In this document: in pieces, positions 1 through 64,000 of the stretch
Layout: each line of letters starts with the position of its first letter
How positions within the stretch are numbered: position 1 is the first letter of the stretch
Sequence record: OW991345
Length of the DNA: 64,000 nucleotides
Source of the DNA: Escherichia phage vB_Eco_AL25
Direction: 5' to 3' (one strand)
Position numbers and translations under genes: made by a program
Notes under the pieces: model-generated
Seen by the model: the letters and a program-made list of their open reading frames with translations, nothing else
The model's database searches: none
Told to the model about the DNA's origin: nothing

Positions 1-11600: not shown

Positions 11601-13169
11601 ACGAATAGTAACTTCTGCTTCTGGTGCTTGAGCCATAGCTTCTTGTGCTGCCTGTGCAACATAGTCATCAGCAACAGGAGATGCTTCTTCATTCTGCTTC
11701 ATAACCCGTTCACCACGAGCTACCAAAGTGTTCTTAATAGGAGAAACAACCTTACCTGCTACACTACCAGCAGCTTTAACACCAGCTATTGTGGTACGCA
11801 ATACAGGAGCAGTTGCAGCACCTGCTAAACGAGCAGCACCAGCCGGAGCCTGTACAACACCAGCAGAACCAAAGCCATAAAGAGCACCTAAACCAGCTTG
11901 TGTACCGACACCTTTAAGCAGGTCTTGGTTCTTATCAATGTTTTGTTGCTGTGCAATATTCTGAGCCAGTTGGCCTGTAGCACCCTGAACACCTTCTTCC
12001 ACTGTTTCACGGGCAAGGTTCATACCTACAGCACCTAAAGAACCAGCACGGAAAGGAGCCATCTCAAAACGAGATACTAGAGGACCAGTTGCAGCAGCAA
12101 TAGGTAATTGAATAGCAGCAGCAGTAAGACCAGTTTCAGATGCAGTTTGACGACGAGCCTGTTCAGGGGACATACCATCTTTAATATGTTGCTGATAAAC
12201 AGGAGACTTCTCTAAGTCTTTAAGACTCATCTTCATAATTTCGTCAGCAGTTTGTTGGTATGCACCACCAGCTTCCATTGCACCAACACCAATCATACCT
12301 GGTGCAGCTCTGCCTACAGTAGAGGCAATACGAGCCAGTGACTGAGTACCAGTACCTGCATCAATAGCACCAGCCAATGCAGCACTACGAAGAGTATTTA
12401 CTGGAACAACTGCTTTACCCAGTAAAGATGCACCCCTTAATACAGGACCAGCACCTAATAGAGAACCTACCCCTTCCGCTAACCCATCAGAAATAATAGA
12501 GTCAGTTTGAGCAGCGTTCTCAATTGAACCTACAAAATCACGTCCAAATTTAGATAAGGAAGCTACTATGTCATTAGTGCCTTCTTTCTTATCTGTTTGA
12601 TACTGACGTTCACTCTCTACTTCACTCATTAAGTTACGAGCAGCAAAGAGCTTACGTTTATCTTGTAATGCTTGGCTTTGGGTAGCATGGACAGCATCAT
12701 TAAACTTACTCAATTGTTGAGCAATGACAGCACCTGCATCATCGTTGAGTAAGCCTGCCCCAAGAGCACCAATGCCCCCAAGGGTATTAACAAAACCAAG
12801 ACCAACACCAGTAGCAATATCCCCCAGTTCTTCCCCAGGAGTTCTTGTAGTAACTGAATCATTAAATACCTGGTTCCCTGCATCAGCACGAGCGTTGATA
12901 AGTTGTAAGCCTTGCTCAACCCCATACTTATTCATGATTTGCATTGGAGTCAGATTCATGAAATCTGATTGCACTGTCCCTGGTTCAAATGCATTAGCCC
13001 CAACATTACCAGTACGGGCAGCTTGCATTTGATAAGCAGCATCAGGAGAAACAAGAGGAGTAGTGACACCTTGTTCAGCTTTCTTCTGGGCGGTTGCAGT
13101 AGAGACGTCAACTTGCTTTGCATTGGTTACGCTGTCTGCGAACCCAGCCAGTCTATCAAATACTGACAT
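2667..13169 (-). CDS. virion-encapsidated RNA polymerase (vRNAP, N4 gp50-like), 3500 aa from the second ATG
   Basis: Giant ORF; second ATG has RBS AGGAAA 6 nt upstream and gives exactly 3500 aa; T7-like motif-A-like block EADGVTNGPINAMM; position as last late gene. Confidence 0.85.
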   Translation of the reverse strand: MSVFDRLAGFADSVTNAKQVDVSTATAQKKAEQGVTTPLVSPDAAYQMQAARTGNVGANAFEPGTVQSDFMNLTPMQIMNKYGVEQGLQLINARADAGNQVFNDSVTTRTPGEELGDIATGVGLGFVNTLGGIGALGAGLLNDDAGAVIAQQLSKFNDAVHATQSQALQDKRKLFAARNLMSEVESERQYQTDKKEGTNDIVASLSKFGRDFVGSIENAAQTDSIISDGLAEGVGSLLGAGPVLRGASLLGKAVVPVNTLRSAALAGAIDAGTGTQSLARIASTVGRAAPGMIGVGAMEAGGAYQQTADEIMKMSLKDLEKSPVYQQHIKDGMSPEQARRQTASETGLTAAAIQLPIAAATGPLVSRFEMAPFRAGSLGAVGMNLARETVEEGVQGATGQLAQNIAQQQNIDKNQDLLKGVGTQAGLGALYGFGSAGVVQAPAGAARLAGAATAPVLRTTIAGVKAAGSVAGKVVSPIKNTLVARGERVMKQNEEASPVADDYVAQAAQEAMAQAPEAEVTIRDAVEATDATPEQKVAAHQYVSDLMNATRFNPENYQEAPEHIRNAVAGSTDQVQVIQKLADLVNTLDESNPQALMEAASYMYDAVSEFEQFINRDPAALDSIPKDSPAIELLNRYTNLTANIQNTPKVIGALNVINRMINESAQNGSLDVTEESSPQEMQNVALAAEVAPEKLNPESVNVVLKHAADGRIKLNNHQIAALQNAAAILKGAREYDAEAARLGLRPQDIVSKQIKTDESRTQEGQYSALQHANRIRSAYNSGNFELASAYLNDFMQFAQHMQNKVGALNEHLVTGNADKNKSVHYQALTADREWVRSRTGLGVNPYDTKSVKFAQQVALEAKTVADIANALASAYPELKVSHIKVTPLDSRLNAPAAEVVKAFRQGNRDVASSQQKADSVNQVKETPVTKQEPVTSTVQTKTPVSEPVKTEPTTKESRPQAIKEPVSQSEKRDVNLTNEDTIKQPTESVKETETSAKESTVTEELREGIDAVYPSLVGTADSKAEGIKNYFKLSFTLPEEQKSRTVGSEAPLKEVAQALSSRARYELFTEKEVANPAFNGEVIKRYKELMEHGEGIAGILRSRLAKFLNTKDVGKRFAQGTEANRWVGGKLLNIVEQDGDTFKYNEQLLQTAVLAGLQWRLTATSNTAIKDAKDVAAITGIDQALLPEGLVEQFDTGMTLTEAVSSLAQKIESYWGLSRNPNAPLGYTKGIPTAMAAEILAAFVESTDVVENIVDMSEIDPDNKKTIGLYTITELDSFDPINSFPTAIEEAVLVNPTEKMFFGDDIPPVANTQLRNPAVRNTPEQKAALKAEQATEFYVHTPMVQFYETLGKDRILELMGAGTLNKELLNDNHAKSLEGKNRSVEDSYNQLFSVIEQVRAQSEDISTVPIHYAYNMTRVGRMQMLGKYNPQSAKLVREAILPTKATLDLSNQNNKDFSAFQLGLAQALDIKVHTMTRGVMSDELTKLLEGNLKPAIDMMVEFNTTGSLPENAVDVLNTALGDRKSFVALMALMEYSRYLVAEDKSAFVTPLYVEADGVTNGPINAMMLMTGGLFTPDWIRNIAKGGLFIGSPNKTMNEHRSTADNNDLYQASTNALMESLGKLRSNYASNMPIQSQIDSLLSLMDLFLPDINLGENGALELKRGIAKNPLTITIYGSGARGIAGKLVSSVTDAIYERMSDVLKARAKDPNISAAMAMFGKQAASEAHAEELLARFLKDMETLTSTVPVKRKGVLELQSTGAGAKGKINPKTYTIKGEQLKALQENMLHFFVEPLRNGITQTVGESLVYSTEQLQKATQIQSVVLEDMFKQRVQEKLAEKAKDPTWKKGDFLTQKELNDIQASLNNLAPMIETGSQTFYIAGSENAEVANQVLATNLDDRMRVPMSIYAPAQAGVAGIPFMTIGTGDGMMMQTLSTMRGAPKNTLKIFDGMNIGLNDITDASRKANEAVYTSWQGNPIKNVYESYAKFMKNVDFSKLSPEALEAIGKSALEYDQRENATVDDIANAASLIERNLRNIALGVDIRHKVLDKVNLSIDQMAAVGAPYQNNGKIDLSNMTPEQQADELNKLFREELEARKQKVAKAKAEVKEETVSEKEPVNPDFGIVGREHKASGVRILSATAIRNLAKISNLPSTQAATLAEIQKSLAAKDYKIIYGTPTQVAEYARQKNVTELTSQEMEEAQAGNIYGWTNFDDKTIYLVSPSMETLIHELVHASTFEEVYSFYQGNEVSPTSKQAIENLEGLMEQFRSLDISKDSPEMREAYADAIATIEGHLSNGFVDPAISKAAALNEFMAWGLANRALAAKQKRTSSLVQMVKDVYQAIKKLIWGRKQAPALGEDMFSNLLFNSAILMRSQPTTQAVAKDGTLFHSKAYGNNERLSQLNQTFDKLVTDYLRTDPVTEVERRGNVANALMSATRLVRDVQSRGFNMTAQEQSVFQMVTAALATEAAIDPHAMARAQELYTHVMKHLTVEHFMADPDSTNPADRYYAQQKYDTISGANLVEVDAKGRTSLLPTFLGLAMVNEELRSIIKEMPVPKADKKLGNDVDTLLTNAGTQVMESLNRRMAGDQKATNVQDSIDALSETIMAAALKRESFYDAVATPTGNFIDRANQYVTDSIERLSETVIEKADKVIANPSNVAAKGVAHLAKLTAAIASEKQGEIVAQGVMTAMNQGKVWQPFHDLVNDIVGRTKTNANVYDLIKLVKSQISQDRQQFREHLPTVIAGKFSRKLTDTEWSAMHTGLGKTDLAVLRETMSMAEIRDLLSSSKKVKDEISTLEKEIQNQAGRNWNLVQKKSKQLAQYMITGEVGNNLLRNAHAISRLLGERITNSPVADVAAIDKLTTLYSLELMNKSDRDLLSELAQSEVEGMEFSIAYMVGQRTEEMRKAKGDNRTLLNHFKGYIPVENQQGVNLIIADDKEFAKLNSQSFTRIGTYQGSTGFRTGSKGYYFSPVAARAPYSQGILQNVRNTAGGVDIGTGFTLGTMVAGRITDKPTVERITKALAKGERGREPLMPIYNNKGQVVAYEQSVDPNMLKHLNQDNHFAKMVGVWRGRQVEEAKAQRFNDILIEQLYAMYEKDIKDSSANKSQYVNLLGKIDDPVLADAINLMNIETRRKAEELFGKDELWVRRDMLNDALGYRAASIGDVWTGNSRWSPSTLDTVKKMFLGAFGNKAYHVVMNAENTIQNLVKDAKTVIVVKSVVVPAVNFLANIYQMIGRGVPVKDIAVNIPRKTSEINQYIKSRLRQIDAEAELRAAEGNPNLVRKLKTEIQSITDSHRRMSIWPLIEAGEFSSIADAGISRDDLLVAEGKIHEYMEKLANKLPEKVRNAGRYALIAKDTALFQGIQKTVEYSDFIAKAIIYDDLVKRKKKSSSEALGQVTEEFINYDRLPGRFRGYMESMGLMWFYNFKIRSIKVAMSMIRNNPVHSLIATVVPAPAMFGNVGLPIQDNMLTMLAEGRLDYSLGFGQGLRAPTLNPWFNLTH

Positions 13170-13230
13170 AGTAGGTTTCCTATACAAACTTATATCTATT
13201 AGAAATCACACTATACCTAGTGTAAGGACG

Positions 13231-13258
13231 AGAAAAAAGCCCCGAAGGGCTTTTGTAT
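13231..13258 (-). terminator. hairpin terminator (bidirectional in appearance) just upstream of the vRNAP gene
   Basis: AAAAGCCC-CGAA-GGGCTTTT palindrome with T-runs on both strands. Confidence 0.5.
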
Positions 13259-13269
13259 TATGGTAGAAA

Positions 13270-15204
13270 TTAACGAGGAAATATATCAGGGATACCCAAT
13301 CGACGCCCGGCATCTCTGCCTAAACTTCTCCGGTTTGCCTCGCTCTCTTCCTGTTTAATATTTTGTAGGCTCTTAATATCCAAATTCTGAGGGTCAGCAG
13401 CTACAGCACTACGAGCACCATCAAGAAGACGTTTAGCAGTGTTAACTCGCTCCTGATAGCGAGGTAGTACACTTCTAAGGTTTTCCTGACCGGTTTGAAT
13501 ACGACGCTGTACTTCACGTAAATCAGCAAGTGCAGTATCTAACGTATTCTGTGCTGCATAGATGTTTGATTGAATTTGTGCAGTAAGCTGATTACGAGCA
13601 TTCTGTTCAATAGCAGTACCAGTAGTTGCAAGTTTTGCATTTGCTTCTACGGCTGCTTTATCCAGTTGGTAATCACCACCCAAATCAATAACATCAGTAT
13701 CAAAGGCATTTCGAATACCACTAAACCATCCCTCTGGTTTACCAGTGATACTACGTTGAATGATTGCTCCTGCCATAGCGGGAGAAATAGCATTCTGTTT
13801 TGCTACCTCATTGATTTGTCGAATCAGTGCACCTTGGTTAATACCTTTCAATTCGTTGCTATCAATAATACGTTTAGCTACCTGACCAGTCGTAGAAGGG
13901 TCAACAGTAGCTGCTTGGTATTCTGGCAGCAGAGTATTACCAATATTCTGCATATTACGAGTACCAACAGTATTACCAGCAACAGAAGTGAATGCTTGTT
14001 CCTGTAATGGATTAATAGAATTACCTGTTTCTGCTTGAGCAATGTAATCCTTCATTTCATCCCATGACAAGTTCTTATAAGCACCAGGAGTATCATCTGG
14101 TAAAGCAGCCCATGTACTCTTCAGATTGCCATTCTTACGAGCATTAAAAATAGCTTCACCCAGTTTGTCTTGGTTTTCTGGAGACATAGGAATGTTCTGC
14201 CAATCTTCACCAAATACCTTTGGAGCAAAGTCTTTAAGGGTATCTTGGTTAATCTGGTATGCACCAACAGGAGAAGCACCTAGTGTCTTCTTCATAGTGT
14301 CTTGATGCTGAACCACCTCACCTAAGTTCATCTGAGTAATAGGTACATCAGTTGGTGTGAACTTATAGGTAGTGTCATATGCAGAACCATTCCGAGTACC
14401 CTGAGTACCAGGAGGAGATAGAGATGCAGAACCAGTTCCCGGAGTATATGCACCTGGATATGCTCTATCTAACTGAGATAATGCACGACTTACTGCTCCA
14501 GGTGACATTTGGTCGAACGTACCCTCTGCAAGCATACGAGCATCGTCAGAACTGTATGCACCACGACGAATATTATTCAGTAACTGCATAGCAGCCTGAG
14601 TATCCGCATCGTTACGCATATCAACACCTAAGTCGAATAAGCTACGACGTTGACCAATACCAGCAGTACCTTGTCCTTGAAGGTTGTTCATGTAGTCCAT
14701 AACAACACCAGCAGGAAGGGTTTTTAATACATCCCCATACTGAGCCTGTGCTGCCTGAACCTTTCTTGGGTCACCAGATTGATAAGCCAGAGCCAATTCC
14801 TGCAATGCAGGGGCAGCAGCATCAGTAGCTGCATTTACCTTCATGGTTCTGTCATTACTGTATCGAGTGAAATCCAGATTTTGTTGTTTAGATGCTTGGT
14901 CTAACAGATTGCCAGCACGATTATCTAAGTTCTCCATAGTACGAGAAGAAATTAGAGAAGGGTCATAGCCAGCAAATAATGCTCCAGAAGCTAAGGCATT
15001 ACGATACTCATTAGGGTCTTGGTAACGCATGGCTTCAGCCATAATTGCATCACCAGCTTGCTGTCTTGCAGAGTTTCGAAAATCACCTAATGCATTACTC
15101 AATCCGGCAGTGGCATTACCCAGCATATTGGAGAAAGTACGAATACTATCCCCAACACCAGAGAAAGAAGGAGCATCAACATTACGCCATGTAATTTGAG
15201 CCAT
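13270..15204 (-). CDS. virion internal protein (N4 gp51-like by position), 644 aa
   Basis: Large late ORF adjacent to vRNAP; synteny only. Confidence 0.5.
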   Translation of the reverse strand: MAQITWRNVDAPSFSGVGDSIRTFSNMLGNATAGLSNALGDFRNSARQQAGDAIMAEAMRYQDPNEYRNALASGALFAGYDPSLISSRTMENLDNRAGNLLDQASKQQNLDFTRYSNDRTMKVNAATDAAAPALQELALAYQSGDPRKVQAAQAQYGDVLKTLPAGVVMDYMNNLQGQGTAGIGQRRSLFDLGVDMRNDADTQAAMQLLNNIRRGAYSSDDARMLAEGTFDQMSPGAVSRALSQLDRAYPGAYTPGTGSASLSPPGTQGTRNGSAYDTTYKFTPTDVPITQMNLGEVVQHQDTMKKTLGASPVGAYQINQDTLKDFAPKVFGEDWQNIPMSPENQDKLGEAIFNARKNGNLKSTWAALPDDTPGAYKNLSWDEMKDYIAQAETGNSINPLQEQAFTSVAGNTVGTRNMQNIGNTLLPEYQAATVDPSTTGQVAKRIIDSNELKGINQGALIRQINEVAKQNAISPAMAGAIIQRSITGKPEGWFSGIRNAFDTDVIDLGGDYQLDKAAVEANAKLATTGTAIEQNARNQLTAQIQSNIYAAQNTLDTALADLREVQRRIQTGQENLRSVLPRYQERVNTAKRLLDGARSAVAADPQNLDIKSLQNIKQEESEANRRSLGRDAGRRLGIPDIFPR

Positions 15205-15214
15205 GTGATACCTC

Positions 15215-15667
15215 TTAACGAGTTAAGCGATTAGCTGCAATGTAAGCATCAGCCGTAGATTGGTCACGATTTTCTGCAACAGCACGACTACGAGCACGGT
15301 CTTCCAGAGCAGTGTTATAGGACTTAATCTGGTTATTCAGATTAGTGTTAGTAACATCTTTAGCAAAAGAGAACTGATTCTTAGCTAACTTGTTAGCCTG
15401 TAATGCACCATAGATATTACCCAGTGCATTAAGACCACCTAACCCCAACTGGAAGGTAGGAATGTTCAGACCCAGTTGGTCAGTAAGCCCTTGAGTCTGT
15501 CCACCGGTATTCCCTGTAGCACCACCAGTAATGTTCTGAAGCCAGTCATTACTAAGGATGCCGGATTGCATAGGGTTATAGTTCATGGTTGGGGTATTAA
15601 AGGAACCATATCCATAGCCAAAATTGCTTTGTGCAGATGGGGTTCCAAAAAGGAAATTAGTATCCAT
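15215..15667 (-). CDS. virion protein (gp52-like), G/N/Q-rich, 150 aa
   Basis: ORF in late operon; low-complexity Gly/Asn-rich sequence. Confidence 0.5.
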   Translation of the reverse strand: MDTNFLFGTPSAQSNFGYGYGSFNTPTMNYNPMQSGILSNDWLQNITGGATGNTGGQTQGLTDQLGLNIPTFQLGLGGLNALGNIYGALQANKLAKNQFSFAKDVTNTNLNNQIKSYNTALEDRARSRAVAENRDQSTADAYIAANRLTR

Positions 15668-15680
15668 AAGGATTCTCCTG

Positions 15681-18338
15681 TTACGTATCTAAATCAAGCT
15701 GCAACGTTATATCTGCAAAGTTGGTAATCATGTTGTTAGACATATCAGCTATATCATGACCAGTCATAAGAGTACGGCTAAGGAATGAATCCAGTGGTTC
15801 AAATTGTTGGCCTACATTAGTTAGGTTCATTGGGTCAATGTAACCCATGCCCTCAGTGCCAAACATTTCCTCGTACTTTTCCTGAATGGTTTTCATCTGG
15901 TCACGGTACTCTGCCATAAGTTTCTCTGTCTTTTTGACAGTTTCCATAGCAGAAGCATTGATGTAATCACTTATGCCATTTCCTACAGATGAAGTGAGTT
16001 TAATGATGTTGTCTGCTTTCATCATTTCACCCAGCATCGTAGACATGGATGAACCAGTGGATAAAGCTGTGCCGACATTCATGGCTACCATAGAGGCAAT
16101 AGTAGCAACAATGATTCCAATCTTATCCCCAAGCAGACTAACAGAGACTGTTTGAATAATGGACATCAGAATCATAGCTGCAATGGCATTAGCCACAGCC
16201 CCAACGATAATAGCAGCTAACCCTGCAAAACCTAATGCAGCACCAATAGAAGCAGCAGTACCCATTACCCCAGCACCAGCAGCAGGGGTAAAGAACACAG
16301 ACACTACTACTGCAACAACAACCACTACTACTTTAAAGATGCCAGACTGATACCATTTCTTCTTAACTTTCTTATATGAGTTAAGAACCAGATAACAACA
16401 TGCAGTAGATAACTGAGTACCATTTACCAAAGACATACTACGATAAATGTTGTTATGAAGCGGGATGATAAATCCGGACTCTTCATCATCATTTAGTGCA
16501 TCTACACCAGAAATGCTTACAGATTTATTCTTGTAAACATTATTGTTATGGTTCAGGCCATAGACAGAAATCTTCCTCCATGAGTTATCCCCATCCTGCC
16601 AATACATTGTTATCTTATCTAGCCTGTAGATAGTAAACCCAACTTTGTCATTACCCTTTTCAGAGTACATAACAGCTTTCTGCATAAGGACTACAGTACC
16701 TTCATAAGCAAACTTGAGCTGCCCTTTCTTGGCTCCAGAGAATGCTTTACCTGAACCAACGGACTCTTCAATGAAGTTCCAACTAATAGTCATGTTGTAA
16801 CGGTATCCACCGTTAGAACGGATATTAATGGATTTAGAAGGTATTGTTGGGTATACGGGTCTTTTAGGGGGCTTCCCTATGGGAATATCCCTATTACCAC
16901 TACGAGATTCCCACCATTCCTGGTAAGCATCAAAGTCCCTGTTAGCCTGAGCAAAGCCTTCTACCAAAGCATCCATAGTTGGGTAGTTTGGGTCAGCAGG
17001 CATTGACTGATTCACTAACTGGAAGAATCTGTAGATGTACTCTTTAGCTGTATTTTCAGGACTATTAAGAGAACAACCAAATACAGCATAGATATACTGA
17101 ATATCACCAATATCTTTGTTCTTCTTTAGGTCATCCATAATGTCAGAAATCTTACCCCCTGTAGCCTTCTTAAAGGCTTTCTTACAAAGAGTATATGTAG
17201 AACCAGAAATCCAGTTCTTATCACTACGGATAGGGATGAATGAATAGAATCTGTTATTGGTTGTCTTATTAATAAACAGGGCATCAAGGACGGCATTACC
17301 ACTGTTCTGTTTATAAATAAACAGTTGAGGCATACCACCAGCAGACATAGTAGTAACTACATCTGTATTCTGATAAGACCATGTATAACCTAAAGTATCT
17401 GTAGTTACTGTAGTAGTTCTGGTTTCAGTAACCCCACCACCTAAATCAATAACTTCAGTGTTTGTAGTGGAACCAGTGGATACAGTGCCAGTCTGTACCT
17501 GGGTCATTGTAGTCTTACGAATAATGATTAAGCCTACTTCACTTGGTTCACGAAATTCTTTCTCGTAAACATCTGAGAAGTTAGTCCAACTAACCTGTTC
17601 TTCTTCAGTATTGGTACTTTCCTCATCAGGTCTGCCATCAGAGAATACACTCTTAATATGAGTAACTGTCTTCAGGGTAGCTGACTTAGGAGTATGGTTC
17701 TGAGATACCTGAGTCCATTCAGAAGTAGAAGGTAAGTCATCAGCAGATGATACAGATACAGCAGGGTGAACCACTGGGTCTGCAACACTAGTAGGCTGTA
17801 TGTAGTAATAGTTCACATACAGATACATTGCATCCTGACTGAAATTCTCTGGGTAAAAGGATAACTCACTACCATCAGTAGCAGTGAGTACAATCCTGTC
17901 ATCATCCATGATGTCTATTTCAAACTCTTCAGTAATATGGTCTGGATAATTCTCATAGAGGAATTTATCAGCCCATTCCTCAAAATCACCAAATCCAATC
18001 CTACTGCTCTGAACCTGTACCTCATAACCTGCTTTTTGAGGAACTTGCCATTTAACTACTTCAGGGTCTATCTGAGACAGTATTGACAAGTTCCCGTAAG
18101 CAATACCAATTGAAGGGTCATAGTTAGTTGCAGCCCAACCAGGGAATCTACGTAAACGAATACCAGGTCCATTTAAATAAGAGTCAGTGATGGTATCACC
18201 CATACTAAAGTCAGATTTACTGACGATGTTACCAATCACCGTAGTCTTTAAATAATTTGGACGTTTATGTATATCCCCTGCCAAATTGTAGACAGAGGAT
18301 GCTACGTAGATTTTAGTCTTACTGCTAAACAGTCCCAT
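15681..18338 (-). CDS. virion internal protein with polytopic membrane segment (gp53-like), 885 aa
   Basis: C-terminal third carries several long hydrophobic helices (VVVVVVAVVVSVFF..., AALGFAGLAAIIVGAV...); synteny. Confidence 0.5.
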   Translation of the reverse strand: MGLFSSKTKIYVASSVYNLAGDIHKRPNYLKTTVIGNIVSKSDFSMGDTITDSYLNGPGIRLRRFPGWAATNYDPSIGIAYGNLSILSQIDPEVVKWQVPQKAGYEVQVQSSRIGFGDFEEWADKFLYENYPDHITEEFEIDIMDDDRIVLTATDGSELSFYPENFSQDAMYLYVNYYYIQPTSVADPVVHPAVSVSSADDLPSTSEWTQVSQNHTPKSATLKTVTHIKSVFSDGRPDEESTNTEEEQVSWTNFSDVYEKEFREPSEVGLIIIRKTTMTQVQTGTVSTGSTTNTEVIDLGGGVTETRTTTVTTDTLGYTWSYQNTDVVTTMSAGGMPQLFIYKQNSGNAVLDALFINKTTNNRFYSFIPIRSDKNWISGSTYTLCKKAFKKATGGKISDIMDDLKKNKDIGDIQYIYAVFGCSLNSPENTAKEYIYRFFQLVNQSMPADPNYPTMDALVEGFAQANRDFDAYQEWWESRSGNRDIPIGKPPKRPVYPTIPSKSINIRSNGGYRYNMTISWNFIEESVGSGKAFSGAKKGQLKFAYEGTVVLMQKAVMYSEKGNDKVGFTIYRLDKITMYWQDGDNSWRKISVYGLNHNNNVYKNKSVSISGVDALNDDEESGFIIPLHNNIYRSMSLVNGTQLSTACCYLVLNSYKKVKKKWYQSGIFKVVVVVVAVVVSVFFTPAAGAGVMGTAASIGAALGFAGLAAIIVGAVANAIAAMILMSIIQTVSVSLLGDKIGIIVATIASMVAMNVGTALSTGSSMSTMLGEMMKADNIIKLTSSVGNGISDYINASAMETVKKTEKLMAEYRDQMKTIQEKYEEMFGTEGMGYIDPMNLTNVGQQFEPLDSFLSRTLMTGHDIADMSNNMITNFADITLQLDLDT

Positions 18339-18341
18339 GTA

Positions 18342-19250
<909 letters not shown>

Positions 19251-19260
19251 TCATTGGTTC

Positions 19261-19299
19261 ATTAAAAGAAAACGGCTCACGGTTTTACCCAGTGAGCCG
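19261..19299 (-). terminator. rho-independent terminator
   Basis: CGGCTCAC...GTGAGCCG stem followed on the minus strand by TTTTCTTTTAAT. Confidence 0.5.
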
Positions 19300-19320
19300 T
19301 GCTGACTTACAGATTAACTC

Positions 19321-19947
19321 TTATTGAGAGTCTACGCTACCAGCAGCAATCTGAGCAGCAGCCAGAGTTTGCAATTCTTCCTTAGTCAGTGGAGGCAGAA
19401 CTTCAATGGCAAACTCACGTACCCATGCAGACGTAATATTAGGCTGACCATTCTTACCTTTGGTAACTCGAATGTTCAGGAACTTACGTTCTTTGAGGAA
19501 GTTATAAATACAGTAAGGGATGTGATAGCCCTCATCAGTAGCTTCACCAAATGGAACGAATTTACGAACAGTACCAATATATTCGTTAGCTACTGTAATA
19601 ATCTCACCAGGCAGGTCTTTCTTCTTAGGGTCAAGGTTCTGAATACGTACTCGAACCAGCTTTAATTGTTCTAAGCGTTGCTGGTGACGTAAAGAAGTTG
19701 CCGTAGTTACTGTACCTGTAGACAGAGCCAGAGGATTAGGCTGAGGTTCTACTGGTTCCTGAGCTTTATTTTCCTGTGCTGCTTCAATCTTCTTACGAAG
19801 AGTTTCAGCACTAATATTATTTGAGTATGAAATACCCATCATATTAGCTCGTTGTTTCAGCAGAGAAAGTTCATCAACCTTAACTTCATCAACGGTGTCA
19901 TCGTTGCCCTGAGTTAAATCAGCGGTCGGTTTATCGTTAATGCTCAT
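19321..19947 (-). CDS. hypothetical late protein (gp55-like), 208 aa
   Basis: ORF immediately downstream of capsid gene terminator; synteny. Confidence 0.5.
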   Translation of the reverse strand: MSINDKPTADLTQGNDDTVDEVKVDELSLLKQRANMMGISYSNNISAETLRKKIEAAQENKAQEPVEPQPNPLALSTGTVTTATSLRHQQRLEQLKLVRVRIQNLDPKKKDLPGEIITVANEYIGTVRKFVPFGEATDEGYHIPYCIYNFLKERKFLNIRVTKGKNGQPNITSAWVREFAIEVLPPLTKEELQTLAAAQIAAGSVDSQ

Positions 19948-19957
19948 GTGTATATAT

Positions 19958-19992
19958 CCTATTCATAAAGTAAGGGGAGGTTTCCCTCCCCC
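19958..19992 (-). terminator. rho-independent terminator downstream of major capsid gene
   Basis: GGGGAGG-TTTC-CCTCCCC hairpin with T-rich tail on the minus strand. Confidence 0.55.
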
Positions 19993-20009
19993 TGATGTTA
20001 GCCCAACTA

Positions 20010-21215
20010 TTACAGCGGAGCTACAGTTTTAATAAGAGCCAGACGTTCTGGACGTTTAACCAGAATACCGTAGTACCATTTGATGCTGGAGAAGCCAGTT
20101 TCACCATATGGGTCATTACGGTCAGCAGTTTCTTTACCAGGCATCTTAGTCATAACGGTAAATTTAAGTGACTTACCGTCAGTCTGGAAGCCAATGGAGG
20201 TAAAGGAATCATCACCTACTACCAGCATTGGGTAAACGTCATAGTGCTCTTGGCCAGATACCATAGAGGTACGGTAACCAGGGTTAGCTCCAGTAGCCTG
20301 TGCACCAGCACCCGCCCAGTGCAGCATCTCTGGAACCTGAATGATACGGAACTTATCAATAGAACCGACTTCACCATTCATGATAGTACCTGCATCAGCA
20401 TAGTGCTGAGTTTCGATAAAGGCTTTATTACCGAACAGGTCTTTCATTGCTTTCAGTTCTGGAACCAGTTCAGAACCTACATACATGACACGAGTAGCAC
20501 CGATGACTTTAGTATCAATCATACGGGAACCAGTGATGATGGTAGTCTGAGTAGGAGTACGGTTCTCCGTCAGAATCTGGTCAAGACGCATCAGGTTCTT
20601 ATAAGAAACTACAGACGGGGTAGAACCTTCACCAGTGATGGTGGAATCAGAAGTAGCAGCACCAGCATACAGAACAGTACCAGCAGCAGCCAGCAGGTCT
20701 TTTTGCAGTACAGCTTCAGTAATCTGAGTAGCACCATTCATCAGTTCACGGGACAGGTGTTCCATCAGGCCATCATCAGAATCGAAGTCAATAGATTCCT
20801 GAGTGAACTCATAGAAGAAGCCAAACTTGTGAATAGAGCCTTCACGAGCAATACGAGTAAAACCAACACGGTTAACTCGACCACCGTTTTCAGTCAGTAG
20901 AGGCAGTTTGGAAGTAATGTTACCGATGTCTTTGCTGGAACCATACAGGTTACCGTTAACGATAGTAGCACCACTTGCATCAATACCCTGGTCATTGATG
21001 TTACGGTCATCCAGCAGAGGAACATATTCATATACCTTGATGGTCTTACCGTAATGCTTCGGCATGTTAGTTACAGAGGCCAGTGGCATGAAGTACTGCT
21101 CTTTACGGGCAGTGATGATTGCTTTCTTCAGCCAGAAGAAGGTTTGCATCTGGTCAGAGTTAGCACCATCAATACTAGATTTCTGACCGTCAATAGGAGC
21201 GTTATAGTTCAACAT
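20010..21215 (-). CDS. major capsid protein (N4 gp56-like), 401 aa
   Basis: 401 aa, same as recalled N4 MCP; lies between scaffold-like and terminator; strong terminator downstream. Confidence 0.75.
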
Positions 21216-21226
21216 GTCTCAATTCC

Positions 21227-22444
21227 TTATAGGCCGTTCAGCCGAGGTAGTTTCATAAAGTCCTCGTCACTCATTGCAAGAGGATTAACAAGGACTTCTG
21301 TCTTACGCGGTGTAACCCGTGATGGGGATGCCGCTGCTGCCTGTTGAGTATTAGTGATTTCAGACTTAGGTGTTGCAACACGAGTTGCTACTGGCTGAAC
21401 CACTGGCTTAGGTTGTTCAACAGGTTTCTGCTTAATCAAATCATTAAAACCACCATTAGCAGCAAGGTAGTTACCGACTTGATTATAAGCATCCAGGAAT
21501 GCTGTACCGATTGGGATTTGGCCTAAGATTTTGAGTCGTTCAATTTCAGAAACAATACGGTCGTAAATACCGTTAGCTTTCTGTTCAACGATGGTATTAA
21601 CCAGACCACGATTTTCCAGCAATGCCTGTTTGCTGTGGTCATCCCACGTAGTCGAAATTAACTGAAGAGTAGCTTGTCCTTCTGGAGTGGATTTAGCATC
21701 TTCCAGTTCGGTTGCAAATGCTGCTTCAGCATCTGACACACGGTGATTACCAGCTTGGTATTTAACTTCCTCTTCTGGATTAATATCCAGAACATCAATA
21801 CCAGATTCTTTAATCAACTTCTTAATAGCATCAGGATTCCCTTTAACTAAGTCGATAGCATAAGAGAGTTGCCCTTCATCTAATAATCCGTTGTTTTCTA
21901 ACATCAGGAGATACTTACGATACGGCTGAATCTCCTGCATTTTACGGGTATAGTTAGCTCCCATTTGCATCAGGCTAATGACCTCTTCAGGACTCTGAGG
22001 AGTAATCATTTTGCCGTTAGCTTTAAACGGAGCCATTATCCGTTCATAACCAGCCTTATAGTCGAAGTCAGTTTTCTGGTCTGATACCTGCTTGTCTTCT
22101 TCTACTTTTGCTTGGCCTTGCTCAGTAGTAGAAGGTGCATTATCAGTAGCAGGCTTACTGTTGCTGTCAACCTTATTTGGGTCAACTGTAGCACTATCAT
22201 TACCAGTTGTGAATGCATCTGAATTGCTTTCTGATTCAGAAGTATTTTCTACTTCAGTTGGTTCAGTAGTTACTTCTGGTTCATCAGTTTGTTCAACTTC
22301 AACAATTGGGTCTGGTTGTGCAGGAGTATTATTTTCTACCGGTTCCGGGTTGTTCTGAATGCTTGATGGACCAGGCATGTTCAGAATCTCTTCATCCGAC
22401 ATTTTAAAAATGTCGGAAGCTGTTTTTGCAGCTTCCGTAGTCAT
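21227..22444 (-). CDS. putative scaffolding protein (acidic, 405 aa)
   Basis: Highly acidic low-complexity N-terminal half; position between portal and capsid genes. Confidence 0.4.
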   Translation of the reverse strand: MTTEAAKTASDIFKMSDEEILNMPGPSSIQNNPEPVENNTPAQPDPIVEVEQTDEPEVTTEPTEVENTSESESNSDAFTTGNDSATVDPNKVDSNSKPATDNAPSTTEQGQAKVEEDKQVSDQKTDFDYKAGYERIMAPFKANGKMITPQSPEEVISLMQMGANYTRKMQEIQPYRKYLLMLENNGLLDEGQLSYAIDLVKGNPDAIKKLIKESGIDVLDINPEEEVKYQAGNHRVSDAEAAFATELEDAKSTPEGQATLQLISTTWDDHSKQALLENRGLVNTIVEQKANGIYDRIVSEIERLKILGQIPIGTAFLDAYNQVGNYLAANGGFNDLIKQKPVEQPKPVVQPVATRVATPKSEITNTQQAAAASPSRVTPRKTEVLVNPLAMSDEDFMKLPRLNGL

Positions 22445-22469
22445 GGGAGTATCTCCGAGTTAGGATTAA

Positions 22470-22817
22470 TTAAACTTCTTCAGGTTCACCACGAGCAACA
22501 TCCAATGCATTCTCAATATCTGATTGGACACCTACCAGTGTTTCTGCTTTCTGAAGAGTAATTTCCAGGTAACGTTTTAAACAACCAGCAGCTTGAGCCA
22601 TAGCAAGAGCATCAGCACGTTGACGGTCTTCAAGCAATGGGTCACAGGATTCTTGTACGTAACGAGCACAGTCTACAGTACAGAATTGCTCAAGAATTAC
22701 TTTACGGAAAAGGGAATTACCCATCAGCTTACGAACATCTTCTGCATAAGCACGAGCAGCTTTAATACCCTTCAGTTGATGTTCCAGTCCTTCAATTTCT
22801 TTTTCTTTGCTGTACAT
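22470..22817 (-). CDS. hypothetical head-morphogenesis protein, 115 aa
   Basis: ORF between portal and scaffold genes. Confidence 0.45.
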   Translation of the reverse strand: MYSKEKEIEGLEHQLKGIKAARAYAEDVRKLMGNSLFRKVILEQFCTVDCARYVQESCDPLLEDRQRADALAMAQAAGCLKRYLEITLQKAETLVGVQSDIENALDVARGEPEEV

Positions 22818-22819
22818 AA

Positions 22820-25603
<2,784 letters not shown>

Positions 25604-25623
<20 letters not shown>

Positions 25624-26230
25624 TACACCTCTCCAGAGGGACATTACCAATACGATTAGCAATCCATCCTGTAGTGTACTCAGGCATATTAAGAGATAAA
25701 TAGTAGTTTAACTGTTTACCATCTAGAGACTTCAAAATGAGCTTACAGGCTTCTACTTTGCCTCGTTTATTCTGAAGGCTTTTATATGCACTTAGAGTTC
25801 CATAACCGACTTTACCATCAACTTGTATTTTAGGGTAGTCTTTGCCATTTCTGGAGAAAGCATTAAGAGATTCTTGTAACCAACGAGATGGTCTTGCAGG
25901 TCCAGTATTAACACCAGCATCTACTAGTTTTTCTGTTACCGCTGGTGATACATCTGCAAACTTAACAAAGCCAGGCTTCAAGATGTAATCGTTGTAATAA
26001 ATACTTGATGCCATTTCCTGAGTTAAGTTCTTCATTGAACCATCCCAGTTATACATCGACTCTAGTTCTTGCTTATGCTTTTGAGCAACCTGAATAGTTA
26101 CACCATGATTAGTTTCACCTCCTGGGTCTTTGGGGTCATTAACGTATCCACCCTCAACAGCAAATACAGCAGCAATGATTGCTGCAATAACCCCTCCAAC
26201 ACCGCCAACCTTCTTCTTACTTATTGCCAC
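25604..26230 (-). CDS. SAR endolysin, glycoside hydrolase family 108-like lysozyme (GTG start)
   Basis: EGGYVNDPKDPGGETNHGVT motif preceded by Gly/Ala-rich signal-anchor (VGGVGGVIAAIIAAVFAV); strong RBS AAGGAGG. Confidence 0.75.
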
Positions 26231-26480
26231 ACCAATCCTCCTTTGGTTTCAAACGAACCAGTCGGCAAATAATATTCAGCACAAAGAGTGCTATAGCAAT
26301 GTTATTGCCATGTGGAATATCTTTGAGGATATGTTGGGGTAATGCAGAGAAAGAACTGGATAAGACATCCACACAAGAGAAGAACAATATTGCTAATGTG
26401 CTAATCTGAATAGATGCCCATTTCCAACAACGTTTCCAATTAGGAACCATTTCTACATGTTTGGTTAACTTGCGAACCAT
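26217..26480 (-). CDS. putative holin (two TM domains, 87 aa from internal ATG)
   Basis: Two hydrophobic segments; RBS GGGAG 8 nt before ATG at 26480; directly upstream of endolysin. Confidence 0.4.
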   Translation of the reverse strand: MVRKLTKHVEMVPNWKRCWKWASIQISTLAILFFSCVDVLSSSFSALPQHILKDIPHGNNIAIALFVLNIICRLVRLKPKEDWCGNK

Positions 26481-26797
26481 GCAAAAATCTCCCGTCTGGC
26501 AGCAGCCAGTATACCAATAATGATACCCGCTCCAGCCCATACCCATTTACCAAACAATCCAGCACCAACAACTTTGTGTTTGATGGTAATGAACTCTTCA
26601 ATAGTAGGGGCAGACTCAGCCAGAGACTTTTCTACATTCTCTAGTCGAGTGTCCATCTTATTAATAGACAGTTGAAGGTTACGTACAGCATCATCTAAAT
26701 CTTGCCGAGATTTAGCATCACGGGCATTATTTTCGAAGAGTGTCTTCATACGTTCCTCCATTCGAGCTAGGAGCACCTCTACGGATTCATGACTCAT
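26465..26797 (-). CDS. membrane protein with C-terminal TM helix (holin or antiholin candidate), 110 aa
   Basis: Soluble coiled-coil-like N-terminus then VVGAGLFGKWVWAGAGIIIGILAAA; first gene of lysis cluster. Confidence 0.4.
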   Translation of the reverse strand: MSHESVEVLLARMEERMKTLFENNARDAKSRQDLDDAVRNLQLSINKMDTRLENVEKSLAESAPTIEEFITIKHKVVGAGLFGKWVWAGAGIIIGILAAARREIFAWFAS

Positions 26798-26805
26798 GCT
26801 AAATC

Positions 26806-26834
26806 CTTATCGAAAAAGCCGGGTATCCCCGGCT
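26806..26834 (-). terminator. rho-independent terminator
   Basis: GCCGGG-TATC-CCCGGC followed on the minus strand by TTTTTCGAT. Confidence 0.55.
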
Positions 26835-26900
26835 CTGTTAGTCCTAATGAACAGAGAGTGTGTTTATACACCCGTCAAATAGTACCGATATTTACTAGTA

Positions 26901-28157
<1,257 letters not shown>

Positions 28158-28186
28158 TTAATACCCCCATTGCTGGGGGTTCCTTG

Positions 28187-34760
<6,574 letters not shown>

Positions 34761-36395
34761 TCACACGATATATGAAGAGAGTGGGTTAACACTTCCAGTA
34801 TCATCACCATCATCCCACAATGGGTCACCTGATGTATTAACTGGAACCATACCTGCTTGTGGTTTCCACGGGTTCAGGTAGCCAAGCATTGAAATGGTAT
34901 CAATACAGTCATCCTTACCTTTAAGACCATTGATAGTGGCTAAACGAATTTGCCCCATAAAGAGTGTCATGATTGGGCTATCTTTCATCTCAGCAGGAAA
35001 ATACATCTTACCAGCTTTGAACCAGGGAACCACGAGGTTAAACCTTGATAGCTTACTGGTTACAGGATGAATACCCGGTTGGCCTCCACGACTGGATGCA
35101 AAGTTAAAGAACACATTACGGTTAAGCATTTCCTTCTGAAGAAGAGAAATAAAACCACCTTGCTGTCCAGTAGTTTCTACACCAACTTGTTGTGGTTGAT
35201 ATTCCTGAACCAGACGGAATAAGTCATCAAAGTTCTTATCCATAGTTTGACGGCAAGCAATACCATCTACCCAGAACCAGTCACCGTTAGAACCATATGC
35301 CCATACTGATATTACAGAGTAGTCAGATACCTGCTTCTCGCTGGTAGCAAAGTCAGTGGTGATATAGAAGTTATAACAAGAACGGAGACGTAATAGCTGC
35401 GTACGGGAATACCATTTAATCTCTGAATCTTGAATCAGCCGTTCATCTTCAGAACTGATACGTAACATCAGTTCCTGATAAAAGGATGCCAGCTTACCAG
35501 TCTTCAATGCCATCTGGTATTGGTCATTGATGTAGTCATAGGAGAAACGGTCTTCCCAAGCACCTTGAAATTCTTCTCGCGTACATGGGAATTTCTCACA
35601 TACAGGCCATACGTTGACATCCCAAGCACCAGATTCAACTGCTTCAATAAGAATATCTTCCTTATTAAAGGGAGTACCATTAAAGATTACCTTACGTCTT
35701 GTTGGGTCAAGAGCATGGTTCACACCCTTATATACCGTGTCTTTAATGGCTTCCATTGATGTACGTGAGCGAGCATCATCATCACTAACTAAGTCATCCA
35801 GTACACAAAGAACAGGACGTTTACCAAAAATCTTAGTACCACGAAGACCTGTCTTAGCACCAAACATCTTCACACCAAGACGGTGACCTTCAGCATTTAC
35901 AAACTCAAGGTAGTTATCTGTGAAGGTAGCTTTAGGAATCCATTGTTGCAGGAATGGTGAATTGTTGTATCGAAACTCAATGTTCTTACGGGCAGACTTA
36001 ACACCGTTATCCATAGAGTCAGATACATAAATCATTCCCTCTACTTTACCCAAGCTAGGTAGATGCCCAAACACCGCTAAGAACAGAGTAAAGTATTCCA
36101 TGAACAAAGTTGTCTTTGCTGCACCACGGAAACATAAGTTAGCAATGTACTGATTCTTACTGGTTATCTTATCCAGCATCTTTAAGTGAACAGGAGGGGT
36201 TTTGTTTGATTCCCCCTCCTTACCATTAACCAGCTTAATAAAGTTAGCAAAGGTCAGTGCAAACTCAGTTGGTATATACGTAGGGGTATTCAGAACGGAA
36301 TAGTCCACTTGGTCTAGCCATTCATCCAACTCCTGTTTAATTAGTTCAGACATCAATAATATCCTCGTCTTCTCGAACCAGTGTGGAACCTGCAA
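34761..36395 (-). CDS. terminase large subunit, 544 aa
   Basis: Walker A-like RGAAKTT and Walker B-like VLCVLDDLVSDDD; size and position. Confidence 0.8.
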   Translation of the reverse strand: MQVPHWFEKTRILLMSELIKQELDEWLDQVDYSVLNTPTYIPTEFALTFANFIKLVNGKEGESNKTPPVHLKMLDKITSKNQYIANLCFRGAAKTTLFMEYFTLFLAVFGHLPSLGKVEGMIYVSDSMDNGVKSARKNIEFRYNNSPFLQQWIPKATFTDNYLEFVNAEGHRLGVKMFGAKTGLRGTKIFGKRPVLCVLDDLVSDDDARSRTSMEAIKDTVYKGVNHALDPTRRKVIFNGTPFNKEDILIEAVESGAWDVNVWPVCEKFPCTREEFQGAWEDRFSYDYINDQYQMALKTGKLASFYQELMLRISSEDERLIQDSEIKWYSRTQLLRLRSCYNFYITTDFATSEKQVSDYSVISVWAYGSNGDWFWVDGIACRQTMDKNFDDLFRLVQEYQPQQVGVETTGQQGGFISLLQKEMLNRNVFFNFASSRGGQPGIHPVTSKLSRFNLVVPWFKAGKMYFPAEMKDSPIMTLFMGQIRLATINGLKGKDDCIDTISMLGYLNPWKPQAGMVPVNTSGDPLWDDGDDTGSVNPLSSYIV

Positions 36396-37038
36396 TTACT
36401 TTAGTAGGTGTACCGGCTTCAATAGCTGCTTTCTGAGCCTCAGCCAACTGGGTTAGTGTGTTCTTGAGTTCAGTCAATCCAGAGTTTTCTCTCAAATCCA
36501 GATTGATATTAGTAACAGCATCCTTCGGTTTCTGGAGGTGAGTAAGGATAGAGTTGGCAGCATCACACTGTACCTTCTCACTGGTAGCATTCTTCATGAG
36601 CCATGCCTGATGGTTCAATGCTTCCTGAAACAAATCCTGATTAACAATCCATACTGGAATCAGTGATTGTTCCATAATGAGGTTTACTAACTTACCTCTA
36701 TGGTAAGCAGATACATAAGCAGAGATGTCCTTCTCACTGGTTCCCCTTGCTACTAATTCAGCTTGTCTGTTGGGGAATGTTTTGAAGTAAGCATCTTTGT
36801 TGCTATACCCCATGTGTTTGTAAGTAACATATTGAACAGCATTAAGGTAATCCTGGGTCTTAAACTTCCCATCCTTCATCACCCCAGCATAAGTCACAAA
36901 GTTATTTCTAATTTGCTCTGCTGCTGTCTGGTCTTGGGTCACATTGTTAATCATGTTTACCAGTTGGTCAGTAACACTGCTTTTAAACTGGGGAGGCAAT
37001 GCAGAAACAATGTCTTTCTTCGTCAGTAGTGTGCTCAT
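36346..37038 (-). CDS. putative terminase small subunit / first late gene, 230 aa
   Basis: Directly upstream of and overlapping terminase large subunit by 50 nt; RBS AGGAAG. Confidence 0.4.
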   Translation of the reverse strand: MSTLLTKKDIVSALPPQFKSSVTDQLVNMINNVTQDQTAAEQIRNNFVTYAGVMKDGKFKTQDYLNAVQYVTYKHMGYSNKDAYFKTFPNRQAELVARGTSEKDISAYVSAYHRGKLVNLIMEQSLIPVWIVNQDLFQEALNHQAWLMKNATSEKVQCDAANSILTHLQKPKDAVTNINLDLRENSGLTELKNTLTQLAEAQKAAIEAGTPTKVIAGSTLVREDEDIIDV

Positions 37039-37165
37039 AGTCTTCCTACAAATTATCTAGAGTGAAGAGGATTCTTTTCTTGGGGTTAGCACCCCTTGCA
37101 GAAACCTATACATAGATTTAGACTTTAGACTTTCTTTAGTCTCCTTACAATAGTAAGACAGAGAC

Positions 37166-37507
37166 ATGGGGAGCCTATTGCCCAAAGGAACCAGTAACAT
37201 GAGACTATTCTATAGTTTTGACGGTAATGACCAATGGAATGAGATAGACTTCAGTAAAATAGGTGGAGCTATCCCAGTTGGAGGGGCTATGCCAGGTGAC
37301 CATATCTTATGTCACGATGAGGAGTCTTTCCATTACATCTCAGGTATGATGTTAATCAATAACGTCACTGGGTTTACTGTCCATAAACCTGCACCAGTAC
37401 GTGTCATTACCAAGCCTATCGAGGGTCTTGCATTCTTTACAAGAATACCTCAAAGTATCTCTATCAAACGACAGCGTGACGCCATCGAGATGACCGTGGT
37501 TGCTTGA
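37166..37507 (+). CDS. hypothetical protein in the divergent junction, 113 aa
   Basis: ORF with plausible codon usage; weak RBS; overlapping minus-strand ORFs look spurious. Confidence 0.3.
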   Translation: MGSLLPKGTSNMRLFYSFDGNDQWNEIDFSKIGGAIPVGGAMPGDHILCHDEESFHYISGMMLINNVTGFTVHKPAPVRVITKPIEGLAFFTRIPQSISIKRQRDAIEMTVVA

Positions 37508-37670
37508 TAAGCCATTGCCCGCCCAGGAGTTGGTGGCGGGAAACAGGGAACTGTTTGAATAACCACTCCAGCTACATTCACCCATCTCCAAGACACCTTT
37601 GTTATCTGCCATTGGGTGATGAGTAGTATCAGAGAGAACTGATTTAACAAACACACTCGGTATAGGAATT

Positions 37671-37699
37671 GGGAGCCAAATGGCTCCCTTTTTCTTTTA
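37671..37699 (+). terminator. rho-independent terminator just upstream of the first early gene
   Basis: GGGAGCC-AAAT-GGCTCCC followed by TTTTTCTTTT. Confidence 0.6.
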
Positions 37700-37717
37700 T
37701 GAACCAAGGAGTTCTAT

Positions 37718-38083
37718 ATGAACATTCGTCCTAATGAAGTCTATGGTATCAACCTAGAATACACTACAAACAAACCTGCTCTATTTCACTGTGGTTCCAC
37801 CAACCTATTCCATGCTATGTGTGGTAATACCAAACCTCTTTACTTACCCGAATCAGATGATACCCATGCCCTGCTAGGTAACTGGTTTTTAGAAGGTAAA
37901 GACATTAGTACCATTCTCCTTGAACCAAGGAAGAAAGTAGCAATACCTACTAATGCATGGAATAACGAAGTCATTTACTTCCTCGCACCTGAAGGCTTTG
38001 AACCAGTGATAGAACAGAATCACTTTAATCATGCAGTTACTTTCTACTTCAGAGAGACTTCAAAGTTATCTGCTTATAAATAA
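37718..38083 (+). CDS. early hypothetical protein, 121 aa
   Basis: RBS AAGGAG 7 nt upstream. Confidence 0.6.
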   Translation: MNIRPNEVYGINLEYTTNKPALFHCGSTNLFHAMCGNTKPLYLPESDDTHALLGNWFLEGKDISTILLEPRKKVAIPTNAWNNEVIYFLAPEGFEPVIEQNHFNHAVTFYFRETSKLSAYK

Positions 38084-38091
38084 GGAAAGCT

Positions 38092-38220
38092 ATGTGGTAT
38101 ATAACAGTTAAAGGTTTACCCGAACCAGTGATGATAGATAGCCTAGCCTTCGTAGAAGTAGGTCATCCTATTCTTATAGAAGGTAAGTTGTATGAAGTTG
38201 TTAGTATTTATAAGAGATAA
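38092..38220 (+). CDS. small early protein, 42 aa
   Basis: RBS AGGAAA directly upstream; below ORF-track cutoff. Confidence 0.3.
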   Translation: MWYITVKGLPEPVMIDSLAFVEVGHPILIEGKLYEVVSIYKR

Positions 38221-38379
38221 ATAGGAAGTCTATTAGATAGATACCCTATAATTTTTTCTTAGTGAAAATAGTCATAGTTACTTATGAGTTCAGTATTTGG
38301 TGGGGCTACACCCCTTACACCATAAGCACCCCCCCCCCTGTCTTTACTAGTGTAGCCTTAGCCTACCCCACCTTGTACA

Positions 38380-38412
38380 CGTTACACGTTGCTTCGCAAC
38401 TTATGGACATGT
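38380..38412 (+). promoter_or_regulatory. N4 vRNAP-type hairpin promoter (5-bp stem, 3-nt loop; template loop GAA)
   Basis: GTTGC-TTC-GCAAC followed by TTATGGAC; same architecture as the other two hairpins. Confidence 0.6.
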
Positions 38413-38451
38413 TGTCCGTATCTTATCAATCAACTATTGGAGACTAATACT

Positions 38452-38778
38452 ATGACTACTCAGGCTAACGTTCGTATGACTGTAGGAACTCTGTTGGGTA
38501 CTGTTAACGAAGCAGCAACTACTGTAGCTGATACATTCGGTACTGCTACTAAAGCAGTAGGTATGCTTAATCGTTATGTAACTAAACAAGCAGATAAACA
38601 AATCATTCGTGACAAATTAGAAATGCATGAGTTTACCAATAAACTTATTGAAGAAACTGCAATGCAAGAAGCTATTCGTCAGAAACAAATCTTAGACTTC
38701 TGCAAAGATGAACAAAACAAAGAATTGTTCTCTAATGCCTATGACCGTCTTAGCAAAATCTTAGCAGACTCTAAATAA
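38452..38778 (+). CDS. early hypothetical protein, 108 aa
   Basis: RBS GGAGA; internal ATG chosen because the longer ORF begins inside the promoter hairpin. Confidence 0.55.
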   Translation: MTTQANVRMTVGTLLGTVNEAATTVADTFGTATKAVGMLNRYVTKQADKQIIRDKLEMHEFTNKLIEETAMQEAIRQKQILDFCKDEQNKELFSNAYDRLSKILADSK

Positions 38779-38849
38779 CAACAAACAAATGGAGGCTCCT
38801 CGGAGTCTCCTTTTACATAGAACCGATAGTTCAATAACTATCTACTTTA

Positions 38850-38880
38850 AAGATAAGAAGCTCCGCTTCTTTTGGATGAA
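38850..38880 (+). promoter_or_regulatory. N4 vRNAP-type hairpin promoter, P2-like (7-bp stem, 3-nt loop; template reads AAGAAGCGGAGCTTCTT)
   Basis: AAGAAGC-TCC-GCTTCTT followed by TTGGATG; the reverse complement matches the N4 P2 core as I recall it. Confidence 0.7.
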
Positions 38881-38991
38881 GTAATGCATCCAATCCTGTA
38901 TGAAATCTTAACCTTTTGTCTGGGATTACTTACCGACAAAGTAGTCTCAACTAATCAAAATCAACTATCTGGAGAGTACAAAATGGCTATC

Positions 38992-39369
38992 ACTACTTTT
39001 GCTAAAACCTTTGGTCAGGCTTCTACTAAAACCGAATCCAACAATGGTTCTCGTCCGAAAGCTCAGTTCTGGATTAACGTTGGCTATGTAGCTAATGAAG
39101 GCACTGAAGATGAACGTTTCATCTCTCTGCCTACTGGTATTCCACTGGATACTCAGGAGCATCTGCCAACCAATTCCTCTAACGAAGACTTCCGTGCAAT
39201 GCGTTGTGCACAGAACGATTTGTTAGACCAACTGATGGAATTTGCTAAGACTCTGGAACCAGGTCAGGAAGGAGTTATCTCACTGCAAGTTCAACTTCGT
39301 CGAGTTAAAGAAGAAGCTCCTGCTATCTCAGCAAGTGAGAATAAATATGCTCGTAAACTGACTTTTTAA
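38992..39369 (+). CDS. early hypothetical protein, 125 aa
   Basis: RBS GGAGAG 6 nt upstream of ATG; the TTG start at 38872 in the ORF track lies inside the promoter. Confidence 0.55.
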
Positions 39370-39377
39370 TCTCTATA

Positions 39378-39405
39378 GGACTACCTTCGGGTAGTCCTTT
39401 TTAAT
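39378..39405 (+). terminator. rho-independent terminator
   Basis: GGACTACC-TTCG-GGTAGTCC followed by TTTTT. Confidence 0.65.
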
Positions 39406-39511
39406 TTTAACTATCTAAATACTAAAGTAGAGATTTTGACCCTTTTCGACGAAGGGATACTAAAAAGTAATGGATAGTTTGAGCAGATGTTTTAGAAGAA
39501 GGAGTATACAG

Positions 39512-39826
39512 ATGCATCCTCTTATAAAACGATTCCTGATGGACTATCAGGAGTGGTTAGATAATGGAGCCAGTGAACCTCATTACCTGTTTGATAGGGG
39601 TAGTGGACTGTGTGTTCAACTAGGCAAATATCTTAGAAGACAGCCAATCAGTGAAGAAACAGTAGATACTCTGTGTAAGAGCTTTACTCATTTACTTCCT
39701 GATAATGATACCAATCTACCATTCAATGTAGATGTTCTCGACTACATGATGGAATGTTCTGATGGAAGATGTCATCTGAACCAAAGTCGAATTAATTGGA
39801 TAAAGAGTCAGTTGGAGAGTAAGTAA
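39512..39826 (+). CDS. early hypothetical protein, 104 aa
   Basis: RBS GAAGGAG before internal ATG. Confidence 0.5.
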   Translation: MHPLIKRFLMDYQEWLDNGASEPHYLFDRGSGLCVQLGKYLRRQPISEETVDTLCKSFTHLLPDNDTNLPFNVDVLDYMMECSDGRCHLNQSRINWIKSQLESK

Positions 39827-39829
39827 ATT

Positions 39830-40267
39830 ATGTCATATGAAATTGTAAAACATTGGACTTCTAAGGCTGGGCTGAAGGCTTGGGTATTGCTGGTAAATGG
39901 TGGTAGTCATCATTGCGGTTACGTAGAAATACCTGAAGCATTACTGGATAAAAACTTCTATGACTATATCTGTGATGATGAAGAAACACTTCATATTGCA
40001 GTACATGGTGGAGTTACCTATCAAGGTGTTCCTCAGTGGGCTGATGGGATTAAAGTCATAGGTTATGACTGTGCTCATGCAGGGGATAAACTGAAATGTC
40101 CTAAACAATTCATTGGCTCTCTTAGGGAGAGACTCTATGAGGATTCTTATGGAGTATGGCGAGATGAAGAATACTGCATCAATGAATGTGAAAGCATGGC
40201 AGACCAGTTAATTAACCTGATACCAAAATTAGGGTTTAACGATGAAATTCAGAACAGTAATGGTTAA
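39830..40267 (+). CDS. early hypothetical protein with His/Cys-rich blocks, 145 aa
   Basis: GGSHHCGYVEIP, HGGVTY, GYDCAHAGD blocks; product unknown. Confidence 0.55.
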   Translation: MSYEIVKHWTSKAGLKAWVLLVNGGSHHCGYVEIPEALLDKNFYDYICDDEETLHIAVHGGVTYQGVPQWADGIKVIGYDCAHAGDKLKCPKQFIGSLRERLYEDSYGVWRDEEYCINECESMADQLINLIPKLGFNDEIQNSNG

Positions 40268-40439
40268 TGCTCTTGATACCAGGGGTAATGAAATCATTAG
40301 CTATAAAGTGCAAGGCTTTAAATGGTTCAAATGGAAAACATTAACTAGCTTTAAAGAATTTGAGAAAGATAAAGCTATTAAGTTAACCAAGAAATTGAAC
40401 CAACGTAAGAAGATTAAATTAGTTACTGTAATTAAATAA
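40242..40439 (+). CDS. early hypothetical basic protein, 65 aa
   Basis: ORF overlapping previous gene end. Confidence 0.4.
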   Translation: MKFRTVMVNALDTRGNEIISYKVQGFKWFKWKTLTSFKEFEKDKAIKLTKKLNQRKKIKLVTVIK

Positions 40440-40449
40440 GGATAAGGCA

Positions 40450-40608
40450 ATGCGTAAATCACTAATCATGGGAACCAAAGAAGACGTTGCTAAGATGAAA
40501 GCTAAACGTCAGATGAATAAAGCAGTAACGTTTGCAGAACGTTATAGTACGTCTGAACCAGTACGTCGTATTGTTACTTTCAACCATCCAGCTATTAAGG
40601 GTATGTAA
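40450..40608 (+). CDS. small early protein, 52 aa
   Basis: RBS AAGGATAAGG; stop overlaps next start (TAATG). Confidence 0.4.
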   Translation: MRKSLIMGTKEDVAKMKAKRQMNKAVTFAERYSTSEPVRRIVTFNHPAIKGM

Positions 40609-40817
40609 TGCAAACTAAAGATAAGAAAGACTTAGAACGTCTTCTCCGTGTATATGGTGATTATGCATTGTTAGCAGAGATAACTAATATTATCGAAGAA
40701 GACTGTCGTAACGGTTATGCCAATAACCCACAAGCAATAATTCATCGTGATGCAGTAGTGCTTAGAGAAGCAGTCAGTAAGATGCAAGCATTACATCCAT
40801 TAAGACAGCGAGCATAA
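40608..40817 (+). CDS. early hypothetical protein, 69 aa
   Basis: Translationally coupled to upstream ORF. Confidence 0.5.
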   Translation: MQTKDKKDLERLLRVYGDYALLAEITNIIEEDCRNGYANNPQAIIHRDAVVLREAVSKMQALHPLRQRA

Positions 40818-40890
40818 ATAGGAGGGGGCTACTAAGCCCTCTTCTTATTTTTATCGTGGTTATTAAGCAACTATCTTAGAGGAAGGAATA

Positions 40891-41106
40891 ATGGAACAGT
40901 TAAACTACGGTTATAAGATTAAACGCAATCAAGTAAGAGGTTCTTGGTTATTTCTCGTTTATGGTAAACCAATCTATGAATTACATCGTGGAGAGAAATC
41001 CAAGACCTATTACGTAACTCATATTGCTACAGGAAAAACTCCTGCATGTGCAGGATTGCTTCGTGATGCAATTATGAAAGCATGTATGTTAGAAGGACTT
41101 CTATGA
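40891..41106 (+). CDS. early hypothetical protein, 71 aa
   Basis: RBS GGAAGGAATA upstream. Confidence 0.5.
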   Translation: MEQLNYGYKIKRNQVRGSWLFLVYGKPIYELHRGEKSKTYYVTHIATGKTPACAGLLRDAIMKACMLEGLL

Positions 41107-49462: not shown

Positions 49463-50605
49463 ATGTCCATGACAGATGCTCAATTAACCCGTGAATATGA
49501 CAGATGTCAGGCTAAAGCCTTTATGGGCAAAACTGCTGCATTCTTTGGTTCACTGTTATGTTCTCTGAAGTTCCGTTGGGTAAAAGATGGCTGTGATACA
49601 GCACAAACCGATGGTGAGCATCTCGAATGGAATCCTGATTGGTTTGAGAGTCTATTACCTGAATCTCGTGTAACAGTACTCATGCATGAACTATGGCATG
49701 TCGGCTTACTGCATTCTGTTCGTATGGGTTCTCGTGACCCAGAAGTATGGAATTATGCCTGTGATATTTATATCAACAATCAGCTTATTCAGGATGGCTA
49801 CAGCTTTATAGGAATCGAAAATTGCTGGAAAGACCCTAAGTATGCTGGCTGGGCTGAAGAACAAATCTATGATGACCTCATGAGCAAACAGATACGTCCT
49901 CCTAAAGCATCAGGTGCTTTTGGGACTGGCTCAGGTGGTGACATGAAACCTTCCACTTCGAAGGCTAGTCAGGTGAATATTGTCAATAATGTAGTAAGAG
50001 CCATGCACCAACAGAAACTATCTGGTGGTTCTTTGCCTGGGGTATTACCTGGAAAAATGGAAGAAGTTATTACTCAATTCCTGAAACCAGTAGTACCGTG
50101 GCAGGTTTTACTTGAACGCTTCTTCAATGACCTGCAAGAAACTTACTACTCATGGCAACGGCCTAATCGTAGATACCCTGATATGTACCTACCATCCCCT
50201 ATGGATGATGACGGTAGACTGGAACATCTGGCTTATTTCCTCGATACATCTGGCTCTATTAAACCTAAAGATGCTTTACGCTTTAGCTCTGAAGTGGCCT
50301 ATGTAAAAGAGAAATATCAGCCTCAGAAGATGACTCTAGTTCAGTTCACTACAGAGATTGTAGATGAACAAGTCGTTGAAGATGGTGATAAGTTTACTGA
50401 TGTCACTATCAAAGGACGAGGTGGTACTAGTCTGGTTCCTGTACGTGAGTGGATTATTAAGCATAAGCCTACTGCTGCCATTATCTTTACTGACTTAGAA
50501 GTCAGACCGATGGAACCATTGCCATTTGATATTCCTGTCATATGGGTAGTTATTCGTAACCCTGGTGCACAAGTTCCATTTGGGAAAGTTATTAACATTA
50601 CATGA
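49463..50605 (+). CDS. von Willebrand factor A domain protein with N-terminal HExxH metallopeptidase-like motif, 380 aa
   Basis: MHELWHVGLLH (HExxH); MIDAS-like LDTSGSI; pairs with upstream AAA+ ATPase. Confidence 0.65.
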   Translation: MSMTDAQLTREYDRCQAKAFMGKTAAFFGSLLCSLKFRWVKDGCDTAQTDGEHLEWNPDWFESLLPESRVTVLMHELWHVGLLHSVRMGSRDPEVWNYACDIYINNQLIQDGYSFIGIENCWKDPKYAGWAEEQIYDDLMSKQIRPPKASGAFGTGSGGDMKPSTSKASQVNIVNNVVRAMHQQKLSGGSLPGVLPGKMEEVITQFLKPVVPWQVLLERFFNDLQETYYSWQRPNRRYPDMYLPSPMDDDGRLEHLAYFLDTSGSIKPKDALRFSSEVAYVKEKYQPQKMTLVQFTTEIVDEQVVEDGDKFTDVTIKGRGGTSLVPVREWIIKHKPTAAIIFTDLEVRPMEPLPFDIPVIWVVIRNPGAQVPFGKVINIT

Positions 50606-50611
50606 GGTTTT

Positions 50612-51118
50612 ATGGTTGTTAATGGAAAACTATTGTTAGGTGCTATGCCCATTAAAGGCATGGTCAACAGTAAACTCAGTTCAGGTGAGACTACGTTTGG
50701 ACTGGGAGAAGCTGGTTATGACATCCGTATTAAACAGGATGTTACCTTCTACCGATTTCTTGGTTTGATTCCCTGCATCAAGATTAAGGATGAAGGAAAG
50801 ACCAAGTGGAAGTTTGGCACTTTCACATTAGCTTCTGCAATGGAACGTTTCAATGTACCTGCTGGCCTAGTAGGTATTGTCCATGACAAATCTACATGGG
50901 CAAGGCGTACATTATCCGTATTCAATACCGTTATTGAACCAGGATGGTCAGGCTACCTGACTTTAGAACTGGTTTATCACGGTCGTAAAAAACTTCATAT
51001 CCCTGCTGGTTCAGGTATTGCTCAGGTCATCTTCCATGAGACAGTAGAGAATACTGCCTACAATGGACGATACCAGAACCAGCCTAATCAACCTGTAGCT
51101 GCTAAGTCAGCTCGTTAA
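50612..51118 (+). CDS. dcd: dCTP deaminase-like (dUTPase fold), 168 aa
   Basis: VIEPGWSGYLTLEL...GSGIAQVIFHE resembles dCTP deaminase core. Confidence 0.55.
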   Translation: MVVNGKLLLGAMPIKGMVNSKLSSGETTFGLGEAGYDIRIKQDVTFYRFLGLIPCIKIKDEGKTKWKFGTFTLASAMERFNVPAGLVGIVHDKSTWARRTLSVFNTVIEPGWSGYLTLELVYHGRKKLHIPAGSGIAQVIFHETVENTAYNGRYQNQPNQPVAAKSAR

Positions 51119-51131
51119 TTAAGGAAATATC

Positions 51132-51332
51132 ATGTCTATCTTTACTACTAAGGTTAATGGTCAAAAAGTTACTGTTGTTGCTCGTAACGTAGCTTACGTT
51201 ACTGAAAACAGTGAAGGCCGTGGTGTAATTACTTTTACTAACGGCGATTCCATTGATACCCAAGTAGGTTATGACTCTATCCGTCGTAACGTAGCTAAAG
51301 CACTTGATGGTGCTAAAGACATCGCAGAGTAA
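51132..51332 (+). CDS. hypothetical protein, 66 aa
   Basis: RBS AAGGAAA. Confidence 0.5.
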   Translation: MSIFTTKVNGQKVTVVARNVAYVTENSEGRGVITFTNGDSIDTQVGYDSIRRNVAKALDGAKDIAE

Positions 51333-51407
51333 GGTGTTTACAGTAATGGGGCTATATAGTAGCCCCATTTATGGAAATTCCTTTCTCCATTGCTTAGTCC
51401 CAACTAT

Positions 51408-51430
51408 GCCCACTTTATGTGGGCTTTTTT
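51408..51430 (+). terminator. rho-independent terminator
   Basis: GCCCAC-TTTAT-GTGGGC followed by TTTTTT. Confidence 0.65.
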
Positions 51431-51445
51431 AATTAGAGACTATGT

Positions 51446-51688
51446 ATGAGCAAACTAGGTATACACGTTTACATAGATGAAGCCGAGAAGATATACCCCT
51501 ATACATTATTTAGTTCCAGTGATTTACTTCAGATGAAGGTAAACTCCATCATCGTAAACTACTGGTATAACGATAAGAATTGGGATTACTGGGCTGCACG
51601 ACAGAAGAGTAAGAACAAGAAAGATATATTCAAAAGCAAATCAACTCCACACATGTTTCCTTGGTATCACAGAAACCGGAGATATTGA
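51446..51688 (+). CDS. hypothetical protein, 80 aa
   Basis: ORF; stop overlaps next start (ATGA). Confidence 0.45.
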   Translation: MSKLGIHVYIDEAEKIYPYTLFSSSDLLQMKVNSIIVNYWYNDKNWDYWAARQKSKNKKDIFKSKSTPHMFPWYHRNRRY

Positions 51689-52149
51689 TGACAAGAATAC
51701 CATTTTTAAAACCCAGAAAACGAACACCAAAGCTGTATCAAAAGACTTCAGAAGACGGTTTAGCCTTGAACCAGAAAGCTATTAAGGCTGTTAGTACACT
51801 GGTTCAAGGTAAACAGGATGCTGTTGCTTTACGTCTTGTTGTTGAGCAAATCTTAGTTGCTCTGACACTGGCTCAGGTAGCTAAACAAGAAGGTAAACAA
51901 GAAACCTGTAAAACAGCATTAGGTGCTTTGTACTGGTTGTATAAAGACCTTGCTGACAACTTTGAAATGTCTATGGATAAGTGGCAGGGCATTTCTTGTG
52001 TACTTGCTCTTAGAGAAGGGCAGGAATTACTGTCTACTCTACCAAAAGCAGAATTTAAACTAGCCTACACTGGAGCACATAAGATTGTTCTTGGTTCCAG
52101 TAAGGACATCTTTAACCACCTCAAGCTATTCAAGGCTTTCTATGATTAA
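51688..52149 (+). CDS. hypothetical protein, 153 aa
   Basis: RBS GGAG 7 nt upstream of ATG. Confidence 0.5.
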   Translation: MTRIPFLKPRKRTPKLYQKTSEDGLALNQKAIKAVSTLVQGKQDAVALRLVVEQILVALTLAQVAKQEGKQETCKTALGALYWLYKDLADNFEMSMDKWQGISCVLALREGQELLSTLPKAEFKLAYTGAHKIVLGSSKDIFNHLKLFKAFYD

Positions 52150-53083
52150 TGCAAAAATCCTCGCTGATAGTATTACTCTTTCTGGTGACCGCCTGGTAAC
52201 AATGGAACTGGTTTATCCGCGTTTCATTCATTCAGAATTTATGACTCACCGAGCACTTAATCGTAATGCTTCCAGTAGTCGTGCTATTCCTACCCAACGC
52301 CTTATTGAGCAAGTTCGTAATGAACCAGTAATGCCAGTACATTGGGGTAAGAACCAGAAAGGAATGCAGGCAAGTGAAGAACTCACTCCTATGGAAATTA
52401 AGGATGCCGAGTTCATCTGGGAAAATGCCGCCTCTGCTGCTGCTGTGTATGCTGAACAACTTCGTCGTGGACAAGTACATAAGCAGATTGTTAATCGTAT
52501 TCTGGAACCATTCACGCATATCCGTGTAGTAGTGACAGCTACTCAATGGAATAACTTCTTTGGTTTACGCATTCATCCCGATGCTCAACCGGAGATTTGT
52601 GAATTGGCTACTAAGATGAAGGAACAGTATGACCAATCAAAACCCCGTACCTTGTTGGCTGGGGAATGGCATTTGCCGTACATTACTAATAGTGATTACC
52701 TCGATGCTTACGATTATTGCAAACATCAACGAATTACTCGTGATGAACCAAGTAGTGATGAGATTAATTGCCTGTTAGTAAAAATCTCTGCTGCTCGTTG
52801 TGCCCGTGCTTCCTATAACAACTTTAAAGGTACTCCTTCTACTATCGAAGAAGACCTGCGTTTGTTCTCTAAATTGGTTGAAAGTAAGCCTGTTCACGCA
52901 AGTCCTACTGAACATCAAGCAACTCCTCAGCATGTAATGAGTAAAGGCTTAAATGAGCCTACTGACCCATCTACATGGGAAAATGGCATTAGCCACATGG
53001 ACAGAGATTTACGTTTATACTCAGGTAATCTGTGTGGCTGGATTCAATTCCGTAAGCTGCTTGCAGATGAATGCATCCACTAA
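52142..53083 (+). CDS. thyX: flavin-dependent thymidylate synthase ThyX, 313 aa
   Basis: ThyX signature THRALNRNASSSRAIP (RHR...SxR-type motif); overlaps upstream stop. Confidence 0.7.
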   Translation: MINAKILADSITLSGDRLVTMELVYPRFIHSEFMTHRALNRNASSSRAIPTQRLIEQVRNEPVMPVHWGKNQKGMQASEELTPMEIKDAEFIWENAASAAAVYAEQLRRGQVHKQIVNRILEPFTHIRVVVTATQWNNFFGLRIHPDAQPEICELATKMKEQYDQSKPRTLLAGEWHLPYITNSDYLDAYDYCKHQRITRDEPSSDEINCLLVKISAARCARASYNNFKGTPSTIEEDLRLFSKLVESKPVHASPTEHQATPQHVMSKGLNEPTDPSTWENGISHMDRDLRLYSGNLCGWIQFRKLLADECIH

Positions 53084-53128
53084 GTAGGTCTTTTGTGGGC
53101 GTAGACCACTCATAATAAACTCCGCTAT

Positions 53129-53156
53129 TTGCCTCCTACATGGAGGCAATTTTTTT
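53129..53156 (+). terminator. rho-independent terminator
   Basis: TTGCCTCC-TACA-GGAGGCAA followed by TTTTTTT. Confidence 0.65.
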
Positions 53157-53180
53157 GATTCCATGTACATAGGAGGCTAT

Positions 53181-53414
53181 ATGGCTAAACCACGTAAATT
53201 CCGTATTAAGGATAAGCCTGTAATGGGTAGTGCTGCTGGTCAGTCACATGAGAAAGGAGACATTGTTTATGAATGCCTTCAGTATGATTACGGCGTTGCT
53301 CATGATGACACTCGTGCTACTGGTGTCCCACATACCTCAGTAACTCTTGAGGAAGATGGTAGTTACCCATTCTTCACTGTTCCTACTCATAACCTGGAAG
53401 AAATTCATGATTGA
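53181..53414 (+). CDS. hypothetical protein, 77 aa
   Basis: RBS AGGAGG. Confidence 0.5.
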   Translation: MAKPRKFRIKDKPVMGSAAGQSHEKGDIVYECLQYDYGVAHDDTRATGVPHTSVTLEEDGSYPFFTVPTHNLEEIHD

Positions 53415-53733
53415 CCCAAATATCATCCATGCCAAAACAGGCGAATCCCATAAGCTGTCTGAATATTCCAAAGTAGAAGATATTGCAGTTTGTCCTGCAA
53501 ATATTGCTTCTCTTTGTATCTGTATTGCAGAGCTATCTAAAGAACGCCAACTATGGTTATCTCCTAATAAAACAATGGTTCAGGCAGGTCTGGCAGAAGT
53601 ACAACGTATGCTGGATGAATGGTCTGAAGACCAGATGTTCATTGATGGCAATGCAGAAGCAATAACCGATGACATGGCCTCTGATATGGCTGTGTTTGTA
53701 TTACAAGCAATGGCTGAAAAGCGTAGTAGTTAA
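53407..53733 (+). CDS. hypothetical protein, 108 aa
   Basis: RBS GGAAGA; overlaps upstream gene by 8 nt. Confidence 0.5.
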   Translation: MIDPNIIHAKTGESHKLSEYSKVEDIAVCPANIASLCICIAELSKERQLWLSPNKTMVQAGLAEVQRMLDEWSEDQMFIDGNAEAITDDMASDMAVFVLQAMAEKRSS

Positions 53734-53758
53734 TTAATAATTTACTGGAGAAAATTCG

Positions 53759-56284
53759 ATGCAAGTAGCTGACTCTACTGAACTGACCACATCAGCAACG
53801 TTGGGTGCTCAAGATGCTATGGCCTTCGGTATTTCTGAAGACCCAGCATTCTTCCAAATACTCAGTGCTAACCTCTATTCTAATCAGAAACTGGCAATGG
53901 TACGTGAGACATTGTGCAATAGCTGGGATGCTCATATTGAGGGGAATAAAACAGATATTCCTATTCGTGTAACCATTGATAAAGATGGTTTTCTTATCTT
54001 CCGTGACTATGGTTCTGGTATTCCTAAAGATAAGATTCAAGAAGTCTATGGGGTATATGGTGCATCTACCAAGAAAGCTAATACTGCTTCCACTGGTGGC
54101 TTTGGCTTAGGATGTAAATCCCCTATGGCCTATACAGACAGTTTTACTGTCACATCTATGTGTGACGGAACCAAGACTGTTTATCACATTGCTAAATCTT
54201 CTGTTGAGACTAACGGTAAACCAGGGATTATTCCTATCGTTAGCGTACCTACTGAAGAATCAGGGCTTGAAGTTAAAATTCAGCTTCAGTCAGAAGATAT
54301 TTTAGAAATTGATTCATATATTCGAGCCATTGTATTACATGGTGAGATTAAATGTATTTACTGCAATCAGTATACAGGACCAAATACAGTAGAATTACTG
54401 CCTGTACTGGGTATGTCTTTTGAACCAGGTAGCTATAACCTAGACCATAGCACATGGCATAAATATTACATGGGCAGTCATTCAATATTTATCCGTTATG
54501 GTAATGTTATGTATCCTGCTTTGGATACCCCTGCTACACATGAAGCATTAAAACTGGTTAAACAGTTTATGCAGGTTATTAACTGTAGCCGTATCGTTGT
54601 TCAAGCTGCCCCATCATCACTAGCTGTAGCACCTAGCCGTGAAACACTGTCATCTCAAAAAATGACCGAAGACGGTATCGTAAATTTGGCTGTAGCTTTA
54701 GTAGATAAAATGGAAGCAGATATTAAAGCTCGTCTTCCAAATGCTATTGAATATATTGGGAAGGCTATTAAAGAATATAGTCCTCACCGTTTTGAAGTAA
54801 ATAGTTATTTGCCTTACACCAATTTAGTGCCTGATGTTATTGTCAGTCGTTATATGTCCTCTACTTTATTCAGTAAGCAATATGCTCATCTGTGTAAGAA
54901 ATGGGGGAATATGGAAATTGACCGTCAACTAGAACATCCTGCACTGGCTCATTTCTCCGGTTCTCAAAAAGCCCGTCTCCGTAAGCATTTAAAGAGGGCT
55001 AAGGATTTACGTAATTACAGGGAATTAACTAAAGTATTTACTGATATGGCTATTAAGCCGATGTTCAAAACCTTTGCTAAATTAGGGATTACTAAAGGTA
55101 TTTCTCTATTTCACTATCAATATGGTGTTGAACTGTGGCGTAATAATATTGTTAATAGTGTCCGTAGAATACACTCATTAAACTTCATGACTTATAGTTC
55201 TAAGAAGTGCCGTGTATTTGTTACCCCACGTATTACCAATATTGAAGATAGTCTGGTTGGGTATCCAGAGTTTGATAATCTTTCTACTGAGACACTGGTG
55301 AAATATAACTCAATCATTGTCAAAGTTGGAACCAAGAAAGGTGAAGCAGAAGCTATGACTAATCTGCTCACTAAAGCAGGATACGAAGTCATTAATATGG
55401 CTGAATATCATGAGTGGGATTGTATAGCTCGTAGACGTAAAGAGGAACAAGAGGCTAAATTAGCCATTTCCAAATTACAAGCTAAGAAAGCTACTAATAA
55501 GAAAAAGGTTAGTCCTAATCGTCTTATTAGTATGAATATCCTTGAAATACCAAAAGAGCATCGTAGCTATTCGAGTGAAGTATGTGGTTCTCACTACGCT
55601 TCTCGTTCTCATGACCGAATGGTTGATGTAGATACTCCCCAGTATTACATCATGCAGGAAGATATTAATAACTACACAGGAAGACTTGGTGTTCTTTCTA
55701 TGTGGCAATTAACCCCTGCTACCATTAAAGATGTGACTGTTGTTTGTCGTAATAAAATTGAACGTAATAAAGCTATTAAGCGAGGTGCTGTTCATTTGGA
55801 TGAATGGACTGCTCCGTATATTGCTTCAGTTCTTACATCCAAACAATTCATTAAGTATGTCACTAAAGAACGTCAGAAAACGTTAAGTGATATTGGTATT
55901 TACTCCAAACACCTCAGATTACTGAGAGAACTAGATATTACATATGCCCCATTGAAAGGTCTGCGTTATGACCCAGAACTGGAGAATGCTTATCTCTTCT
56001 TACAAAGTAGTAGCTACCCTAAGCTACGTGCATTGTTAGGGAAGGGTCTGATTACTGAAGAAGAGTATCACTTCCTCAGTGATGTTGATGTGCATTGCAA
56101 GACTTTCAGTAAGTACTCGGAACTTCGTAGGATACCGAAGATGTTCCTTGATATTGATGCTGGGGGTTATATGTTGGCTGCATGTACTGTAGACACATTG
56201 CTTCGTGAAATCGAACAATTCCCTGAATCAATCCCTGCAATCAAACTGCTTGTAAAAGCTGCTCTTAAACGGAATACAGACTGA
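53759..56284 (+). CDS. rIIA: rIIA-like protein with GHKL-type ATPase domain, 841 aa
   Basis: GHKL boxes: ETLCNSWDA (N), RDYGSGIP (G1), STGGFGLGCKS (G2); followed by rIIB-like partner. Confidence 0.6.
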   Translation: MQVADSTELTTSATLGAQDAMAFGISEDPAFFQILSANLYSNQKLAMVRETLCNSWDAHIEGNKTDIPIRVTIDKDGFLIFRDYGSGIPKDKIQEVYGVYGASTKKANTASTGGFGLGCKSPMAYTDSFTVTSMCDGTKTVYHIAKSSVETNGKPGIIPIVSVPTEESGLEVKIQLQSEDILEIDSYIRAIVLHGEIKCIYCNQYTGPNTVELLPVLGMSFEPGSYNLDHSTWHKYYMGSHSIFIRYGNVMYPALDTPATHEALKLVKQFMQVINCSRIVVQAAPSSLAVAPSRETLSSQKMTEDGIVNLAVALVDKMEADIKARLPNAIEYIGKAIKEYSPHRFEVNSYLPYTNLVPDVIVSRYMSSTLFSKQYAHLCKKWGNMEIDRQLEHPALAHFSGSQKARLRKHLKRAKDLRNYRELTKVFTDMAIKPMFKTFAKLGITKGISLFHYQYGVELWRNNIVNSVRRIHSLNFMTYSSKKCRVFVTPRITNIEDSLVGYPEFDNLSTETLVKYNSIIVKVGTKKGEAEAMTNLLTKAGYEVINMAEYHEWDCIARRRKEEQEAKLAISKLQAKKATNKKKVSPNRLISMNILEIPKEHRSYSSEVCGSHYASRSHDRMVDVDTPQYYIMQEDINNYTGRLGVLSMWQLTPATIKDVTVVCRNKIERNKAIKRGAVHLDEWTAPYIASVLTSKQFIKYVTKERQKTLSDIGIYSKHLRLLRELDITYAPLKGLRYDPELENAYLFLQSSSYPKLRALLGKGLITEEEYHFLSDVDVHCKTFSKYSELRRIPKMFLDIDAGGYMLAACTVDTLLREIEQFPESIPAIKLLVKAALKRNTD

Positions 56285-58374
56285 TGAAACGAAATTATCT
56301 CGCCATTATTGCCCTGTCAGTAGACAGCCGTAACCTCACCTTATGGCAACCAGATGGTTCTACTATGGTCATCCCCCAAGGGGATGCCCGTGTACCACGT
56401 ATTGTTGCTGAAGCAAAAGAAAAGAATCTTACCCCAGGTAAGATTATCGAAGTGGATGTCACTATCGAAGCTCAGATTCGTCAGGAGTTTCTGGACGCTG
56501 AACGTGATACAGGTGGCTTTGTTAAATTCTTCCGTATTACCAAGAAGAAGCTACAAGAGTTCTTCTTAGGGGAAGAGGAAGAACAAGTCCCTCATGTATC
56601 ACCTGTAGAGTTAGGTGCTAAACCAACTGCTTTCAATGCTTTTATTGCTAATGCTGTAGGCAAAACTCTTGCTGTACAACATGCATCGTTAAAAGTACCT
56701 GAACCAGAAATGACGGTTACTCATGAGCGTTTTTACGGTAACTATGCTGTATGGATTACAGATGTAGACCCACGGAATCATCGTATTGAGGTTATTCATG
56801 TTATCCGTGAAATCTCAGGAAGAACCAGTGAATATGTCAATAACCTGCTGGCTCAACCAACCCCATTCAAAGTATTTGATTGGCTCACAGAGACTCAGGC
56901 TAAAGAGTTTGTAAGACGTTTGAATAACACTCAGGGTGTTATCTCTGTCTATAACAAACTGGAAGACGGTATTCCTGCTAAGGTTGCTGTAAAGGCCACA
57001 GAGCCAACCAATAAGGAAAAGCTAGAAGCTGCATCAACTAAGCTGAAAGCTATGGGTGCTGTCGCTACTGATGCTTATGAGTTTCATACTGACTTGAATG
57101 AAAATGAAGAGACTATCGTAGCTGTAGTGAATGATAAGGTGGTTCCTGATGTTCAGAACCTACACCGCCACATCCGTCAATCTGCAAACCTGAAAGACTA
57201 TAAAGGCTTTACTAAGTTCCTTGAACGTCTGTCTACTGTAATTGATAAACGTCGTCACTCTGTTGAAGACCTGATGAAGTTTATGGAAAAAGGTGACCTG
57301 CCAATTGCAGATGATGGCTCCATTGTTATCTTCAAACGTCTGGAAAGCAAAGACAATCCTGAACATCTCAAAGACGTAATGGATGATGTATTTGTTGATT
57401 GCCATTCTAAGAAGATTGAGCAATGCGTTGGTATGCGTGTAATGGTTAAAGAAAACCTTGTAGACCAGAACCGTCGTAAAGACTGTTCTCATGGTTTGCA
57501 CGTAGCTTCTCTGCAATACATTCGTAATTTCTCAGGCAACGTAACCATTATTGGTAAAGTTGCTCCAGAGGATGTATTTGCAGTACCAGAATACGATGTT
57601 ACTAAGATGCGTGTATCTGCTTATCACATCATTACCAAGCTACCTGATGCTATTCGTGACCATGTTAATAATGGCAATCCAATCTCCACCATTGAGGGTG
57701 GTACGGAAATCCTGAACATGGTTCTCAGTGGTAATCACCCCGAACCTTCCCGTCAGGTACTGGTTGGTGGTCATTATGGAACCAATCTGACTTATTCAGA
57801 ACTCACCCGTAATTATCTGGATGATGATGAAGACAGCGTTATTCCAGATGAACCGGTAATTAAGAAAACTGCCTTGAATATGGAAGAGAGCTTTACGGCA
57901 ACTAATCCTAAAGCTGAACCAGTGAAGGCAACGGATGTTAAACCTATTAAGAAGACTAAGATGGAAATTCTTAAAGACCTTTGGAACCAGTTCCTGAAAG
58001 CAGAGACTTCTAATGAAGCTATTACACTGGCTGATGAAATCATTGCTGCTAAGGGCAAATGTAAGAAGTCATGGGCTTCTTTAGGCTTCAGTGGTGACAT
58101 GGTTCAGAAACTGATTGATGCTCGTGCTAATAAGCCTAAGCCAGAAAAAGCAGTCAAACAGGATAAAACTGTTGCACCTAAGAAAACTACAGTCACTCGT
58201 AGTCGGAATGCTGATGTTATTCGTAGTTATCTGAATGACGAGGGTATGTCTGATTACTGTAAAGCTCATGCCATTCACGATGTGAAACGTGCTGCTAAGA
58301 AATCTTATGCTGCACTGGGTCTGACTCCTGAAGAATGCAGCCAAATTGATAAACTGAAGCATCACCTGAAGTAA
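56284..58374 (+). CDS. rIIB: rIIB-like protein, 696 aa
   Basis: Large ORF translationally coupled (TGATG) to the rIIA-like gene; synteny. Confidence 0.5.
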   Translation: MKRNYLAIIALSVDSRNLTLWQPDGSTMVIPQGDARVPRIVAEAKEKNLTPGKIIEVDVTIEAQIRQEFLDAERDTGGFVKFFRITKKKLQEFFLGEEEEQVPHVSPVELGAKPTAFNAFIANAVGKTLAVQHASLKVPEPEMTVTHERFYGNYAVWITDVDPRNHRIEVIHVIREISGRTSEYVNNLLAQPTPFKVFDWLTETQAKEFVRRLNNTQGVISVYNKLEDGIPAKVAVKATEPTNKEKLEAASTKLKAMGAVATDAYEFHTDLNENEETIVAVVNDKVVPDVQNLHRHIRQSANLKDYKGFTKFLERLSTVIDKRRHSVEDLMKFMEKGDLPIADDGSIVIFKRLESKDNPEHLKDVMDDVFVDCHSKKIEQCVGMRVMVKENLVDQNRRKDCSHGLHVASLQYIRNFSGNVTIIGKVAPEDVFAVPEYDVTKMRVSAYHIITKLPDAIRDHVNNGNPISTIEGGTEILNMVLSGNHPEPSRQVLVGGHYGTNLTYSELTRNYLDDDEDSVIPDEPVIKKTALNMEESFTATNPKAEPVKATDVKPIKKTKMEILKDLWNQFLKAETSNEAITLADEIIAAKGKCKKSWASLGFSGDMVQKLIDARANKPKPEKAVKQDKTVAPKKTTVTRSRNADVIRSYLNDEGMSDYCKAHAIHDVKRAAKKSYAALGLTPEECSQIDKLKHHLK

Positions 58375-58441
58375 GTAGGTTAACTATTCAAGTAGCTCTG
58401 GTTGAAATATACTGGAGCTATCTTTGAAGAGGATACATACT

Positions 58442-58837
58442 ATGGCCAAAGTTTATCGTGCTAACCGTAAAGCCCATGATGACGATATTATTCGTATGAA
58501 TGCAGTCGGTTTATCATTGGGAACCATTGCTAAAACACTAGGTGTTCACCCCACTACAGTTACCTTACGATTACGCTCTCTTGGTATTGAACCAGCCGAC
58601 ACACGTCGAACATTTATGGAGAACGTATTAGCACCATTACCTACTCACGTAGCTGATTGGTTATCGGAACAAGTAGGACCAAAGTATGAGATTCGACAAT
58701 ACGTTCGAGACTTATTACTGGAAGCCTACAATAATCGTCATAATCATAAGGAAACTGCCCATGAACGATTCCTCAAAAGATACGTTGGTACAAACTCAGA
58801 ACTGGTTTCTGAAGGCAGTACCCAACCCAACGAGTAA
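58442..58837 (+). CDS. HTH DNA-binding protein, 131 aa
   Basis: Helix-turn-helix-like LSLGTIAKTLGVHPTTVTLRL; RBS GAGGAT. Confidence 0.5.
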   Translation: MAKVYRANRKAHDDDIIRMNAVGLSLGTIAKTLGVHPTTVTLRLRSLGIEPADTRRTFMENVLAPLPTHVADWLSEQVGPKYEIRQYVRDLLLEAYNNRHNHKETAHERFLKRYVGTNSELVSEGSTQPNE

Positions 58838-59213
58838 AAACATTAGTACCCAGATTGGTTGTCATCTGGAAGAAGTAGCAGAAATGCTAGAAGCAATATG
58901 CAGCGTCTACAAGGAAGACGATAAGAAAATAGCTTATCTGAGAGAAGCCATTGTTCATGTAGCAGACCTCATTAAACAAAATGGGGGTATTGCTGTGAAA
59001 GACCCAAATGATCTTTTAGATAGTATTGCTGACCAGATTGTTACAGCAACTGGCGTCGGTACTTTCTTGGGTATGAACGTACCTGGAGCACTCACTGAAG
59101 TGAACCGTTCTAATTATTCAAAATTTGAAGACGGTGAGCCTGTTTTCGATGAGAATAAGAAAGTAATGAAAGGTAAGGATTATACTCCGCCTGATTTAAC
59201 CCCATTCATTTAA
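58761..59213 (+). CDS. hypothetical protein (possible MazG-like NTP pyrophosphohydrolase fold), 150 aa
   Basis: RBS AAGGAAA; helical LEEVAEMLEAI block; overlaps previous gene by 77 nt. Confidence 0.4.
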   Translation: MNDSSKDTLVQTQNWFLKAVPNPTSKNISTQIGCHLEEVAEMLEAICSVYKEDDKKIAYLREAIVHVADLIKQNGGIAVKDPNDLLDSIADQIVTATGVGTFLGMNVPGALTEVNRSNYSKFEDGEPVFDENKKVMKGKDYTPPDLTPFI

Positions 59214-59216
59214 AAG

Positions 59217-59241
59217 AGCCGCCCATATAGGGCGGTTTTTG
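59217..59241 (+). terminator. rho-independent terminator
   Basis: AGCCGCCC-ATATA-GGGCGGTT followed by TTTT. Confidence 0.65.
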
Positions 59242-59255
59242 TATCTGGAGAACTC

Positions 59256-60575
59256 ATGTATAAAAGTACTACTAAGCTGCCACTAAATCCTGGTCAAGAG
59301 GCAGCGGCAGAAGGCTTCTTCGACTTTCTGCTCGACCCCAATGCTTCTGAACTTCGTATTAGTGGACCTGGTGGTACAGGCAAGACATTTACAATGGCTC
59401 ATATGATTGACGAGATTATGCCCCGTTATCATGAGACATGTAGTCTGATGGGAATCCCTGCTCTCTATAACGAAGTTATTATGACTGCTACTACTAATAA
59501 GGCAGCAGAAGTATTAGCCCGTGCAACAGGGCGTCCTACGTCTACCTATCATTCCTTTCAAGGTCTGACAGTACGGAATAACCTAAAGACTGGGGAAGCA
59601 GACCTGATTCCGTCTAAGTCCTTCAGTATCAAAAAGAATAAGGTCATTTTTATTGATGAAGCATCAATGATTGACCGTAAACTGAAGAAGTTTATTAACG
59701 AAGGTACTCACCAAAGTAAGATTGTTTACTTAGGTGATAAATGCCAATTGTTACCTGTAAAGGAAACTTCTTCACCTGTCTACAATGACAGTAGCATTAA
59801 AGAGTTTATGCTGACCCAGCAGATGCGTACTGATGTCCCTGAACTCCATGCACTGCATGAACAACTTCGTGGAACCATTGAAGGTAAGCACGGATTCCTG
59901 CCTATTAAAGCAGTTCCAGGTATTATCGACTGGATTGAAGATGGTGATGAAATGAGAAAAGAAGTCGAAGGTCATTTCATGACTAAGACTGACACTCGTA
60001 TTGTTGCCTATACCAACCAACAGGTTGTTAACTATAACACCTTCATTCGAGCCATGAATGGATTCCACGGAGAGTTCTGTATTGGTGAAGAGTTAGTAAG
60101 TAACTCTGCTATTCAGATTGGTGCTGGTGACCGCCTCAGTATTGAACAGGAATGCCAGATTGTTGACCAGGATTCTGCTACTCGTAAGATTCTGATTGAT
60201 TCCTCTGGCATCGAATTAGAAGTACGTGATTGCACCCTGGATACTGGTTATGGTGGTGTCTTTGAAGGTATCCCTATTCCGGTAGATATGGATTATTTCA
60301 TTCGTTTGCAAAAGTACTATGCACACCAAAAGAACTGGGAACGTCACTTCTATTTGAAAGAAACATTCCCTGAACTTCGAGCATTACATGCTTCTACTGT
60401 GCATAAGTCTCAAGGTTCTACCTACGACACCATCTTTATTGATGCTACTGATTTATCTACTTGCCGTCAGCCTGATGTAGTAGCACGTCTGCTTTATGTA
60501 GCAGTATCTCGTGCTCGTCATCGTGTTGTGTTCTATGGCTCTTTGGCAGAGAAATTTGGTGGTCTGGTTCGCTAA
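59256..60575 (+). CDS. SF1 DNA helicase (Dda/RecD-like), 439 aa
   Basis: Walker A GPGGTGKT; Walker B IFIDEASM; STVHKSQGSTYD motif. Confidence 0.8.
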   Translation: MYKSTTKLPLNPGQEAAAEGFFDFLLDPNASELRISGPGGTGKTFTMAHMIDEIMPRYHETCSLMGIPALYNEVIMTATTNKAAEVLARATGRPTSTYHSFQGLTVRNNLKTGEADLIPSKSFSIKKNKVIFIDEASMIDRKLKKFINEGTHQSKIVYLGDKCQLLPVKETSSPVYNDSSIKEFMLTQQMRTDVPELHALHEQLRGTIEGKHGFLPIKAVPGIIDWIEDGDEMRKEVEGHFMTKTDTRIVAYTNQQVVNYNTFIRAMNGFHGEFCIGEELVSNSAIQIGAGDRLSIEQECQIVDQDSATRKILIDSSGIELEVRDCTLDTGYGGVFEGIPIPVDMDYFIRLQKYYAHQKNWERHFYLKETFPELRALHASTVHKSQGSTYDTIFIDATDLSTCRQPDVVARLLYVAVSRARHRVVFYGSLAEKFGGLVR

Positions 60576-60584
60576 GGAGAACTT

Positions 60585-61112
60585 ATGCAACTGGGTGAAA
60601 AACAAATCCGTGAAATGACTAATAGTAGTGAACTGGTTCAGGAATTATTCTTAGCCGAGTTACGTCGGCTAGATAAAGTACTGGATAGTATCATTACACG
60701 TAATGGGGAAACATTCGCTGTATACAACTCAACAGGGTTCCTGTATTTAGGGGAGTTCTATTCGAGTTCCCGTTCATCACAACAACCCCCTTCTGGTCAT
60801 CGTCTGGCTCTAGCTAATCACCTACTGGATGATATGCGGGAGTATCTGGAACAAGCAGGTAAACTTCTGCTAGAAGTCCATATGGTAAATCAGATGGTCT
60901 TTCGTCTGGTTCAGGGCTGTAAGACTTATCAAGACGTTCGTGATGCATTGCCAGAATGCCTCATTGCTATGGATAAACAGGGTCATCTGAAATCCTTACA
61001 GAGAACCAGAAAGGCAGCATTTACTCTGGATAATGATGCTATGGCTCTCCGTCAGTATGAGAAAATCTTACCGATTATCGAATACTATGCGGGAACCCAT
61101 CTTATCTTTTGA
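60585..61112 (+). CDS. hypothetical protein, 175 aa
   Basis: ORF between helicase and polymerase. Confidence 0.5.
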   Translation: MQLGEKQIREMTNSSELVQELFLAELRRLDKVLDSIITRNGETFAVYNSTGFLYLGEFYSSSRSSQQPPSGHRLALANHLLDDMREYLEQAGKLLLEVHMVNQMVFRLVQGCKTYQDVRDALPECLIAMDKQGHLKSLQRTRKAAFTLDNDAMALRQYEKILPIIEYYAGTHLIF

Positions 61113-61119
61113 GGTCTGT

Positions 61120-63060
61120 ATGCGTCACATTACATTCAACAATGAGGGTATCTACCCTATTGCTATCCTTACTACAACGTTACGTAAGGATGATATTGTC
61201 AAAGCATACATGGAACCCTGGGATGTAGATAAAGATTCAGTAATGATTCTTGAACTTCATACAGCCCCAGGGAAAAAGAAAACTCCTGCTAAAGAGATGC
61301 AGGAGTTTATTACCCAAGAATTAGTGCCAGCATTAGAAGCAGCACAAACTCAGTATATCATCTGTGGTGATTCTGAATATTACAAACAGCTAACCAAACA
61401 AGGTAAAGCTGATGCCAATATTGGCTATGTAATGGATTGTGCTTATGGGAACCAGAAAGTTATTTACGTTCCCAATTACAGACAAATCTTTTATGACCCG
61501 GATAAGGTAAAGACTAAGATTGCTTTATCTATGCAGGCTCTGATTGATTATGTCTCTGGTTCTTATGTTGAGCCAGGAACTAAGATTATCCACTATGCTG
61601 ATTATCCATTAACTCCAGAAGCTATATCTAAGTGGTTAGATAAGTTACTGGAGATGAATGTTCCGTTAGCAGTGGATATAGAAACTTTCAGTCTGAAGCA
61701 TTATGACTGTGGTATAGGCACTATTACATTCTGCTGGAACAAGCACGAAGGGATAGCATTCCCTGTGGATTATGAACCAATTGAGGGAGCTACTGAAGCT
61801 CCTTATGGTAGACAAGTTCACAACATGCTTGTTCGTTCCATGCTCAGGGACTTTTTTATTAAGTATCTGAACAGGCAGATGTATCACAATATTGCCTTTG
61901 ACGTATATGCACTCATTTACCAGTTATTTATGACAGACCTTCTGGATACGGAAGGGTTGTTGCATGGCATGAGTATCATGCTAAGAAACTGGGATTGCAC
62001 TAAGTTAATTACCTATCTGGCCACTAATTCTTGTGCTGGTAATAAGCTAAGTCTTAAAGACCAGGCTCAGGAATATGCTGGTAACTATGCTCAAGAAGAA
62101 ATCAATGACATTACCAGAATCCCATTAGCAGAGTTGTTGGAATACAACTTAGTGGATGGATTATGTACCTGGTATGTCTATGAAAAGCATTGGGATACTC
62201 TGGTTAATGACCAACAGTTAGATGTTTATACAAACATCTTTAAACCTGCATGTGAAGATATTATTCAAATGCAGTTAACTGGTATGCCTATCAATATGAA
62301 GACAGTATTGGAGGTAGAAGAAGCATTAACCCAAGACTATAACAATGCGTTAAAAACGATTGCTGACAGTAAAGTAATCAAAGATTTTACCCGTCTTCTT
62401 AATGAAGAATGGGTAGAAAAACAGAACCAGATTCTGAAGAAGAAACGAGTAACTTTAGCTGATGCTAAAGAGCAGTTTAATCCAAACTCAGGTATTCAAT
62501 TACAGAAGCTACTTTTTGAGTTTCTGGAGTTACCCGTACTGGGTCTGACTGCAAGTAAACTACCTGCTACTGGTAGTGGCATACTCAAGTCTTTGAAGAA
62601 CCATACTCAAGATACCAGTATTCTGGAAATTCTTGATGCTCTGATTGATTACAAAGCTGTAGATAAAATTCTGACAGCATTCATCCCAGCATTAAAAAAT
62701 GCCAGACAAGGACCAGATGGTTGGCATTATCTCTTTGGTAATCTGAACTTAGGTGGGACTGTATCAGGTCGTCTATCCAGTAGTGAACCAAACCTACAGA
62801 ACCTACCTTCTGGTTCCAGATATGCCAAGATGATTAAGAAATGCTTTGAGGCTCCCCCTGGGTGGATATTCTGTGGGCTAGACTTTGCTTCTCTCGAAGA
62901 CCGTATATCTGCTTTAACAACCAAAGACCCTAACAAGCTGAAGGTGTACATGGGTGTGACTGTTTATACAGTTACTATAGAAGGAGTTGACCATCATATC
63001 CGAGATGATGATACAATCGTTTATGATGGTAAAACTTATACCGGTGAGGAGTTACCCTAA
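61120..63060 (+). CDS. family A DNA polymerase, N-terminal part (3'-5' exonuclease domain through motif A); frame ends inside a 127-bp tandem duplication
   Basis: Exo I LAVDIETFSL, Exo II HNIAFDVYAL, motif A GLDFASLEDRI; RBS GAGG; terminates at TAA 63058-63060 (would run to TGA 63209-63211 with one repeat copy removed). Confidence 0.8.
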   Translation: MRHITFNNEGIYPIAILTTTLRKDDIVKAYMEPWDVDKDSVMILELHTAPGKKKTPAKEMQEFITQELVPALEAAQTQYIICGDSEYYKQLTKQGKADANIGYVMDCAYGNQKVIYVPNYRQIFYDPDKVKTKIALSMQALIDYVSGSYVEPGTKIIHYADYPLTPEAISKWLDKLLEMNVPLAVDIETFSLKHYDCGIGTITFCWNKHEGIAFPVDYEPIEGATEAPYGRQVHNMLVRSMLRDFFIKYLNRQMYHNIAFDVYALIYQLFMTDLLDTEGLLHGMSIMLRNWDCTKLITYLATNSCAGNKLSLKDQAQEYAGNYAQEEINDITRIPLAELLEYNLVDGLCTWYVYEKHWDTLVNDQQLDVYTNIFKPACEDIIQMQLTGMPINMKTVLEVEEALTQDYNNALKTIADSKVIKDFTRLLNEEWVEKQNQILKKKRVTLADAKEQFNPNSGIQLQKLLFEFLELPVLGLTASKLPATGSGILKSLKNHTQDTSILEILDALIDYKAVDKILTAFIPALKNARQGPDGWHYLFGNLNLGGTVSGRLSSSEPNLQNLPSGSRYAKMIKKCFEAPPGWIFCGLDFASLEDRISALTTKDPNKLKVYMGVTVYTVTIEGVDHHIRDDDTIVYDGKTYTGEELP

Positions 63061-63180
63061 CAAGCTGAAGGTGTACATGGGTGTGACTGTTTATACAGTT
63101 ACTATAGAAGGAGTTGACCATCATATCCGAGATGATGATACAATCGTTTATGATGGTAAAACTTATACCGGTGAGGAGTT
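62927..63180. repeat. exact 2 x 127-bp tandem direct duplication
   Basis: 62927-63053 identical to 63054-63180 by base-by-base reading; flanks differ. Confidence 0.9.
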
Positions 63181-63780
63181 CTATGACGCTTTTACCCGTG
63201 GCCTTCTATGAACAACGGTATAAGATTTCCGATGAAGGTTTCATCTTAAATCTTGCAAACAATCAACCCCTAAAACCGACTCTCAATCCTAACGGATACC
63301 TTAAGGTTGGGTTAGCTAATGGGGATGGTACACATCACCAAGAGCTACTTCATATTCTGGTAGCTAAACACTTCATCCCTAATCCTTATGGCTATGAACA
63401 GGTGAACCATAAAGATGGTAATAAACTGCATTGTCATAAGGATAATCTGGAATGGTGCTCTGCTACTCAGAATGTTGAACATGCACTTAAAACAAGGCTA
63501 CGTCCTGGTTACATGTCTGCTGACGATAAAGAAAAGTATCTCTTTGAGGTGCTGGCAGGTAAGCAAGTTAAAGACATTGCTTTTGAAATAGGTAGACGTC
63601 CTGAAACTTTGCATAAGATGCTCAGAACTACTGCTGACCGACTTGGTGTTCGAAATGAGTGGGATGATGTTATGAGGAGAAATAGAAAAGATGTTGCTTT
63701 ACGACAGCTTGCCAAAATCAACTCATGACTTCACTGGCAAGAAAATTGACAACGTAGTCAAAGCCGGGAGTTCATCAGGT
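63083..63780 (+). mobile_element. HNH homing-endonuclease insertion interrupting the DNA polymerase gene (group I intron or free-standing HEG); boundaries approximate
   Basis: Polymerase motif A upstream, motif-B-like KAPTFALTYQG downstream in another ORF; HNH ORF in between. Confidence 0.5.
63183..63728 (+). CDS. HNH homing endonuclease, 181 aa
   Basis: HHQELLH...VNHKDGNKLHCHKDNLEWCSATQNVEH (HNH); C-terminal helix-turn-helix-like tail; RBS GGTGAGGAG. Confidence 0.75.
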   Translation: MTLLPVAFYEQRYKISDEGFILNLANNQPLKPTLNPNGYLKVGLANGDGTHHQELLHILVAKHFIPNPYGYEQVNHKDGNKLHCHKDNLEWCSATQNVEHALKTRLRPGYMSADDKEKYLFEVLAGKQVKDIAFEIGRRPETLHKMLRTTADRLGVRNEWDDVMRRNRKDVALRQLAKINS

Positions 63781-64000
63781 TACGATGGGCATAGTCTTCG
63801 TGCATATGCTTACTTCGGTGAGATGATGCCCGACATTAAAGATACGGTAGAGTCTGTTAATTCTATTCAGGAGAAGTACAAAGCATATCGTCAGGATTCT
63901 AAAGCACCTACCTTTGCTCTTACCTATCAGGGTACGTACATCACTTTGATGAAGAACTGTGGTTTCCCTGAACAGAAAGCTCGAATGGTTGAGGAACGTT
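63691..64000 (+). CDS. family A DNA polymerase, C-terminal part (partial; continues beyond window)
   Basis: GYDGHSLRAYAYFG and motif-B-like RQDSKAPTFALTYQG; possible ATG at 63691 with GAGGAG 11 nt upstream; open to window edge. Confidence 0.6.
   Translation, partial: MLLYDSLPKSTHDFTGKKIDNVVKAGSSSGYDGHSLRAYAYFGEMMPDIKDTVESVNSIQEKYKAYRQDSKAPTFALTYQGTYITLMKNCGFPEQKARMVEER

Follow-up and report, generated by a model that had tools for sequence, protein, structure and literature searches.

The interval from 37039 to 37717 of the 64,000-nucleotide stretch of phage DNA analyzed here (the window) is best explained as a divergent junction, at which a leftward packaging and structural gene block meets a short rightward unit of the right end of the coliphage N4 genome, and it would not contain the physical genome ends. 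We put the probability of this explanation at roughly 85%, taken as a whole, that is, including the junction, the placement of the ends, a conserved box, gp70, a structured RNA, and a terminator. It builds on the correspondence with N4, the homologous termini, gp70 as a real gene, sequence conservation and RNA covariation in this region, and the sequence of the terminator, all of which we regard as established, while the promoter with its start site and the expression and role of the RNA are what we infer. Where the true ends lie was known before; what is of interest here is the RNA motif.

The window is N4 itself, 98% identical to EF056009. Positions 66000 to 70153 of the N4 record correspond to 34144 to 38297 of the window and positions 1 to 4000 to 38298 to 42298, two contiguous blocks of about 98% identity each. 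Duplicated ends are absent from the N4 record, and the terminal repeat sequence occurs only once in the 64 kb. By this mapping, the window is a rotated N4 assembly with the terminal repeat collapsed to one copy, as the sequence-only reading had supposed. Four tRNAs are found in the window, at 596 to 1274; a search for tRNA or tmRNA in 37039-37717 gave none.

Both open reading frames that were said to flank the interval, leftward from 37038 and rightward from 37718, are seen. The leftward one is gp69 (230 amino acids, phrog_2109; 36346-37038, minus strand), the first gene of the leftward packaging and structural block, in which TerL (gp68) comes after gp69. The one at 37718 is indeed rightward but is not the first early gene, as had been assumed: it is gp71 (37718-38083, plus strand), which like gp72 (38092-38220, plus strand) is an N4 right-end gene and not an early one, gp1 starting at 38452. 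Nor is the space between them free of genes, given that gp70 (102 amino acids, phrog_7213; 37199-37507, plus strand), annotated in N4, sits within it. Homologues of gp70 occupy the same position in relatives, with 26 to 40% amino acid identity across genera, and on this conservation we take gp70 to be a real gene. A map in which late and early blocks abut at the ends thus leaves out the gp70-72 block at the N4 right end.

The remaining divergent non-coding region between gp69 and gp70 (37039-37198, 160 bp) occurs once in the window. It contains a conserved box, TTTAGACTTTAGACTTTCTTTAG (37117-37139, plus strand), which includes the tandem AGACTTT noted earlier near 37130, present as two tandem copies at 37120-37133. 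The box is found in seven named genera and in more distant uncultured relatives. Its single occurrence in 64 kb rules out a multi-copy promoter. It overlaps a 75-nucleotide stretch (37118-37192, plus strand) whose identity to Achromobacter phage Axy13 and Pseudomonas phage inbricus is 92%. No other DNA is as well conserved between the window and the Axy13 genome, and the stretch is the top match genome-wide, the long coding matches being 63 to 75% identical. Within this stretch, a hairpin, GTCTC-CTTAC-AATA-GTAAG-(ACA)-GAGAC (37139-37165, plus strand), is 96.7% paired across six lineages by pair counts, with three pairs changed on both sides and with G.U pairs that form on the plus strand only. 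We read it as the 5' stem-loop of a rightward transcript. The box would then be the promoter of the rightward unit, and transcription would start near 37139-37141, at the foot of the conserved hairpin.

Such an arrangement is reminiscent of T7-type promoters with a 5' stem-loop. T7 promoters end in ...CACTATAG, and the transcript then begins with a 5' stem-loop; here a box of about 22 nucleotides ending in ...CTTTAG directly precedes the conserved hairpin. The box differs from T7-type promoters in being single-copy in the genome, and as a candidate for the N4 RNA polymerase II promoter it comes second to AACTATCT(A/T)A, an intergenic motif that recurs in rightward orientation. A sigma-70-like sequence, TTTAGA-16-TACAAT, is also present on the plus strand at 37124-37151 and matches the consensus at 9 of 12 positions. 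The -10 element is not conserved in Axy13, where it reads TACAAC and has lost the final T, so that a plain sigma-70 promoter is no more than a possible reading of the box. A leftward sigma-70-like sequence, TTGTAA-17-TAAAGT, overlaps the box with a weaker match (8/12), and part of the conservation of the box may serve a leftward late promoter. Further toward gp69, a block at about 37046-37128 is some 80% conserved in Gamaleyavirus and can be aligned with Kaypoctavirus as well. The hairpin GGGGT-TAGC-ACCCC that it encloses (37082-37095) probably lies in the 5' leader of the leftward gp69 operon or in its promoter region. Small open reading frames in the non-coding part (37057-37200 on the minus strand, and one from an ATG at 37166) were discarded; they are not conserved, and indels break their frames.

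Downstream, overlapping the end of gp70, lies a structured RNA of about 190 nucleotides (37501-37698, plus strand) that ends in an intrinsic terminator. Its core is a pseudoknot domain (37501-37589, plus strand) composed of P1 (37518-37523 with 37535-37540), a pseudoknot helix GGAGU/ACUCC (37526-37530 with 37565-37569), P2 (37541-37545 with 37552-37556), a linker GAAUAACC (37557-37564), and a conserved CUCC (37586-37589), all on the plus strand. A 3' domain on the same strand (37579-37643), for which the alignment was inspected by eye rather than by a formal pair count, comprises P3, CACCCA/UGGGUG (37579-37584 with 37613-37618), followed by a conserved GUGAU, and the P4 hairpin (37628-37632 with 37639-37643). 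RNAalifold found compensatory changes at 7 of 12 pairs among six sequences, and a covariance model recovered Axy13, which had been left out of its building, at an E value of 2e-11, with a single match in the window. P1 and P2 are 96.5% paired, compared with 40 to 62% when the partners are slid, and their 33 double-change cells (7.9 in shuffles) were reached in none of 500 shuffles. The pseudoknot helix, which lies outside the model, is 94.6% paired, and four of its five pairs are changed on both sides. Among 29 distinct N4-like sequences, P1 is 95.9% and the pseudoknot 91.7% paired, compared with 31 to 57% for slid partners. The strand is likewise indicated: P1 shows 17 G.U pairs on the plus strand and only 2 A.C, and all 19 weak matches to the RNA lie on the expected strand. 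By these counts, the core is an H-type pseudoknot of two interleaved helices, with compensatory changes on the transcribed strand.

The terminator, which the sequence-only reading had placed at 37671-37699 ahead of the 37718 frame, holds up well. The hairpin GGGAGCC-AAAT-GGCTCCC (37671-37688) has a 7-bp stem with six G-C pairs and is followed by TTTTTCTTTT up to 37698, that is, a G+C-rich hairpin and a T-run on the strand of the upstream gene, as in intrinsic terminators. A scan of 36500-39500 gave five terminator-like sites, with 1.7 expected from shuffles. The annotations of SPSP and JWAlpha have a terminator at this position too, and a "terminator" feature underlies the match in the records of both SPSP and Jura. 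Similar terminators come after the motif in the N4-like lineages that were examined. This terminator (37671-37698, plus strand) would end the structured RNA.

A search of Rfam 15, which covers riboswitches, the hammerhead, twister, pistol, hatchet, and HDV ribozymes, and sRNAs, gave no match to the motif at an E value of 1 or below in 36000-40000, or of 10 or below in 37480-37725; weak snoRNA and miRNA matches merely reflect the terminator and a UGAUGA-like string. The topology is nevertheless a familiar one among H-type pseudoknots such as the preQ1-I riboswitch, the luteovirus frameshift pseudoknots, and the T4 gene 32 operator, with a short C/G-rich stem 1, a 5-bp stem 2 that the loop of stem 1 forms, and AAUAAC as an A-rich linker expected to cross stem 1. 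There is, however, no sequence or covariance-model match to preQ1 or other Rfam families, and a conserved upstream slippery sequence, as in frameshift pseudoknots, is lacking. Particular to the motif are the CUCC at 10 to 19 nucleotides downstream and P2 as an optional inserted hairpin. We know of no ligand or protein partner. Leader RNAs that precede terminators (lambda 6S/qut, HK022 put, Bacillus EAR) share with the N4-like phages the order RNA, terminator, same-strand genes, and in some other phages the motif likewise lies upstream of the terminase and structural operon. Sequence similarity to these leaders is absent, inspection showed no alternative pairing of the terminator that is conserved, a riboswitch-style pairing of this kind being inconsistent between lineages, and the terminator is not general in the wider motif family.

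That wider family is defined by a minimal motif, ACCCCAG-N5-N-GGUGGGG-CUAAUAAC-N-N5'-AG...CUCC, in which the CUCC follows after about 15 nucleotides. It was found in at least 114 viral contigs, only 22 of them N4-like. In 110 of the 114, the pseudoknot forms at least four of its five pairs, through 42 distinct helices. As a rough control, a mis-registered pattern (seven N instead of six) had three matches in viral contigs; its 72 matches in genome contigs are no more than expected by chance. Rfam 15 gave nothing at an E value of 1 or below in 10 minimal-motif loci, a megablast search with L320, a non-N4 locus, gave no match, and the minimal motif, searched by short blastn against cultured phages, returned one weak variant only. 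Typically, the motif, 35 nucleotides long, lies between open reading frames of the same strand (median distances, 85 nucleotides from the previous and 118 nucleotides to the next). The flanking genes are not conserved, and no conserved neighboring gene family emerged in the wider set. In the N4-like phages the RNA is followed by a terminator, an order in which it could be an attenuator or antiterminator leader; of the 114 loci of the wider family, only 5 have a strict intrinsic terminator after the motif, and the terminator link may be specific to N4-like phages. Tentatively, and at clearly less than even odds, the pseudoknot-CUCC element at 37501-37589 can be regarded as a member of an undescribed, widespread class of phage RNA, perhaps with a specific molecular activity, be it as a regulator that targets RNA polymerase or ribosomes, as a processing element or ribozyme, or in connection with the region of packaging genes and genome ends.

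As to what the element does, our committed guess, to which we give about even odds, is that the pseudoknot and CUCC act in cis on the rightward transcript, where they might affect how stable it is or how it is processed, how far the terminator is read through, or how neighboring genes are translated. Possibly, box, RNA, and terminator instead constitute a stand-alone gene for a trans-acting non-coding RNA with gp70 as an optional passenger, an alternative that we rank below the cis element and find doubtful. It would fit one contig (L172) in which the box is followed after about 76 nucleotides by the RNA and a terminator without an intervening gp70, the presence of the RNA in lineages that lack a detectable gp70 homologue, which is incompatible with strict co-occurrence of gp70 and the RNA, and the terminator that always comes after the RNA in N4-like phages. 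In the wider family, however, the motif is wedged between same-strand open reading frames and strict terminators are rare, which favors an element internal to mRNA.

Following another line of reasoning, box and RNA could serve the biology of the genome ends rather than gene regulation: rightward transcription in the direction of the concatemer junction, or the RNA as such, might help terminase to find or process the ends, or replication might be primed or activated. In N4-like phages the element is single-copy, adjoins the terminase genes, and lies 0.7 to 2.6 kb from the right end, and in 18 non-N4 contigs the minimal motif is situated 0.3 to 2.4 kb upstream of TerL on the same strand. The region upstream of TerL is the usual place of cos or pac sites, and transcription near the T7 right end has such an effect on terminase. 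Still, we consider such a role unlikely: the element's distance from the terminus varies by a factor of about four, TerL is detectable near the motif in only 36 of the 114 loci, and in Pseudomonas phage VB_EV13 a motif variant is found among early-type genes, adjoining a recombination (Bet) gene. We know of no experiment that links the RNA to N4 packaging. It is very unlikely, finally, that the motif represents a new self-cleaving ribozyme that processes polycistronic phage transcripts. Suggestive in this respect are the compactness of the pseudoknot, the unpaired nucleotides that do not vary (AG, GGU, AAUAAC, AG, CUCC), and the wide occurrence of the motif in phages without a fixed gene partner, such a distribution being typical of small ribozymes. 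Yet the motif matches none of the Rfam 15 ribozyme families, the resemblance of a GAUGAG string to the hammerhead core breaks down in N4 and IME11, and new ribozyme classes are rare.

The genome ends themselves can be placed by homology alone, with a precision of a few bases, some 600 bp to the right of the interval. The end-to-start junction of the N4 record falls between 38297 and 38298 of the window. The KP8 record starts and finishes with the same 404-bp repeat, which begins ATTGGTGGGGCTACACCCC, and its left end is matched by the sequence at 38298, TGGTGGGGCTACACCCC. A terminus of IME11, defined by read pile-up, matches this sequence as well. In IME11, read starts pile up at GTGGCTGGGGCTACACCC and after ...TTCTGCAAAGATT (PMC3896407); these sites are homologous to 38298-38300 and 38709 of the window. 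In both IME11 and KP8 the repeat ends on the right after ...TTCTGCAAAGAT, a boundary likewise homologous to 38709. We therefore expect the left genome terminus at 38298 (±3) and the repeat to end at 38709, so that the single collapsed copy of the direct terminal repeat would span 38298 to about 38709 on the plus strand, by homology with N4, KP8, and IME11. The mapped left-end signature of N4-like genomes (...CAGTNNT / (N)GGTGGGGCTACACCC, the slash marking the end) is present at 38298 and the right-boundary signature inside gp1 at 38709, 412 bp from 38298; both are absent from 37039-37717, and a search of the interval for any terminus-like sequence or repeat boundary gave none. For N4, a repeat length of 390 to 440 bp has been cited (PMC3670811), which would put the right boundary at 38687-38737.

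Relatives conform to this picture. In the six N4-like phages examined, whose repeats are annotated, duplicated, or mapped, the repeat starts 1.3 to 2.7 kb to the right of the divergent junction, beyond the small rightward genes. Among these distances, the annotated repeats of Axy13, Axy10, and phiAxp-3 (404 to 416 bp) lie 1.3 to 2.6 kb to the right of it, and the ends of phiAxp-3 were mapped by run-off sequencing (PMC4837373). The first base of the N4 record could in principle be a mere convention, but three independent lines, namely the duplicated ends of KP8, the read pile-ups in IME11, and the repeats of the Achromobacter phages, agree on the homologous site.

The early promoters point to the same place. 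Three hairpins in the window, and only these, combine a perfect 5- to 7-bp stem and a 3-nucleotide loop (TTC or TCC on the non-template strand) with a following TTATGG or TTTTGG, as do promoters of the virion RNA polymerase: early promoter P1 (GTTGC-TTC-GCAAC, then TTATGG; 38388-38400, plus strand), 91 nucleotides inside the left end, P2 (38855-38871), and P3 (42844-42860). None was found in 37039-37717. Early promoters are confined to the left end, and late transcripts run leftward (PMC4496689). Early promoter P1 and gp1 would thus lie inside or just beyond the terminal repeat. The window, being of the same species, shows the known organization of N4 and N4-like ends with their short direct terminal repeats, including the homologous left end, both boundaries, and the early promoter P1 hairpin, except that it holds one collapsed repeat copy and that these features are found at 38298-38709 and not in the flagged interval. 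That the termini and a collapsed repeat copy lie inside 37039-37717 is hardly credible, for although the interval is a divergent junction with single-copy, strongly conserved non-coding DNA at which certain database records break off exactly (that of AlfredRasser stops at window position 37039), the N4 junction, the terminus-homologous sequences with both boundaries, the repeats of the six relatives, and the early promoter hairpins are all located outside it, and most of it is occupied by gp70 and the structured RNA.

For annotation, this means that the gp69/gp70 junction, where some database records are cut, is not the place to open rotated N4-like assemblies, and that N4 can supply the positions of the true ends and repeat, 38298 and about 38709 in this window. 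In the literature searched, we found no earlier description of the N4 right-end unit (box, 5' hairpin, gp70, pseudoknotted RNA, and terminator) or of the RNA; conceivably, the 8,495 viral candidates of PMC10690425 already include the motif without naming it. The non-coding parts of this unit are more conserved between N4 and an Achromobacter relative than any protein-coding DNA, and the same pseudoknot core recurs in many unrelated phages. Since this widespread RNA motif is present in N4, a tractable and easily manipulated model phage, its function is directly testable.

Sequence identity to N4 (EF056009) and further Enquatrovirus records is 98-99.9% for a 2.5-kb query around the divergent gp69/gp70 junction (37039-37717). 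In the alignment, positions 66000-70153 of the N4 record, whose ends are not duplicated, correspond to 34144-38297 of the window, and positions 1-4000 follow without a break at 38298-42298. Given this contiguous mapping across the N4 record ends and the single copy of the terminal-repeat sequence in the window (the junction interval is likewise single copy), the window is a rotated assembly in which the repeat has collapsed to a single copy, in agreement with the sequence-only reading. Other public records of the species are also cut at arbitrary points, SPSP inside gp2 and AlfredRasser (MZ501049), at both its start and its end, exactly at the gp69/gp70 junction (window 37039); in the Bas96 record the cut falls about 10 bp away from the homologous junction region. 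The AlfredRasser and Bas96 rotations were chosen for convenience; they do not mark physical ends and could give readers a wrong idea of where the genome ends lie. Elsewhere in the window, four tRNA genes (Asn-GTT, Ser-TGA, Thr-TGT, and Pro-TGG) occupy 596-1274 on the plus strand.

The proposal that the physical termini and the repeat fall inside 37039-37717 is refuted by the homologues of the N4, KP8, and IME11 boundaries, which lie at 38298 and 38709. The counterpart of the first base of the N4 record is 38298, where the window reads TGGTGGGGCTACACCCC. In KP8, the same 404-bp repeat, beginning ATTGGTGGGGCTACACCCC, stands at each end of the record, and the right boundary of this repeat, directly after TTCTGCAAAGAT, has its window equivalent after CTTCTGCAAAGAT and before a G, at 38709. 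Read-start pile-ups locate the two IME11 ends 401 bp apart, the first at GTGGCTGGGGCTACACCC and the second directly after TTCTGCAAAGATT (PMC3896407). By these boundaries the repeat in the window measures 412 bp; the N4 repeat length cited in PMC3670811 is 390-440 bp, a range that includes this value. The Achromobacter phages Axy13, Axy10, and phiAxp-3, the last with ends determined by run-off sequencing (PMC4837373), have annotated repeats of 404-416 bp, which begin 1.3-2.6 kb rightward of the gp69/gp70-type junction, with one to six small rightward genes in between. For IME11 and KP8, whose repeats are mapped or duplicated, the distance is 2.5-2.7 kb, with seven to ten such genes in between. 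On this homology, the genome ends would be located to the right of the junction interval, the left terminus by about 0.6 kb and the far repeat boundary by 1.0-1.7 kb. A run of ten C at 38329-38338, 31 nt in from the inferred left terminus, has nine C in the N4 record and seven at the equivalent place in KP8, IME11, and Axy13; it may belong to the end-recognition sequence or simply be a tract of variable length. The true end positions follow from what has been known of N4 since the 1980s, which makes the termini ordinary; the actual content of the interval is more interesting.

As expected, the leftward block begins at the junction with gp69 (36346-37038, minus strand), beyond which lie TerL (gp68, phrog_38) and then structural genes. 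The interval is not gene free, since the N4 gene gp70 (37199-37507, plus strand; phrog_7213) lies inside it, with homologues at the same position in six other genera (26-40% identity). An open reading frame does start at 37718 on the plus strand, but it is gp71, a right-end gene in the N4 record, rather than the first early gene; gp72 (38092-38220, plus strand), also a right-end gene there, follows, and gene mapping places the start of gp1 at 38452. The predicted terminator hairpin before 37718 was found at 37671-37688 with a T-run, and a near-identical record annotates it as a terminator; the AGACTTT tandem is likewise present, at 37120-37133. Screening for perfect hairpins with a 3-nt loop detected the three virion-RNA-polymerase promoters at 38388-38400 (GTTGC-TTC-GCAAC, then TTATGG), 38855-38871, and 42844-42860 and none in the junction interval, in agreement with the published restriction of N4 early promoters to the left end and the leftward direction of late transcripts (PMC4496689). 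The motif AACTATCT(A/T)A or near variants recur on the plus strand in rightward intergenic positions (around 38836, 39408, 40862, 45945, 47430, and 63098), often immediately past terminators, and represent a candidate N4 RNA polymerase II (middle) promoter.

The non-coding sequence at 37039-37198 is conserved at the DNA level far outside the species, as judged by distant blastn. Its segment 37118-37192 shares 92% identity with Achromobacter phage Axy13 and with Pseudomonas phage inbricus and is the best-conserved stretch in the whole-genome comparison with Axy13, where long coding matches are at 63-75%, among them the TerL region at about 70% (79% at the protein level). Seven-genus alignments resolved three conserved pieces: a box that contains the AGACTTT tandem (invariant TTAGACTTTAG, then CT-N3-4-TTTAG), a hairpin at 37139-37165 (GTCTC-CTTAC-AATA-GTAAG-(ACA)-GAGAC), and a G-run followed by CCTATTG directly before the gp70 ribosome-binding site. 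Over six lineages the hairpin is 96.7% paired, against 20-52% with slid partners, with double-sided changes at three pairs and G.U pairs only on the plus strand. A covariance model of box and hairpin had one match in the window, where no further copies of the box were found. Uncultured relatives at a greater distance gave weaker matches (9 of 10 on the expected strand), which keep the TAGACTTTAG...TTTAG box and mostly CCTATTG, with variable sequence in between. We read the box as the putative promoter of a rightward unit, with transcription predicted to start near 37139-37141 and the hairpin forming a 5' stem-loop of the transcript. The window has a sigma-70-like plus-strand match, TTTAGA-16-TACAAT, the final T of which is not kept in Axy13; these bases are shared by a weaker arrangement that points leftward, TTGTAA-17-TAAAGT. 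A leftward gp69 promoter and leader may also account for some of the conservation. Among matches to Axy13 longer than about 40 nt, the second most conserved is 22376-22457 (84.7% over 85 nt), which includes a perfect 10-bp hairpin, TCCGACATTT-TAA-AAATGTCGGA, at 22395-22417.

A structured RNA occupies 37501-37698. An alignment across six genera of the 200-290 nt that separate the gp70 homologue from the following gene brought out a conserved block, clearly marked by compensatory changes, which RNAalifold folded into two helices with double changes at 7 of 12 pairs. A covariance model seeded by these six sequences matched the window only at 37501-37589 (80.7 bits), all Gamaleyavirus loci, Axy13, which had been left out of the seed (E 2e-11), and a new lineage (E 4e-8). 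The modelled helices are 96.5% paired, compared with 40-62% for slid partners, and the 33 double-change cells (7.9 in shuffles) were reached in none of 500 shuffles. Beyond the model, the P1 loop is complementary to a segment past a conserved AAUAAC linker, a pseudoknot that is re-formed with different bases in N4 (GGAGU/ACUCC), IME11 (GUAGA/UCUAC), Axy10 (GGUAC/GUACC), and Axy13 (GCGGA/UCCGC); it is 94.6% paired, with both-side changes at four of five pairs. A second-round model found weak matches, all on the expected strand, in 19 further TerL-linked contigs, which carry a minimal form with P2 missing. Across 29 distinct sequences, P1 is 95.9% and the pseudoknot 91.7% paired (31-57% with slid partners), and P1 read on the plus strand has 17 G.U pairs versus 2 A.C, which identifies the rightward strand as the folding strand.

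The 3' half was aligned by eye only and comprises a conserved CUCC downstream of the pseudoknot (37586-37589), a covarying P3 (37579-37584 with 37613-37618), a conserved GUGAU after P3, a hairpin at 37628-37643, and the terminator. The RNA matched no family in Rfam 15. An Rfam L20_leader hit at 39302-39412, over the gp2 end and terminator, is almost certainly chance (26.6 bits; gathering score, 58.7), and a match of the RNA model at 22417-22502, adjoining the conserved 22376-22457 hairpin region, is at chance level (E 0.76). Some relatives have a hairpin just upstream of the RNA. In L190 it precedes 2679-2745 (minus strand) by about 100 nt and reads GGTTGC-TCC-GCAAC, the same stem as an annotated KP8 early promoter; in L146, L147, and L148 it falls after the gp70 stop codon and before the RNA. 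The JWAlpha hairpin is GAGAGA-CTT-TCTCTC followed by GCTGATGG. These hairpins may be a separate promoter, of the hairpin type, for the RNA. Directly downstream of the motif, tRNA genes occur in locus L217 (motif at 1089-1154, minus strand; past the terminator, as judged by eye) and, as a cluster of six or seven, in locus L309 (612-1165).

The minimal motif extends beyond N4-like phages. The pattern CCCCAG-N6-GTGGG-N1-6-ATAAC-N6-AG matched 114 viral contigs, compared with 3 for a version shifted by one base, and in 110 of them pairing extends to four or more of the five pseudoknot positions that the pattern leaves unspecified; the set has 42 different pseudoknot helices and 86 different sequences. 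N4-like proteins occur in only 22 of the contigs and a strict terminator after the motif in only 5; CUCC follows after 10-19 nt in 69. The genes around the motif show no conservation. TerL was detectable at 36 of the 114 loci, divergent and starting 1-2.7 kb left of the motif in 18 N4-like phages and on the same strand, starting 0.3-2.4 kb downstream, in 18 others. In Pseudomonas phage VB_EV13 (PQ788408; L418 2992-3154), a pseudoknot variant (CCCC-AG-CGGGC-GGTGGG ... CCCGC-AG) with a different A-rich linker, GAAGAAAACA, starts 10 nt past a stop codon among early-type genes. On these grounds, the pseudoknot core is a general phage RNA element, of which the N4-like version, with P2, P3, and terminator, is an elaborated form.

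The motif usually lies between same-strand genes, and the fixed CUCC downstream resembles an anti-Shine-Dalgarno sequence. We therefore favor, at a probability of about 0.5, a cis-acting role on the transcript, which might concern stability or processing, N4-like terminator read-through, or translation of a neighboring gene. A stand-alone RNA acting in trans is the main rival, supported by contig L172, in which the structured RNA comes about 76 nt after the box with no gp70 in between. Less favored is a role tied to the packaging-gene and genome-end region. A new ribozyme is the reading that we favor least. The preQ1-I riboswitches, luteoviral frameshift signals, and the T4 gene 32 operator share the H-type topology and A-rich third loop of the N4 RNA; we found nothing beyond topology that ties it to any of these.

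Our literature searches found no description of the N4 right-end transcription unit; its RNA motif may already be among the viral candidates of PMC10690425, unnamed. The non-coding elements of this unit are the most conserved DNA common to the N4-type window and an Achromobacter relative, and the unit also includes a pseudoknotted RNA class, absent from Rfam 15, that is widespread in phages.

Follow-up and report, generated by a model that had tools for sequence, protein, structure and literature searches.

The window analysed here is the whole 64,000-nucleotide stretch of DNA from Escherichia phage vB_Eco_AL25 (record OW991345), and the locus of interest lies on its plus strand, between the homologue of gp72 (38092–38220) and the early gene gp1. 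Coliphage N4 and the phages closely related to it (Jura, PMBT57 and the BEU isolates) share 98–99.5% identity with positions 37000–41000 of the window. The first base of the N4 record aligns with 38298 of the window and the last base of that record corresponds to 38297; the window is, thus, circularly permuted, with the two physical ends of the genome joined, and the break point 38297/38298 marks where the N4 record has its physical left end. The gp72 homologue ends before this junction. The first 110 nt of the genome contain a single difference from N4, a run of ten cytosines at 38329–38338 where N4 has nine, which may reflect either genuine variation or a sequencing artefact affecting the length of the run. 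A 61-aa open reading frame with a GTG start (38262–38447, plus strand) spans the junction, the poly-C run and the first of the hairpins described below, and can almost certainly be dismissed as spurious, since such a frame would run across the physical end of the linear genome. Three short hairpins on the plus strand, referred to here as P1, P2 and P3, lie upstream of gp1, gp2 and gp15 (which encodes an RNAPII subunit), respectively. The product of gp1 is a cofactor of N4 RNAPII (PMC4496689), and gp1 is the first gene transcribed from P1. A 3506-aa open reading frame encodes the giant virion RNA polymerase (vRNAP), the central 1111 aa of which match the PDB chains of N4 vRNAP at about 2414 bits. 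The coordinates of these features are given in Table 1.

Table 1. Features of the early region and of the vRNAP gene, in window coordinates.
Feature	Position	Strand	Description
P1 promoter hairpin	38388–38400	+	Non-template GTTGC-TTC-GCAAC; template (minus) 5'-GTTGC-GAA-GCAAC-3'
P1 single-stranded spacer	38401–38404	+	−4 to −1, TTAT; template ATAA
Predicted transcription start (+1)	38405	+	RNA base G, template C; 8 nt downstream of −8
Second 5-bp/3-nt hairpin	38405–38417	+	GGACA-TGT-TGTCC; begins exactly at predicted +1
gp1 Shine-Dalgarno sequence	38439–38442	+	GGAG; invariant in orthologues
gp1 CDS	38452–38778	+	Corresponds to N4 gp1 (154–480); early gene
Terminator-like hairpin	38791–38814	+	8 pairs, loop CTCG, then TTTT; just after gp1 stop, before P2
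P2 promoter	38857–38869	+	Hairpin GAAGC-TCC-GCTTC; 7-bp extension 38855–38871; predicted +1 G 38874
P3 promoter	42846–42858	+	Hairpin GCTGC-TCC-GCAGC; 7-bp extension 42844–42860; predicted +1 G 42863
vRNAP gene	2667–13187	−	Longest ORF, 3506 aa, TTG start; recognises these hairpins

An earlier note on this DNA had described a 5-bp stem with a 3-nt loop, GTTGC-TTC-GCAAC, and a template loop reading GAA. Two perfectly complementary 5-nt arms separated by a 3-nt loop are indeed present on the plus strand at 38388–38400, and the template strand does read GAA in the loop, within exactly GCGAAGC (GCTTCGC on the non-template strand). The hairpin spans −17 to −5, with the centre of its loop (−11) at 38394, and its active form is the hairpin of the minus (template) strand. 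GTTGC/GCAAC pairing is both the minimum free energy structure and the centroid structure of either strand. The stem of P1 is limited to 5 bp, with no possible extension, whereas those of P2 and P3 extend to 7 bp. The hairpin is followed by TTAT (38401–38404) and then by GGACATG (38405–38411), so that the T-rich stretch ending in GG, which the note had likened to that of a P2-like element, is found in both cases (TTAT-GG in P1 and TTTT-GG in P2). The hairpin was also said to lie 40 nt upstream of the ribosome-binding site of gp1; the distance from the end of the hairpin to this site is in fact 38 nt, close enough for the spatial relationship to stand with a corrected figure. The gp1 ATG lies 52 nt downstream of the hairpin, and the leader from the predicted +1, placed at 38405 on the basis of published numbering (PMC4496689), to this ATG is 47 nt long.

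The promoters of N4 vRNAP are conserved from −17 to +1, with a GC-rich heptamer centred at −11 and inverted repeats on either side (PMC4496689). The polymerase recognises −11A/G, −10G, −8G and +1C on the template strand; −10G and −12A form a sheared pair, and −9C is also contacted. The double-strand/single-strand junction is fixed between −5 and −4, the spacer bases act as a ruler, and initiation occurs 8 nt downstream of −8 (PMC4496689). The loops of N4 promoters are GGA or GAA, the GGA loop being the high-affinity form (KD 2 nM), and GCGAAGC is an extraordinarily stable DNA mini-hairpin, with a Tm of 76.5 °C (PMC13037366). P1 possesses every published sequence determinant of N4 vRNAP promoters. 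Its stem falls within the 5–7 bp range, with a 3-nt loop centred at −11; its heptamer has the GC-loop-GC form, with −10G, −11A and −12A on the template strand (PMC4496689, PMC13037366); and the bases contacted by the specificity loop are −9C and −8G on the template strand (non-template G 38396 and C 38397). The template base at +1 is C, with G at both 38405 and 38406, which constitutes a fit at the sequence level. In orthologues, the outer pairs of the stem change on both sides and pairing is kept. The element is located about 90–102 nt into the N4 record, counted from its left end, on the plus strand and directed towards the early genes, and the window also contains the gene for the cognate giant vRNAP. 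The P1 template has two G-C pairs and a sheared G:A pair in common with the d(GCGAAGC) mini-hairpin of Hirao (PMC13037366), but, unlike this free oligonucleotide, the motif in P1 is part of a longer, 5-bp stem and functions in recognition by a protein. The early hairpin promoters of LUZ7, an N4-like Pseudomonas phage belonging to a different subfamily from N4-type coliphage, were compared by description: transcription starts 13–14 nt from the hairpin centre in LUZ7, versus 11 nt in P1.

The identification of the element is based on the oligonucleotide sequences printed in two studies (PMC13434306, PMC13492108). An 81-nt template published as the P1 promoter with its native flanks gives run-off transcription (PMC13434306). 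The sequence of this template, provided in the methods of the same paper, is that of 38356–38436 on the minus strand, with 81 of 81 nucleotides identical and 0 mismatches. These positions correspond to 58–138 of the N4 record, with 100% identity, and 12 of the 14 matching records, among them N4 and 10 further N4-type isolates, carry the 81 nt without a single difference. The hairpin of the P1 oligonucleotide used for cryo-EM, GTTGCGAAGCAAC (PMC13434306), is also identical to the template-strand hairpin of the window. The element thus shares its sequence with N4 P1 over at least 81 nt, lies at the equivalent position, precedes gp1 as in N4 and has the N4 template loop, GAA with −11A; there is no difference within the element itself. 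It can be identified with near certainty as P1, an early promoter of N4-type coliphages, in a member of the genus Enquatrovirus. The comparison with N4 P1 suggested in the earlier note therefore bears out the proposal of a vRNAP-type hairpin promoter, the element being identical to the P1 used in experiments and in agreement with all the sequence rules, but the designation "second" promoter has to be abandoned, because P1 is the first promoter on the injected genome end. P1 has been described before and does not constitute a new element; it is among the best-characterised of phage promoters, having already been mapped, mutated, crystallised and imaged by cryo-EM in N4, and the present work adds no new biology in this respect. 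It does make it possible to annotate 38405 as the predicted first base of the early transcription unit and ATG 38452 as the start of gp1.

Three early promoters have been reported within the leftmost 10% or so of the N4 genome (PMC4496689, PMC13492108). Positions 38857–38875 of the window are the reverse complement of CCAAAAGAAGCGGAGCTTC, the core of the published P2 oligonucleotide (PMC13492108), and what had been called a P2-like element is, thus, P2 itself. The third element, at 42846–42858, fits the early promoter P3, and we infer its label from this fit. P1 resembles the N4 promoters P2 and P3 (P2 hairpin: PDB 3C2P family) in having the heptamer at −11, −10G, −9C and −8G, a 4-nt spacer and GG at +1/+2, but it differs from them in its loop, GAA (−11A) as opposed to GGA (−11G), and in its spacer, TTAT as opposed to TTTT.

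A bare hairpin of this size is common, with 124 perfect 5-bp/3-nt hairpins in the window, and it could be argued that the inverted repeat at 38388–38400 arose by chance and has no function. Folding predictions provide some support for such a view: nearest-neighbour folding of the 33-nt region yielded energies no better than those of shuffled sequences for either strand (z about −1), with a value of −3.7 kcal/mol (z −1.0) for the P1 template strand. This low score is to be expected, given that the standard parameters do not take into account the stability conferred on the GCGAAGC mini-hairpin by its sheared G:A pair (PMC13037366). A search of 37000–44000 against Rfam at the gathering threshold gave no match. 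The loose pattern GCNNNGCNNNTNNTGG, considered alone, has 3 matches against 1.06 expected, which is not significant, and stem complementarity was therefore added to the enrichment test. There are four copies of the heptamer GC-TYC-GC in the window, three of which have full 3-bp flanks, a T-rich 4-nt spacer and GG. For the full motif (three complementary bases, GC-TYC-GC, three complementary bases, any four nucleotides and GG), these three copies compare with an average of 0.003 per sequence in a set of 300 first-order Markov simulations, a single one of which contained any match, corresponding to an enrichment of about 1000-fold. All three copies are on the plus strand and they lie directly upstream of gp1, gp2 and gp15, the motif being found only upstream of early genes. 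The stem has also been kept by two-sided changes in other genera. The identity of the element, over 81 nt, to a promoter with published run-off activity (PMC13434306) and the enrichment of the full motif effectively refute an origin by chance, the probability of which is very small.

Conservation can be followed in related phages. Over the first 400 nt or so of the genome, identity is about 75% for three other genera of the subfamily Enquatrovirinae, Kaypoctavirus (KP8), Gamaleyavirus (G7C, pSb-1 and phi G17) and Moovirus (Moo19), and the KP8 record has an annotated "early promoter" at 89–110, in the same place as P1. The P1-type promoters of KP8, G7C, pSb-1 and Moo19 lie where P1 does with respect to the genome end and gp1, and the orthologues share with P1 the GC-loop-GC core, the AT at the end of the spacer, GGACATG and the initially transcribed sequence GGACATGT. 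The stem is GTTGC/GCAAC in N4, KP8 and G7C, versus CATGC/GCATG in pSb-1, phi G17 and Moo19. The pairs −17/−5 (G:C to C:G) and −16/−6 (T:A to A:T) are swapped on both sides in four of the nine distinct orthologue types, around an invariant core; this covariation is confined to two clades and may, therefore, reflect only one or two evolutionary events, but it is consistent with the published finding that the non-conserved bases of the stem matter only for pairing. A scan of IMG/VR with GCTYCGC-N5-ATGGACATG retrieved 38 loci, 14 of which have a stem of at least 5 bp, the other 24 having stems of 2–4 bp. An N4-like gp1 leader and start are present downstream only in the 14 loci with the longer stem.

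The loop varies between these phages. Comparison of window positions 38393–38395 with the sequences L003–L010 and L012–L044 showed the loop TTC (template GAA, −11A) to be confined to N4-type isolates, whereas every orthologue examined from Kaypoctavirus, Gamaleyavirus and Moovirus has TCC (template GGA, −11G), the reported high-affinity form. In Escherichia phage PD205 (L007), a 26-nt insertion, TGCTTGACTCACTTCGTTCGTCAGCG, at about 360–400 interrupts the P1 orthologue in its upstream flank and left arm, and only a 4-bp stem (ATGC/GCAT) is left. G7C (L004) has a second hairpin, AAC-GC-TCC-GC-GTT, at 501–530, upstream of gp1.1, with C rather than G at the predicted +1, and this hairpin may be a diverged P2-type promoter.

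Downstream of gp1, the terminator-like hairpin at 38791–38814 is likely to mark where the P1 transcription unit ends, which would make its RNA about 410 nt long. It is one of three terminator-like hairpins with T-runs that follow, on the plus strand, the gp1, gp2 and gp7 homologues (38791–38814, 39377–39403 and 40820–40855, respectively). In the region 38200–43000 as a whole, there are 8 terminator-like sites, against 2.8 expected, and matches to sigma-70-like promoters are depleted (7, against 15.9 expected).

The mechanism published for the identical N4 sequence can be transferred to P1 of the window. The analysis of the window provides the sequence identity, the anatomy, the position in the genome, the conservation with covariation of the stem and the presence of a gene for the cognate polymerase, whereas hairpin extrusion, dependence on SSB and gyrase and the exact start site are taken from the literature; initiation by vRNAP is rifampicin-resistant, and the gyrase and SSB dependence of N4 early promoters in vivo has been reviewed (PMC4496689). 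The left end of the genome would enter the cell first, and the DNA would be supercoiled by the host DNA gyrase. Negative supercoiling would cause the inverted repeat at 38388–38400 to extrude as a cruciform, and E. coli SSB would melt the non-template hairpin but spare the unusually stable template mini-hairpin (5'-GTTGC-GAA-GCAAC-3'). Co-injected vRNAP would then bind the template hairpin via −11 (A), −10G, −9C and −8G, set the double-strand/single-strand junction between −5 and −4, and initiate transcription at 38405, with GTP opposite the +1C of the template. The resulting transcript would consist of the 47-nt leader and gp1, probably ending at the hairpin and T-run of 38791–38814, and the products of gp1, gp2 and gp15/gp16 would set up middle transcription (PMC4496689, PMC13434306).

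Other functions can be envisaged for the sequence occupied by the hairpin. If gp1 started at TTG 38389, the palindrome would be incidental to a coding sequence, and there is indeed an open frame from this TTG to 38778 (129 aa). The start of this longer frame, TTG 38389–38391, falls in the left arm of the hairpin, and the earlier note had considered its use unlikely, a view that holds: there is no Shine-Dalgarno sequence before the TTG, which lies upstream of the predicted start of the early transcript at 38405, whereas an invariant GGAG is located 9 nt before ATG 38452, and N4 gp1 is annotated from the ATG matching 38452. Orthologues also have insertions and deletions between the hairpin and the ATG (a gap of 6–7 nt relative to N4, and leaders of variable length among genera), implying that no single upstream reading frame has been preserved. 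The probability of a coding role is, therefore, negligible, and neither the 129-aa TTG frame nor the 61-aa frame at 38262–38447 is a gene. It is hardly more credible that the hairpin is an intrinsic terminator for rightward transcription from gp70–gp72 on concatemeric or circularised DNA. It is closed by GC pairs and lies downstream of the gp72 homologue, but its 5-bp stem is followed by TTATGG rather than a T-run, and a terminator scan that called 38791, 39377 and 40820 did not call it. A Rho-independent terminator, defined by a GC-rich stem directly followed by a T-run, was rejected for P1 on these grounds.

A role of the hairpin and its conserved flanks mainly in the terminal repeat, for example in genome-end recognition, packaging or the priming of replication, with promoter activity being secondary or overlapping, is improbable, but less so than a coding or terminator function. 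The element is located close to the left end of the N4 record (91–103 nt), the 38362–38387 sequence is invariant across genera whereas the sequence further upstream varies, and the contigs of KP8 and G7C each carry two copies of the P1 orthologue, one per terminal repeat (about 404 bp in KP8 and 1160 bp in G7C). From our analysis, the terminal repeat of KP8 appears to be roughly 400 bp long, and we take that of N4 to be of roughly 400 bp. No result obtained here ties the hairpin itself to packaging, and the conserved positions of the hairpin are exactly those contacted by vRNAP; P2 and P3 share these contact positions and yet lie outside the terminal repeat of about 400 bp. A role in the terminal repeat would, in any case, be compatible with promoter function, and the hairpin is best considered as the P1 promoter.

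The sequences flanking P1 have features of their own. The second hairpin, at 38405–38417, would give the gp1 mRNA a stem-loop at its 5' terminus or, at the DNA level, fold as a hairpin of the template. Its outer 4 bp are invariant in the nine orthologue types (four genera), whereas most of these types have A/C in place of the inner A:T pair. The P2 transcript starts with a 5' stem-loop at 38874–38891 (−6.4 kcal/mol). When the three early transcripts were folded, a stem-loop at the 5' end was weakly indicated for P1 and P2 (z −1.4 and −1.9, respectively) and absent from P3, and the idea of a 5' stem-loop as a common rule of early transcripts was consequently rejected. It is possible, but rather doubtful, that the +1 hairpin, the 26-nt block at 38362–38387 and the −11A specific to the N4 species are undescribed control elements around P1, which together could tune initiation or promoter escape, stabilise the 5' end of the gp1 mRNA, or couple P1 to the functions of the terminal repeat. 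The 26-nt block, CCTACCCCACCTT(GT)ACACGTTACAC, lies immediately upstream of the P1 hairpin and is invariant across the four genera, except for the GT inserted in N4-type phages, whereas the adjoining sequence, 38340–38361, varies. The block also contains the first part of a tandem repeat of ACACGTT (two copies, 38377–38390), which overlaps the left arm of the hairpin.

Follow-up and report, generated by a model that had tools for sequence, protein, structure and literature searches.

A template-strand hairpin upstream of gp2 in Escherichia phage vB_Eco_AL25 as the probable counterpart of coliphage N4 early promoter P2

A short inverted repeat between genes gp1 and gp2 of Escherichia phage vB_Eco_AL25 raises the question of whether it is an early promoter of the coliphage N4 type, a transcription terminator, a DNA signal of the genome end, or a repeat without function. 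It was analyzed within a stretch of 64,000 nucleotides of sequence record OW991345 (the window, to which all positions refer unless N4 is named). The + strand at 38855-38871, equivalent to N4 557-573, reads AAGAAGC TCC GCTTCTT, a perfect 7-bp stem with a 3-nt loop, and is followed by TTGGATG at 38872-38878, just as the initial annotation of this DNA had described; its reverse complement is CATCCAAAAGAAGCGGAGCTTCTT. On the template (−) strand, which would carry the functional form, the hairpin is 5'-AAGAAGC GGA GCTTCTT-3', with the arms of the stem at −19 to −13 and −9 to −3, and transcription from it is directed rightward, along the + strand. When the template strand was folded as single-stranded DNA, exactly this hairpin was obtained (−5.3 kcal/mol; z = −3.1), an energy equaled by 2 of 200 shuffled sequences.

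The hairpin by itself proves little, since structures of this size are common in the window: 17 perfect hairpins with a 7-bp stem and a 3-nt loop were counted, while dinucleotide shuffles contained 5.0 ± 2.4. This abundance is what speaks for a chance inverted repeat without function. Their roughly threefold excess over shuffled sequence extends across the window (for example, at 46322, 56370, and 25562), and several GC-rich members of the class (GCCCTCC-TAT-GGAGGGC, CATCCCC-CAA-GGGGATG) may be terminators. Neither the heptamer GCTYCGC alone (4 occurrences in the window, 4.0 expected) nor the loose pattern GAAGCNNNGCTTC with one mismatch (3 versus 1.4 expected) was enriched, and a literature-based definition was used instead of the latter. 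This full promoter definition, which calls for GCTYCGC, a stem no shorter than 5 bp, and a G located 3' of the loop centre by eleven bases, returned three sites in the 64-kb window, compared with 0.017 per shuffled window, and none of 300 shuffles reached three. All three are intergenic, lie on the + strand in the early region, and are referred to below as P1, P2, and P3. A fourth GCTYCGC, at 20015 on the (−) strand, was rejected, having a 3-bp stem within a late-gene coding region. The count of three sites that fit the full definition argues strongly against the chance reading. A scan for sigma-70 promoters returned none at the P2 site.

P1 (38388-38400; non-template GTTGC-TTC-GCAAC; loop centre 38394) lies upstream of gp1, with a predicted +1 G at 38405, and P3 (42844-42860; non-template AAGCTGC-TCC-GCAGCTT; loop centre 42852) lies upstream of the two RNAPII subunit genes, with a predicted +1 G at 42863; both have their hairpin on the (−) template, as does P2 (AAGAAGC-TCC-GCTTCTT; loop centre 38863; predicted +1 38874), which lies upstream of gp2. 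The GCTYCGC heptamer of P2 recurs in P1 and P3, as do −8G, the loop of 3 nt whose middle template base is a purine, and a GG at +1/+2 that lies eleven bases past the centre of the loop. P1 differs from P2 in its 5-bp stem, its TTC loop (template −11A), and its TTAT spacer (template AATA), whereas P3 differs in its stem sequence, AAGCTGC, and keeps the spacer and GG of P2. Stem bases outside the heptamer thus vary among the three, as expected where pairing alone matters.

The genomic setting was then compared with that of N4. The window is approximately 98 to 99% identical to coliphage N4 and represents an Enquatrovirus genome in circularly permuted form; a query of 801 bases spanning the hairpin (38600-39400) is 98.5% identical to N4 302-1102. 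With the hairpin lying between gp1 and gp2, this bears out the N4-like assignment made in the initial annotation. Several Enquatrovirus isolates match the same query at 99 to 99.5%, and the phage belongs to an isolate lineage other than N4, the nearest records being vB_Eco_SPSP, Jura, and the BEU phages. N4 positions are converted to window positions by adding 38298, and N4 32-4499 is colinear with the window, with 75 substitutions and no indels. The right end of the N4 record (70153) corresponds to 38297, and the N4 left end follows directly (38297/38299). Because the N4 right end abuts the N4 left end inside the window, the window derives from a circularly permuted assembly, in which, judging by this junction, the terminal repeat is collapsed. 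A run of approximately 10 C's (~38330-38339), 30 to 40 bp inside the left end, is one base off the N4 run in length. The left end of N4 is the end injected first (PMC4496689), and the physical DNA ends of the present phage would, by extension from N4, lie at the corresponding place; the P2 hairpin is approximately 560 bp from the position matching the left end of the N4 record.

At the level of individual bases, P2 of the window and P2 of N4 are identical from −19 to about +90 and agree in orientation and in their position between gp1 and gp2. The sole difference nearby is at 38854 (−20), a T in the window and a G in N4, outside the 7-bp stem. Three sources underlie this comparison: the genome record of N4, a printed oligonucleotide (PMC13492108), and the text of a review (PMC4496689). 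The template strand of the window shares the 19-mer CCAAAAGAAGCGGAGCTTC, running from 38875 down to 38857 (−17 to +2), with the printed P2 hairpin oligonucleotide at 19 of 19 positions. The resemblance to the N4 P2 core stated in the initial annotation therefore holds against both the genome record and the oligonucleotide. A full-text literature search with the 17-mer of the hairpin returned no matching paper.

The determinants of N4 early promoters have been reviewed in detail (PMC4496689). The region from −17 to +1 is conserved and contains a GC-rich heptamer centred at −11 with inverted repeats on either side; the virion RNA polymerase (vRNAP) recognizes −11A/G, −10G, −8G, and +1C (PMC4496689). 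Extrusion needs a 3'G:C5' loop-closing pair plus a loop 3'A and 5'G, −10G and −12A form a sheared pair, K267/K268 melt two basal pairs of the 7-bp P2 stem, and four A's act as a ruler that sets the start eight nucleotides past −8 (PMC4496689). All determinants listed there were found in place at the P2 site of the window, where the (−) strand reads, 3' to 5' from 38855, TTCTTCG(−13) A(−12) G(−11) G(−10) C(−9) G(−8) AAG AAAA C(+1) C(+2). The template stem and loop fall within the 5 to 7 bp and 3 nt of this promoter type. The GC-rich heptamer occupies 38860-38866 (non-template GCTCCGC; template, (−) strand, 3'-CGAGGCG-5') and includes the −13G:−9C closing pair, −12A, −11G at 38863, −10G, and −8G, with the template reading 3'-G A G G C-5' from −13 to −9. 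The purine that the initial annotation had placed at the loop centre is present, the template loop being 5'-GGA-3' with a central G complementary to the C at 38863; −8G follows from the non-template C at 38866.

The predicted start was placed by the same published geometry (PMC4496689), with the spacer TTTT and the start GG at 38870-38875 on the + strand. The template A's at −4 to −1 correspond to 38870-38873, the first two lying inside the 7-bp stem, and they are followed by the template C at 38874, so that the RNA would start with GG. The predicted +1 is therefore the G at 38874, 11 nt from the loop centre at 38863, a distance at which P1 and P3 also have GG. Initiation at 38874 in the present phage is carried over from N4; the P2 RNA would begin 5'-GGAUGAAG... 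at this position and run rightward through gp2. Both its location near the left end and its orientation toward the early genes, with P2 pointing at gp2, are those of an N4 early promoter.

Comparison with more distant relatives provided an independent view of the site. In distant Enquatrovirinae (KP8, PhAPEC7, Moo19, 24-32N, and IMG/VR contigs), the alignment to the window begins exactly at the promoter, and these phages keep GCTCCGC and the GG start with stems such as GAAGC/GCTTC, GACGC/GCGTC, and GGCTGC/GCAGCC. Pattern scans of IMG/VR yielded mostly chance matches in GC-rich contigs, and only contigs encoding gp2 homologues were used. Across 14 orthologous Enquatrovirinae promoters the heptamer and the GG start are invariant, while the stem outside the heptamer varies with pairing kept: 95% of the cells of the promoter helix are paired in the 14-sequence alignment, and both partners are replaced at three of the seven stem positions (A-T/C-G/T-A, among others). 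In a partner-slid control on the same alignment, pairing fell to 31 to 45% for two helices combined. The orthologous site in the KP8 GenBank record is annotated as an early promoter. Conservation and covariation refute the chance reading, as does the identity of the site to an experimentally characterized promoter, and we regard a functionless repeat as having a negligible probability.

Far more distant Schitoviridae carry 3-nt-loop hairpins with a T-rich spacer and GG upstream of their gp2 homologues, with other loops (TGC, TAC, GTA). These agree with the published description of Pseudomonas phage LUZ7 and related phages, the early hairpin promoters of LUZ7 having been mapped by ONT-cappable-seq (PMC9163698). 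The early promoters of KP8 and LUZ7 resemble P2 in their 3-nt loop, their preference for a G start, and their position upstream of the gene for the ssDNA-binding RNAPII cofactor; LUZ7 differs in having stems of 4 bp or more and a start 13 to 14 nt away from the centre of the hairpin (PMC9163698).

A further reading takes the hairpin to act mainly at the RNA level, as an intrinsic terminator or attenuator for P1 transcripts that pass through gp1. The gp1 stop codon precedes it, and on the + strand it is followed by TTTT (UUUU in RNA), so that it could in principle add some terminator activity against P1 read-through. A terminator scan, however, does not call it: with only three G-C pairs and four T's (tail TTTTGGAT), it falls short of the GC-rich stem and at least five T's of a Rho-independent terminator. 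A far better terminator is located 45 nt upstream, at 38791-38810 on the + strand (GGAGGCTCC TCGG AGTCTCC followed by TTTT; eight pairs, GC-rich), where a terminator is also annotated in related records. The invariant loop and heptamer at a fixed distance from GG are the signature of a promoter rather than a terminator, and P3 has the same design without a preceding terminator role. That the P2 hairpin is mainly a terminator is thus very improbable. Strong intrinsic terminators lie directly after both gp1 (38791-38810) and gp2 (39377-39398), so that P1-gp1 and P2-gp2 look like separate short early transcription units.

The short distance of approximately 560 bp to the genome end, together with a second inverted repeat adjoining P2, could also be taken to mean that the cruciform, instead of or besides promoting transcription, takes part in another DNA transaction at this end of the genome, for example the initiation of replication, packaging, or the arrest of ejection. 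A hairpin of the same design is also found 4.5 kb into the genome, at P3, and the published biochemistry fully accounts for the hairpin; neither this analysis nor the literature searched gave any pointer to such a role. We assign this possibility hardly any weight.

A promoter of this type needs its cognate polymerase, and the window encodes one with the promoter-contact residues. The orthologue of N4 gp50, the vRNAP gene, occupies 2667-13187 on the (−) strand as a 3506-codon open reading frame from a TTG at 13187 (the N4-numbered start would be 13169). Over residues 1-1106, its polymerase domain (6861-10178) can be aligned along the entire length with the N4 mini-vRNAP chains of PDB crystal structures and corresponds to residues 998-2103 of full-length cryo-EM chains. 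All nine promoter-contact residues described in PMC4496689 are kept: K114, R119, W129, K267, K268, K849, K850, D901, and R904.

By the mechanism described in the N4 literature, the left end would enter the cell and be supercoiled by host DNA gyrase, and the inverted repeat would extrude as a cruciform. E. coli SSB would then melt the non-template hairpin and spare the unusually stable template-strand hairpin, with its 5'-GGA-3' loop, C:G closing pair, and sheared −10G:−12A. The injected virion RNA polymerase would bind this template hairpin through W129/R119 to −11G, K114 to −10G, and D901/R904 to −9C/−10G/−8G, with K267/K268 melting the two basal pairs, and RNA synthesis would start with GTP, opposite the C of the template that lies eleven bases from the centre of the loop. 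For the identical N4 sequence, extrusion that depends on supercoiling and SSB has been shown, as has rifampicin-resistant initiation at +1 both in vivo and in vitro (PMC4496689). As far as can be judged from sequence, every requirement of the N4-type mechanism is found here and its parts are present. The vRNAP belongs to the same family as the T7-type single-subunit RNA polymerases and makes analogous use of a specificity loop, an intercalating hairpin, and an upstream recognition element (PMC4496689); T7 promoters, in contrast, are double-stranded and 23 bp long, whereas P2 is a hairpin of the single-stranded template and depends on gyrase and host SSB.

Collectively, sequence identity, geometry, uniqueness in the genome, covariation, and a vRNAP with intact contact residues form the direct basis of the identification, and leave us with little doubt that the hairpin and the early promoter P2 of coliphage N4 are orthologous, with vRNAP as the polymerase that would read it. 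The element is already known, being the crystallized P2 sequence itself in a near-identical relative of N4. The proposal in the initial annotation that the site defines an early transcription start is thus supported for P2 but is not new, as this start had been mapped in N4 decades earlier.

The gene served by P2, gp2, encodes the ssDNA-binding cofactor of N4 RNAPII, the middle polymerase, and spans 38884-39369 on the + strand. Its annotated start in the N4 record, the ATG at N4 586 (38884 in the window), lies 10 nt after the predicted +1 and is without a Shine-Dalgarno sequence. This in-frame ATG had not been mentioned in the initial annotation, which placed the start codon at 38992, approximately 110 nt from the hairpin. 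The ATG concerned is at 38983-38985, 9 nt from the position given, and is the second in-frame ATG of gp2, with a strong Shine-Dalgarno sequence, GGAGAG, eight bases upstream. It lies 112 nt past the end of the stem and 109 nt past the predicted +1, so that the distance of about 110 nt holds for this Shine-Dalgarno-preceded ATG and not for the annotated gp2 start at 38884.

Conservation was found at both start codons. A 19-base block around the ATG at 38983 shows almost no nucleotide variation across all the Enquatrovirinae examined. All 10 distinct Enquatrovirinae versions keep the upstream in-frame part of the gp2 reading frame open, together with a conserved ATG or GTG, while the other two frames contain one to three stops. 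A start at 38884 would add to gp2 a conserved, hydrophobic N-terminal extension of 33 residues, and homology to distant gp2 proteins starts at approximately residue 30 to 36 of this long form. Both forms of gp2, from 38884 and from 38983, may be made, the upstream frame being open in all of these versions; the hydrophobic N terminus would fit the reported membrane association of gp2.

The predicted P2 transcript would also carry two structured elements. The first, outside the promoter proper, is a 5'-terminal RNA hairpin at 38874-38891 on the + strand (GGAUG N8 CAUCC), in which the five bases to be transcribed first, GGAUG, form pairs with CAUCC (38887-38891). Its arms are invariant in 14 orthologues and covary to GGATTC/GAATCC (GGAUUC/GAAUCC in RNA) in the versions L164 and L172. 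The predicted P1 transcript also opens with a 5-bp hairpin at +1 (38405-38417; GGACA-UGU-UGUCC), and that of P3 is without one. Such a hairpin may stabilize the 5' end of the transcript.

The second element is a leader stem-loop at 38921-38949 on the + strand, with an 11-bp stem and ACCGAC(A) in the apical loop, just preceded by a U-rich block, CCTTTTGTC, at 38912-38920. A covariance model of this stem-loop found one copy in the window (42 bits) and one copy upstream of the gp2 homologue in each of 21 related loci among the 37 searched, with no match in the 16 more distant loci. It occurs in two subfamilies of Schitoviridae, including Achromobacter phages of another subfamily in which gp2 is only approximately 50% identical. 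Pair counts from the alignment based on the covariance model were moderately above controls (76% paired; 3 of 500 shuffles reached the covariation score), and only moderately so because this alignment mixes two loop registers of 6 and 7 nt; they were therefore replaced by per-sequence folding. By this approach, each of the 13 distinct versions places ACCGAC in its apical loop, with folding energies of −9 to −19 kcal/mol. Stem length ranges from 8 to 16 bp among the versions (~11 bp in N4), and the apical helix appears as CTT/AAG, CTC/GAG, CCTC/GAGG, GTCC/GGAC, TTCG/CGAA, TTCA/TGAA, and GCT/AGC. Six versions contain G.U pairs, which in five lineages make the + strand 3 to 11 kcal/mol more stable than its complement. 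Furthermore, the reading frame of ACCGAC relative to the gp2 ATG differs in Axy10, L174, and L190, which indicates that conservation acts on the nucleotide sequence, in its RNA sense.

No Rfam family matches the gp2 leader region, and neither leader hairpin (38874-38891 or 38921-38949) was found described in the papers searched. We tentatively raise the possibility, which we hold to be somewhat less probable than the contrary, that the P2 RNA carries a previously undescribed cis-regulatory leader for gp2, made up of the 5'-terminal hairpin and the ACCGAC stem-loop. Our best guess at its function is transcript stabilization together with translational control of gp2; as gp2 is an ssDNA-binding protein, such control may be analogous to the autoregulation of T4 gp32. 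The leader may also govern the choice between the long form (38884) and the short form (38983) of gp2.

Several other observations were made on the leader sequence. The leader block was considered as a repeated middle-promoter-like motif and rejected, as CYTTTGTYTGGG is not enriched in the window (13 occurrences versus 18 expected, with at most two mismatches). A weak extra match to the leader profile was obtained at 48163-48242, a region upstream of gp24 that overlaps the end of gp23 (nhmmer E = 0.006) and shares the blocks TCTTTTGTTTGGGTTTA and CTGGAGAGTA-AAATGGCT with the gp2 leader; this may reflect a duplicated module for translation initiation or regulation, or may be due to chance. In the version L171 (IMG/VR 3300045988_012650), a 33-nt in-frame insertion between the ACCGAC stem-loop and the Shine-Dalgarno sequence contains two mini-hairpins with GAA loops (GTCGC-GAA-GCGAC and CCATAC-GAA-GTATGG), a loop type of vRNAP promoters, on the opposite strand.

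While these results add nothing to knowledge of vRNAP promoters, they are of value for annotation. The P2 hairpin fixes the start of the early gp2 transcript, with its predicted +1 at 38874, and also confirms the Enquatrovirus assignment; together, P1, P2, and P3 show where the early region lies and where, in this circularly permuted assembly, the physical left end is likely to be. The structured leader downstream of P2 and the start codon of gp2 are the points that might deserve attention.

Follow-up and report, generated by a model that had tools for sequence, protein, structure and literature searches.

An exact 127-bp tandem repeat in the split DNA polymerase gene of an N4-like coliphage record is very probably an untrimmed assembly overlap

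Two identical, directly adjacent 127-bp units lie within the DNA polymerase gene of the N4-like coliphage (Schitoviridae, Enquatrovirus) in sequence record OW991345, of which a stretch of 64,000 nucleotides (the window) was analysed. We regard this repeat, very probably, as the leftover end overlap of an assembly with k = 127 that was made internal by rotation of the contig, and as such an error of the record and not a biological feature. A preliminary description of the window had already proposed an assembly artefact of this kind (k = 127, rotated without trimming). This proposal is sustained by the single copy found in the relatives, by similar redundancies in sister records, by the circular assembly of the genome and by an origin that the record shares with other phages.

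Direct comparison of the two copies showed that positions 62927-63053 equal positions 63054-63180 base for base (127 + 127). On neither side does the identity continue past the unit (0 bases left, 0 bases right), which bears out the earlier claim of two identical 127-bp copies with differing flanks. Tandem Repeats Finder reported a period of 127, 2.0 copies, 100% matches and a score of 508, and this is the sole tandem array with a score of at least 100 in the 64 kb window. An exact adjacent 127-mer cannot have arisen by chance (~4^-127). The features of the repeat are as follows:

62927..63053, no strand assigned: copy 1 of the 127-bp unit, with exact identity to copy 2
63054..63180, no strand assigned: copy 2, the redundant one; removal of either unit yields the sequence seen in all relatives
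63053..63054, no strand assigned: junction of the copies, ..GGTGAGGAGTT / ACCCTAACAAG.., its core also given as ..CCGGTGAGGAGTT / ACCCTAACAAGCTG..; artificial, and presumably the point at which the raw contig's old ends were joined

The gene that bears the repeat encodes a family A DNA polymerase, the counterpart of N4 gp39 (Pfam DNA_pol_A, E = 2.6e-25). Whereas the DNA polymerase of N4 itself is a single 859-aa ORF, reading ..KLKVY-TD-GYDGH.. at the corresponding site, the gene in the window is divided by a cassette that carries an HNH endonuclease gene. The cassette replaces 6 nt (the codons TD) of the N4 DNA polymerase gene, so that a net 694 nt are missing in N4 at this site. DNA_pol_A is found on both sides of the HNH_3/NUMOD4 ORF, and N4, which lacks the cassette, is otherwise collinear. 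In the relatives, the gene between the polymerase fragments is annotated as an HNH homing endonuclease. The features of the locus are as follows:

61120..63211, plus strand: gene for the N-terminal fragment of the polymerase, according to the annotations of SPSP_039, PMBT57, Jura and VEc25; covers Pfam DNA_pol_A positions 12-180 of 381
62951..63777, plus strand: cassette absent from N4, delimited by alignments to N4; 700 nt real and 127 nt artefactual
63058..63060, plus strand: false TAA stop from the +127 (+1) frameshift, giving the protein end ..TGEELP instead of ..TGEEFYDAFTRGLL
63183..63728, plus strand: HNH homing endonuclease of 181 aa; Pfam HNH_3 at 26.1 bits and NUMOD4 at 23.8 bits, both above the cut-offs
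63691..64000, plus strand: start of the C-terminal fragment of the polymerase (ATG at 63691; 276 aa in the relatives), which runs past the end of the window

The cassette contributes a 44-aa tail to the N-terminal fragment, the 181-aa HNH gene and a 29-aa leader to the C-terminal fragment. The 127-bp unit straddles its 5' boundary, being composed of 24 nt of conserved polymerase sequence (62927-62950, ..DPNKLKVY) and 103 nt of the cassette start (62951-63053). In copy 1, these last 103 nt encode the tail of the N-terminal fragment of the polymerase, and the ATG of the HNH gene lies 3 nt beyond the end of copy 2.

The split of an N4-like DNA polymerase gene by an HNH cassette is already known biology and is to be kept apart from the artefact, around which it forms a real feature. 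An HNH interruption of the DNA polymerase has been published for phage Pollock (PMC4319500) and for the Vibrio N4-like phages JA1 and VchO139-I (PMC3670811). The Pollock-type cassette and that of the window have in common an HNH_3/NUMOD4 endonuclease between two DNA_pol_A fragments, with N4 lacking the cassette. Whereas the arrangement in Pollock and PMBT57 is annotated as intron-encoded, no group I intron core of Rfam was matched in 60000-64000 at E up to 1, and the flanks of the HNH gene in the window look translated. Outside the HNH ORF, only ~105 + 49 nt of the cassette are left, and these encode the conserved tail and leader. From the sequence, the polymerase looks like a protein expressed as two polypeptides with dedicated extensions, which might keep the two halves in contact, and not 'intron-encoded' as annotated.

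Pollock, SP5M and PD205 conserve both extensions, namely the 44-aa tail (MGVTVYTVTIEGVDHHIRDDDTIVYDGKTYTGEEFYDAFTRGLL) that ends the N-terminal fragment and the 29-aa leader that begins the C-terminal one. Compared with Pollock, the codons of the tail carry 10 synonymous and 3 nonsynonymous changes. With mostly synonymous change across genera, the tail appears to be under purifying selection. In PD205 (ON922919.1, 2175-2653 of the examined piece), the polymerase fragments are separated by a gap of ~480 nt without an annotated gene. The HNH endonuclease, which the relatives carry at this position, is there either unannotated or decayed.

The coding effect of the extra copy is small, as only the final 10 codons of the N-terminal fragment are affected. 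The ORF that starts at 61033/61120 stops at 63060, where the predicted frameshift stop was indeed found as a TAA just inside copy 2 (63058-63060). Natively, the N-terminal fragment stops with a TGA at 63209-63211, 151 nt past 63060. As the window stands, the fragment measures 646 aa, compared with 654 aa in the relatives and in the one-copy form, and the frameshift swaps the final 10 residues FYDAFTRGLL for LP. Of the claim that the duplication shifts the polymerase frame, the stop thus proved real; no long frame is lost, the gene being natively split 151 nt downstream. In all relatives, the end of this fragment overlaps the beginning of the HNH gene, an overlap that the extra copy abolishes.

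The position of the repeat invites a biological reading, namely a genuine and very recent 127-bp tandem duplication at the 5' junction of the HNH cassette, arising, for instance, through slipped replication or through misrepair of a homing-endonuclease break. The unit straddles the polymerase/cassette junction with 24 nt on one side and 103 nt on the other and ends 3 nt short of the HNH ATG. A homing-endonuclease junction is a plausible place for recombination, which makes the location look suggestive. Since the N-terminal fragment would lose only 10 C-terminal residues, such a change would be compatible with viability, and genuine recent tandem duplications in phages consist of identical head-to-tail copies, as seen here. 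However, the boundaries of the repeat show no microhomology (0 shared bases past the unit on either side), a feature that is common, although not obligatory, in genuine tandem duplication. Moreover, the tail that would be lost is conserved across genera with mostly synonymous change, and the duplication would abolish a stop/start overlap that is universal in the relatives.

The relatives themselves offer the most direct comparison. These were identified by megablast of positions 61500-64000 (2501 b), which retrieved Escherichia phage vB_Eco_SPSP (OV049961.1) at 100% identity and AlfredRasser, Jura, VEc25, PMBT57 and six BEU phages at 98-99.5%. All close relatives with the cassette (11/11) align over 2374 b, that is 2501 - 127, and have one copy each. 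When one copy was deleted, the region 61500-64000 matched SPSP with 0 mismatches in 2374 b. Comparison of the full window after de-duplication (63,873 b) with the SPSP circle leaves one SNP and a poly-C length difference, corresponding to 99.995% identity. The more distant cassette-bearing phages Pollock, SP5M and PD205 likewise contain the unit once each, at 85-87% identity.

In line with these alignments, the junction 63053/63054 was absent from 12 of the 12 related loci examined. The exact HNH protein was found on five contigs (SPSP, VEc25, Jura and the Logan contigs of SRR16990453 and SRR11482367), and all five encode the 654-aa polymerase fragment and lack the junction. A search for the junction in viral, metagenome and genome contig collections gave no match; the native one-copy flank is equally absent from these, so this search is uninformative. 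The truncated 646-aa polymerase product had no match in assembly collections, and the 701-bp region had none in E. coli complete genomes or in the plasmid collection.

The sole substitution relative to SPSP in 63.9 kb lies at window position 33467, in a gene on the minus strand (32377-34047). The change is nonsynonymous and affects residue 194 of the putative tail fibre, where the window has I and SPSP_068 has T (T194I). The exact I194 tail-fibre protein of the window was not found in the assembly collection. Because of this nonsynonymous difference, the phage of the window is a clone or variant distinct from SPSP.

As a clone of its own, the source phage could carry a private mutation, which would accommodate a genuine duplication. 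Against this reading, only one copy is present in the near-identical SPSP and in every other relative. Genuine phage tandem duplications give no reason for a unit of exactly 127 bp, for the recurrence of the same length elsewhere, or for absence from a genome that is 99.995% identical.

Such recurrence is precisely what the sister records display. In the SPSP record OV049961.1, bases 1-127 equal bases 70853-70979 exactly, while 128 bases are not equal. Once this end overlap is removed, the true SPSP circle measures 70,852 b. The overlap falls in gp2. Since it was left untrimmed, this gene has two annotations in the record, one being a partial CDS and the other a pseudogene joined over the origin. 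The record of vB_Eco_Jura (LR999871.1) has an exact internal 2 x 127-bp tandem repeat of its own at 7389-7642, in an intergenic region upstream of tRNA genes. In the window, the counterparts of both sequences are single copies:

39012..39138, no strand assigned: the 127-mer found at the SPSP record ends (comparison evidence), single copy in the window
412..538, no strand assigned: the 127-mer duplicated in Jura (comparison evidence), single copy in the window

Three closely related phage assemblies thus contain an exact 127-bp redundancy at three unrelated places, a pattern indicative of an assembler-dependent process and not of the biology of a site. A literature search by the phage names SPSP and Jura found no paper on either.

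The length of the repeat is exactly the final k reported for SPAdes. Artificial 127-bp end overlaps of SPAdes contigs, which come from circular or terminally redundant phage genomes, are documented as an artefact that has to be removed (PMC5923482, PMC9331655). The repeat of the window resembles this terminal overlap in the exactness of its copies, in the length of 127 and in the circular assembly of the genome. Whereas the end overlaps of SPAdes sit at the record ends, as in SPSP, the repeat in the window is internal and tandem, as in Jura LR999871.1.

A genuine duplication would have to account for a length that equals the largest SPAdes k, and for 127-bp redundancies of SPSP and Jura at unrelated places, which are unexpected for site-specific biology. 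It would leave the exact k, two sister artefacts and the shared record origin described below as coincidences. We consider it very unlikely. The preliminary description had ranked a real duplication at a homing site as the less likely alternative, and nothing supports it now, even though the repeat straddles the 5' junction of the HNH cassette. If it were true, the record would hold a snapshot of homing-site instability remodelling the C-terminus of a split replicative polymerase, and the match to the SPAdes k would be coincidental.

The preferred reading, an end overlap made internal, presupposes that the genome was assembled as a circle, since circular assembly is the precondition for a k-mer overlap of the contig ends. 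This was the case: the window is continuous across the ends of the N4 record, passing from its right end to its left end at 38297/38298, and a sequence that reads through these ends must come from a genome assembled as a circle. The window is accordingly circularly permuted relative to the N4 record ends.

N4-like phages carry direct terminal repeats, and the 127-bp repeat might be thought to represent a real direct terminal repeat at the physical genome ends, joined head to tail in a circularised record. The N4 record ends, however, map to 38297/38298 in the window, ~25 kb away from 62927-63180, and the repeat lies inside an essential gene that is continuous in all relatives. Homology and the position of the N4 record ends refute this reading, to which we assign a negligible probability. 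Comparison of the first with the last 900 b of the N4 record revealed no common repeat.

The two ends of the window hold a further clue. The final base of the window, 64000, is aligned with the terminal base of the PMBT57 record (MG770228.1, 70857) and with that of Jura (71488), and window base 1 with position 6978 in both. The part of the SPSP circle that falls outside the window measures 6977 b. The source record would therefore comprise ~70,977 b (70,850 unique + 127) with the origin of PMBT57, the window being its last 64,000 b. Relatives with trimmed ends measure 70,849-70,857 b. A record end shared with PMBT57 and Jura implies re-origination to a reference, and from these alignments the origin was probably reset after assembly.

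It could also be argued that the contig was never rotated. In this case, a raw circular contig would start at 63054 and end at 63053, and the repeat would have been made only when the 64-kb window was cut across the origin. SPSP was deposited in just such an untrimmed and unrotated form. This explanation would require a coincidence of ~1 in 70,000, since the window closes on the final base of the PMBT57 and Jura records and opens 6977 b downstream of their first base. In addition, Jura shows that a combination of the same origin with an internal 127-bp repeat exists as a deposited record. We find an unrotated contig extremely unlikely; it would in any case be the same k = 127 artefact, arising one step later.

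Taken with rotation, the following sequence of events could have produced the repeat. Short reads of a genome essentially identical to that of SPSP would have gone into a de Bruijn assembly whose final k was 127, the largest reported for SPAdes. The terminal repeat would collapse, so that the genome emerges as a cycle, and this cycle would be written as a linear contig whose first 127 bases equal its last 127. The contig would then have been rotated to begin at the first base of the PMBT57 record. If the former ends were joined without trimming one copy of the overlap, an internal exact 2 x 127-bp tandem repeat would result. This would have landed at the 5' junction of the HNH cassette, shifting the frame and giving the false stop at 63058-63060. 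Here we infer both the assembler and the rotation step. On this account, re-origination ahead of any trimming explains why the repeat is internal rather than terminal. Where the old contig ends lie is arbitrary, and their proximity to the HNH cassette appears to be a coincidence.

A break of the assembly caused by a mixed population with and without the HNH cassette was considered and dropped as unnecessary. The 127-mer reaches 103 nt into the cassette and does not end at its boundary, and is thus not the branch vertex expected from a cassette-plus/minus mixture.

The importance of the 127-bp repeat is limited to data hygiene. The extra 127 bp make the record ~127 b too long, falsely give the N-terminal polymerase fragment 646 instead of 654 aa and break the overlap of this fragment with the HNH gene. 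Such an artefact would mislead gene callers, pseudogene counts and scans for repeats or frameshifts. As the untrimmed 127-bp overlap is also present in the public records OV049961.1 (at the ends) and LR999871.1 (internally), these are worth flagging. Screening for exact tandem or terminal repeats of 127, 99, 77 or 55 would remove such false findings.

Two minor observations concern the ends of the related records. The PMBT57 and Jura records start and end, at an arbitrary point, in the middle of the gene for the C-terminal polymerase fragment. Cut by the record origin, this gene is absent from the annotation of PMBT57 and partial in that of Jura. At 38329-38338, 31 nt inward of where the left end of the N4 record maps, a poly-C tract varies in length (C10 in the window, C12 in SPSP, C9 in N4), and this difference represents either homopolymer sequencing noise or real length variation beside the genome terminus.

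Follow-up and report, generated by a model that had tools for sequence, protein, structure and literature searches.

Interruption of a gene by an endonuclease-bearing insert is ordinary in phage biology, and the split DNA polymerase (DNAP) considered here is already in GenBank and in the literature, usually as an untested 'intron'. The same locus is present in the records of phages vB_Eco_SPSP (SPSP hereafter), VEc25, PMBT57, Jura, AlfredRasser, Pollock, SP5M, PD205 and Pylas, with deposited annotations that read either 'DNA polymerase' (twice) and 'HNH homing endonuclease' or, in AlfredRasser and Pylas, a joined CDS. The Pollock genome announcement refers to an 'intron-encoded HNH endonuclease' interrupting the DNAP gene (PMC4319500), and the paper on Vibrio phage JA1/VchO139-I to an HNH gene interrupting the DNAP gene that 'may be carried on an intron' (PMC3670811). 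These N4-like loci are identical or homologous in sequence to ours, and the two papers and the two joined records invoke an intron without testing for one; the present analysis argues against it.

In 'fractured genes', the gene for a replication enzyme, mostly of a phage, is broken by a free-standing homing endonuclease gene on the same strand (Dassa et al. 2009, PMC2677866). Each half carries a cassette-derived peptide fused to it in frame, and the endonuclease brings gene-control elements with it; the peptides are true split inteins (88-105 and 33-54 aa) that possess HINT motifs, Cys1, a +1 Cys and a terminal Asn, and the endonucleases are GIY-YIG or Vsr-like (PMC2677866). Our locus resembles them in having, on one strand, an N-terminal half with a peptide, a free-standing endonuclease gene, and a peptide with the C-terminal half. 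It differs in that its ORFs overlap, with no non-coding spacers, in that its peptides (42-45 aa and, at full length, 29 aa) are devoid of catalytic residues and HINT motifs, and in that its endonuclease is of the HNH type.

In Aeromonas phage Aeh1, mobE reportedly splits nrdA, and Friedrich and co-workers are said to have shown in PNAS in 2007 that the split enzyme functions. As in Aeh1, a free-standing homing endonuclease gene lies within an essential enzyme gene with no intron or intein, and the halves appear to be translated separately and would then reassemble; unlike in Aeh1, the host gene encodes a family A polymerase rather than a ribonucleotide reductase, and the endonuclease is of another lineage. 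We know of no conserved folded extension domain in the Aeh1 case. The introns of phages SPO1 and SP82, which carry I-HmuI and I-HmuII respectively, share with our locus both the endonuclease family and the type of host gene (family A DNAP), but in our locus no ribozyme core is detectable, non-coding sequence is lacking, and the stretches on either side of the HNH ORF are translated and under selection.

Results and discussion

The insert lies between motifs A and B of the polymerase

The window (the whole 64,000-nt stretch of vB_Eco_AL25 analysed) derives from an N4-like coliphage (Enquatrovirus) and is 100% identical to SPSP at the polymerase locus. The native N-terminal part of a family A DNA polymerase, homologous to N4 gp39, is encoded by an ORF on the plus strand (61120-62949) that ends ...KLKVY and specifies the 3'-5' exonuclease, the thumb and the palm with motif A (GLDFASLEDR). 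Up to the insert, it is 97.8% identical to N4 DNAP, and its counterpart in SPSP is the CDS at 1621-3585 of locus L002. Native sequence resumes on the same strand at 63778 (GYDGHSLRAYAYFG...KAPTFALTYQG, the latter being motif B) and continues to position 64000 and past the window end, with 98.2% identity to N4 from there onward. Motif C (IHDAQ) and the rest of this C-fragment, 276 aa when complete in L002, lie beyond the window and were read from the identical SPSP record. Family A motifs A (DFASLEDR, upstream), B (KAPTFALTYQG) and C (IHDAQ), both downstream, all occur in the expected sequence along the two fragments, and the Pfam DNA_pol_A profile is divided accordingly (positions 12-180 in the N-fragment, 200-303 in the C-fragment). 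The initial annotation had described an upstream family A ORF that contains motif A (GLDFASLEDRI) and then meets a stop, and a second ORF resuming with GYDGHSLRAYAYFG and KAPTFALTYQG; both are as described.

Phage N4 has a single uninterrupted DNAP that reads KVY-TD-GYDGH at this site (...AAGGTGTATACCGATGGTTACGATGGG...), and the polymerase outside the insert is 98% identical to it. Relative to N4, the insert spans 62950-63777, which amounts to 828 nt in the window or 701 nt without the duplicate copy described below, the latter in place of 6 nt (the two TD codons). Since N4 DNAP is continuous, the cassette at this site is a true insertion. It occupies the loop between motifs A and B of the phage's sole family A DNA polymerase gene. 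Comparison with N4 thus agrees with the junction proposed earlier, after KVY and before GYDGH, and alignment with this N4-type polymerase adds that the insert replaces TD; the limits first given for the insert, 63083-63780, need correcting to those above. The counter-evidence foreseen in the initial annotation, intact polymerases carrying the intervening residues as native sequence, did not turn up in an exhaustive protein search. In two related loci (L010 and L012), the cassette-encoded start of the C-fragment (the head, described below) ends ...VGN or ...VGQ and is followed by TD-G(F/Y)DGH, which gives back the native residues.

A 127-bp duplication obscures the end of the upstream frame

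Tandem Repeats Finder (period 127, 2.0 copies, 100% match) and exact sequence comparison agree on a tandem duplication at the 5' side of the insert, with copy 1 at 62927-63053 and copy 2 at 63054-63180. It is missing from all 11 close relatives (98-100% identical), each of which is 127 bp shorter at this place. As 127 is not divisible by 3, the duplication shifts the polymerase frame and makes a stop at 63058-63060. The value 127 is also the largest default k of the assembler SPAdes. In the sister record, SPSP, start and end overlap by exactly 127 bp too, elsewhere in the genome. Moreover, a 44-aa 'DNA polymerase I' ORF deposited for vB_Eco_AL25 on a 70,977-bp contig is identical to the ORF starting in copy 2, and 70,977 - 127 gives 70,850, the genomes of the relatives being 70,849-70,857 bp.

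The duplication is therefore very probably a k = 127 assembler overlap left in the sequence, an artefact rather than biology, with copy 1 very probably the end of the source record and copy 2 probably its start. If it were biological, the window would represent a variant phage with a prematurely terminated N-fragment (...TGEELP, then the stop). Both copies do stand in the window as given, and the shortened product, which keeps 34 of the 44 residues that the cassette adds to the N-fragment, might be viable. However, the exact length of 127 bp and perfect identity, the lack of any such repeat in 11 genomes 98-100% identical, the like overlap between the SPSP record ends, and the match of both the deposited 44-aa ORF and the corrected genome length make a biological origin highly improbable. 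The repeat illustrates clearly how an assembler overlap, once a circular contig is read past its own ends, produces a spurious frameshift.

The initial annotation missed the duplication and had the upstream ORF run into stop codons, with a different polymerase ORF resuming about 0.7 kb later. Once the duplicate copy is taken out, no such gap exists: the upstream ORF runs on for 44 codons, and both polymerase ORFs overlap the HNH ORF. A continuous polymerase ORF, which the same annotation named as evidence against its reading, applies only in part: the stop at 63058 is artefactual on the above grounds, and 63209-63211 still divides the gene.

The cassette is fully coding

Once the duplication is removed, the cassette contains 0 nt of non-coding sequence and consists of three overlapping parts: a 'tail' extending the N-fragment, an HNH endonuclease gene, and a 'head' opening the C-fragment. 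The tail comprises 44 cassette codons in the polymerase frame (MGVTVYTVTIEGVDHHIRDDDTIVYDGKTYTGEEFYDAFTRGLL) plus the stop (63077-63211, plus strand; the same codons begin at 62950 in copy 1). In duplication-free genomes it is fused straight to ...KVY to form the C-terminus of the N-fragment, which terminates at the TGA at 63209-63211, a stop whose position is shared by all tail-bearing proteins. Tail peptides include VYMGVTVYTVTIEGVDHHIR and TYTGEEFYDAFTR.

A Shine-Dalgarno-like GAGGAG (63173-63178, plus strand) within the tail codons for G-E-E lies 4 nt 5' of the ATG of the HNH ORF, and is weak or missing in three of eight related loci. The HNH homing endonuclease gene itself (63183-63728, plus strand), in another frame than the polymerase, encodes 181 aa with NUMOD4 and HNH_3 domains and, at the C-terminus, an HTH-like region. 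The gene shares 29 nt with the tail ORF and 38 nt with the C-fragment ORF; across loci, these overlaps are 23-29 and 14-47 nt, respectively. A second GAGGAG (63674-63679, plus strand), 11 nt upstream of the ATG at 63691, serves as Shine-Dalgarno sequence of the C-fragment, and the head provides its first 29 codons (MLLYDSLPKSTHDFTGKKIDNVVKAGSSS; 63691-63777, plus strand), immediately 5' of GYDGH. The C-fragment ATG is preceded by a 5-6-nt Shine-Dalgarno core at a spacing of 5-11 nt in all eight diverged loci, and its position is identical in the annotations of SPSP, SP5M, PD205 and Pollock.

The initial annotation had recognised the 181-aa HNH ORF between the polymerase ORFs and in another frame, and Pfam and PHROG matches agree: NUMOD4 (PF07463) at 23.8 bits (cutoff 23.4), HNH_3 (PF13392) at 26.1 bits (cutoff 24.8) and PHROG 59 at 1.5e-35. 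Its best PDB match is I-HmuI (1U3E, E = 8e-10), to which it aligns over residues 6-102, including ...NHKDGNK...NLEW...N.

The tail is under purifying selection and predicted to fold

For the tail, pN/pS computed on the 35 codons that overlap nothing else is 0.06-0.28, and substitutions fall predominantly at third codon positions (12 of 15 and 9 of 11), with both alternative frames packed with stop codons. Tail pN does not exceed HNH pN in any pair and is below exon pN in all pairs except Pollock-Pylas, and 11 tail positions are invariant among eight diverged cassettes. The head, with pN/pS of 0.07-0.7, is less conserved than the tail. In the polymerase itself, pN/pS between SPSP and SP5M, both carriers of the cassette, is 0.28 for the N-terminal and 0.22 for the C-terminal exon. 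The tail is, by this substitution pattern, a translated protein segment under strong purifying selection, although its conservation at TGEEFY may in part serve the overlapping ribosome-binding site and start codon of the HNH gene rather than protein function.

AF2 models the tail with a pLDDT of 85.7 as a beta-meander plus helix. An exhaustive HMMER search of 1.84 billion protein representatives placed the tail at the C-terminus in 38 of 43 matches and found it confined to C-termini of polymerase fragments; the tail-bearing N-fragments are distributed over dozens of 50%-identity clusters. A word-indexed protein search returned nine short ORFs for the tail query and one match for the head query. 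Pfam scans of the tail, the head and the two combined (E<=10) gave chance matches alone (e.g. Tox-GHH, Gln-synt_C-ter, ISG65-75). A kinship of the tail with giant Ig-repeat adhesins (P0041, P0042, P0051) was considered and discarded, their weak multi-stretch matches reflecting a common beta-hairpin motif ('...VNGNTYTG...') and not homology. In the literature searched, we found no description of the conserved folded tail peptide or of the conserved restart signals.

The cassette does not resemble an intron

In the published and deposited reading (the Pollock paper, PMC4319500; the joined CDS of AlfredRasser and Pylas; the JA1 paper, PMC3670811), the insert would be a self-splicing group I intron with an HNH homing endonuclease ORF, like those in the SPO1 and SP82 DNA polymerase genes, and splicing would restore a continuous mRNA. 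This agrees with the intron-encoded nature of I-HmuI, the closest solved homologue, and with the genuine group I introns bearing NUMOD4/HNH ORFs that occur in this polymerase family. Scans with Rfam intron models covered 10 related loci. None matched at E<=10 in the window at 62500-64000, in the duplication-free loci L002-L004 or, with the search narrowed to 851 nt, around the duplication-free cassette of L002 (3380-4230), and none at E<=10 or E<=1 within the cassettes of L008-L012. The scan with the group I model (RF00028) suggested by the initial annotation thus gave no match at E<=10 over the locus, and group II models likewise gave none in the cassette. Atypical introns can escape the Rfam group I model. 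As positive controls, these scans did find RF00028 in this gene outside the cassette, at one site in L008 (3966-4246; 75.7 bits, E = 8e-19) and at another in L012 (6306-6542; 46.1 bits, E = 5e-9).

The layout of the cassette also speaks against an intron. Outside the HNH ORF there are only ~107 and 49 nt, all of it coding in the polymerase frame and constrained by purifying selection on the protein, so that a ribozyme core of ~200 nt or more would not fit. Furthermore, the Shine-Dalgarno sequence and ATG of the downstream fragment, conserved in all eight loci, would be pointless if the insert were an intron. We therefore consider an intron unlikely. Of the two alternatives put forward in the initial annotation, a group I intron or a free-standing endonuclease splitting the polymerase, the latter is thus favoured, and the former lacks an Rfam match in a cassette that is fully coding. 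Translational bypassing or frameshifting over ~0.55 kb was also considered, but the conserved restart signals make it implausible, and the lone Rfam 'frameshift element' match (E = 7.8) is noise.

Tail and head lack the hallmarks of a split intein

Given the identical order of the three ORFs (N-extein with peptide, free-standing endonuclease, peptide with C-extein), the locus might instead be a fractured gene as Dassa et al. (2009) defined the term, with tail and head forming a tiny or atypical split intein that ligates the polymerase halves by protein trans-splicing. The last head residue is N in four of the eight loci, Q in two and S in two, with S/T next in every case, just 5' of native sequence, and inteins are among the structural and profile neighbours of the tail, at non-significant scores: the combined tail and head profile had no significant match among PDB sequences, with the intein-like chain 9hth_A at E = 0.2.

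Among the diagnostic intein residues (Cys1, block-B Thr/His, terminal Asn and +1 Cys/Ser/Thr), however, Ser/Thr at +1 alone fits consistently. Residue 1 of the tail is M, V, T, I, S, A or Q, so that there is no conserved Cys1/Ser1 nucleophile, and the final head residue in the window is Ser, not Asn. No HINT or intein Pfam family was matched at E<=10, and there was no significant structural match. Size argues in the same direction, with a tail of 42-45 aa and a head of 17-27 aa to the putative junction, against 88-105 and 33-54 aa in split inteins. Mini-inteins comprise ~125 aa or more, and the 71 aa in total here are too few for a HINT fold. Trans-splicing is accordingly very unlikely, and with peptides this small, lacking catalytic residues and HINT motifs, and an endonuclease of the HNH type, covalent ligation is not expected.

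A polymerase probably made of two polypeptides

The evidence is best explained by a free-standing HNH homing endonuclease cassette that splits the polymerase into two separately translated polypeptides, which we regard as probable. The tail prolongs and then ends the upstream polymerase frame, and the Shine-Dalgarno sequence, ATG and 29-codon head reopen the downstream one. Polypeptide 1 (~654 aa) would contribute the exonuclease, the thumb and motif A, and polypeptide 2 (~276 aa) motifs B and C, the two presumably reassembling non-covalently into a single active site. Sequence features of a gene in pieces are present: a stop of its own upstream, a ribosome-binding site and start codon of its own downstream, and selection on both fragments. 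With the polymerase more likely a two-subunit enzyme, the joined protein sequences in the two records are probably fictitious.

A break that parts motif A from motif C within the catalytic domain is a drastic change, and one might suppose that the insertion inactivates the gene and that another polymerase replicates the phage, for which there is no specific support. Both fragments, however, are under purifying selection in diverged carriers; the split form occurs in dozens of 50%-identity clusters and in many cultured lytic phages, among them AlfredRasser, Pollock, Pylas, SP5M and PMBT57; and frame, stop, Shine-Dalgarno sequence and ATG are all conserved. Replication of N4, moreover, depends on its own DNAP. 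Inactivation is thus extremely unlikely. In a family A enzyme that tolerates division between motifs A and B, the active site would be composite, the aspartates of motifs A and C residing on different chains, and such a natural split site is of interest to polymerase engineering.

More tentatively, the cassette may bring along its own 'repair kit', in which the ~40-aa tail, as an autonomously folding domain, and the head are co-mobilised with the HNH gene and hold the polymerase halves together non-covalently; we rate this as possible, somewhat short of an even chance. Tail and head may, in that case, be the catalytically dead relic of a split intein. We infer this role in fragment assembly, as we do the cleavage specificity of the endonuclease. 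If true, it would define a new class of fractured gene without an intein, and a natural, transferable system of split site and assembly tag for family A polymerases. The strongly conserved tail domain, whose fold is predicted with confidence and which moves with the endonuclease, is not described in the literature searched and is directly testable.

The cassette is mobile

Relatives of the HNH protein at 69-100% identity occur solely at this site of schitovirus DNAP genes, across four genera. The cassette is found in 11 phage records that are nearly identical and in many metagenomic contigs, a recurrence far beyond chance, and in Enquatrovirus the 11 carriers contrast with three cassette-free phages (N4, OLB145 and 3HA13). 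The distribution of the cassette is patchy and discordant with phylogeny. On these sequence comparisons, the insert is a real, mobile HNH cassette (NUMOD4 plus HNH_3, I-HmuI-like). During co-infection, alleles that lack the cassette, as in N4, are presumably the substrate that the endonuclease cuts or nicks, and the cassette would then be copied into the cut allele through recombinational repair, which would account for the patchy and discordant distribution. Between SPSP and Pollock, the cassette is 86-100% identical versus ~50-70% for the exons, with a dS of ~0.5 in the cassette and a saturated dS in the exons. Between Pollock and Pylas, the pattern is the opposite.

Organization of the interrupted polymerase gene

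The DNA polymerase region of an N4-like coliphage (genus Enquatrovirus) takes up the final 3 kb of the window. It is 100% identical to that of Escherichia phage vB_Eco_SPSP, 98-99.6% identical to those of ten other records, and 97.9% identical to phage N4 counted over the parts present in N4. ORF listing and direct reading confirmed the three ORFs of the initial annotation. The upstream one belongs to a family A polymerase and carries motif A (GLDFASLEDRI), the middle one lies in a different frame (63183-63728) and encodes an HNH endonuclease of 181 aa, and the downstream one, again polymerase, contains both GYDGHSLRAYAYFG and motif B (KAPTFALTYQG). N4 encodes its polymerase (gp39, 860 aa) in one unbroken gene (...KDPNKLKVY-TD-GYDGHSLRAY...), and by BLAST against N4 the break in the window falls exactly at KVY-TD-GYDGH, the 6 nt of the N4 TD codons being swapped for 701 nt in relatives free of the duplication described below. 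In two metagenomic contigs (L010 and L012) the inserted sequence ends ...VGN and ...VGQ, respectively, directly ahead of TD-G(F/Y)DGH; these loci have thus kept the native TD, and this places the insertion point precisely between Y and T.

The insert, or cassette, has one constant layout in SPSP, AlfredRasser, Pollock, SP5M, PD205, Pylas and four metagenomic contigs (L008, L009, L010 and L012). In all ten, the upstream polymerase frame extends 42-45 codons into the insert, forming a tail (in the window MGVTVYTVTIEGVDHHIRDDDTIVYDGKTYTGEEFYDAFTRGLL, in the polymerase frame with its stop at 63209-63211). Tail and HNH ORF overlap by 23-29 nt, the HNH start lying inside the tail's end. At its other end the HNH ORF contains the ATG of the downstream polymerase ORF; this second overlap measures 14-47 nt, and the ATG is 19-29 codons ahead of GYDGH. 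These codons form the head, which in the window starts with the ATG at 63691, runs through 63777 and reads MLLYDSLPKSTHDFTGKKIDNVVKAGSSS. The HNH cassette sits precisely between motifs A and B and is entirely coding, with 0 non-coding bases. A 5-6-nt Shine-Dalgarno core lies 5-11 nt upstream of the C-fragment ATG in 8/8 loci, in L009 and L012 at a different placement relative to the overlapping HNH codons, and the HNH gene's own Shine-Dalgarno is weak or absent in three of eight.

A 127-bp duplication at a probable record junction

The initial annotation had the upstream ORF running into stop codons. A stop is indeed present (63058-63060), but it is created by a perfect 127-bp tandem duplication (62927-63053 and 63054-63180) that shifts the polymerase frame, 127 not being divisible by 3. 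Against 3001 nt in the query, the matching stretch measures 2874 nt in the records of all 11 close relatives, a difference of exactly 127 bp. The vB_Eco_SPSP record (OV049961.1) has the same 127 bases at 1-127 and 70853-70979, an end overlap that maps to a different genome position, equivalent to window 39012-39138, where it is single copy. These terminal bases are an assembler overlap left in the deposit, and the true SPSP genome is 127 bp below the record size; the first CDS of the record is annotated across its ends and flagged as a pseudogene. Moreover, a 44-aa ORF, 'DNA polymerase I [Escherichia phage vB_Eco_AL25]', from a 70,977-bp contig is the ORF opening a record begun at window 63054, and 70,977 - 127 = 70,850, the genomes of relatives spanning 70,849-70,857. 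The largest default k of SPAdes is 127. The shorter relatives, the SPSP overlap, the 44-aa ORF and this arithmetic together lead us to read the duplication as an assembly artefact: it is almost certainly non-biological, the window crossing the point at which the end of a circularly assembled record meets its start.

Mobility of the HNH cassette

The 181-aa protein exceeds the Pfam cutoffs for NUMOD4 and HNH_3 and matches PHROG 59 (1.5e-35); its nearest solved structure is I-HmuI (1U3E, E=8e-10), a nicking endonuclease that belongs to the intron in the SPO1 DNA polymerase gene. All relatives at 69-100% identity occupy this one site of schitovirus polymerase genes, in the genera Enquatrovirus, Gamaleyavirus (SP5M, PD205), Pollockvirus and Pylasvirus. 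Between SPSP and Pollock the polymerase exons are about 50-70% identical and the cassette 86-100%, with a cassette dS of about 0.5 against saturated exon dS, whereas between Pollock and Pylas the exons are 80-90% identical and the cassettes only about 60%. Within Enquatrovirus there are 11 carriers, and N4, OLB145 and 3HA13 are empty. This discordance between cassette and exons, with presence/absence polymorphism in one genus, is the classic signature of homing and, on these sequence comparisons, marks the cassette as mobile. Klebsiella phage Pylas has a second HNH gene, Pylas_052 (L006 4643-5161), annotated 'homing endonuclease (intron)'; it has a small hypothetical gene on one side and thymidylate synthase on the other, two genes downstream of the split polymerase.

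Is the insert an intron?

In the published and deposited reading the insert is an intron: the Pollock announcement explicitly calls it one (PMC4319500), the AlfredRasser and Pylas records annotate the polymerase as joined CDSs, intron boundaries were deduced by comparative genomics in the BASEL paper, and HNH genes of this kind 'may be carried on an intron' according to the JA1 paper (PMC3670811). A group I intron was also one of two options in the initial annotation, and the evidence here weighs against it. Rfam scans (E<=10, permissive filters) gave no group I or II intron match in the window region, in three duplication-free loci or in a focused 851-nt cassette scan, nor any intron match in the tail/HNH/head cassettes of L008 and L012, although the same method detects group I introns (RF00028) elsewhere in both contigs, which serve as positive controls. 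The intron in L008 (Logan ERR12726222 contig, a metagenomic schitovirus) matches at 3966-4246 (75.7 bits, E=8e-19) and interrupts the same polymerase after ...SSSDPNMQNL (region 3966-4985), its 225-aa ORF (4302-4979) being without a precomputed Pfam match. A different one in L012 (NCBI GCA_022076565.1 contig JAKLPE010000127.1) matches at 6306-6542 (46.1 bits, E=5e-9); its region (5750-6623) interrupts motif B of the C-fragment after KAPTFALT and has its own NUMOD4/HNH_3 ORF (5886-6434), so this polymerase carries both cassette and intron. Furthermore, the insert outside the HNH ORF amounts to only 107 + 49 nt, too small for a ribozyme core, and these flanks evolve as protein; the ribosome-binding core ahead of the C-fragment ATG likewise argues against splicing. 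That the insert is an intron is thus highly unlikely, and the label is probably wrong. Among the protein matches, three 90-92-aa 'polymerase' ORFs (P0002, P0003 and P0005) probably represent the second exon downstream of L008-like introns, with P0013 as their counterpart without an intron.

A conserved tail ends the upstream polymerase fragment

Selection on the tail was computed on 35 codons overlapping nothing. Third positions account for 12/15 (SPSP-SP5M) and 9/11 (SPSP-Pollock) of the substitutions, pN/pS is 0.06-0.28, and both other frames are full of stops; tail pN does not exceed that of the HNH gene in any pair and is below that of the polymerase exons in all pairs except Pollock-Pylas. 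By tblastn against 50,697 phage records the tail was found only beside this HNH gene. Exhaustive phmmer against 1.84 billion cluster representatives gave 43 matches, 38 with the tail at the extreme C-terminus; carriers are either N-terminal parts of the polymerase, about 630-690 aa long, or shorter fragments and pieces resembling exon 2 (42-522 aa). No protein of about 900 aa with an internal tail was among the 43, and neither search found an intact polymerase with the intervening residues as native sequence, the alternative to an insertion raised in the initial annotation. The split form is, from this distribution, old, widespread across dozens of 50%-identity clusters, and constant in its termination point. 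The other five matches, weak and to long repeat proteins (mostly Ig-repeat adhesins) sharing a beta-hairpin motif, four of them multi-stretch, were rejected.

AlphaFold2 on a nine-sequence alignment predicts (mean pLDDT 85.7; 29/51 residues >= 90) a compact beta-meander with a helix over GEEFYDAFT as its cap; four of the strands belong to the tail, and the native ...LKVY strand joins them. As modelled, the tail is a small, folded, strongly selected domain travelling with the endonuclease; conservation of TGEEFY towards its C-terminus may instead be due in part to the ribosome-binding site and start codon of the HNH gene, which overlap it.

A probable two-polypeptide polymerase

That free-standing homing endonucleases can split genes is well established. 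Here the downstream fragment has conserved translation-start signals, and the tail that closes the upstream fragment is conserved, under selection and foldable; both fragments are under purifying selection in carriers (pN/pS 0.22-0.28), which are viable lytic phages. Overall, a mobile HNH cassette with a two-polypeptide polymerase is the likely picture. The polymerase would work as a heterodimer of about 74 kDa and about 31 kDa, its composite active site having the motif A Asp and the motif C Asp on separate chains, while the HNH enzyme would nick or cut the empty N4-type allele (...GTGTATACCGATGGTTACGATGGG...) and the cassette would spread via the ensuing recombinational repair. Granted such a split, the leading proposal for the tail, with chances about even, is that it aids reassembly of the two halves, possibly with the less conserved head.

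Canonical or atypical protein trans-splicing by tail and head would instead rejoin the halves. The cassette shares its gene-half/endonuclease/gene-half architecture with the 'fractured genes' of Dassa et al. 2009, in which a free-standing endonuclease gene lies between halves bearing split-intein halves (PMC2677866), and the last head residue is N in four loci, Q in two and S in two, the next residue being S or T in 8/8. The junctions read AGS/SS, AGN/SS, VGS/ST, VGN/TP, AGQ/TV, VGN/TD, VGQ/TD and VEN/TQ. By sequence these (window 63691-63777 and homologues in loci L004-L012) are reminiscent of an intein C-terminal junction, but all other intein features are absent. Fractured-gene inteins have six HINT motifs, Cys1, block-B Thr/His, a terminal Asn and +1 Cys, with N-halves of 88-105 aa and C-halves of 33-54 aa (PMC2677866), whereas the polymerase tail (42-45 aa) and head (29 aa in full, 17-27 aa to the putative junction) lie outside these ranges, tail residue 1 is variable (M/V/T/I/S/A/Q) and the final head residue in the window is Ser. 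No HINT or intein family matched in Pfam at E<=10, and an intein-like PDB chain among the profile matches was non-significant (E 0.2). Trans-splicing is thus barely plausible. The tail domain might also, though less likely than not, be a portable assembly module or a catalytically dead split-intein relic, either of which would be a moderately interesting finding; for tail and head together, the relic idea is a lead only.

At least nine phage records, among them one identical to the window, already annotate the interruption, and mentions of it in print date from 2013-2015 onward; in the literature searched, neither the probable wrongness of the 'intron' label nor the conserved folded tail domain appears to have been described. 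Finally, the schitovirus-like metagenomic contig L010 (JGI 3300047094) has, upstream of its helicase and polymerase genes, a 129-aa ORF (688-1077) with a Histone_HNS (H-NS-like) Pfam match.
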